A stretch of DNA of 39,742 bases. Source: a virus. Taxonomy: Duplodnaviria > Heunggongvirae > Uroviricota > Caudoviricetes. The position numbers were made by a program, and so were the translations under genes. This document shows positions 1-39,742 of the stretch, one piece after another; positions within the stretch are counted from its first letter, which is position 1, and each line of letters begins with the position of its first letter. Location: the IMG/VR virus record IMGVR_UViG_3300012943_000001, positions 1-39,742 of that record. One strand, written 5' to 3'. The notes beneath the pieces are model-generated. The model did no database searches. It saw nothing but the letters and a program-made list of their open reading frames with translations, and was not told where the DNA came from.

Positions 1-44
1 AAAAACCTGATTCGATTTATTTTTAACTTAGTGCGGAATTTTTC

Positions 45-72
45 TTGCGTTTCAAAAAACGCTCCTCATCGT
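45..72 (+). promoter_or_regulatory. early-type promoter TTGCGT-N16-CATCGT
   Basis: Same spacing as TTGACG-N16-CATTGT at 1509 and 1782, and the same downstream CTAG as the 1509 copy; upstream of the 118 ORF. Confidence 0.5.
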
Positions 73-117
73 CTAGCTCGTTAGATTAAACCATAAACAA
101 AACTAAATCGCACTCAT

Positions 118-879
118 ATGAAATCCCTTAACCTCTGTCTCCACGCTGGCGGTTCCGAAGTTGCCTTCGCTGACCTGATGAACGTCCGCACGCCATCCGC
201 AACCGATACTTGGCACCCTATCCCGCACCATGACCTTGTGAACCGTGTTCGCGTAGGTCTCAACAACGCAAACCTTGAAATCGTCAAGGAAACGCACGCT
301 CTCGCGAAAGAGGGAAACCGTTATTTCGGCATCTTTCAAATCGCAAAGCAGGGAATGCAAGCAAGCGATTATTCGCTTGTGATGGGTTTGCGTAACTCAC
401 ACGACAAAACTTTTCCCGCTGGCATTACTGCGGGTTCCGGCGTGTTCGTATGTGACAACCTCGCCTTTTCCGGGGAGGTCAAGCTTGCCCGCAAACACAC
501 TATCAACTTGAATCGCGACTTGCCCGGAAAAATCTCTGAGGGTATCGGTCGCTTGGGTCAACTATGGGTGAATAATGAACGTCGGTTTGACGCGTACAAA
601 AACACGCGTCTTGACGATTCAAAAGACGTTCACGATTTGCTCATCCGGGCAATCGACTGCGAAGCTTGCACCGTAACGCAAGTGAAGCATATCCTTGACG
701 AGTACCGCAAGCCATCGCATGAAGAGTTTCAAACGCCTAGCGTCTGGCGTTTGTTCAACGCCTTTACTGAAAAGTACAAAGGCAACCTCGAAGCCCTTGC
801 CCCGCGTTCAATCAAACTCCACGGTTTGCTTGACGCTTACTGCGGGATTATCGACAAGGACGCAATCGCCCTAAACTAA
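118..879 (+). CDS. DUF932-family phage/plasmid protein
   Basis: 253 aa; motifs TWHPIPH, GLRNSHDK, GxxVFVCDNLAFSG, RKHT, WRLFNAFTE typical of DUF932. Confidence 0.8.
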   Translation: MKSLNLCLHAGGSEVAFADLMNVRTPSATDTWHPIPHHDLVNRVRVGLNNANLEIVKETHALAKEGNRYFGIFQIAKQGMQASDYSLVMGLRNSHDKTFPAGITAGSGVFVCDNLAFSGEVKLARKHTINLNRDLPGKISEGIGRLGQLWVNNERRFDAYKNTRLDDSKDVHDLLIRAIDCEACTVTQVKHILDEYRKPSHEEFQTPSVWRLFNAFTEKYKGNLEALAPRSIKLHGLLDAYCGIIDKDAIALN

Positions 880-891
880 GGGATGCAACGG

Positions 892-920
892 GGGAGGGGT
901 CAAAAGCCCCTCCCTTTTTT
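892..920 (+). terminator. Rho-independent terminator
   Basis: GGGAGGGG-TCAAAAG-CCCCTCCC followed by T6, 12 nt after the stop. Confidence 0.85.
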
Positions 921-984
921 ATTTAGCAAAAATTTCTCCAAAATAAAGTTTGACCTGCGAACGTTTGAGCCGTTTAGTGATGAC

Positions 985-1251
985 ATGAACAAAATCCTTT
1001 CCTTTGTTACTGATGACGGTTTCACGGTTCGCGGTGAACTTTACGTGTCAGCCGATGAAACGTGGTTTGCCTTTCACTCTGCGGAAATCGACGGTAACAA
1101 GTTTTCCACCTTAGAGGCAATGAACGCCTTTGAAGACGGTTACGCGTACGATGACGAAACCCTTTTGGAGTACGCTTTGACCGCTGGCAACGTTGACCGC
1201 GACGCACTCAACAAAGCGGCACGAATCGCCCGCAACTCTTTTCCCGCCTAA
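985..1251 (+). CDS. hypothetical protein (start moved to MNKILSF)
   Basis: The ORF-track start at 883 runs through the terminator; ATG 985 follows TTGACC-N17-TTTAGT; phage-like codon usage. Confidence 0.7.
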   Translation: MNKILSFVTDDGFTVRGELYVSADETWFAFHSAEIDGNKFSTLEAMNAFEDGYAYDDETLLEYALTAGNVDRDALNKAARIARNSFPA

Positions 1252-1253
1252 CC

Positions 1254-1475
1254 ATGAAACTCTTTCTCATAGTCGAAACCGAAAACGGCTTTGACGGCTA
1301 CGCGTACGAAAACGACACTTTGCAGAGTCGGACAGAGTACAGTTCCGCCCTTGCATACCTCAGAGCGTCCGCAAACAAAGTCTTGAACGGCTACGCGGTC
1401 GCGTTAGAGTTCCGGTCCGGTCGCGTCGTCAACCTATCCCCGAAAGTCGTCTCCCATCCTTACCTTTTCGCCTGA
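1254..1475 (+). CDS. hypothetical protein
   Basis: 73 aa ORF starting 2 nt after the previous stop, with the same codon style. Confidence 0.65.
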   Translation: MKLFLIVETENGFDGYAYENDTLQSRTEYSSALAYLRASANKVLNGYAVALEFRSGRVVNLSPKVVSHPYLFA

Positions 1476-1508
1476 GTTTATTTGACAAGTTTTTTACGCG
1501 GTTAGGTA

Positions 1509-1536
1509 TTGACGAAAGCAAGCCGCGTGTCATTGT
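1509..1536 (+). promoter_or_regulatory. early-type promoter TTGACG-N16-CATTGT
   Basis: TTGACG 1509-1514, CATTGT 1531-1536; identical elements and spacing at 1782-1809. Confidence 0.6.
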
Positions 1537-1540
1537 CTAG

Positions 1541-1645
1541 GGCGAAGGCTAGGGCATGGCGTCCTAGTGAGGGTGGTGAGGCTACACGGATGCAAAACCA
1601 ATCTGTGCAGGGTGGGTGGCTCGCCTGACCGTTTGACCGGCCTTT
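1541..1645 (+). ncRNA. candidate structured non-coding RNA
   Basis: Directly after a promoter, no ORF; nested stems with G-U pairs (1544-48/1641-45, 1549-55/1561-67, 1575-80/1620-25, 1585-91/1601-07). Confidence 0.45.
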
Positions 1646-1781
1646 CTACGCACTAGCAAGACAGAGGGGAGACGATGCGTCAAGACTATTTCGGAAAAGA
1701 TTTCAGATTTATTTTCGTGCCAAGTGCAGAAAGAAAATGAGTTGGCATGAGAATTGTCCCGATTTTATTTCGGAAAAAGAT

Positions 1782-1809
1782 TTGACGATTCAAGTTTGCG
1801 GGTCATTGT
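1782..1809 (+). promoter_or_regulatory. early-type promoter TTGACG-N16-CATTGT
   Basis: Second copy of the motif, 14 nt upstream of ATG 1824. Confidence 0.6.
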
Positions 1810-1823
1810 CCGTTTTATCCCTT

Positions 1824-2024
1824 ATGAAAAACCAACTCCTCCGCCACACTCCAGAGCTTGCCCGCCTTGCCGATGAAATGGAAACCGCTAACAAAGCCGT
1901 TGCCGCTTTGACTAAGAAAATCGGAATTGCCGCTAACCGTTCCCCCGAGTACAAAAAAGCACGTGCCGCTTGGCGTGCTTACTGGGATGCAGTCGATGCA
2001 GACAACGCAAAAGCGAAAGTTTAA
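1824..2024 (+). CDS. small helical hypothetical protein (start moved to MKNQLL)
   Basis: 66 aa Ala/Lys-rich ORF downstream of the promoter; the upstream extension overlaps regulatory repeats. Confidence 0.65.
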   Translation: MKNQLLRHTPELARLADEMETANKAVAALTKKIGIAANRSPEYKKARAAWRAYWDAVDADNAKAKV

Positions 2025-2030
2025 CATAGT

Positions 2031-2052
2031 GCCCCGAAAGGGGCTTGCTTTT
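2031..2052 (+). terminator. short GNRA hairpin terminator overlapping the next promoter
   Basis: GCCCC-GAAA-GGGGC then TTGCTTTT; the TTGCTT also serves as -35 of TTGCTT-N16-TACTCT (2045-2072). Confidence 0.55.
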
Positions 2053-2080
2053 CTCCATTTCCCTTTTACTCTCCTAACTA

Positions 2081-2782
2081 ATGAACGTCCTATTTACTCT
2101 CGTTTCTCGTAACACCAAAACCGGACCGATACCCGTTAGCACGTCGTCAAAGGCTACTTGCCCCGACTCATGCCCCCTTAAGGCGGGGGGCTGTTATGCC
2201 AAGCTAGGGCATATAAACATTCACTGGCAAAGGGTCACTAAAGGACTGTCTGGCATGTCTTGGGGTGAGTTCTGCAATGCTGTCAAGGGGCTATATGCGG
2301 GGCAACTATGGAGACACAACCAAGCGGGGGACTTGCCCGGGGAGAATCTAAGCATTGACCGCGAAGCATTGACCATGCTAGTGAGTGCGAACAAAGGACG
2401 CAAGGGCTTTACCTATACGCACAAACCCGTACTAAAGGGGCAAGCTAACGCTAACACGGTCAAGGCTAACGCTAAGGCTATAGCAGACGCAAACGCCAAG
2501 GGCTTTACCATTAACCTATCTGCGGACAACCTAAGCGAAGCGGATGCAATGCACGCCTTAAACATCGGTCCGGTCGTGTGCATCGTACCTAGTAGCCAAA
2601 ACACCAATACAGTCACCCCAGAGGGACGCAAGGTCGTTATATGTCCCGCAACGCAACGGGATGGGGTTAGCTGTGCGTCTTGCAGACTATGCCAAAACGT
2701 CAAGCGTTCTGTTATCATAGGCTTTCCCGCTCATGGCATACAAAAGGGGCTCGTTAGTGCGATTTCTCAGGAAACCGCTTGA
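2081..2782 (+). CDS. GP88-like Cys-rich protein (radical-SAM-like / metal-binding)
   Basis: N-terminal NxKTG and CPxxC-x6-CYA, R-H-x3-GD, FTYTH, NLSAD, C-terminal CPA...CxxCxxC...FPAHG. Confidence 0.6.
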   Translation: MNVLFTLVSRNTKTGPIPVSTSSKATCPDSCPLKAGGCYAKLGHINIHWQRVTKGLSGMSWGEFCNAVKGLYAGQLWRHNQAGDLPGENLSIDREALTMLVSANKGRKGFTYTHKPVLKGQANANTVKANAKAIADANAKGFTINLSADNLSEADAMHALNIGPVVCIVPSSQNTNTVTPEGRKVVICPATQRDGVSCASCRLCQNVKRSVIIGFPAHGIQKGLVSAISQETA

Positions 2783-2837
2783 CGCTTACTTGTCCTTTCT
2801 TTTAGCTCATTCACGTCAACCTAAACAAACAAAACAA

Positions 2838-3401
2838 ATGAACACTGTTACCGTCTCCCTCCCCTCCCATCACGTCGCCCGCCTTGTCGCCGCTGTTGCC
2901 GCTATCAATGGCGTCAAGTTTGTGGGCGTTACCTATCGCAGCAAGTCAACGGGTGAACTCGCCCGGCATGTCCTCATTCTCGGGGCTTCATATAAGGAAG
3001 TCACCCGTAAGAGCATGGAGGAAATCACACGTAAGCTCCCTACCTTGTCGGGCATTGACTTGCAGGCCGCGAATGACCTGCTTGTCTCTTACTCTAAGAG
3101 CCTGCTTGCGATGGACACGGGGACGGAACACGAGGACTACACAAAGGCGGGTTTGTATGACCTTATCTGCCCCGGCCTAAAGGTCTCGCGTGCAGATAAC
3201 TCGCTTGAACTGTGCGGCCTATCGCATAGCAAGACCGTTATAGAGCAAGGGACATATAAGCATGTCAACAGCAAGCCCCTTACCCTTGCAAAGCAGGCCA
3301 TCGAAAAGGAACTGCCCCGGGGTAAGTTTCGCACGCTAGCCCTAGACGTAGGAGCATTAGAAAGCATTCGCATCGGTGGGGCTGAAATCGACGTGACATA
3401 A
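2838..3401 (+). CDS. hypothetical protein (start moved to MNTVTV)
   Basis: ATG 2838 after an A-rich leader (CTAAACAAACAAAACAA) and TTGACG at 2779. Confidence 0.7.
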   Translation: MNTVTVSLPSHHVARLVAAVAAINGVKFVGVTYRSKSTGELARHVLILGASYKEVTRKSMEEITRKLPTLSGIDLQAANDLLVSYSKSLLAMDTGTEHEDYTKAGLYDLICPGLKVSRADNSLELCGLSHSKTVIEQGTYKHVNSKPLTLAKQAIEKELPRGKFRTLALDVGALESIRIGGAEIDVT

Positions 3402-3975
3402 CATAACACACAAGCCCATTGCATCGCCTCACCTCGCAAGGGTGGGGCTTATTCATGCCCTATTCCTGCCACCCCTCCCCACTTACCCCACCCCATCGAA
3501 TCGCACGCCTACCCGTACCCCTTGCCCTCCCCATCAGGAACTAGAAAGCAGAGCAAGCCTAAAAGCGAACGCGAGACGCATCAACAGGGAAGGCGGGACA
3601 TGTCAAGCCACCCCTCCCACTTTATGAAAGTTTAACAACTTTTTTACACGCGAGATAGGCCCCGGGGGCTAGTTTTCTATCTTTCAACCGCATCTCCGAC
3701 AGCCGAACAATCACCTTTCTCAAAAAATCCCGCACCGTCTTTTATACCAGACGTTATCCCGTACAATGTCTGATATGTCGTACACTAAGCCTCGTACTTG
3801 TCCATTCTATGAGACATCCACCACTCCCCCTCCCCACTTTCCAAATTCGTACAGGGCTCATCGTACCAGTACGTAATGGCTTTCTCAAAAAATTGGGCGA
3901 CCCTTTTTCTCCTGAATAGTGTTTCATATGCGGAACGCTACCCCGCTTAGTGTTGCATATACGAAGCACAACCTT

Positions 3976-4149
3976 ATTCTGCACAGATATATTACTAGTG
4001 AGTTACTAGGGCATCAATGAGTTACAAATCATTCTGCACAGATATTTGTCGTAATACTTGGTTGTGCCCTATGCGATACGTAACACGTCATAAGTGATAC
4101 TTTAATAGCTGTTACGCCCGATAATGTGTCATAAATGATACTTTAATAG
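3976..4149. repeat. two pairs of direct repeats in a long intergenic region
   Basis: ATTCTGCACAGATAT at 3976-3990 and 4031-4045; GTCATAARTGATACTTTAATAG at 4087-4108 and 4128-4149. Confidence 0.8.
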
Positions 4150-4247
4150 TAGTTAGCTAACCGGACAAATATCCGCAAACACCAATGCATTGCTTCTTAA
4201 CCACGCTTAAGACTCAGTACATTGCGTCTTAATGACCAAGTACGTAA

Positions 4248-4284
4248 ACAAAAACCGCCCACCGGAACCTTTCCAGTGAGCGGC
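4248..4284 (-). terminator. Rho-independent terminator of the minus-strand gene
   Basis: On the - strand: GCCGCTCACTGGAA-AGG-TTCCGGTGGGCGGT then TTTT; the stem pairs fully (with G-U) only on this strand. Confidence 0.8.
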
Positions 4285-4349
4285 TTTGCAACACGCTTAA
4301 CTCATAAACTAACTAACACTGTCCACACCCCTGTGAACTGATTATTATG

Positions 4350-4724
4350 TTAGTTCAGGCCGAGTTCTTCAAGTTTCTTTTGGACTGCATCGTTTAAGAT
4401 GTTGTTAGCAATAACTTTCTTTACGTCCGCTAACGCCTGTTCAAGCCCGACATCAATAAACCTCTCGTCAAAGTCAATTTCGCCCGACTCTTCAGGCTTA
4501 TCCGTGTTTTGGCCGAAGACAAAATAGTTTAGGTTATATTCGCCTACATAGTATCCGACTTTTACAGTGCGGCCCTGTACAAGAACTTTTTCTTCGATAG
4601 TTTTCTTCAAGCCCGCAAATCTTTCATCTACGGTGATGTCCGCAATGAATGTACGACGCTGCGTAATAGCAAGAGCCTTGGCTAATTTTTTGAGTTTCTT
4701 AAATAATGATAGTTGGTCAGACAT
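4350..4724 (-). CDS. hypothetical protein (start moved to MSDQLSLF)
   Basis: Only credible minus-strand gene; bracketed by a near-consensus promoter and a terminator. Confidence 0.75.
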   Translation of the reverse strand: MSDQLSLFKKLKKLAKALAITQRRTFIADITVDERFAGLKKTIEEKVLVQGRTVKVGYYVGEYNLNYFVFGQNTDKPEESGEIDFDERFIDVGLEQALADVKKVIANNILNDAVQKKLEELGLN

Positions 4725-4731
4725 AGTGGAA

Positions 4732-4760
4732 ATTATACGCGACTGTAATGCGGCTTTCAA
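4732..4760 (-). promoter_or_regulatory. sigma70-type promoter TTGAAA-N17-TATAAT
   Basis: Near-consensus elements; ATG 7 nt downstream of -10 (leaderless). Confidence 0.8.
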
Positions 4761-4788
4761 TAAAAATAAATGCCAATCTTTGGTTCTA

Positions 4789-4795
4789 AGTGTAA
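4789..4795 (+). promoter_or_regulatory. putative late promoter AGTGTAA
   Basis: Motif recurs in 7 intergenic gaps upstream of structural/lysis genes. Confidence 0.65.
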
Positions 4796-4804
4796 AATGA
4801 GGTA

Positions 4805-5848
4805 ATGAGGAAGGCGTCTTTCATTACTCTATCCATGTTTGCTTTTGCAATGCTATTTGCAAGCTGCAATCACATGCCTAGACCAGTCATTAAGATGAAG
4901 CCCTCACCATCCGAAGTTGCTCTTGCCGAATTGAATACAAAGCAAGCCGAGGATATGAAGAAGTTACAAATTCAGCTAATCGAGGCGGCTGACAAGTTCA
5001 AGCGTGAGTTTGACGCAAATGTTAGTCTCGCTGCCGCATCTGTGATGTCTGTTTACGACACGATGCTCGCAGACCCAACCAAAGACAAGTATGATGTCGC
5101 TGAGATGGCGGGTCTAGAAGTCGCAAAGAAAGCCCTTCCTGAACCTTCACTAGCGGATTACAGAAAAACGACCGAGACACAGCGTAAGCTTTTGTCTGAG
5201 TTAGCACAGGAGGTCGAAAATGGCAAAAAAGAAATTGAGGTCCAAAAGGCCCAAGCAGACGCATCCAAAATTGCTCAAGAAAAAGCTCTTGCTGAAAAGG
5301 CCGCTCTTGAAGCAAAAAAGATTGAAGATGAAAAGACGTTCCAAGCAGAAAAAGACTTGTTGAACGAAAAGATTAAGCAGGAAAAAGAGCAGTCTATTGC
5401 GGACGCTCAGGAAGCGGCCCGCCAAGAAAAGCTAAAAGGTCGCAAAGAACTAGAGAAGTATGTGGTAACAATTCTTATGATTGTCGGCGTCATTGCTGGC
5501 ATCATCTCCTTTATTGTCAAAGGCCCTATGCAGATGTTCGCACCTGCACCAGCCGTTGCCTCTGCTGGAGCTATTGGATTGGCTATCGCCGTCAGCTTCT
5601 TACCAACGTGGGCCATCATTGGAGGACTTGCTATAGTCTTCGGCCTTATCATTACCGCTGTCATTATGGAATGGAAGCAAGAGAAGGATGGCAACGATGT
5701 TATGGTTGGAGCTATTCATGAAGAAAAGACCGAGAACCCCGAAAAATTTAAGACAGGCTTAGGAGCGAAACTTGACGATTGGAATAAAGATAAACCAAAA
5801 GTCAAGGCTCGCGTAACCAAAAAAGTAAAGGCCCTAAATCTTGAATAA
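4805..5848 (+). CDS. lipoprotein with long coiled coil and three C-terminal hydrophobic helices (candidate spanin-like lysis protein)
   Basis: MRK + hydrophobic core + lipobox FAS-C21; E/K/A/Q-rich coiled coil; 3 hydrophobic segments near aa 219-288. Confidence 0.55.
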   Translation: MRKASFITLSMFAFAMLFASCNHMPRPVIKMKPSPSEVALAELNTKQAEDMKKLQIQLIEAADKFKREFDANVSLAAASVMSVYDTMLADPTKDKYDVAEMAGLEVAKKALPEPSLADYRKTTETQRKLLSELAQEVENGKKEIEVQKAQADASKIAQEKALAEKAALEAKKIEDEKTFQAEKDLLNEKIKQEKEQSIADAQEAARQEKLKGRKELEKYVVTILMIVGVIAGIISFIVKGPMQMFAPAPAVASAGAIGLAIAVSFLPTWAIIGGLAIVFGLIITAVIMEWKQEKDGNDVMVGAIHEEKTENPEKFKTGLGAKLDDWNKDKPKVKARVTKKVKALNLE

Positions 5849-5853
5849 CCTCA

Positions 5854-6300
5854 ATGGAACAAAAACCACAAAAAACTTTTACAATGAATATTGACAGACT
5901 AGTCTCTATCGGTGCTCTTATCCTATCTCTTGGAGCAGCCACGTTCGGCGTCCTCTCCAGACAAAATAACTTGGAATTTCTTACGAAAACCGAGTTCGCT
6001 GCGTTCCAAATTCAGAACGTGCAGAAGATGACATCATTGGAGTCTACAATCTCTTCAGGATTTATGGCCGTCAGCCAACAAATCTCCAGTCTCCAATTCG
6101 TTCCTACAAAAGAGTTTTTGGATTTCAAAGAAAAAGTTACAGAGTCTAACTACGAACTTAAGAAGAGCGTAGACTTTGTTAAGAAAGATATGGAGGTCTT
6201 AGAGAAGCAGGTGGACGGACTAGACCAATCTGTCTCAACGCAATCTGCACGTATCAATCTCCTTACAGACGCCGTAGTAAAAGGCGAAATCAAAAAGTAA
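5854..6300 (+). CDS. single N-terminal TM + coiled-coil protein (holin/i-spanin-like)
   Basis: LVSIGALILSLGAATFGVL followed by a heptad-rich region; directly after the lipoprotein gene. Confidence 0.5.
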   Translation: MEQKPQKTFTMNIDRLVSIGALILSLGAATFGVLSRQNNLEFLTKTEFAAFQIQNVQKMTSLESTISSGFMAVSQQISSLQFVPTKEFLDFKEKVTESNYELKKSVDFVKKDMEVLEKQVDGLDQSVSTQSARINLLTDAVVKGEIKK

Positions 6301-6333
6301 GGTACACACAATAGTAGAAAATTGTAGTTCGAT

Positions 6334-6343
6334 TGGTATAATA
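6334..6343 (+). promoter_or_regulatory. extended -10 promoter TGGTATAAT
   Basis: TG-N-TATAAT upstream of the Zn-ribbon/sigma operon; GGTATAATA also at 29357-29365. Confidence 0.55.
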
Positions 6344-6370
6344 AGTTCTAAGTCGAACTTTTTATATCAT

Positions 6371-6805
6371 ATGTCTGCATTACTATTTTGCCCTAAATGT
6401 GGCACCAAAAACGAACCTATAAACGGTAAGTCAGCAAACTTCTGCGGGGGCTGTGGATATAATCTAAAGTCACTTGCCGCATTTGGTGGAGACCAGCCTG
6501 CACCGGCTAGACCCGCCGCATCTCGTGCTCCTAGAGCATCTACTGTTATGGATATTACAGTGGGCGAAGAAGAGCATGAAGATATTCCAGAGGCAGCAAT
6601 CTCCGCAAATGACGTGGAGATTATTACGCCAAAGGCTAATGTACCTACTGTAGCTCAGGTATTAGGTACGGCAAGTGCAGGCTATGATAACGCCCGCCAA
6701 CCTCTCGCCGCTCGTGCGAAGAAGAGGGCCAGTGGTAAGACTACCTTTGCCAAGTTCCAAGAGGAAGCCGGTAAGGGCGGCACCAAAGGCCAAGAAATCG
6801 GTTAA
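6371..6805 (+). CDS. zinc-ribbon domain protein
   Basis: FCPKCG...FCGGCG at the N-terminus. Confidence 0.75.
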   Translation: MSALLFCPKCGTKNEPINGKSANFCGGCGYNLKSLAAFGGDQPAPARPAASRAPRASTVMDITVGEEEHEDIPEAAISANDVEIITPKANVPTVAQVLGTASAGYDNARQPLAARAKKRASGKTTFAKFQEEAGKGGTKGQEIG

Positions 6806-6816
6806 TCTATAACTAC

Positions 6817-7491
6817 ATGTCTATCACTTTCGAAGAAAAGATAGAGTCTATCAATAACGAGCTTAGGAAAAGACGAGGAAAGTGGCAGCTAAAAGCACGA
6901 CCTGATTTAGACTTTGGGGATGTCGAACAAATCATTCGAATCCATATTTACTCTAAATGGTCGCAGTGGGACCAAGCTCGCCCCTTAGAGCCGTGGCTTA
7001 ATAGAACGATTACGAGGCAGATAAGCAATCTGTTACGTAATTTATATGGTGGATTCGCCCGCCCGTGCCTTAAGTGTGCGGCCAATCAAGGTAATGATTT
7101 ATGTGCCATCTATCAAAAGCAATGTGCCGAGTGCCCGTTGTTTGCTAAATGGTCGAGAGGCAAAAAACAAGCTTACGATGTAAAGATTCCGCTTCCTCTA
7201 GAAACGCATACGCAAGAGGCCGAATCTATCTCTGGCGACTTCATTGACTATGAAGGTTCCGCCAAAGTGATTCATACTAAGATGCAGCTTAAACTTACCA
7301 AGGTGCAGTATAAGGTATACGAGATGCTGTTCGTGAACAATCTTTCTGAAGACGAAGTGGCCCGCCGTATGGGGTACAAAAAGAACGAAGACCTCAAACG
7401 CAAAGTAATCCGCTATAAACAGATTGAGAACTATAAGAAACGCTTTGTAGAATCGGCACGTGAAGTAATCGCAGAGGAGGGCTTAGTATAA
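6817..7491 (+). CDS. phage-encoded sigma70/ECF-like RNA polymerase sigma factor with Cys-rich insertion
   Basis: Region-2-like DVEQIIRIHIYSKWSQWD..LEPWLNRTITRQISNLLR; region-4 HTH LTKVQYKVYEML..LSEDEVARRMGY. Confidence 0.75.
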   Translation: MSITFEEKIESINNELRKRRGKWQLKARPDLDFGDVEQIIRIHIYSKWSQWDQARPLEPWLNRTITRQISNLLRNLYGGFARPCLKCAANQGNDLCAIYQKQCAECPLFAKWSRGKKQAYDVKIPLPLETHTQEAESISGDFIDYEGSAKVIHTKMQLKLTKVQYKVYEMLFVNNLSEDEVARRMGYKKNEDLKRKVIRYKQIENYKKRFVESAREVIAEEGLV

Positions 7492-8636
7492 TGAGCGATA
7501 ATCCATTTGATGATGAAGGTCCAGCATTCGGCCAAACACCTCCACCGCCCCCAGACACTTCTAGTAAAAAGAAGAGTACCAAGATTACTCTGACTGATGA
7601 ACAGAAAAAGTTTATAGACGGTAACTGGGATAAGATGGACCTTATGGAAGTGGTCCGCCATATCTTCAAGAACGACAATCTAGATGGTCGTTCGAAGGAA
7701 GGTTCAGCAGTACGCGACTATATGCGTGAGAAGAATTTCACGTATAAGACTTCTGGTTACGAGAAAAAGGCCGATATTGAGCTTACTGAAGAGCATAAAG
7801 AGTTTGCCATTAAGTACGCCAAGGATATGAAGCCTTACGAGATTGCACGCGTGCTATTCAAAGACGATACGCTGCACCAATTCTCCAAGGAAGCCTTTGC
7901 GGTCCAGTTCTACATTAAGCAGACGAACCCTGCATTGCTACGTAAGGACGATGAAGCTACTGACGAGGATTACTCGCCGCCAAAAACATTCAAGGCTTGT
8001 TGGAGACGTATTTGTGAGGTGACTGCCCAGTTCATAGAGGAAGATAAGCTTAACGTCAAGACGCGTAAGTGTGTAGAGAAGGCGTTAGAATTTTTGCAGA
8101 CGCCACGCTTTGTATTGACCGCGACAAACCTACGCAACGTCTCGGAAAGAAGCATTTTTGAGTCCGAGTATTTGCGTTCCGTTTGGGACAAACCTGACCT
8201 TACGGCAGACGAAATCAATCTATACATCTCACTTACCAACGAGTACGTCATCCAAGACAGAGTAAATAGAATTGTCGGCAAACTCAACTTTATTCTTGAG
8301 AATGTCACTTCCGACCCTGACGGCAAGGTCTCAATTTCTCTATCTGAAGCCATTAAAGGCAAGAGCGAAGAACTACATAGGTCTCTAAGCCGCCAGCAAG
8401 ATTTCGTCAAAGACTTATCTGGTAAACGCTCTACGCGTATTGCCGCACAGACTGCTCGTGCTAAATCTCTAGTATCATTGGTCGAAGCTTTCCGTGACGA
8501 GACGGAGCGTAAGAACGCTATACGTCTTGCAGAACTTCGTAAGAAAGCCGTCGTAGACGAGATGACTCGCCTAGAAAACATGGACGATTGGGAATGCCGC
8601 GTCTTCGGTATCAGCAAAGAAGAAATCGAGGAATAA
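7491..8636 (+). CDS. conserved hypothetical protein, possible terminase small subunit
   Basis: 381 aa, two HTH-like units and a C-terminal coiled coil; position upstream of terL; function inferred from context only. Confidence 0.4.
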   Translation: MSDNPFDDEGPAFGQTPPPPPDTSSKKKSTKITLTDEQKKFIDGNWDKMDLMEVVRHIFKNDNLDGRSKEGSAVRDYMREKNFTYKTSGYEKKADIELTEEHKEFAIKYAKDMKPYEIARVLFKDDTLHQFSKEAFAVQFYIKQTNPALLRKDDEATDEDYSPPKTFKACWRRICEVTAQFIEEDKLNVKTRKCVEKALEFLQTPRFVLTATNLRNVSERSIFESEYLRSVWDKPDLTADEINLYISLTNEYVIQDRVNRIVGKLNFILENVTSDPDGKVSISLSEAIKGKSEELHRSLSRQQDFVKDLSGKRSTRIAAQTARAKSLVSLVEAFRDETERKNAIRLAELRKKAVVDEMTRLENMDDWECRVFGISKEEIEE

Positions 8637-8638
8637 CG

Positions 8639-9058
8639 ATGAATAACAAAGAAGCATTTGAGGCGAGAGCTAAGGCACAGGACGAAGTTCTAGCGTACTG
8701 GAACGAACCAAAAAAGGAACAACAAAATATGATAAAGGCACTGGAAGATAATAGTGCGGTTTTTGCCGCGTCAATACATAGAATTTCGTCAGCTACAGGC
8801 CACACTTACAAAGAGGTGTCCGACGTAGCCAGCCTGTTCGCAAAACAAGGAATGAGTTTCCACAAGGTCTTGGAGCTTACTGAGTCCACATTACATTGTA
8901 TAGCGGCAACCCCAACCCTTGCAAACATGGACCAAATCAAGAAAGACGTTGAGGCGTTCAACGCATTAAAGGAGCGGGCTAACGGAAATGTTTCCAAACC
9001 TGTCTTTAGAATGGGTCTTTCCTTCGGTCAATTACACAAACTACTCACCTGTAAGTAA
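8639..9058 (+). CDS. small protein carrying a tape-measure (TP901-core)-like segment
   Basis: ATG 8639, 2 nt after the previous stop; 44-aa ungapped match (11 identities) to the TMP at 31554-31685. Confidence 0.6.
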   Translation: MNNKEAFEARAKAQDEVLAYWNEPKKEQQNMIKALEDNSAVFAASIHRISSATGHTYKEVSDVASLFAKQGMSFHKVLELTESTLHCIAATPTLANMDQIKKDVEAFNALKERANGNVSKPVFRMGLSFGQLHKLLTCK

Positions 9059-9097
9059 CATTCGCTATTCGCGAACAGCGTATCTCGCTTGTCACCA

Positions 9098-10015
9098 ATG
9101 AATACTACGTGCAAAATTTGTGGAAAGGAGTTCTCTGAAAGGGGGCTGCACGGCCATATCATCAAAACGCATGAAAGGTCCGTGGAGTCTTACTATGAAG
9201 AGTTCTTTCCTCTTGCCGACAAGCTGACCGGCGAAAAAATACCATACACGGATTATTACTCTTATTTTGACAGTGATTTTGTGTCTAGGGAAAATATGAT
9301 TGGCTGGTTGAAGTCCGCCGAAGTTGAAGAGGTCAAGAAGCTTCTTCTAAAGTATCTCAAGGCACGCATCACTGAAAAAGACCTTAAGTTTGCACCTTCT
9401 TTTGTAGAGTTAGATACGTTACCTAACATGCCTCCGTACAGGGCATACGCACATTTTTTTGGGAGCTATTCGAACGCATGTAAAGAGTTGGGGGTAGAAC
9501 CTCTCTTGTACGACCGAAAAAGTGTGGACGAAATCAAACCAGCAAAAGTCCAAATACTGATAGATACCAGAGAGCAACAACCATTGGAGTTTCCGAACTC
9601 CAAGGAGCATAAGCTTGCTATTGGCGACTACACACTAGGCGGCAACAGCTATAACTATACATACGTTGATAGAAAAGCTGAAGGCGATTTCAAATCCACG
9701 GTCACCATGAATCAAGAACGCTTCGTGCGAGAAATTCAGAAGGCCGTAGACTTAGACAGTTATCTGTACGTAGTTGTAGAAAGTTCTACAGTTCTAATTG
9801 AAGAGAACAACGCATTGGGAGCACACAAGTCTAATATGAAGTATGTCTGGGCTAGTATGCGTCGCATTCAGCACATGTTCCCTCGTAAGATTCAATTTGT
9901 ATTTTCAGGTAGTAGAGAGAACAGCCAGCGTATCATACCATATCTATTAAGGTACGGAGAGAAACTATGGGATACTGACGTTCAGTACCTACTAAACATA
10001 AAGGGAATTGTCTAA
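9098..10015 (+). CDS. ERCC4 (XPF/Mus81)-type nuclease with N-terminal C2H2 finger
   Basis: CKICG..HIIKTH; FGSYSNACKELG (homing-endonuclease-associated repeat-like); IDTREQQP, GDY, DRKxxxD, RFVRE, VVVE. Confidence 0.75.
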   Translation: MNTTCKICGKEFSERGLHGHIIKTHERSVESYYEEFFPLADKLTGEKIPYTDYYSYFDSDFVSRENMIGWLKSAEVEEVKKLLLKYLKARITEKDLKFAPSFVELDTLPNMPPYRAYAHFFGSYSNACKELGVEPLLYDRKSVDEIKPAKVQILIDTREQQPLEFPNSKEHKLAIGDYTLGGNSYNYTYVDRKAEGDFKSTVTMNQERFVREIQKAVDLDSYLYVVVESSTVLIEENNALGAHKSNMKYVWASMRRIQHMFPRKIQFVFSGSRENSQRIIPYLLRYGEKLWDTDVQYLLNIKGIV

Positions 10016-11967
10016 TGGCATGGATTACGGGAGAGCAACCAGTTAGTCGAAACAAGGTTCAAAAAGTTCATGAAGAGCTTGCAAAGATTCAAGGATATCT
10101 TGATGAAAAGCAGGCGAGCACTGAGCTTGTCCGCTTCCTTCGTTCTAACATAGGTTTCACGGCCAAATTGATTGCGGGCGTGGACTTGTTCCCGTTTCAA
10201 GAGATTGCTATTAAGACGATGTTCAAGCGTGACTACGTGCTTGGCATCTGGTCCCGTGGTCTTTCCAAGTCTTACTCCACAGCTATCTTTGCGTTCCTAT
10301 ACGCAATATTCCAGCCTGAAGCTAAACTCGCAATTCTATCTAGGTCTTTCCGTCAGTCCCGAGAAATTTTCAAGCGTATTGAGGAAATAGCTAGCAAGCC
10401 GGAGGGTCAGCTTCTTGCTGAATGCTTTAACGGTACGGTCAAGCATATGAATGACGAATGGAGCATGAGAATTGGCTCCTCCGAAATCAAGGCTTTGCCT
10501 TTGGGTGACGGTGAAAAACTTCGTGGTTTCCGTTTCAACTGTCTGATTGTTGATGAGCTTCTTCTTATGCCCGAGAAGGTGTTGAACGAAGTCATCCTTC
10601 CTTTCTTATCCGTTAACGCGAACCCAAAGAAGAGACAGGATACTTACGATACCGAAACTGAATTCATCAAGCAAGGTTTGATGACTGAAGAGGAGAGGAC
10701 TAAGTTCCCGAACCCTAAGATGATTGGTCTATCGTCCGCATCTTACAAGTTTGAGCACTTGTACAAAATCTACGAAGAGTATGTGAGTAAAATTACGACT
10801 GGCGTAGAGAAGGATAAGGATGGAAACATCGTACCTATTAAAGGTAGCTACGCGGTCCTACAATTCGCATACTCTGTTGCCCCTACACAACTTTATTCTG
10901 AATCACTTATTAGCAAGGCGAAGTCCGAAATGAGTCCCGCTCAGTTCAAGCGTGAATTCGGAGCCGAGTTCACAGACGACTCCAAAGGCTTCTTCAGTGC
11001 GAAGGCGATGGAAGATTGTACGGTTAAGTTTAACGAGTCTCCTCTTGCGGAAATTAAAGGTAATCCAAATCACAAGTATGTTTTGGCGGTAGACCCTTCT
11101 TGGGCCGAAAACGAAGGCTCCGACTTCTTCGCTATGCTTATGTTCAAGCTTATGCCAGACGGCAAGTACATGCAGGTGCATTCTTACGCTGTCGCTGGTG
11201 GCAAGTTAAAAGACCATATCAACTACTTCCACTATCTCCTTACTCACTTCAACGTCCAATTCATTATGATGGACAATGCTGGCGGTGTCCAATTCCTCAA
11301 TTCGGTAAACGAAAGTAAGAAGTTCAAAGACGCGAAAATTCATCTTGGGGAAATCAAAGAAATCGACTTCGAAGACGTGAACGACTATCAGGGTCAATTA
11401 AGAAAGGCCCGCATGGCTTACAATATTGAGACGAGAAATATCGTCTACATGCAAACCTTTAATAGTAGCTGGATTCTTCGTGCGAACCATCTTCTTCAGG
11501 CCAATATCAACAATCGTAAAATTATCTTCGCTGGCGACCCACAAGGTATTGAAGAAGAATATAACAGAATGCGTGGAACCGTCATTCCAATCCATGAACT
11601 TAAAATTGTCGGTCAAATCGACGCGGACCCGGTTGAGGGAGACTACAATGTGGACTTGGGTCTTGATTCTGGTCTAAGCGATAACAAACAATATGATGCA
11701 AAAATGATTGATATCATTGAGCGTCAAGAGTTTCTGATTCGATTAACAAAGACTCAGTGTGCTCTTATTGAGCCAAGGTCTACGGACGGCGGTCATATGT
11801 CATTCTCACTTCCTAACAATTTGAAGAATCAGAAGGGTGCCAATAAGGCCAGAAAAGACTTATACACAGCACTTTTGATTGGAAGTTGGGCAGTCCGCTG
11901 CTATAATGACATACTTACCCTACCCGAAGAAAAACCAAATGACTTTATGCCGTTTCGCATCAGATAA
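10015..11967 (+). CDS. terL: terminase large subunit
   Basis: Q motif FPFQ, Walker A SRGLSKS, LRGFR, Walker B LIVDE, FKREFGAEF, nuclease LAVDP and KDLYTA. Confidence 0.92.
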   Translation: MAWITGEQPVSRNKVQKVHEELAKIQGYLDEKQASTELVRFLRSNIGFTAKLIAGVDLFPFQEIAIKTMFKRDYVLGIWSRGLSKSYSTAIFAFLYAIFQPEAKLAILSRSFRQSREIFKRIEEIASKPEGQLLAECFNGTVKHMNDEWSMRIGSSEIKALPLGDGEKLRGFRFNCLIVDELLLMPEKVLNEVILPFLSVNANPKKRQDTYDTETEFIKQGLMTEEERTKFPNPKMIGLSSASYKFEHLYKIYEEYVSKITTGVEKDKDGNIVPIKGSYAVLQFAYSVAPTQLYSESLISKAKSEMSPAQFKREFGAEFTDDSKGFFSAKAMEDCTVKFNESPLAEIKGNPNHKYVLAVDPSWAENEGSDFFAMLMFKLMPDGKYMQVHSYAVAGGKLKDHINYFHYLLTHFNVQFIMMDNAGGVQFLNSVNESKKFKDAKIHLGEIKEIDFEDVNDYQGQLRKARMAYNIETRNIVYMQTFNSSWILRANHLLQANINNRKIIFAGDPQGIEEEYNRMRGTVIPIHELKIVGQIDADPVEGDYNVDLGLDSGLSDNKQYDAKMIDIIERQEFLIRLTKTQCALIEPRSTDGGHMSFSLPNNLKNQKGANKARKDLYTALLIGSWAVRCYNDILTLPEEKPNDFMPFRIR

Positions 11968-11973
11968 GTGTAA
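11967..11973 (+). promoter_or_regulatory. putative late promoter AGTGTAA
   Basis: Recurrent motif, upstream of portal. Confidence 0.65.
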
Positions 11974-12005
11974 AGTCATAAGTTAACAATTTCTAACTTT
12001 CACTA

Positions 12006-14099
12006 ATGGCAGACAAACAAAAACGCTCATACACCTTCAGAAACCAAGCTTATTGGGACAGTTTGAAGGCCCCAAAATCACAGCCGCAGCCTAATCTTAT
12101 CAAGACTGAGGTTCGTGATGCGAATTGGGCTCCGTTAGGTACTGCCTCTGTATCTACCGCGTCCACCTACACACCCGGGGCTAAAGGTCGTGGAGCAACA
12201 ACAACTCGTAAGAACTATGTTTCTACGAATGAGCTTGAAGACAGGTATGCGTGCCTAAACGCAATGTCTCTTCCGTATTTTGAAGAGGGTGGGAGAATCA
12301 GCATTAGTGATACGATTTACTTGTGCCAAAAAGTTTACGCCAATATTGGTATCTTCCGCAATACGGTCGATATCATGACCGAGTTCGGTGCTTCTCCAAT
12401 TTACTTGGAAGGCGGCAACGAGGCGAGCAAGACGTTTGTTGAAAATTGGCTCAAGAAGATTAACGAGCCGAAGCTTACAGAAGAAATCACCAGAGAGTGG
12501 TATCTCACAGGTAATGTATTCGTATTTCGCTTTGACGGTATTTGGAGCGACGAAGATTTCAAAGAATTGAAGAAGGTATATGCAGCAAAGTCTAATAAGC
12601 TTCCTGCCCGCTATACAGTCTTGAATTCTGCTCACATCGTAGTTTTCCCAGCGGCATCTTTCGACCACAACCCTTATAGGAAAGTTCTTAGCCCTTACGA
12701 AATTGAGAAGCTTAGAATCAGAGAGACGGACGAAGACAAAGCGATTTGGAAAGCTCTTCCTGAAGACGTTAAGAAGCAAATTGAGAATAAACAGTACGGC
12801 TCTGATGGTATTTGGATGCCAATCCCATCTGACAAACTTACAGCCCTATTCTACAAGAAGCAACCTTACCAAGCGTTCGCTACTCCATTCGGCTACCCTG
12901 TATTCAAAGACTTGAATCACAAGGAAGAACTCAAGAAGATTGACCAAGCCATTTCTCGTACAATTGAGAACGTGACTCTTCTTATCACGATGGGTGAAAA
13001 GAAAGACCCGTTGACGGGTTATGGCGGCATGAACCCAACGGCGATGGAAAAGATGCAGGAGCTTGTGGCTAATCAAAGCGTTAGCCGTGTCATCGTATCT
13101 GACTACACAACAGAGATGGAATTTGTCATCCCTCAGATTGGCGACATTCTAAATCCACAGAAGTACGAAATCGTCAATCAGGATATTAAGGAAGGTTTGT
13201 TGAACGTTCTTTCTGGTGACGACAAGTTCGCCAATGCAGTGATGAAAACCAAGATTTTCTTGGAAAGACTTAAGGAAGGTCAGAAGACTTACCTTAATCA
13301 ATTCTTGCAGCCTGAAATCAACAAGGTCTGTAAAATCATGGGCTTTAAGAAAGTCCCTACGGCGAAGTTCCAAGAGATTGACCTTAGAGACGAAGTACAA
13401 TTCGCGAAGTTATTTACCCGTCTTATGGAAATCGGTATCCTTACTCCAAAGCAAGGTAAGAGAGCATTGGAGACGGGCATCCTTCCTGAAGAGTCAGAGA
13501 TGGACGCAGCTCAAGCAGAGTACGTAGAGCAGCGTAAGAAGGGCATGTGGAACCCTCTTCTTGGTGGCGTACCTATGGCTATTTCTCCTGATGCGGAAGC
13601 TAACAGAAAACTTAACAAAGAGCTTGGGGACCAGAAGATGGCTCAACAGGCCGCTAAGACAGGTGGAGCCTCCAATCCAAACGCAACTAATAATGGTCGT
13701 CCAGCAGGTACAACCGCTCCTCAATCTACAAAAGAGACCGCTCCAGTAGGAACATCTACGGCCAAACTATTTACGGTGGGCGGACTTAGAAATACGATGC
13801 AGTGCGTATCTGACTTGATGAATTCGGCAGAAGCAGAAGTCAAGTCTAAGTATAACATCGCAAGTCTTAACGAGGCTCAAAAAGATATGGTCTTCAAGCT
13901 TAGTCGTGCAGTTATCAGCACGACAAAGAAAGAAGATTGGCCTTCACAGCTTGCCGCTGTTCTAAAGGAACCGGAAAAACACCTAGCTTCATTCACGAGA
14001 AACGAAATTTCTCAGGCTGTGGAAGAACTTGCGGCAGAGCATCAAGTTGATACGTTCTCCGCTTCACTTCTTTATCACAGCAAATGTCCAAAACAGTAA
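12006..14099 (+). CDS. portal protein
   Basis: 697 aa directly after terL; portal-like segments (YANIGIFRNTVDIMTEF, WYLTGNVF, GILTP); low-complexity linker and C-terminal extension. Confidence 0.75.
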   Translation: MADKQKRSYTFRNQAYWDSLKAPKSQPQPNLIKTEVRDANWAPLGTASVSTASTYTPGAKGRGATTTRKNYVSTNELEDRYACLNAMSLPYFEEGGRISISDTIYLCQKVYANIGIFRNTVDIMTEFGASPIYLEGGNEASKTFVENWLKKINEPKLTEEITREWYLTGNVFVFRFDGIWSDEDFKELKKVYAAKSNKLPARYTVLNSAHIVVFPAASFDHNPYRKVLSPYEIEKLRIRETDEDKAIWKALPEDVKKQIENKQYGSDGIWMPIPSDKLTALFYKKQPYQAFATPFGYPVFKDLNHKEELKKIDQAISRTIENVTLLITMGEKKDPLTGYGGMNPTAMEKMQELVANQSVSRVIVSDYTTEMEFVIPQIGDILNPQKYEIVNQDIKEGLLNVLSGDDKFANAVMKTKIFLERLKEGQKTYLNQFLQPEINKVCKIMGFKKVPTAKFQEIDLRDEVQFAKLFTRLMEIGILTPKQGKRALETGILPEESEMDAAQAEYVEQRKKGMWNPLLGGVPMAISPDAEANRKLNKELGDQKMAQQAAKTGGASNPNATNNGRPAGTTAPQSTKETAPVGTSTAKLFTVGGLRNTMQCVSDLMNSAEAEVKSKYNIASLNEAQKDMVFKLSRAVISTTKKEDWPSQLAAVLKEPEKHLASFTRNEISQAVEELAAEHQVDTFSASLLYHSKCPKQ

Positions 14100-16522
14100 G
14101 ATATGATACGCTGGCCGTCTTTGTAGGCCCTACAAAGGTTCAAGGCAGCTACACTAGTGGTGAAATCACTCAGCTCCATAGAATTCAGAGTTCTGAATAT
14201 GGAATTGAAATTCAACGCGAAAATGTACAGGGGCTTGGTACGGCCAATGTTTTAGACGGAGTTTTGCAGAGTCCTTTCGTGAATTTGAACTTCGAGTATC
14301 TTGTCACGGACGGTGCGAACGAAAAAGCTTTGGGGCTGGTTGTTGACGGCTCTCACGGAGCGTTAATCAATGTTGAAAGTGGTCAGAATGACTATTTCAT
14401 GCTTATCGACAAGACGCCAAAAATGGTTCTTGCGGTTGGTAACGGCATGTTAGAGAGATATGCGGTTAATGGAAGGGTCGGTGGCTTTTTACAGGCTACC
14501 GCAGGCGTACGAGCTTTCAATATCAAGTTAGACGAAGGTACTTCAGGCAACCCTACGCCAAGAGTTGATTTGTATGGTAATACGAACGGCTCAACAAGCT
14601 ATCATCTTCCTGATGTAACGGATGGAATCTCTAACAGGGAAGACGGTTACATAGAAAGCAATATCTACATCGGTCCTAAAGACATACAAGTCGCCTTCAC
14701 AAATGGTTCTGCTTTTGGCATGATTCTTAGTGGCCAAGGAGCGTCTTACCTTCAAAGTTTCGATTTAGCTATTAATCTAGAGAGAAGCGAAGTCGCAAGA
14801 CTTGGGGAAAAATATCCGTTCTCAAGATGCCTTAAGCTTCCTGTAGACATCTCTCTTAGGACTGAATTTGTGTTAAGTAATTTTACAGCGGACCAAATTC
14901 AAAACTATCTCTGCCAAAATACTTACGATATTGACATTGATATCAAAGACAGCAAATGCACCCAAATTGGTGAAGACTGGGATACCGTAAACAACATCTC
15001 TAAACTCAAATATACATTTCGTGGTTTGAAGTTTAAGGGAATGTCTACTTCTGACTCTATCAATAATAGAAAAACCGTAGATATTGAGTGGGGAGTTCAG
15101 GTAGGTAATCTACTCGACCTTCAGAAAAATCTTTTCATTAGTGGAAATTTTGGTCGATACGTTTTTCCTCCAGAAGCGTGGAGATACGTATCTGGCGAAC
15201 AAGGTATTACTGGCTACGGAGTTCGTCCATTGGTTAAAGAGATTACTTACAAACGTGTAAAGGCGGACGCAGCTTTCCCAGACTTCTATTTAGATTTCTC
15301 TGGAGAATTCGATATCAGAGCCTCAGATATAGACTACGCTTCTCTACAATACAGAGGTACGACAGGCATCTGGGATATTTCTGGTGATTTTGGAGAAGGT
15401 TTGACGAAGGAAAGTTTCGTATGGAACTCAGACTCTTTTTCTACTAGCTACGAAGGGCTTCCACGCTCTGGATTTGCTGAAAAGTTTTCTAATCTAAAAG
15501 CGGCATACTATATTGGCTTCCCTGAGCATCAAGACGCTCATTCTGGAATAAACTACTTCTTCACAAAAGGAGTTGGTTTGAACTACGAGCCAATGACGTA
15601 CACAATCTCTAACATTCCTTCTTACGCTCGTGCGTTTGTGACTTCTGGAAAAGCGTACATGGACGCATACGAACCATACTACTTCAATATTCTGAATATT
15701 GCCGTCACGGACCCACTCTTCCCTACGGGACAATCTTTCACGTTTGACGTTATTGCGGCCACCCCAAAAATTAAAAGAGTCTACACTATTTCTGCGACGA
15801 CTCCTTATAGTCACCATATCAATTTACCAAGGGCTTACTCAGGAGGTTCGAATATCTGGATTGAGGGTTACGACCCAATCAATTTCTCTACTTCAGGCTC
15901 TACGATTACTTCTTTGGTAGAAAACTCTTTTAAGCGTAGAGGTTACAATGCTATAGGTGCCCCTCAGTACAACTTCCAAGGTCTAAACGGAAGCTCATTT
16001 TTGGAGTTCGGTACATCAGATTATGTTCAGTACACTGGCCTTACTAGAGAAGACCATACCCGCTTTACCTACTTTGTACTCACAAGTGGAACCGCTTCGT
16101 CTGACGCCAACGCATCTATTCTACATTTTCACAACAACCGTGTAACCAACACGGGCTTGGGAACTACAGGATTTTCTGGTCATTTTGGCATTTATAGAGA
16201 TGGAAGTTCTGAAAACATGGCGATGTATTCTTCTAGCCTTACGTCAGGTAACAAGTTCGTCATTCCGTCTGGATTTCAGTATGATACATGGACAATCAAT
16301 ACTTTTTATTTCGACGGCTCAGTAATTAGAGGTAGAAGAAATGGAACCCAAGTTCCTATCAGCGGAACATCTTCTCAAGCTGGAAATAATTTCTACACTC
16401 ATTTGACCGTGGGCTCAGGATTTAATGGAGGCATCGCAGAAATCATTGGCTTTCCTTATCAAATGACGAGCGAAGATATGAGTAATATCGAAGATTACCT
16501 TAGATTTAAGTGGGGTGTTTAA
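14084..16522 (+). CDS. tail-tube-like domain fused to a beta-rich / LamG-like C-terminal region
   Basis: N-terminal ~355 aa is colinear with 27885 (QLHRIQS/QLHRVQS, YLVTDGANEKALGL/YYLTNGVNEKRLGL, LFISG); C-terminus GGIAEII...IEDYLRFKWG is typical of concanavalin-A/LamG-like phage domains. Confidence 0.7.
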   Translation: MSKTVRYDTLAVFVGPTKVQGSYTSGEITQLHRIQSSEYGIEIQRENVQGLGTANVLDGVLQSPFVNLNFEYLVTDGANEKALGLVVDGSHGALINVESGQNDYFMLIDKTPKMVLAVGNGMLERYAVNGRVGGFLQATAGVRAFNIKLDEGTSGNPTPRVDLYGNTNGSTSYHLPDVTDGISNREDGYIESNIYIGPKDIQVAFTNGSAFGMILSGQGASYLQSFDLAINLERSEVARLGEKYPFSRCLKLPVDISLRTEFVLSNFTADQIQNYLCQNTYDIDIDIKDSKCTQIGEDWDTVNNISKLKYTFRGLKFKGMSTSDSINNRKTVDIEWGVQVGNLLDLQKNLFISGNFGRYVFPPEAWRYVSGEQGITGYGVRPLVKEITYKRVKADAAFPDFYLDFSGEFDIRASDIDYASLQYRGTTGIWDISGDFGEGLTKESFVWNSDSFSTSYEGLPRSGFAEKFSNLKAAYYIGFPEHQDAHSGINYFFTKGVGLNYEPMTYTISNIPSYARAFVTSGKAYMDAYEPYYFNILNIAVTDPLFPTGQSFTFDVIAATPKIKRVYTISATTPYSHHINLPRAYSGGSNIWIEGYDPINFSTSGSTITSLVENSFKRRGYNAIGAPQYNFQGLNGSSFLEFGTSDYVQYTGLTREDHTRFTYFVLTSGTASSDANASILHFHNNRVTNTGLGTTGFSGHFGIYRDGSSENMAMYSSSLTSGNKFVIPSGFQYDTWTINTFYFDGSVIRGRRNGTQVPISGTSSQAGNNFYTHLTVGSGFNGGIAEIIGFPYQMTSEDMSNIEDYLRFKWGV

Positions 16523-17499
16523 TGGATGATTTCGGCAAATATATCGACAAGCATCCTCTTAGGTACTACTCTCTAGGGCCGAGCGGAGTTGGGGTCAAGT
16601 CTCCTCAGCCTTTCACTACGGAGTGGGTGGGTTGGTTTGAGCCCGGCTCTGGCTTCAGATACCTAGAGACGACTAGATACAACTTGGCGACAGGTTACTT
16701 CAGTCCTTACGCGGGTCGCCAATCATCTCAGACATTCTCATTTACTTTCGATTCTGGAAATGCCATGTATTTCGCTCTTGGCGATGCGGGTCAAATCTTT
16801 ATAAGAAGCGTTTCAGGTGCGTCTACAGTAGACTACAACTTCTCGGGTTATAACCCAATGATGTTCAATAATAGCGTTCTTACTAGGGGAGCGAATCAGA
16901 CGAACTGCTTCTACACGAAAACGTATAACGAAATTTACTGCAAAACTCAAGCGGACAATTTTGCGACGGAAAGGCTTGTATTCTCTGGCACCTCAGACAT
17001 TAAGTGGTTTACCCAAGTCGCGAATACCAAACCGTATACATACAGATATCAAATTTTTGGAATGACTAATGGTGGAGATGGCAAGAGCTGGATGTCTAGC
17101 AAACATCCTAGCATTTCTACCGGAGAAAATGAAAACTTTGAGTCTTTGCCTACTGGTGCAACTTTCGCCATCCCGTCTCTGGCGGCAGAAGTCTATGCTC
17201 CAAGCGGCAGATTTTTCCTCGCGGGCATCGCTACAGAAGGATGGTTTGCAAACAACAACTTCGAAAACTATCAAATAAGCGGGAGACTAATAAACCCTTC
17301 TCCTTTACTTTCGGACGATTTCCAAAGATATGAAGTTGCAGAAATCGGAACTTTTGATACAATATCAGGTATGCGTGGAGGAAGAACACATAGTTACCTA
17401 CAATACCAAAACGACAACTTTGAAAGTTATGCGGTGGGTCCACTATTCCTTTATTTAGTGGGTGCGGACGTTTACAGAGGATACTTTATTTATGGCTAA
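16522..17499 (+). CDS. putative virion protein, module A
   Basis: TAATG-coupled start at 16522; aromatic/Gly/Ser-rich; paralog of 18253. Confidence 0.65.
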   Translation: MDDFGKYIDKHPLRYYSLGPSGVGVKSPQPFTTEWVGWFEPGSGFRYLETTRYNLATGYFSPYAGRQSSQTFSFTFDSGNAMYFALGDAGQIFIRSVSGASTVDYNFSGYNPMMFNNSVLTRGANQTNCFYTKTYNEIYCKTQADNFATERLVFSGTSDIKWFTQVANTKPYTYRYQIFGMTNGGDGKSWMSSKHPSISTGENENFESLPTGATFAIPSLAAEVYAPSGRFFLAGIATEGWFANNNFENYQISGRLINPSPLLSDDFQRYEVAEIGTFDTISGMRGGRTHSYLQYQNDNFESYAVGPLFLYLVGADVYRGYFIYG

Positions 17500-18253
17500 C
17501 ATCATCAACAGAACAAACGGCGACAAAACATTAGTGCTTGGACAAAGAGAGGGTCTTGTTTATCCATTACCTTTTGAAGACTGGAACTCTATTAAAATTG
17601 GGGCGTTTGTCTCTGTGTGCCCAACTACGGGGTTCGATAATAATTTTGGTGGAGACCAAGTGGCCGAGAGTCAACAGCTTAATATCAACGGAAGTTCTGA
17701 CAGATTTTGGTTTGGTTTGAAAGGTAATAATAATTCTTTACCCGGAGACAATGGAGAGCCTTTTGTTGGATTTACGGCTATTAGCGGGGCAGTATCAATG
17801 GATTTTGACGTTGGCAATATAAATAGTGCGATTATAGGAACGAACGGAACCAATAGAGATATAAGACTCTCCATCTTATTACCTAATGGCTATCATCCCG
17901 CCTCCTCATCACCAACGCTTCCTAATTTGTTTTTACAAAACCAAGCGTCTGTATCTGCCTCTACTAATTATTGCACGTTTTTTGGTATTCGAGCGACTTT
18001 TGTTGATAAAGGAACCGCAACACAAAAACTTACGATTTCTATGGCGGCAAATTCAAACGGAAGTTACAAAAGCGACACAAGTGACCAAGCTCTAAGAGAC
18101 CATATTTCAGACAATTACCTTCTAAATACAGTGACTCTGGACTATCAAGTTGGTGGCGTTCCACTTCCTCCTCCAATGGCTATTTTCGTTTATTGTCCCG
18201 CAACTATCTTTCAATTCAGAATCCATAACATTGGAGTCTTGAAGTCCGCTTAA
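17492..18253 (+). CDS. putative virion/receptor-binding protein, module B
   Basis: ATG 17492 (MANIINR); beta-rich; paralog of 19146. Confidence 0.65.
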   Translation: MANIINRTNGDKTLVLGQREGLVYPLPFEDWNSIKIGAFVSVCPTTGFDNNFGGDQVAESQQLNINGSSDRFWFGLKGNNNSLPGDNGEPFVGFTAISGAVSMDFDVGNINSAIIGTNGTNRDIRLSILLPNGYHPASSSPTLPNLFLQNQASVSASTNYCTFFGIRATFVDKGTATQKLTISMAANSNGSYKSDTSDQALRDHISDNYLLNTVTLDYQVGGVPLPPPMAIFVYCPATIFQFRIHNIGVLKSA

Positions 18254-19131
18254 TGCTTGATTTTACCCGATACTTTGACAAGAAATCTACGTCATCTTAC
18301 GCAGTTGGGCCTAGCGGTCTAGGCGTGATACAGACGGGTTTTGGAGTATTGTGGAGAGGTTGGCATAAAGAAGATTTAGGAATTTATGTGGAAAAGTTTG
18401 ATTTGTACAATCCGCAAAGCGTGGGATTATACATTTCTGGCTCTAGTGAAATTTTGACAACAGAGTCTTTGTCTTTTGCATGGGATGCGAACTCTCGCGT
18501 GTGGGCGGGTACGCACGTAGGTGGGACTAGCACAGTCTACGCCTTTTCAGGAGAGAGTTATACGGGTTATACATTCCCGGGCATCTTTCCTCAAGTGTTC
18601 TTCAACTCTTGTTATGTAAGCGGCACAGATAGAAGAATAGAGTGTTACTATTTGAAGCCGGGTCAAGATAAGATTTATCTCCGCACCGAAGATGACATGA
18701 CTAACGAAATAGTTTTTCATAGCGACTTGGCACACACTCCCGTTCGGCTTAATCAGGTAATTGCAACAGACTTCGACACGAGGCGAGTTTCTATTTTTGG
18801 TAGGTATGATAATGGACACCATTTCCGAATGATTTCGGACATCTATAACGGGCAAACCGACCACTGTTCTAACTTCGAAAATATACCTTCAGGAGAAGTG
18901 AAAGGCTTCGTAAACAATAATCTCAAGAGCATTTACCTTTTGTATAGGGATGTCATGTGGAGTCAAGACTTCAAGACCTTCGAATCAGGTAATTATGGCG
19001 GCTTGACCGTAAATAAACTTCCTAATATGGTCTATGATGATTTTCATCTTTATACGTCTGGTCAAATCTCTGAATTGAATTTGGGTTATGGATTTTACCA
19101 AGGATTATTTGTTGATAAAAGTGATGCGTAA
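18253..19131 (+). CDS. putative virion protein, module A'
   Basis: MLDFTRYFDK..YAVGPSGLGV vs MDDFGKYIDK..YSLGPSGVGV. Confidence 0.65.
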   Translation: MLDFTRYFDKKSTSSYAVGPSGLGVIQTGFGVLWRGWHKEDLGIYVEKFDLYNPQSVGLYISGSSEILTTESLSFAWDANSRVWAGTHVGGTSTVYAFSGESYTGYTFPGIFPQVFFNSCYVSGTDRRIECYYLKPGQDKIYLRTEDDMTNEIVFHSDLAHTPVRLNQVIATDFDTRRVSIFGRYDNGHHFRMISDIYNGQTDHCSNFENIPSGEVKGFVNNNLKSIYLLYRDVMWSQDFKTFESGNYGGLTVNKLPNMVYDDFHLYTSGQISELNLGYGFYQGLFVDKSDA

Positions 19132-19145
19132 CCCTAAGATGATGT

Positions 19146-19901
19146 ATGGCAGTAATCTATCCTAAACTCACGGCCTATGGCACAAAGAATACCTTGGTAT
19201 TGAACCCACGAGAGGCTTTGGTGTACCCGTTTGATATTGGCGACGACTGGACAAGAATTCGCTATGGATTTGTTTTGTCTGCGACGCAAACTGGTGCAGT
19301 CGATTATAATGGAGATATGGGAGGTGATGCTGGACCGTATTCCGTTGCGGTTGAAGACGCTTATTCGAAATACTACTTAGGCTTAAAGCGTCAAGGTACA
19401 GGATTCGCAACCACAGACGGGGATTTTTTTGTTGGTTGGAGCAGTTCTCCTGACTCGCCAAATACTTGGATGTTAAATGGGACGCATTGGAATAGAGCGT
19501 CTTTTGGGGTCTCGTATAAAAACGGAGTATTCTCTGGCCTGTCTACCTACAGCTCCTCGTTTACAGTGGGAAACAACATTAATCCTACTGGTCAGTCGTC
19601 CTTTGCACAATTTTTTAGTTTTGAAATTACAATAAATGATAGAGGTCTTCCTACGCAGTCTCTAACTTTTAGAGGAGGAAACGCAAATGGAGATATGGGT
19701 ACGCTGACAGATACTTCCAAAGAGAATCTGTTCAATAAAATGCTTACTGTTTCGTACGTAGGCAACGCAACTCAAACAGGCACCGTAGATTTTCATACCT
19801 CAAACATTCCATACGAACTTCCTAACGCATTCTTCTTTTACACTCCTCAACCAAACGCTCAACTAAAAATCCACAACCTAGTTGTGGTAAAAATGAACTA
19901 A
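19146..19901 (+). CDS. putative virion/receptor-binding protein, module B'
   Basis: TLVLNPREALVYP vs TLVLGQREGLVYP; C-terminal KIHNL vs RIHNI. Confidence 0.65.
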   Translation: MAVIYPKLTAYGTKNTLVLNPREALVYPFDIGDDWTRIRYGFVLSATQTGAVDYNGDMGGDAGPYSVAVEDAYSKYYLGLKRQGTGFATTDGDFFVGWSSSPDSPNTWMLNGTHWNRASFGVSYKNGVFSGLSTYSSSFTVGNNINPTGQSSFAQFFSFEITINDRGLPTQSLTFRGGNANGDMGTLTDTSKENLFNKMLTVSYVGNATQTGTVDFHTSNIPYELPNAFFFYTPQPNAQLKIHNLVVVKMN

Positions 19902-19920
19902 TTCCCTAAGTTCTTCAATC

Positions 19921-19927
19921 AGTGTAA
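19921..19927 (+). promoter_or_regulatory. putative late promoter AGTGTAA
   Basis: Recurrent motif, upstream of the head operon. Confidence 0.65.
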
Positions 19928-19948
19928 CAATCTCAATAGAGGTATCCT

Positions 19949-20389
19949 ATGAAACTACAATACAAATCCAAGTTTGAAAAGTTTGCAAAAGATTTTGCGA
20001 CTCACATCAAAGCTGAAAGACAGCTTGACTCCACTATTACGGAACAAGATGGCGTATACACAGTTGAGTATTCCATCGCGGACTACTGCGGAGAGAAATC
20101 AGAGAGTGGCGACAAACCGTGTAATCCGACCTTTGACGACCTTTCTAGATGGGCACGTTATATTTTCGACGAAATTCAATACCAATCTAATTGGTTTGCC
20201 GCAAGAATTTCTTACGTTGAAAATGAATTCTACAGACATATCTCAAGTGGTCACTTACCTCCAATCGAAGGTCCAGAGAAAATGCAGAAGGCTATCGACG
20301 CTCTTGGTATTGGCGGGGATTACAAGGTAGAAAAGAGAACAGTTTACGCATCCACAATCGAAGTTGATTTTCCTGACACTAAGAAATAA
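19949..20389 (+). CDS. hypothetical head-operon protein
   Basis: 146 aa, GAGG upstream, TAATG-coupled to the protease gene. Confidence 0.7.
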   Translation: MKLQYKSKFEKFAKDFATHIKAERQLDSTITEQDGVYTVEYSIADYCGEKSESGDKPCNPTFDDLSRWARYIFDEIQYQSNWFAARISYVENEFYRHISSGHLPPIEGPEKMQKAIDALGIGGDYKVEKRTVYASTIEVDFPDTKK

Positions 20390-22080
20390 TGTCTAAAGTC
20401 TTCCCATATAAAGCACGCTTCGGAGGAGGCGTGGTTAAAGCTTCTGTCGATGAAAGCATAGATAAATATCTAAGTAAGGCTTCGCTTGAAGATTTGAAGA
20501 AGCTCGACATTAACTCTATCGTCAACTTGGAAGACAATGTTGACCTTATTGGAACCGTATTCAATGCTGCGGTAATCAACCGCCTAAACAAGAACGATGA
20601 CGGTATTTCTACGGAAACCGCATTGGCAATCAAAGATTTGTTCGCTCATAAGCCTCATAATCTTGAGCACAAGAGCCAACGCATCGTAGGTCATATTGTA
20701 AAAGCTGGTTGGAGCACTTATGGCGGAAATCAAATGATTTCTGACGAAGAGGCGGCAAAGCTTACGGAGCCGTTTAACTTGGTTCTTGGTGGCGTAGTTT
20801 ATAGAACCATCGACGAAAAGTTTGCAGACCTTTTAATTGAAGCGTCCGACGAGTCTAGCGACAAATACATGATTATCGCTACGAGTTGGGAGATTGCTTT
20901 TACGAAGTATAATTTGGTCCTTGGCAGTAAGAATGTCAATGAGGCAGAAATCGTTTCCGACCCTGATAAAATCGAAGAACTCAAGCAACACTTGAGATGC
21001 AATGGTGGAACAGGCAAGCTACCTGACGGTAGATACATTGGAAGATTAATCGTGGGTGGAGTTGGAGATGTTTTGCCTATAGGCGTCGCATTTACAACAA
21101 GACCCGCTGCGGACGTTGAAGGCGTTTTATCATTTGATTGGAGTCAGGTAGAAGAGTCTGTAGCGAAAGCAGAAGATGATGACACTGATGAAGATGAAGA
21201 GGATGAAGACGACGAAGAAACTCCAGAAAACAAAGACAAAAAGAACGATAAAAACACTGAAGAAGACGAAGAAGACGACGAAGAAAAAGACGATAAAGAA
21301 AAAGACGAAAGTCTCTCTTCTACACAAAAAAGTGAAAATAATAGTTCCCAAATAATAGAATCAGTTGTAAAGAACAATAATCAAGAAAATATTGCTATGA
21401 AATTCAAAAACATTCAAGAATTGGTTGCCGCAGTCGCTTCTAAAACAAGCGTAAGTGAGGCATCCGTCTCCGAGTTCATCCAAGAACAAATCGAGCTTAA
21501 GAGCAAAGAGTTTGAGACGAAGGCGAACGAGAAAGAGACAGCACTTAAGACAGCTTCCGAGAAAGCTGCACAGCTTGAAGCTGACCTTGCTACAGCAAAC
21601 GCAAAGATTGCCGAAGTACAAGCATCTCTTCAAAAGCTTGAGTCCGAAGCTTCCGCAAAAGCAAAGCAAGAATCTTTCCAGACAAGAATGTCTGCACTAG
21701 CTAACGAATTTGAACTTTCTGATAAAGAGTCCGCTCTTATCACAAAAGAAATCGTAGGTCTTGACGACACGGCATATGCTTCTTGGTACGAGAAGTTCTC
21801 TGTCCTTGCTGACAGCAAGAAGAAGACAGTTATCGCTGCTGCAAAAGAAGCTTTTGATACAAAAGTTAAGGAAGAGGCTATCAAGCTTTCTGAGGCATCT
21901 AAGTCCACAGCTTCCGTAACACCAGCCCCAACCGCTGAGACTGCTGCGGCAGCTCTTGAGAAGGTCACAGAGGCTCCAAAACAATCCATCGCAAACGTTA
22001 CTACTCCTGAGACAAAGACAGATTTCAGAAAAGAGTGGGCTGACGCTTTCGGTGGCACAAACCTTATCGTAACTAAATAA
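20389..22080 (+). CDS. prohead protease / scaffold fusion
   Basis: N-domain with NKNDD, KPHNLEH..IVGHI, SWE, AFTTRPA; D/E-rich linker; C-terminal coiled coil; position before the capsid genes. Confidence 0.7.
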   Translation: MSKVFPYKARFGGGVVKASVDESIDKYLSKASLEDLKKLDINSIVNLEDNVDLIGTVFNAAVINRLNKNDDGISTETALAIKDLFAHKPHNLEHKSQRIVGHIVKAGWSTYGGNQMISDEEAAKLTEPFNLVLGGVVYRTIDEKFADLLIEASDESSDKYMIIATSWEIAFTKYNLVLGSKNVNEAEIVSDPDKIEELKQHLRCNGGTGKLPDGRYIGRLIVGGVGDVLPIGVAFTTRPAADVEGVLSFDWSQVEESVAKAEDDDTDEDEEDEDDEETPENKDKKNDKNTEEDEEDDEEKDDKEKDESLSSTQKSENNSSQIIESVVKNNNQENIAMKFKNIQELVAAVASKTSVSEASVSEFIQEQIELKSKEFETKANEKETALKTASEKAAQLEADLATANAKIAEVQASLQKLESEASAKAKQESFQTRMSALANEFELSDKESALITKEIVGLDDTAYASWYEKFSVLADSKKKTVIAAAKEAFDTKVKEEAIKLSEASKSTASVTPAPTAETAAAALEKVTEAPKQSIANVTTPETKTDFRKEWADAFGGTNLIVTK

Positions 22081-22119
22081 CCAATCTAATCTTTACTATT
22101 TAATTAGGAGAACTATAAT

Positions 22120-22686
22120 ATGAAACTACTTCCATTCAGAAGCTTCAGCGAGCAAGACATTAACCAACAGTTCGCACTTTCCGGTACGGGCGAAGCGGGC
22201 ACATTCGTTGCCATTTCCGCAGGTAACATGGACGACCAGCACAACTGGGACTTCACTAACTCTCCGGGTGCTCAATTCGAGAGAATTTCCTCTTTCACAT
22301 ATGATGTTAAGACAAAGGTCCGTCCTGTCGCATCTGGTGACACAAAGTTCAACGTTCTTGGCGTTACATTGTTCAACGTCGCAATCTGGGACGAGAACGG
22401 TGAGAAATACCAATACTACAAGCAGAAGGCAACGGAGAACAACGTTATCCTTTCTGGTAAAGCAATGCCAGTTCTTACAAAGGGTCTTGTTACTCTTGGT
22501 TCCGGTGCATACAACGGTACACCAGCAATCGGTAGCGTAATCATCGCTTCCAACACAGTTGCGGGTGCAGTTGACGTTCTTGCAGTAGGTTCCGTATCCA
22601 ACAAGGACCAAATCCTTGGTAAGGTCATCGGTACAGGTGCAAAGCATGGCGGTTACGCTATGGTGTACCTTAATGCAGGCGTCTAA
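22120..22686 (+). CDS. head decoration / capsid-associated protein
   Basis: AGGAG RBS, highly biased codons, Gly/Val-rich beta protein directly before the MCP. Confidence 0.6.
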   Translation: MKLLPFRSFSEQDINQQFALSGTGEAGTFVAISAGNMDDQHNWDFTNSPGAQFERISSFTYDVKTKVRPVASGDTKFNVLGVTLFNVAIWDENGEKYQYYKQKATENNVILSGKAMPVLTKGLVTLGSGAYNGTPAIGSVIIASNTVAGAVDVLAVGSVSNKDQILGKVIGTGAKHGGYAMVYLNAGV

Positions 22687-22735
22687 TCTCACTTCGAACT
22701 TTATAAACCCAATCTAATCTAGGAGATATTTTACA

Positions 22736-23884
22736 ATGAGAATTAACATCAAACCAACAGACAAGAACGTCGCTCTATTGAAGCAACTTGCGTCCAAGGA
22801 CGTAGTTCTTGCTTCTCAAGCACACGTAGCACTTGCTGAGTTTATCGGACCAGTCCTTCAGGAAGTCATTAATACGGCTCCAACATTGTCTTCATTGTTC
22901 AGCACAATGACATTCAATGAGAATGACAGCCCATCCATCCCACTTGACCTATACACGAACGTTACCGAAGAGGATTATCTTCGCGTTTGGTCTCAGTCTG
23001 AGCCGGGCGGTCTTCCATTCAACATGCCAACGCCTCCAACTCGCGAGTTGAAGTTCTCCACCTACCGCCTTGACTCTGCTGTCGCCTTCCACAAGAAGTT
23101 CGCACAACAGTCCCGTCTTGACGTAGTTGGTAAGACAATGGAGCGTCTTGCACAGGAAGTCATGCTTAAGCAGGAGCGTAACTCCGCAGCTATCTTGCTT
23201 CGTGCTCTTGCACAGGCAACGACAAACATCAAGGGCGTCGCAACCTCCCACATCATCCGTTCCCAAACGGCTGACAGCTTCATCCTTCACGACTTCAACA
23301 GATTGTTCACCCTTATCAAGAGAATCTATTCTTCTTGGAACGGTGGCACACCTGACTCCACGCGTGCTCGTGGCTTGACAGACCTTATCGTCTCTCCAGA
23401 AATCGTACAAGAGCTTCGTTCTCTTGCTTACAACCCAATCAACACAAAAGCCGGTGTCGTAACTGGTGGTGCTGGTGTAACAGCAATTGCTCTTCCAGAC
23501 GCACAACGTCAGGAAATCTACAATAACGCTGGTATCCCAGAGTTCTATGGTGTCTCTATCAGAGAAATCAACGAACTTGGTATCGGTTACAAGTACAACG
23601 ACTTGTTCGACTTCTTCGCAGGTTCTACACAATATCCGGGTCACGGTGGCGGTTCCGCTGCTGTATTCGACGGCTCTGCTGAAGAGCTTGTCATCGGTCT
23701 TGACCTTGCTTCTACACAGTCCCTTATCCGCCCAGTTGCGGTTGATGCGGAAAATGGTTCCCAGTTCAGAGTCTCCCCAGACAATCAGTTCGTGGACCGT
23801 TCCGGCAAGGTTGGATTCTACGGTGCCCTTGAAGAGGGCCGTCTTATCCTTGACGACCGTGTTCTTACAGGTATCATCGTCTAA
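22736..23884 (+). CDS. major capsid protein
   Basis: 382 aa, AGGAG RBS, strongest codon bias, HK97-like layout (long spine helix, LIVSPE, GVSI, FYG..EEG), followed by a terminator. Confidence 0.85.
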   Translation: MRINIKPTDKNVALLKQLASKDVVLASQAHVALAEFIGPVLQEVINTAPTLSSLFSTMTFNENDSPSIPLDLYTNVTEEDYLRVWSQSEPGGLPFNMPTPPTRELKFSTYRLDSAVAFHKKFAQQSRLDVVGKTMERLAQEVMLKQERNSAAILLRALAQATTNIKGVATSHIIRSQTADSFILHDFNRLFTLIKRIYSSWNGGTPDSTRARGLTDLIVSPEIVQELRSLAYNPINTKAGVVTGGAGVTAIALPDAQRQEIYNNAGIPEFYGVSIREINELGIGYKYNDLFDFFAGSTQYPGHGGGSAAVFDGSAEELVIGLDLASTQSLIRPVAVDAENGSQFRVSPDNQFVDRSGKVGFYGALEEGRLILDDRVLTGIIV

Positions 23885-23908
23885 CGATTACCCCAAAGTC
23901 ACTCTAAC

Positions 23909-23935
23909 AAAGGCCCATTTATTTGGGCCTTTTTT
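23909..23935 (+). terminator. Rho-independent terminator
   Basis: AAAGGCCCA-TTTATT-TGGGCCTTT plus T-run after the MCP. Confidence 0.85.
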
Positions 23936-23955
23936 ATTCCCTAAATAGTCGAACG

Positions 23956-23962
23956 TGTGTAA
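23956..23962 (+). promoter_or_regulatory. putative late promoter TGTGTAA
   Basis: GTGTAA core about 20 nt after the terminator. Confidence 0.6.
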
Positions 23963-23995
23963 AGCGTCCTGAAGATTAAACCCAAGGAAAACATT

Positions 23996-24391
23996 ATGGC
24001 AAAAGGTAAAACAGCAAAAAAGATTGTACTAAAATCCGCTCAAATCATTGATGGACAAAATCACAGGCCGGGTCTAGATACAAATATCAGAAGTATTGAC
24101 GAGATTATGGGTGTAAACACCTCTTCTCCGTTTAAGGCAAAGTCTCTTGCAGAATTTGAGAAGCTAATTGATGAAGACATGAACCTCGCAGATATGCAGG
24201 CGATGGCTACCAGAATTGGTTTGCTTCCGGTTCATGATAGGGTCGTATTAAAGAAAAGGCTTCTCGACGAATTCAAGAAAGACCGCCAAAAGAAAATATC
24301 TTACGACATCTCAAATGCGGTAGGTCAGACAGAAAATCTTAAAGAGAGCACTTCTGACAAAGCGAGAAAAATTCTTAACGAAGGTCGCTAA
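23996..24391 (+). CDS. hypothetical protein (head-neck region)
   Basis: 131 aa, AAGGA upstream. Confidence 0.7.
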   Translation: MAKGKTAKKIVLKSAQIIDGQNHRPGLDTNIRSIDEIMGVNTSSPFKAKSLAEFEKLIDEDMNLADMQAMATRIGLLPVHDRVVLKKRLLDEFKKDRQKKISYDISNAVGQTENLKESTSDKARKILNEGR

Positions 24392-24915
24392 TGAATACAG
24401 TCGGCCAGCTTGCATCTGGAATATGGGAAGATTTGGATTCTCCCGTCACTCCATCTATTACGTATATTTCGGGTTGGATTAGTAGTTCACGCGGACTTGG
24501 TAAAATAAATCTATTGCTTGATACGTGTTTCAGCGTCGATATTTCGGGCTTGCACGCGGGCGAAACCTATAACGCGGGTTATGGTTATTCAGGCGTTTAT
24601 GGAGTAGGTGACTTTTATCCAGCTCTCGGCAATGCGGAAATCAACATCTATAGTGAAATTTACAAGGCTGATTACTACGACAAAGCCATCCGTGATTCAT
24701 TGAACGGGATTCTTACGAATGCAAGTGGGGCGGGCGTTGATTGGAGCGAGCTTCGTGAAGGTGATTCCGTCATCAAAAGAAGCAATAGAAGCGAGATTGC
24801 AAAGACGTACAGACTTTTACTTTCAGATAGTAAAGCTGACCTTAATGCTCTCGTTGGTTACTACAAACAAAATCTTGCGAAACCTAGACAAGTCGCAGGT
24901 GACGACACACCATAA
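24391..24915 (+). CDS. putative head-tail adaptor
   Basis: Position and size; helical N-terminus, then ELREGDSVIK hairpin-like segment. Confidence 0.5.
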   Translation: MNTVGQLASGIWEDLDSPVTPSITYISGWISSSRGLGKINLLLDTCFSVDISGLHAGETYNAGYGYSGVYGVGDFYPALGNAEINIYSEIYKADYYDKAIRDSLNGILTNASGAGVDWSELREGDSVIKRSNRSEIAKTYRLLLSDSKADLNALVGYYKQNLAKPRQVAGDDTP

Positions 24916-25361
24916 TGGGAAGTCTTATTACAGGCAACCAGAAGAGTTCTTTAATCGGGGAGATGGTCAATATCCACGATACCTTCAAACGCCCGCTAAA
25001 AGCGTTTAAGGAGGGTAAGAAAGTGGTTCTAAGCACAAACCCGAACTACAATCACATCTATCAAAAGCCAAGTGATGGGATTCAGGTTGTTAAAATCGAA
25101 AGAACCATCGAGGCGAGAGTTTATTACTATTCTAAGAGCCAAGGGAAGCAGGGTATGAACATCACTTCCGAAGACGCTCTACAAGTACAAGGTTCTGAAG
25201 GGGACGTAAGAATCAAGATTACAAACGAAGACTTCGAGTTCTTTACTGATGTTGAGCGTGTAACTCTAGATGATGAAATCTTCAGAATCGCCTCTTCTCC
25301 TCGTCGTCACGGTTTATTTGGTGCTGAATTTGTCACACTCATATTAAAGCGTCTCGACTAA
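24915..25361 (+). CDS. putative head closure (stopper) protein
   Basis: 148 aa beta-rich; RVTLDDEIFRI; position. Confidence 0.5.
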   Translation: MGSLITGNQKSSLIGEMVNIHDTFKRPLKAFKEGKKVVLSTNPNYNHIYQKPSDGIQVVKIERTIEARVYYYSKSQGKQGMNITSEDALQVQGSEGDVRIKITNEDFEFFTDVERVTLDDEIFRIASSPRRHGLFGAEFVTLILKRLD

Positions 25362-25972
25362 TGGCAGTAAACCTCAATAGCCTCAGAGTTCAATTCTCCA
25401 AGCAAGTTTTTGAAACGACAAAGTTCAAGAATCTAGCTAGGGGCGTGGCCTTGAATAAGGCTAGGGCCGCTCAGGAAGAGATGGTTGAGGAGTTCGAGGG
25501 ACACAGAGTTACGCAAGAACTTGACGCGGGTCCAAACTTTGCGGGCAACAGTATAGTAAATTACTTCAGCGAAGAGGGTACTCCAAACCTTTACTCATTC
25601 ATTGGTTTCCCTGCGGGTACGGACCCATTGAAACTTCTTAGGGAGTTGTTGAAAGCTCCTATCGAAGTTCGCCTTACAACACGTAGCAAGAACTCATATT
25701 ATTTCAAGGTTCTCGTTCCTACGGTAGAAGATATTGAAGAGGCTACAGCAATGCCTGACGAATATTTCTCCGGTAATCTTAGCTGGGCAAGAGGCGTTGA
25801 AGACGGCGACATTTTGGGCATCGGTCAGTACCTTTCTGTACAGGCGTCCGCATCTCGCTCTGGTAGAGGTATTCAAGTAAAGATTAAAACAGATTCTTCC
25901 ATCGAAGCGGTCCCTTATATTACGGACATCTTAGAGGCGTTCAGAAAAAGACTACAGGAGCTTTCTAAATGA
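25361..25972 (+). CDS. putative neck / tail completion protein
   Basis: Position; WARGVEDG and PYI motifs resemble HK97-gp10-like proteins. Confidence 0.45.
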   Translation: MAVNLNSLRVQFSKQVFETTKFKNLARGVALNKARAAQEEMVEEFEGHRVTQELDAGPNFAGNSIVNYFSEEGTPNLYSFIGFPAGTDPLKLLRELLKAPIEVRLTTRSKNSYYFKVLVPTVEDIEEATAMPDEYFSGNLSWARGVEDGDILGIGQYLSVQASASRSGRGIQVKIKTDSSIEAVPYITDILEAFRKRLQELSK

Positions 25973-26829
25973 TAGAACTTTATACACACAAAGTAATGAC
26001 AAGCTTTTGTATGTGGTTTGACCATACATTACTTCAAAAGGGTCAGGCATTTTCCAATCAAACTACTCCGCTTTATTACAGAGCGGATGATAGAACGGAA
26101 GGTGTTTTCACGACCTACTCTAGCCCATTCAAGCAATGGGTGTCGGACTCTAGCGTCGATAACGCAGTGGTGGCGAGTGGCATTACAACCTCCGCAGGTT
26201 TTATTCCTAGAGGCGTGTCTGGATTGATGTTGGATTTTGAAAATGGTAGAGCATTGTTGAATCCAAACATTCCAGAGACAGAAACCATCACCGCTTCATA
26301 TTCTGTCAAAGACTTCAACATTTACATGACTGAAGATAATGAACAGAAGCTTATTTTCGAGAAGCTTTTCAATCTTAATAGCAGATACGGAAATATTGAG
26401 CCTTCTGGCGTGCCTCCTTACGAATATGTCTTGCCTGCGTGCTTCATCATGCAGAACACAAGTAACAATACTCCTTATGCATTTGGTGGTGAGCAAGATA
26501 GCCAAAGTAAGATTCGCGTCATTATCATGACGGATTTAGGTTATCACTTGGATGGATGTATCTCTATATTTAGAGATTTGACAGAATCTAACATAGCTCT
26601 TTTTAGCTCTCAAGACTCTCCTATAAATGAGTATGGAGATTTGAAGTCAGGCAGCTACAATTATCTTGATTTAGTAAACAGAAATCAAGACGAGCGTATG
26701 CTTTTCATCACGAAAGTCACTTCTTCTAAGATTGTAAACGTCTCTGAAAGAAGAAACTTTCCTAACATTAAGTTCGGAATCTTAGACTTCTATTTGTCTG
26801 AGCCTAGGGTTCCGAAACAAGACCTTTAA
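25969..26829 (+). CDS. putative tail terminator protein
   Basis: Position before the tube genes; LPACFI..PYAFGG motif. Confidence 0.45.
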   Translation: MIELYTHKVMTSFCMWFDHTLLQKGQAFSNQTTPLYYRADDRTEGVFTTYSSPFKQWVSDSSVDNAVVASGITTSAGFIPRGVSGLMLDFENGRALLNPNIPETETITASYSVKDFNIYMTEDNEQKLIFEKLFNLNSRYGNIEPSGVPPYEYVLPACFIMQNTSNNTPYAFGGEQDSQSKIRVIIMTDLGYHLDGCISIFRDLTESNIALFSSQDSPINEYGDLKSGSYNYLDLVNRNQDERMLFITKVTSSKIVNVSERRNFPNIKFGILDFYLSEPRVPKQDL

Positions 26830-26835
26830 GTGTAA
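26829..26835 (+). promoter_or_regulatory. putative late promoter AGTGTAA
   Basis: Recurrent motif. Confidence 0.65.
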
Positions 26836-26849
26836 ATCTTTAACACGCC

Positions 26850-27818
26850 ATGTCTTTATTCTATCAATCTGAAATCGTTAAAATCTACGTCTCCGGCCAG
26901 CCGCTTGGAGAAGTATTTCCTAACGTACAAAGCGTCAGCACGGCTTTTACAGTGCAGCGTGTAGATAATATGCGTCTTGGTCGCTTTGCACCAATGCCAT
27001 ACAGACAGTCTAATCAAGACCCTGTAGTGACAATGAATCTCGACTTTATTCCTACAGGCAATAACATTTTCCGCTCTCTTGGTTTGCTTGGCACTGGTTC
27101 TGCGATTGATAATCTTGCAACGGGTGTAAATAGAATTTACGACTTCAAGATTCAAGTCAGGGAAATGGTTGGTGGTGGTTCTGCTGTAGGTACGTTCAAT
27201 CTAAGGTCTGGTGTTCTTACGAATTATTCTTTCCAAGCTGCCGTAGGACAAACTCCTCGTAGCAGCATTGCTATTGAATTTTTGGACTTGGGTATGGATG
27301 CGGTCACCTCCGTCACTCCTCCACAAATCGACGACGGATATCCAACGCTACGACCTCAAGACATGCAACTTACTTTGCCTTCTGGTCTATTCGGCGTCAG
27401 GACCGTTTATCCACAAAGCTTCACAATGACGCTACCTCTTCCAAGAGCAAACGTTCTTAAGCTTGGTCAAAGAAAAGCGGTCTCACGTGAACTACAGTCT
27501 CCAATCGTTGCAAGCTTCCAATTGCAAGCCATCATTGAAACTTTTGATAGCACAAGCGATGTTAACGGTAGCTCTGCTCAAATGTTTGGGCTAACATGTG
27601 GACGCTTCTTGGAATCTGATTTAGTCGTTGATATCAAGACACCTACGTGTACTGGTGGAGCGTCTTCTACAATGCTTAAATACACTCTAAGAAAACCTTA
27701 TCTCGATAGCGTGAACTTTTCCAATGCTGTCGGAGGGTATACATCTGTAGAAATGCAGTTCACTGTCCCTGTAACTATGGAAAACAATTTGAATGAGAGC
27801 AACTTGGTTATTTCCTAA
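26850..27818 (+). CDS. tail tube protein paralog
   Basis: YQSE, VQS, LTNYS..AAVG, LRP, LG.K..SRE.Q.P, LDS..FS..G shared with 27885. Confidence 0.7.
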   Translation: MSLFYQSEIVKIYVSGQPLGEVFPNVQSVSTAFTVQRVDNMRLGRFAPMPYRQSNQDPVVTMNLDFIPTGNNIFRSLGLLGTGSAIDNLATGVNRIYDFKIQVREMVGGGSAVGTFNLRSGVLTNYSFQAAVGQTPRSSIAIEFLDLGMDAVTSVTPPQIDDGYPTLRPQDMQLTLPSGLFGVRTVYPQSFTMTLPLPRANVLKLGQRKAVSRELQSPIVASFQLQAIIETFDSTSDVNGSSAQMFGLTCGRFLESDLVVDIKTPTCTGGASSTMLKYTLRKPYLDSVNFSNAVGGYTSVEMQFTVPVTMENNLNESNLVIS

Positions 27819-27840
27819 TTGTTCCCATTTCTTTATTCGA

Positions 27841-27847
27841 AGTGTAA
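27841..27847 (+). promoter_or_regulatory. putative late promoter AGTGTAA
   Basis: Recurrent motif. Confidence 0.65.
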
Positions 27848-27884
27848 AACCTATAAACTTTTAACTTAAAAAGGAACACAATCT

Positions 27885-28985
27885 ATGGCAACAAGAAAAA
27901 GAGTCATTTACCAATCTGAGGCGGTCTACGTTGGCCCATCCCCAGCAACGGGCTTCAACTTCACCTCTGGTAACAGCGGTGACAATTTGATTTCCCAGCT
28001 TCACAGAGTACAATCTGCGAACTATTCTTTCAACGTCTCTCGTCAGGACATTAACCAATACGGTCAACTTGCCGCTATTGACAGAGTTATTCTTCAAGCT
28101 CCAACTGTCGCCCTTGACTTTTCCTACTACCTTACAAACGGTGTCAACGAAAAGCGTCTAGGTCTTAATATCGACGGTGCTCTTTCTGCTATTTCCGGTC
28201 TATTGAACGGTACGCAGGACGAAAAGAACTACTACATCTCCACTTCTCCAGAAGGTACGGACAACGTAGGTGCAAACGCGGCGGCACGTGAAGTCTTCGC
28301 TATTGGTAACGGCTTCTTGTCTAACTACTCTATCGAAGCAGCGGTTGGTGGTCTTCCAACAGCCTCCGTTTCCGTTGAAGCTCTTAATATCAAGGTTGAC
28401 CCAACAGCAGCAGGCAACCCAACTCCAGCAGTTAACCCAGAAGACGGTCTTGCTATCGCAGGCGTTAACTACAGCCTTCCAGTCGCAGTTGCGGGCGTTC
28501 CGGGACAAATCTCCGCTCTTCGTCCGGGCGACATCACGGTTGACGTTCAAACTCCATTCGGTGCTAAGGTATCCGGTGAAGGTAAAGCTCACTTCCAAAA
28601 CGTTTCTATTCAGGTTCCTCTTTCTAGAGAGCCATTGGAGCGTCTTGGTTCTAAGTTCGCTTTCTCTCGTGAAATTCAATACCCACTTACGGTTACATTC
28701 AATGCGACAGCTAACCTTGCAGACTTGCAATCCGGTAACTTGTCCAACATCCTATGTAACGACGAAAACTACGACTTGCAGCTTACGCTTCGTGAGCCAT
28801 CTTGCTCTGGTGTCGGTCCAATCGCTATGATTTACCAACTTAAGGGTGCGAAGCTTGACTCTCAGTCCTTCAGCTCTTCTATCGGTTCTAACAAGTCTGT
28901 TGACCTTACATGGTCCGCACAGATTGGTGGTCCACAAGACACAACCAAGGGCTTGTTCATCAGCGGTTCTTACGTTGGTTCATAA
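27885..28985 (+). CDS. major tail tube protein
   Basis: 366 aa, MCP-like codon bias, own promoter and terminator, upstream of the chaperones and TMP. Confidence 0.75.
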   Translation: MATRKRVIYQSEAVYVGPSPATGFNFTSGNSGDNLISQLHRVQSANYSFNVSRQDINQYGQLAAIDRVILQAPTVALDFSYYLTNGVNEKRLGLNIDGALSAISGLLNGTQDEKNYYISTSPEGTDNVGANAAAREVFAIGNGFLSNYSIEAAVGGLPTASVSVEALNIKVDPTAAGNPTPAVNPEDGLAIAGVNYSLPVAVAGVPGQISALRPGDITVDVQTPFGAKVSGEGKAHFQNVSIQVPLSREPLERLGSKFAFSREIQYPLTVTFNATANLADLQSGNLSNILCNDENYDLQLTLREPSCSGVGPIAMIYQLKGAKLDSQSFSSSIGSNKSVDLTWSAQIGGPQDTTKGLFISGSYVGS

Positions 28986-29009
28986 TATTGTTTTAAGTTA
29001 AAAACGAAG

Positions 29010-29038
29010 GCCGTCATGCGAAAGTATGGCGGCTTTTT
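29010..29038 (+). terminator. Rho-independent terminator
   Basis: GCCGTCATGC-GAAA-GTATGGCGGC then TTTTT. Confidence 0.85.
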
Positions 29039-29060
29039 ATTGATTACAAAGGATTAAGGT

Positions 29061-29363
29061 ATGCAGAACGTCAAAGGATATTTAGAGTCTCAGGTCAAAA
29101 GAGATATGGCCCGCTTATCACGCGGCCTACTCTCCTCCATTGAAGACCTACAAGCCCAACAAAGGATTAACGAGGCGACTCTGTTGGCAGCATTGCCAGC
29201 GGAATACCACAATCTCGTCAAAGCGGCCAATGTTTTAACAGAAGAACGTGTAAAGTTACTACGTAAGCGTATATTAGATAACACAAACGACCATCATCGT
29301 GAACTGCTATCCAATCTGGAAAACTACGAAATAGAGTTTAATTTTGACTCTAAAAGGGTATAA
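29061..29363 (+). CDS. hypothetical protein
   Basis: 100 aa helical ORF in the tail operon. Confidence 0.7.
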   Translation: MQNVKGYLESQVKRDMARLSRGLLSSIEDLQAQQRINEATLLAALPAEYHNLVKAANVLTEERVKLLRKRILDNTNDHHRELLSNLENYEIEFNFDSKRV

Positions 29364-29390
29364 TACAAACCAAGGTAAAAGGAAAAACAT

Positions 29391-30167
29391 ATGATTAAAG
29401 AACAAGACAAGGAGCTTTACTCTTTCGAAGTAAAGTCTGTTAAGGAAGTAGAAGAGACAACCACACTCATTGACGAGGTTACTAAAGAAGAAAGTAAGCT
29501 CGTAAAGAAGGTGAAGAAGGAGACTCCTACACGTATTGTTATTAGGCGTCCAACGCGTCGCCAAACCGAAAAGGCCGACCTGCAATATACGATTAAGATG
29601 TCAGAGCTTATCAAGCTTGGCGTTCTTTCTCGTGCCATGATTACCAAGAAATATGCGGATACTGGCGGCGTACTTACGGAAACTGAAGCTAAGTATTTAA
29701 CGTCTCAATACAAAAGGCTCGCAGAGATTCAGACGGAATTTGTGAATCTTAGCGTGAACGCAGAGAATTTGAGCGACGATAAAAAGGCAAAGCTTAGAGA
29801 AGTCACCGAGGAGATTAACTCTCTTCGTCGTGGTATCGCTGAGACAGAAAGCAGCTACAGCCATATCTACCAGCACTCTGCGGACATCAAGGCAGTTAAT
29901 CACGTCATTCTTTGGTACTCTCTTATGCTTACGTTCATAGAAGAGCAGAAAGATGGAGCGGCACCTACATACACGCCATACTTTAAGGGCGATACATTCG
30001 AAGAGAAACTTGAAGATTACTATACGAAAGAAGAAGAGTTCGACTCTCTTTATCTTCAGGTTAGGCAGAAACTTGCGTATTTCATCTCCTTCTGGTACAA
30101 CGGTGCCATTGCAAGTAAAGAAGACTTCGTAAAGCTTGAAAAAGATATCGACTCCGGTAAGGCTTAA
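29391..30167 (+). CDS. putative tail assembly chaperone
   Basis: Between tube and TMP; charged and helical, IRRPTR motif. Confidence 0.55.
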   Translation: MIKEQDKELYSFEVKSVKEVEETTTLIDEVTKEESKLVKKVKKETPTRIVIRRPTRRQTEKADLQYTIKMSELIKLGVLSRAMITKKYADTGGVLTETEAKYLTSQYKRLAEIQTEFVNLSVNAENLSDDKKAKLREVTEEINSLRRGIAETESSYSHIYQHSADIKAVNHVILWYSLMLTFIEEQKDGAAPTYTPYFKGDTFEEKLEDYYTKEEEFDSLYLQVRQKLAYFISFWYNGAIASKEDFVKLEKDIDSGKA

Positions 30168-31186
30168 TGGAGAAAGAGGACCAGCTAAGGCTTTTGAGGA
30201 AGTCCTTTAGTGATATCTCTCGTGGATATTCTGTCGCTCTTCTAGAAGGCAATAAAGTTTTTATCAGGCATCTAAGTCACCATGAGCAGGTCGATTTAGA
30301 TGTCCTGCATAAATCTTTTATGTTAGAGGGAGCTAAAGAAGGGCTCCCTAGGGAAGCCACCGTCCTCAAGCGTCTCAAAGAAGAGGGTGAATGGACGGAT
30401 AAAGACGAAAAAGACCTCGAACAACATAAGTTAATTATAGAGAGGTTGACGGAAGGTAAGAAAGTCATCTTTAGAAAATCTGACTTAGAAACTCAAATCA
30501 GACTCATCGAAGAAGAGCAAAGAAAGTACAATGAGAAGATGGCGGTAAAACTTGCCGCCATAGGTACGACCGCCGAATTATATGCAGATAGGAAGCTGAA
30601 TGAATACTACATCGTAGAGAGCTTCTTTATGGACTCGGCCTGCACTAAAAAGGTTCTAACAGAAGACGTATTCGAGCACATGACGGACCAAGAGGTCCAA
30701 GACATGATTCGACTGTACAACGATGAGATGGAGGTAGTCTCTGATAGGAACGTCAAGTATTTGGCTATTCAAGACTTTTTTCAAGTTTATTGGAGCATGT
30801 CTCCAGACAATTTATATCACTTTTTTGGCAAGCCTATATCTCACCTTACATACTTTCAAGTTAAGCTTGGTTCCTACGCACGTATGTTTAGGGATATTTT
30901 GTCTAAGGCGGACGGCTTACCAGACGATGTTAAGAACGACCCAGATAAGCTATTAGACTATGTACGTGTAGGCGAGAACGCTAGAGAGAAGATGGAGAAT
31001 GCCAAAGTAGCCTCAAAGAATGATGTTGTGGCGTCTACAATGGTTGGAGCAAAAGCTGAAGAATACAAAGCAATTGGTGTAAAATCCGATAGCTCAGTAA
31101 ACTTGTCAGACGAACTTAAGAAAAATGCAGCACAGGGCAAAAAGGGCCTAGATATGCACGACTTGATGAAATTGATGGGCTCTTAA
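30167..31186 (+). CDS. putative second tail assembly chaperone
   Basis: TAATG-coupled; directly before the TMP. Confidence 0.5.
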   Translation: MEKEDQLRLLRKSFSDISRGYSVALLEGNKVFIRHLSHHEQVDLDVLHKSFMLEGAKEGLPREATVLKRLKEEGEWTDKDEKDLEQHKLIIERLTEGKKVIFRKSDLETQIRLIEEEQRKYNEKMAVKLAAIGTTAELYADRKLNEYYIVESFFMDSACTKKVLTEDVFEHMTDQEVQDMIRLYNDEMEVVSDRNVKYLAIQDFFQVYWSMSPDNLYHFFGKPISHLTYFQVKLGSYARMFRDILSKADGLPDDVKNDPDKLLDYVRVGENAREKMENAKVASKNDVVASTMVGAKAEEYKAIGVKSDSSVNLSDELKKNAAQGKKGLDMHDLMKLMGS

Positions 31187-31206
31187 CCCATGAATCATGC
31201 ATTTTC

Positions 31207-31213
31207 AGTGTAA
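31207..31213 (+). promoter_or_regulatory. putative late promoter AGTGTAA
   Basis: Recurrent motif, 22 nt before the TMP start. Confidence 0.65.
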
Positions 31214-31235
31214 ATATTTAGGTCAATAAACGACT

Positions 31236-34200
31236 ATGGCAGACGATTTTCCAATTATTCTTCAGGCAAGAGCGGACACAAAGCAGTTCGAGCGAGACAT
31301 CGCGGCTGCAACAGAGCGTGCAGGAAAGAATATCAAACCGCTTCCACTTGGAAAAATCACGGGTCAATTCACTGAGTTTAATAAGTCTCTTGACGCCGCT
31401 ACTGCCCGTGTTATTACGTTCAGTGCCACAACTGGTATCATCAATGGTGTAGTCAATGCTTTCAAAGCGTTGGTTAAAGAAACTGTTGCCGTAGAGAAGG
31501 CTCTCGCAGATATCAATACGGTTTTGAATACCAACCAAAAAGGGTTGGAGGCTTTCAGAGGCGAACTTTTCAACATCGCTCGCAATACAGCTCAGAGCTT
31601 TAAGACTGTTGCTGAAGCAGCGGTCGAACTTTCCCGTCAAGGTTTGAGTGTCACTGAGACGCTTAAGAGAACAAATGACGCGATGGTTCTTTCAAGAATC
31701 TCCGGTTTGGACGCGGCTCAGGCCGTTGATACTCTTACGGCAGCGATGAACGGTTTCCAAAAGGCCGCTCTTGATACAACTACTGTCGTCAATTCTTTGG
31801 CGAGAGTCGATTCTAACTTCGCTGTTAGTACGAAAGACTTGGCAGACGCTTTGACACGTGTGGGCTCTACGGCTGACGATGCGGGCGTATCTTTCAATGA
31901 GCTTCTTGGTGCGGTCACCGCAGTTCAACAGACAACCTCTCGTGGTGGTGCTGTCATCGGTAACGCTTTCAAGACAATCTTTACGAGATTGAACCGTGCA
32001 GATACGGTCACTCAACTTAGAGAATTGGGCGTCGCTATCGACGAGTCCCAAAACGGTATTCAGAAGCTTCAAGCTATCTCTTCCGCCATCAAGAACGTTG
32101 ACTCCGCTACGGCAAACACAATCAAGGAACTTGCCGGTGGCGTCTTCCAAATCAACGTCGTCTCCGCTGCATTGGGCGACTTGAGCAAAGAGTATAGCAT
32201 CTACGCAAACGCCGTCAAGATTGCAGGCCAGTCTACAAATGACGCTATCAAGCGTAATGAAGACTTGAACAAGACTCTTGCCGCTTTGAGCAGCCAGTCT
32301 CTTACAAATATCCAAGACCTTCTTTCCAAGATTGGTAATATTTCTCTTGGTAACAACCTTAAGAATCTTTTTGCAAGTTTCAATGGTATTACCAAAGCTC
32401 TTTCTGAATCTTTAGATGGAGAAAGTATTGGTGCAGACCTTGGTAAGGGTGTTTTGGCTGGCCTTGGTAACTTTCTAACGGGTCCGGCTGTAATCGTTGT
32501 GTTCGGTGGTCTTCTTAAACTTGCTACTCAAGTTGGAAAAGATATTGCCGCATCTTTCAGACAGACTGTAGGTATCACTACTGAAGCCGACAAGCAAAAG
32601 CAACTTCAAACTCAAATCAGTTCTATTCTTCAGCAGAATGACGCTTTGTATGGTAAGTATTTGAATACTTCTAAGGGCGTCGCTCTTGTACAATCTGAAA
32701 TTCTTGGTATCTTGAAGGCTCAGGCGGCAGCAAGTCAGAATATCATTTTAGCTTCTAATACTATCGCTAAAGGAGTCTCACCGCAATTCACAAGGGCGAA
32801 GACAGGTAATCTCGTCGCAAAAAACGCGGCATCGGGTCTTATTCCTGCGTTCGCAGCCGAGTCTTCCGCTATCAAGCGTGGCGTAGGTGGAGCGAGTGGT
32901 AATGAGAAGTTGGCTTACATTCCTTCTTTCAATTATGGTGGAGGTAAGAAAGGTCCGGTCGTAGCAAACACGGGTGAAGTGGTTGTAGAAAACTTCTTGG
33001 GCGGAGATGCGAGTGCAATCCTTACGAAGGATATGATTGAGGCTCTTGGCGGCGAAGACAAGCTTGGTTTGCTAGGCGATGTCAAAGAGTTTGCTGCGGG
33101 CTTTATTCCGGGCTTCGTCAAAAAGACCTTTATGAAGGGTGCGGAGTTTATTGGGGACGGAGCTTACGGCAATGTTTTCAAGAATGAGTCTTTGGCTGGT
33201 GTTAAAGGTCTTCCTGACCTTGTGTTCAAAGAGTTCAAGCCGGGCAATGACGCTGGCGGTACTCGCGACCCAATCGCCGCAGAGTACAACGAATTTAAGT
33301 TGGCTGAAAAAATGGGGCTTCCTGTCGCTAAAGTTTTTGGCTCTTTATCTCGTAGTAAGAAACGTGGCGGAATATTCAAAGAGCGTGTTGACGGACCTCA
33401 TGGAGATGATTTCTTGGATATTCTTAATTCAGGAGAAAGAAGGGAGTTTAGCTTCTCTCTTAGAAAAATGTTCAATGACAAAGGTCTTGACGCGGGCGAC
33501 CTTCATGGCGGAAACTATAAAGTCCAAGACGATATTGGAGAATTAAAGAAAGTTTATCAATCTGAAGGCTACGAGGCGACAAAGGCTCGTGCCTTGTCTA
33601 AAGTAAAATTCTTCGACGGATTCTTTAAGTCTTCTTCCCCTGAAGCGTCTAAGGCTATTAAGGAAATTGTCGCCTCTAACAGGGCAGAGGGTTACGTCCC
33701 TGACTTGGCGTCCGCTATGTCTAGAGAAGTCGTGGCTCTTATAAAGATGGGTTATCCAAAAGATAAGGCTATCAAAGCGGTTGAGGTCGGTAAAGAACCT
33801 GTCCTTAAGAACTCCAAGAATCCAGAAGGTCTCGGCGTATACAATACTATCCAAGGTCAGACATCTCTTGCTGACGCGTTCAGTGACCATAAGGGTGAGA
33901 ACTGGAAAGTTTCTGGTAAGGCTCGTGGGCACGTTCCAAATCTTGCGTTAGAAGGTGACGACGCACTTCGTTTACAGGCTGCTTCTATCAAATTTGGCGG
34001 CATCGAAAAGGCTATTCAATCTATCGACCTTTCTAATATCGACTTCACAACAGCGGAGTCCACAATTAACAAAAAACTTAAAAAGGCGGTAGAGAAGGGT
34101 CTTGATATCGACTTCTCTTCAATGTCTCGCACAGTGGCGAAGAATTTCAAGGACAATTTGTTCAAGGAAATCAAAGAGGTTCGTGGACCAGAAATCGAAG

Positions 34201-37200
34201 AACAACAAACTGTTTTGAGACAACAGCAAGCTAAGGCTCAACAGGCTCGTGAGGCTACTGAGTTCAGAAAGCGTCTTGTTCAGACGAATACAAGGACCGT
34301 ATCTCCAGAAGAATTCGCAAAGAATCAAAGGGCAAACTCTATACCTTTTGACGACACTGATTTTGATAAAGAGGTTCAGCAGGTGGTTGCCGCACAGCAG
34401 AAGGCAAAGAAATCCGCCGTCACGAATTTGAGAAAACTTCGCCAGAAGAATTACGAAGACGCATTCGCTCAAGCTACAGAAGAAATCAATAAACGCTCTG
34501 CGTTCTCTCCTCAAACTTCAGCACGTATCCTTAAAAAGATTGATACTTCCAAGTTGACCGTGGAACAAAGAGAGAGTTTGGGTCTTGATGTTAGACAGGT
34601 TTCAAGAGCACAGAGAAGACAGGCTTTTGGTGGCACTGCGGGCATCGGCCTTTCTATCGGTGCGTCCCTTGCTTCTCCATTGCTATTTCAAGGAGCACAG
34701 GGCATCAGAAACGGTGCGGGCAACAGAGCATTAACAGGTGGCGAACGTGCTGGAGCGGCAGCTCTAGAAACAGCGGGCGGTGCAGCTAACGCACTTTCCT
34801 TCGCAGCTCCGTTCGCATCAGCTCTTGGACCAGTAGGTTTGGCAGCGACGGCAGCAGCGGGTGCAATCTTTAGTTTGGCCGACGCTCTTGACGACTCTGA
34901 CGAAGAGGCTGCAAGACTTACAAGAACGTTTGAAGACATGCAGGCTAAGAATACTGCGTTCGTCAACAGCTTCTCTACATACATTCAGACTCAAGAAAAA
35001 CTTGGTTCATTGATTAACTCTGGTGGTAGAGACGGTGATATTCAAGCGGTATCTAAAGAGCTTACTAAAGTCTTTGCTACAATCGACGACGAAGGTGCTC
35101 GCAGAGACATCTTGTCTTCTAACGGAGACATCTCTAAATTAAGCGAGGCGTTCGCTAAGGCTCAAACCCGCGTATTCGCAAATCAGAGCGTGGCAGCGGC
35201 AGTTACTACGGCAGCTCAGTCCAAAGACGACAGAACAACTCTTGGAGTAAGAACCGGCAACGCGAGTGCTAGTGCCGTCACGGGTATTTCCCGCTCTTTG
35301 ATTTCTGCACTTGATACAAAGAAACTTGGCGAGTTTTCTCAGAAACTTGAGGCTGCAAAAGACAACCTTACCGAGACTTCTTTCGTAGAAGCGTTCGAAG
35401 GAACAGGTGTTGCCAAAGACCAAATCAAATCCATCTTCGATTCTCTAGGCGATGGTGTATCCAGACTTTCTCTATTGAATAGCTTGATTAAGGAGTCCTC
35501 AATCACGCAGGAGCTTCAACAGTCTATTCAAAAAGCTTCTGATGCAAAGAGGGCTATTACAGACTTGAACAAAGTTCTTGGCACGATTACAGCTATCCAG
35601 TCTCTTGATAGAAGAGCAGGATTGGGTAGAGAGGCAAATTCATTTGCCGTTCAGCAAAATGCCGGTCAAAATCAAGCGGCTTCTAGATTCTTCAATGTTG
35701 GAGAAATCGGTCAAGCTCAAGTATCTACAGCTTTCCAAACTAAGCAAGTTCAATTCGACGCTGCACAAGAGAGAGAAAGAGAAACGCTTGATTTGAAGGA
35801 CGCGTTGTCTTCATTTGCCTCTGAGAATAGAGACTCCCTTTCCGTCGCAGCAAACAAAGATATTGCCGACGCTCTAAACAAATTTGTAGAGACTGGTCAA
35901 GGCAACCTTGGCGAGTTAGCAAATCGTGCTCTTCAAACGGGCGTTGGTACGGGCGAGAACGCAAAAAGCTTCTCTGAGTTGGCTCAACTTATTGCCGCTT
36001 CAAACGCTCGTCTAAGCTCTATCGACGATAACGCTCAGACGCAAATTCAAATTCTTAGACAGAATCTTGATGCGGTTAAAGAACGTGTCACTCTTGAAAA
36101 CAGACTCAACACTCTTGGTGGAGCTTCTGGACAAATCGACTTTGGTTCAAACGGATTCGACAGAATCAGAAACAGAGATGTTAATGCAGAGTTGTCTACA
36201 AGAAGCGGTGTTACAGGTCAATTCGGAAGGTCTGAACAGGCTCAGGGTATCATTGAATTCCAGAACGCCTTCAGCAAGCTTGAAGGATTTGACGCAAGAG
36301 ATGTCATCCCTAATGCAGAACAGCTTGTAAGAGACTCTATCAGAGAGAGCCTTATCCAAGGTTTCACAAGAATCGGTGTAGAGCTTGATTCTAACAAGCT
36401 AAAGGAAATCAATTCTATCGCGGACGTATCCGCGTCAAAGCAGTTCGAGAAGCGTGAGCTTACAGCCGATGCAATCGGTGAGGCGGTCAATTCTAAGTTC
36501 GCTTATGACAGGCTTGTCGCCGGTAATGAACAAGGTATGGCGTCCGCATTGACATCTACAAATGTCGCCGCGAATACATCTGCCGCACCAAAGATTCTTG
36601 AGGTTCTTAAGGAACGCTTCGGTCTACAAAAGGAAAGAGAAGGAGAGCGTCTTGCGTTGACTGGCCTTAACACTGAAAAGACCTCCGCAGAAACGAAGAT
36701 TTCCCAACTTACAAGCGATAGCAGAAAAGTCGTCGCAACTCAAGCTAAGATTGTAAACAAGGGAGAAAATACATACGGACCAGTCTTTGATGAGGGAGTT
36801 AAGAAGGCGGTTGTCCAACAGATGGGTCTCATTGAGAACTCTAATATTCCGGGAGCGAGATACCGTAGAGATACAGAGTCCTTTGAATTTGCACGTCTTG
36901 GCGAAGGAAAGTCTTTGGAAGAGTTCAGAAAAACTCTTGACGACATTCTAAACTCTACAAATTTCGATAGAGGTAAGAGATTCGTCGCGGCTGGATTGAA
37001 CGCCAGCGGATTTGTTGAGTCCGCTTCAGACGGAAAGAATAGAGTTTCCGAAGCTGGATTTGCGAAGCTTATCGAAAGACTAGAGTCTTCAGGGGTCGTT
37101 AGTGTAGACAAAACTGGTCAAGAGAAAATCGACGCCAACAACGCGGAGATTCAAAGACTTAGAGATTCTATTTCTGCACTTACTCCTCAGATTTCAAAAC

Positions 37201-39742
37201 TTGAGGGTAGCATCGAATCATATGACAAGAAAATTGCTGCTACGGTTCCTGCGGCCACAACCTCAGTTCCTACTGCATCTAACGCTCCCGCTACTGTAAT
37301 AGCAAAGCCTTCTGCACCCGCACTGATTGGTACGACGCAGAGTGCTGGATTGGCCGCTGAGTTCGTAAAGGTTTCTGAATCCGCAAAGCAAGTCACAGAG
37401 TCTCTAAACCAGACGACGACTTCTTTGGATGGATTTACAAGCAACGTTGCCGAGCTTAATAGATTTGGTAACAACTCTCAGGTCGTAGCGAATCTTAAGA
37501 CGGCGGATAAAGCGGTCGAACTTGGAGGCGGCAAGAATAGAAATCTTGATAGAGCACAATCTCAGGCTCAGGCGGACCTTCTTAGAGTCGCACAGTCTCA
37601 ACAGTTCAACCTTGGACAAATCAATCCTGCGTTGCAGGGCGATGTAAACGCTGTTCGTGACGACAAGAGCGTACAAGCTAAATTGGGCGAACTTAACGCT
37701 GATGCATCATTCCAAGGCTTGATTGACGACGCGAACGATGCGTTCGTAAGCGGATTCGCATCTGACGCAGAGATGAAGAAGGTTGGTATCAGAATCTCTC
37801 AAGGCTTGAACGAATATGTAGACTCTCAAGTTAAGCTTGGTGTTGACCAAAAAGACGCAGAGGCAGACGCAAAGAGACTTCGTGACAAGTATCAAGAGCA
37901 GCTTAACAAGCTTAAGATTAACATTCCTAAGTCTGAACTTGGTCAGTTCGGTCAAGGCTTCTCTGCTCGTATCAGTGAATTGAAACAGGACTTCAATGAT
38001 GTTGGTCAGTTGGGTGCTCAAACCGCAGACTCTTTGGTAGACGGTTTCGGAGACGCATTCGTTGATATCATCTCTGGTGCTCAAGACGCTGAGACGGCTA
38101 CTCGTCAACTTCTTTCTTCTATCGCTGCGGACCTTGCAAAGTTCTACGCTAAGAAAGCTCTTACAACAGCAATCACCGCAGGCGTATCCGCAGCCGGATA
38201 CAATCAGGGTGGCGTAGTCAAGAGAGCCGCAGGCGGAGCAATCGGAAAAGTTCCCGCAGTCGTTATGGGCGGCGAATATAAGTTCGGACCTGATGTCGTT
38301 AAGGCATACGGCAAAGACTTCTTCAAAGACCTCAACGCAGGTAAGATTGAGGCTCCAAAATACGCAACTGGTGGCGTTATGAACGCTAACGGTAGTGGTA
38401 TGATTTCTGGTGGCTCTGGAAACAAAGACGACATCTTCTCTCAATTTGATGAAGGTTCCTTCATTCTTAGAAAGAGTGCTGTCAAGAAGTATGGTAAAAA
38501 CTACCTAGACCAAATTGCCGCAGGCGGTGCTTCTGGTTATAACAAGGGTGGCAAAGTTCAGAAGGCGTTCTGGGGTGCTCTTATCGGTCAAATCATCGGT
38601 GGTGCCGTACAAGGAGCCGCAGTTGGTGCGGTCACCGCAGAAGTCTCTGGTGGAGATTGGAAGAAGGGTGCAATGTATGGAGCTATCGGTGGTGGTATTG
38701 CCGGTGGTATTGGTGGCGTAGGCTATGCAAACTCTAATCCAAATGCTGGTTTTGGTGGCGGATTCAAAAACTCCTTCAGTTGGACTGGCATGGGACAAGG
38801 CACGGACGGAGCTGGTGGTAACGGTGGAAGTCTTACAACAAGCTCCAACACGGCTACGGGCTCAGGTTCTACGGGAGCGACGGGCACAATCTTCGATAAT
38901 CCGAATCTCGTAGCCGACTCAAAAATCAACACGGACCTATCTCTTTCTGGTGCGAACAGAGGTTACGCTTCTGGCGTCGGTAATAATTCTCTTAGCATCG
39001 GTCAGACAAAAGCTACGGGCGTAGCTGGTGCAAAGTCTCCTTGGTACAAACAAGCGGGTGCTCAACTCGCGGTCGCGGGTGCGGGCATGGCTGCTTCTAT
39101 GGCCCTTGCTCCAAAGACTCCAAAAGAACAAGTACGTAGTGCCGAGTCTTGGGGCTCCGTCACGACTTACAATACTGACGGAAGCGTTGCAATTAATACT
39201 GGTAATGGTATCAAAACAGTTCGTCCGGGCATCGACTTTAACTCTACTGCCGAACTAGAAGACATCGTTCGCCGTAGTGGTGGACAAGCTAGAACATATG
39301 CGACGGGTGGAAGCATCACAAGCGGTTCTGGCCGTACGATGATGCGTCCAATGAATACGATGGCTCGTCCGCAAGTCATGTCTGGTTCTGGTAACAAAGA
39401 CGACGTATACGCTAAACTTAAGAAGGGTGAGTTCGTTCTTAACGATAGAGCGAACAGCATGTACAATAGGAATGGTCTTGTCGATAGAATGAATCGTCAA
39501 GAACTTGACCCTGAAGAGTTGGATAGAAGCATGGGTATTATGAAGTTCAATGATGGTGGCCCAACTTCACCCGAATCTTCTAGCGGCGGTGGCAACTTCA
39601 GTCTAGGCCAAAAGAGCCAGTCTCCAGCGGCTCCTACCCAAGCGGCAAGTGGCGGCATCAACATCGAAATCAATGTAACGATTGGTGCGGGCGGTGAGGC
39701 TTCAATGACAACAAAATCTGAGGGTGACGAAAAGAAAGGCGG
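31236..39742 (+). CDS. tail tape measure protein (3'-truncated, >2835 aa) with embedded kinase-like domain
   Basis: ATG GCA GAC GAT TTT at 31236; TP901-type core (VEKALADINTVL..ELSRQGL..TLTAAMNGF..IGNAFKTIFTR); no stop in the parts translated; none of the + ORFs in the track here use this frame. Confidence 0.9.
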   Translation, partial: MADDFPIILQARADTKQFERDIAAATERAGKNIKPLPLGKITGQFTEFNKSLDAATARVITFSATTGIINGVVNAFKALVKETVAVEKALADINTVLNTNQKGLEAFRGELFNIARNTAQSFKTVAEAAVELSRQGLSVTETLKRTNDAMVLSRISGLDAAQAVDTLTAAMNGFQKAALDTTTVVNSLARVDSNFAVSTKDLADALTRVGSTADDAGVSFNELLGAVTAVQQTTSRGGAVIGNAFKTIFTRLNRADTVTQLRELGVAIDESQNGIQKLQAISSAIKNVDSATANTIKELAGGVFQINVVSAALGDLSKEYSIYANAVKIAGQSTNDAIKRNEDLNKTLAALSSQSLTNIQDLLSKIGNISLGNNLKNLFASFNGITKALSESLDGESIGADLGKGVLAGLGNFLTGPAVIVVFGGLLKLATQVGKDIAASFRQTVGITTEADKQKQLQTQISSILQQNDALYGKYLNTSKGVALVQSEILGILKAQAAASQNIILASNTIAKGVSPQFTRAKTGNLVAKNAASGLIPAFAAESSAIKRGVGGASGNEKLAYIPSFNYGGGKKGPVVANTGEVVVENFLGGDASAILTKDMIEALGGEDKLGLLGDVKEFAAGFIPGFVKKTFMKGAEFIGDGAYGNVFKNESLAGVKGLPDLVFKEFKPGNDAGGTRDPIAAEYNEFKLAEKMGLPVAKVFGSLSRSKKRGGIFKERVDGPHGDDFLDILNSGERREFSFSLRKMFNDKGLDAGDLHGGNYKVQDDIGELKKVYQSEGYEATKARALSKVKFFDGFFKSSSPEASKAIKEIVASNRAEGYVPDLASAMSREVVALIKMGYPKDKAIKAVEVGKEPVLKNSKNPEGLGVYNTIQGQTSLADAFSDHKGENWKVSGKARGHVPNLALEGDDALRLQAASIKFGGIEKAIQSIDLSNIDFTTAESTINKKLKKAVEKGLDIDFSSMSRTVAKNFKDNLFKEIKEVRGPEIEEQQTVLRQQQAKAQQAREATEFRKRLVQTNTRTVSPEEFAKNQRANSIPFDDTDFDKEVQQVVAAQQKAKKSAVTNLRKLRQKNYEDAFAQATEEINKRSAFSPQTSARILKKIDTSKLTVEQRESLGLDVRQVSRAQRRQAFGGTAGIGLSIGASLASPLLFQGAQGIRNGAGNRALTGGERAGAAALETAGGAANALSFAAPFASALGPVGLAATAAAGAIFSLADALDDSDEEAARLTRTFEDMQAKNTAFVNSFSTYIQTQEKLGSLINSGGRDGDIQAVSKELTKVFATIDDEGARRDILSSNGDISKLSEAFAKAQTRVFANQSVAAAVTTAAQSKDDRTTLGVRTGNASASAVTGISRSLISALDTKKLGEFSQKLEAAKDNLTETSFVEAFEGTGVAKDQIKSIFDSLGDGVSRLSLLNSLIKESSITQELQQSIQKASDAKRAITDLNKVLGTITAIQSLDRRAGLGREANSFAVQQNAGQNQAASRFFNVGEIGQAQVSTAFQTKQVQFDAAQERERETLDLKDALSSFASENRDSLSVAANKDIADALNKFVETGQGNLGELANRALQTGVGTGENAKSFSELAQLIAASNARLSSIDDNAQTQIQILRQNLDAVKERVTLENRLNTLGGASGQIDFGSNGFDRIRNRDVNAELSTRSGVTGQFGRSEQAQGIIEFQNAFSKLEGFDARDVIPNAEQLVRDSIRESLIQGFTRIGVELDSNKLKEINSIADVSASKQFEKRELTADAIGEAVNSKFAYDRLVAGNEQGMASALTSTNVAANTSAAPKILEVLKERFGLQKEREGERLALTGLNTEKTSAETKISQLTSDSRKVVATQAKIVNKGENTYGPVFDEGVKKAVVQQMGLIENSNIPGARYRRDTESFEFARLGEGKSLEEFRKTLDDILNSTNFDRGKRFVAAGLNASGFVESASDGKNRVSEAGFAKLIERLESSGVVSVDKTGQEKIDANNAEIQRLRDSISALTPQISKLEGSIESYDKKIAATVPAATTSVPTASNAPATVIAKPSAPALIGTTQSAGLAAEFVKVSESAKQVTESLNQTTTSLDGFTSNVAELNRFGNNSQVVANLKTADKAVELGGGKNRNLDRAQSQAQADLLRVAQSQQFNLGQINPALQGDVNAVRDDKSVQAKLGELNADASFQGLIDDANDAFVSGFASDAEMKKVGIRISQGLNEYVDSQVKLGVDQKDAEADAKRLRDKYQEQLNKLKINIPKSELGQFGQGFSARISELKQDFNDVGQLGAQTADSLVDGFGDAFVDIISGAQDAETATRQLLSSIAADLAKFYAKKALTTAITAGVSAAGYNQGGVVKRAAGGAIGKVPAVVMGGEYKFGPDVVKAYGKDFFKDLNAGKIEAPKYATGGVMNANGSGMISGGSGNKDDIFSQFDEGSFILRKSAVKKYGKNYLDQIAAGGASGYNKGGKVQKAFWGALIGQIIGGAVQGAAVGAVTAEVSGGDWKKGAMYGAIGGGIAGGIGGVGYANSNPNAGFGGGFKNSFSWTGMGQGTDGAGGNGGSLTTSSNTATGSGSTGATGTIFDNPNLVADSKINTDLSLSGANRGYASGVGNNSLSIGQTKATGVAGAKSPWYKQAGAQLAVAGAGMAASMALAPKTPKEQVRSAESWGSVTTYNTDGSVAINTGNGIKTVRPGIDFNSTAELEDIVRRSGGQARTYATGGSITSGSGRTMMRPMNTMARPQVMSGSGNKDDVYAKLKKGEFVLNDRANSMYNRNGLVDRMNRQELDPEELDRSMGIMKFNDGGPTSPESSSGGGNFSLGQKSQSPAAPTQAASGGINIEINVTIGAGGEASMTTKSEGDEKKG
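33120..33680 (+). other. protein-kinase-like domain inside the tape measure protein
   Basis: IGDGAYGNVF (33150), VFK (K at 33228), AAEY, GLPVAKV, FKERVDG, GDLHGGN (33495), KFFDG (D at 33615). Confidence 0.75.

Follow-up and report, generated by a model that had tools for sequence, protein, structure and literature searches.

In siphophages, the tape measure protein (TMP) occupies the tail lumen, from which it is ejected. Cleavage and ejection of TMPs are known for lambda gpH and T5 pb2, and it has been reported that an unknown protease cuts gpH once the tail has been assembled and that gpH* enters the cell envelope; the lumen of the lambda tail measures 3-4 nm, the phages discussed have 3-6 TMP copies per virion, and several known TMPs carry a peptidoglycan hydrolase, which acts on the cell wall (PMC12617516, available parts). 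Siphophages are regarded as ill suited to effector injection (PMC9503650, available parts).

The polyvalent and MuF effectors are polypeptides linked to virion genes which contain disparate enzymes and for which injection and processing have been proposed (PMC5512222, main text). T7 gp0.7 and JSS1_004 represent phage kinases acting on host proteins and defences; the T7 kinase (T7K) is the product of an expressed early gene, possesses a DNA-binding shut-off domain, and disarms defences after expression (PMC13645617, available parts). Minimal kinases with a reduced C-lobe include Bud32/PRPK, RIO, and OspG/NleH. In the Rhs and CDI polymorphic toxins, a conserved carrier bears exchangeable enzyme cassettes past a boundary motif.

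The locus described here lies in a window of 39,742 nucleotides (the whole stretch of phage DNA analysed), in which an earlier note had placed a protein-kinase-like domain inside a TMP. The kinase belongs to a polymorphic array with motif-delimited units, in which it is one of the exchangeable cassettes; that note does not mention this arrangement. In contrast to known TMP enzymes, the cargo of such arrays is internal and polymorphic and includes ATP- or NAD-dependent and nuclease-like types. ART-PolyVal, truncated kinases without a C-terminal subdomain, and an HExxH-like peptidase are domain types common to polyvalent proteins and TMP cargo (PMC5512222, main text); the whole C-terminal subdomain is lost in the polyvalent kinases as well as in the TMP kinase. 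The carrier of the former is a head or MuF protein, whereas here it is a TMP with a recurrent peptide motif and two modules, A and B. MuF gave no match in the window TMP or in the 28 full-length relatives scanned. Compared with Rhs and CDI proteins, TMP cargo is internal, often multiple, and not a C-terminal toxin. A classical polymorphic toxin was rejected because of the internal cargo and because, in the window genome, the gene after the TMP encodes gpM and no immunity gene is present. A TMP-borne enzyme array was not found in the literature searched (mostly open access, abstract level) or in the available parts of PMC7824862 and PMC9503650; "tape measure" has no occurrence in the main text of PMC5512222, the supplements of which could list TMP fusions, and "tape" has none in the available parts of PMC9503650. 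The words of the delimiter motif were met in one unrelated paper only.

The carrier is a genuine TMP, as had been supposed. Its open reading frame (ORF), starting at 31236, matches PhageMin_Tail at aa 116-296 (Pfam search, E 2.9e-26) and seven TMP PHROGs. Terminase and portal genes lie upstream, and the genes 3′ of the TMP encode two gpM proteins, gpL, gpK (JAB and NlpC), a product in the gpI position with no match in the Pfam search, and gpJ. From this lambda-type H-M-L-K-I-J order a siphophage tail may be inferred; the TMP gene position before M-L-K-(I)-J is shared with lambda. The ORF was correctly described as stop-free in the window, and it ends just past it, at genome position 39869. The phage genome is one contig of 205,462 bp and is considered circular because its start recurs at 205,339. 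A search of 50,697 phage records with the putative major capsid protein gave no match, and hence no cultured relative emerged from them. Besides the hydrophobic segment before the array (Table 1), a second one was located at aa 1193-1211 by the same Kyte-Doolittle scan, and both may have a membrane role. Toward the C-terminus, three repeats occur (window 38190-38560 and 39300-39560) with bounds [FY]-[AN]-x-G-G-x-[VI] and core G-[ES]-[FY]-[VI]; they are found in relatives too, and their homology to modules A or B is undetectable.

The translation of 33090-33701 is stop-free in the frame of the TMP ORF and contains in order all the kinase motifs quoted in the earlier note. A stop or frameshift between the kinase and the TMP was sought and none occurs, one frame running through to the end of the ORF. 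The G-loop (G640/G642/G645), the beta3 Lys (K665, codon start 33228), the helix-C Glu (E683, 33282), the catalytic Asp (D755, 33498) and Asn (N760, 33513), and the Mg-binding Asp (D794, 33615) are present in kinase order. Over 27 aligned kinase domains, D755, N760, and D794 are each found in 27/27, K665 in 26/27, and E683 in 24/27, while the three glycines of the GxGxxG loop are kept in 26, 27, and 21. The replacement by Ala of the usual His before GD in the DLHxxN region was read correctly, but it is no oddity: position −2 relative to the catalytic Asp holds Pro in 13/27 domains and Ala in 10/27, so that an absent His is normal for this family, and the His of DLH itself occurs in 9/27 only. 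A helical insert of variable length separates N760 from D794 (P0015 lacks it), and the cassette ends about 20 aa past D794, the C-terminal subdomain being missing.

The AF2 model of the cassette (pLDDT 95, pTM 0.88) has a bilobed kinase fold. Foldseek against the PDB returned 226 matches at E≤0.001, and among the 49 matches listed (ranks 1-50) all are kinases, the top ones being PRPK/Bud32 (E 4.8e-6), Rio1 (8.3e-5), and OspG (1.5e-4), in keeping with the RIO/Bud32-like style that had been recognized. TM-scores against solved kinases are just ~0.4-0.57 and therefore the fold does not fix the substrate class. Profile searches of PDB sequences yielded kinases only, each match being weak (41/41 at E≤1; 24/24 at E≤0.1 if the effector kinase NleH1 is included). 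Since the window domain alone has no sequence match in Pfam, PHROG, or the PDB, the assignment is based on conservation and fold, and on these grounds we are confident that the domain adopts a protein-kinase-like fold with a complete predicted catalytic set.

A phmmer search with the kinase domain over 1.84 billion representative sequences (E≤0.001) gave 22 matches, of which one is a 224-aa fragment with the boundary motif, one a false match with Ig repeats, and the other 20 are PhageMin_Tail TMPs; by this count (20/22), the domain is confined to TMPs. Among 6550 candidates no stand-alone homologue of 84-445 aa was scored, although apparent look-alikes exist as clusters of short viral proteins in the ESM Atlas. 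The kinase domains of relatives are ~17-45% identical to that of the window, P0004 aside, which is 72.6% identical in the kinase and 81-82% in the flanks. The kinase is a minority cargo: the loci retrieved with the module A pattern have it in 2/90 TMPs, and the set that also takes in kinase-selected proteins has it in 24/118. In a quick tree of TMP N-termini, the deep branches of which are weak, TMPs with a kinase are dispersed over clades that have other cargo.

Membership in described kinase families was also considered. The polyvalent kinase family was rejected, as the conserved Gln is absent and the last N-lobe strand ends in K715 (25/27) and E716 (22/27). That family has a Glu ahead of strand 2 and an insert between a conserved His and Asp; in the TMP kinase the insert lies between N760 and D794, with the His in 9/27. 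The Pfam polyvalent-kinase model, presumably Kinase-PolyVal, matched 0/21 members at E≤1 and 0/6 at E≤10, provided that the Pfam copy used contains it. The T7 gp0.7 family was likewise rejected (hhalign probability 2.2% over 26 columns only), and the TMP kinase lacks the shut-off domain. The divergent DFG-like motif starts with D-P both in T7K (D-P-V) and in the TMP-kinase consensus (D-P-G), whereas the window member has D-G without Pro. The "kinase" PHROG 18305 matches 3/21 members (best E 0.004). The reduced C-lobe is common to the TMP kinase and to Bud32, RIO, and OspG, from which it differs by its 15-18% identity, TM of ~0.44-0.57, and variable helical insert before the Mg-binding Asp; the Bud32 and RIO family HMMs gave no family match, RIO1 matching weakly in 1/21 members (E 0.022).

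The array is delimited by a peptide motif with the core A-x-G-[YF]-[IV]-P-N-F-A and the full consensus [RGN]-[AG]-[AS]-x-G-[YF]-[IV]-P-N-F-A, which has 287 matches in 84 TMPs and 0 in shuffled sequences. The motif matrix was trained on the same TMPs, and its low-scoring matches include a word inside module A; in the shuffled control, 1 match scoring at least 8 occurred in 95,983 residues. The order in the window TMP is motif-module A-motif-kinase-motif-module B-motif, and among the window phage ORFs of at least 120 aa the motif is present in the TMP only. The interval 33090..33701 previously assigned to the kinase holds for its core but not for its first and last ~30 nt, which belong to the delimiting motifs (33090-33119; 33681-33710).

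Table 1. Features of the TMP and its cassette array, in window coordinates.
Feature	Position	Strand	Evidence or remark
TMP, 2877 aa	31236..39742, runs to genome position 39869	+	PhageMin_Tail, TMP PHROGs, gene order
Hydrophobic segment before cassette array, aa 405-423	32448..32504	+	Kyte-Doolittle scan
Delimiter motif copy 1, aa 531-540	32826..32855	+	PSSM score 23.7; low-confidence linker in model
Module A, ~78 aa, alpha/beta, opens array, core V-A-N-T-x-E	32856..33089	+	hmm E 1.8e-23; 13 columns invariant across 43 relatives
Delimiter motif copy 2, aa 619-628, kinase N-terminal boundary	33090..33119	+	PSSM score 11.8; pLDDT <50
Minimal protein-kinase-like cassette, aa 629-815	33120..33680	+	Translation, alignment, AF2 model, Foldseek
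Delimiter motif copy 3, aa 816-825, kinase C-terminal boundary	33681..33710	+	PSSM score 12.7; pLDDT <50 mostly
Module B, ~70 aa, closes array, R-E, N-P-x-G, N	33711..33917	+	hmm E 2.1e-22; own fold in model
Delimiter motif copy 4, aa 895-904	33918..33947	+	PSSM score 21.2

The two copies which flank the window kinase are the most degenerate of the four. In a set of 27 kinase domains (L253 in place of P0008), the motif is found on both sides of 19, on one side of 6, and on neither side of 2. At identical motif residues, synonymous codon identity is 47.4% (1173/2473) within genes, against 42.2% expected from codon usage and 43.7% between genes; the motif is kept as peptide and not as DNA. In a model of aa 526-909 (pTM 0.52), module A (pLDDT 61-86), the kinase, and module B fold separately, with the motifs largely in linkers of pLDDT <50, and the delimiter motif is accordingly best described as lying in predicted flexible linkers. 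Degenerate variants ending in N-F-A, together with tandem motif-only repeats past the last cassette, were seen in P0014 and P0028.

Module A has no match in Pfam, PHROG, or the PDB, and module B no database match. The similarity between them is 92.6% with the motifs included and falls to E 0.05 without them, and module B is possibly a distant paralogue of module A. Module A stands behind the kinase or in duplicate in P0015, L037, and P0006, so that the modules, too, act like cassettes. The DNA pattern of module A was found in at least 120 viral and at least 119 metagenome loci, 80 of each with long flanks; 79 of the 80 long viral loci match the TMP N-terminus and 1 is cut before it.

The repertoire was surveyed in 120 TMPs, namely L240, L253, and 118 others that remained after dereplication at 90% on the N-terminus, 13/188 having been dropped for a short N-terminal match. 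They contain 173 cargo segments in 54 BLAST clusters, with 0-7 motif-bounded segments per protein; 40 clusters are singletons, some of which may be linkers, and the majority of clusters have no annotation. The window TMP has one segment and 40/120 have 2-7 (e.g., ART, GHKL, and DUF7178 in L180), whereas 22/120 are without cargo, in some cases owing to a cut locus; cargo is thus dispensable. Nuclease-like, P-loop, kinase, ADP-ribosyltransferase (ART), DUF7178, GHKL, and other types occupy the slot. ART-PolyVal matches P0016 with E 8.5e-22 and, more weakly, P0008, L180, and L240; DUF7178 has database support, that for GHKL, SNase, and P-loop cargo is weak, and in a Pfam scan of 50 cargo segments 1/50 exceeded the curated cut-off. 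The largest family, with no database match, has the pattern G-x-x-F-E...D-F...D-x-K, which we take from the motif to be PD-(D/E)xK nuclease-like. The labels HExxH-, ParB-, ATP-grasp-, HAD-, and GNAT-like are putative readings of motifs by eye.

Exchange is recent and occurs by whole cassettes. For example, L180 and L240 are 94.6% identical at the N-terminus and 97.3% in slot 4, whereas slot 2 is unrelated (8.2%), one protein having a GHKL-like and the other an ART-like domain there. P0007 and L253 are 87.6% identical, P0007 having one extra kinase, and P0013, the next-closest to the window TMP after P0004, has an additional cassette ahead of the kinase. A sub-clade formed by P0011, L056, L155, and L160 displays very long arrays (up to ~15 motifs and 4831 aa), in which one uncharacterised family is duplicated and motifs extend well into the C-terminal half. 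Cargo is strongly basic: 169/173 segments are net positive (median +5 per 100 aa), as compared with 99/236 N-terminal and 287/504 downstream blocks, the counts not being independent since 70 segments come from one family. The charge may point to nucleic-acid targets or to transit alongside DNA.

Our preferred reading, to which we assign a probability of about 0.55, is that the kinase cassette is carried unfolded in the tail, ejected, cut at the motifs, and refolded, and that it phosphorylates host proteins before phage expression. As part of the TMP, the cassettes would ride in a lumen which, if as narrow as that of lambda, requires the domain to be unfolded; the "ready-made" virion kinase of the earlier note is thus probably wrong, as refolding would follow ejection. 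TMP ejection would carry the cassettes into the host at infection, where they would be cut out at the flanking motifs by a candidate protease such as the gpK-like JAB/NlpC protein, a head protease, or a host protease. Within minutes, and ahead of phage gene expression, the refolded, catalytically competent kinase would then modify host proteins in an anti-defence or takeover role, much as T7K does once it has been expressed (PMC13645617, available parts). Unfolded transit would keep the kinase silent in the producer cell, and this would explain the absent immunity gene. Kinases, ARTs, and P-loop enzymes need ATP or NAD+, which makes a cytoplasmic destination likely. The dose delivered would be small, because there are only a few TMP copies per virion. 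More tentatively, and at odds which we place below even, the TMP may be an effector magazine throughout a widespread uncultured siphophage clade, a universal motif being read by a dedicated protease or by modules A/B so as to free, on injection into the host cytoplasm, an exchangeable set of effectors (kinases, ADP-ribosyltransferases, nucleases, and NTPases); non-contractile phages would thereby have a general route for protein delivery.

It is also conceivable, if somewhat unlikely, that the cassette is delivered uncut, as a loop on the ejected TMP between the hydrophobic segments, acting at the DNA entry site, with the motif serving as a chaperone-binding site, spacer, or translocation signal. 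Indeed, the hydrophobic segments (aa 405-423 and 1193-1211) flank the array, the motifs around the window kinase are degenerate, the analysis turned up no protease linked to the motif, and the N4 virion RNAP is packaged unprocessed (PMC5512222, main text). However, all cassettes are separated by the motif, with as many as ~15 copies in a single protein (P0011), and it lies in predicted disordered linkers; a repeated processing site fits this better than a single loop signal.

Independently of the route, and with the same delivery, the substrate may be something other than protein (a small molecule, sugar, lipid, or nucleic-acid end, as in APH/Kdo-like enzymes), which we regard as unlikely. Weak Pfam APH matches in 3/21 members (best E 0.17) and an ABC1 match in 1/21 point in this direction, as does the protein-binding C-lobe, which is largely missing; conversely, the best fold matches (PRPK/Bud32, Rio1/2, OspG) are protein kinases with reduced C-lobes, and the GxGxxG loop is well kept.

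A late polyprotein, with cassettes excised during tail assembly and acting in the producer cell or packaged in the head, is improbable in our judgement. The cleavage of lambda gpH after tail assembly (PMC12617516, available parts) and the processing of P1 DdrB and DarA before head packaging (PMC5512222, main text) are in line with it. The tail lumen is too narrow for folded enzymes, and whole cassettes are gained in close relatives with no known tail-length cost. Nevertheless, fusion to a stoichiometric tail protein would be an odd route for a late cytoplasmic enzyme, and the candidates screened include no stand-alone version of the kinase. Finally, a dead or neutral domain serving as length filler in the ruler is highly improbable, for D755, N760, and D794 are invariant despite the low identity to the window domain, although cargo is dispensable and the kinase diverges faster than its flanks between the window and P0004.

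If unfolded transit with release at the motifs, the reading preferred here, is true, the motif-delimited TMP slot would give phages a further way, next to the one already known, to bring counter-defence with the virion, effective ahead of transcription. Dozens of uncharacterised enzyme families would gain a built-in functional hint and precise boundaries. The motif would also offer a handle on TMP cleavage, of which protease and site are unknown even for lambda (PMC12617516, available parts), and the slot could serve as a natural insertion point for proteins to be loaded into phage tails.

Other observations concern the rest of the phage genome. In the window, a 563-aa ORF before the putative capsid genes (20389-22080; no match in Pfam or PHROG) has an acidic linker and a coiled-coil tail and is a candidate head protease or scaffold. 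The ORFs at 14084-16522, 26850-27818, and 27885-28985 have similar tail-tube-like N-termini by eye and gave no Pfam or PHROG tube match. Elsewhere, the N-termini of ORFs at G000:C1:82497-84059 and 119205-133823 suggest, by eye, TROVE-like, WGR/ART-like, vWA, phosphatase-like, and NAD-salvage functions. ARAGORN identified 48 tRNA genes, most of them in one large cluster (G000:C1:156400-173100).
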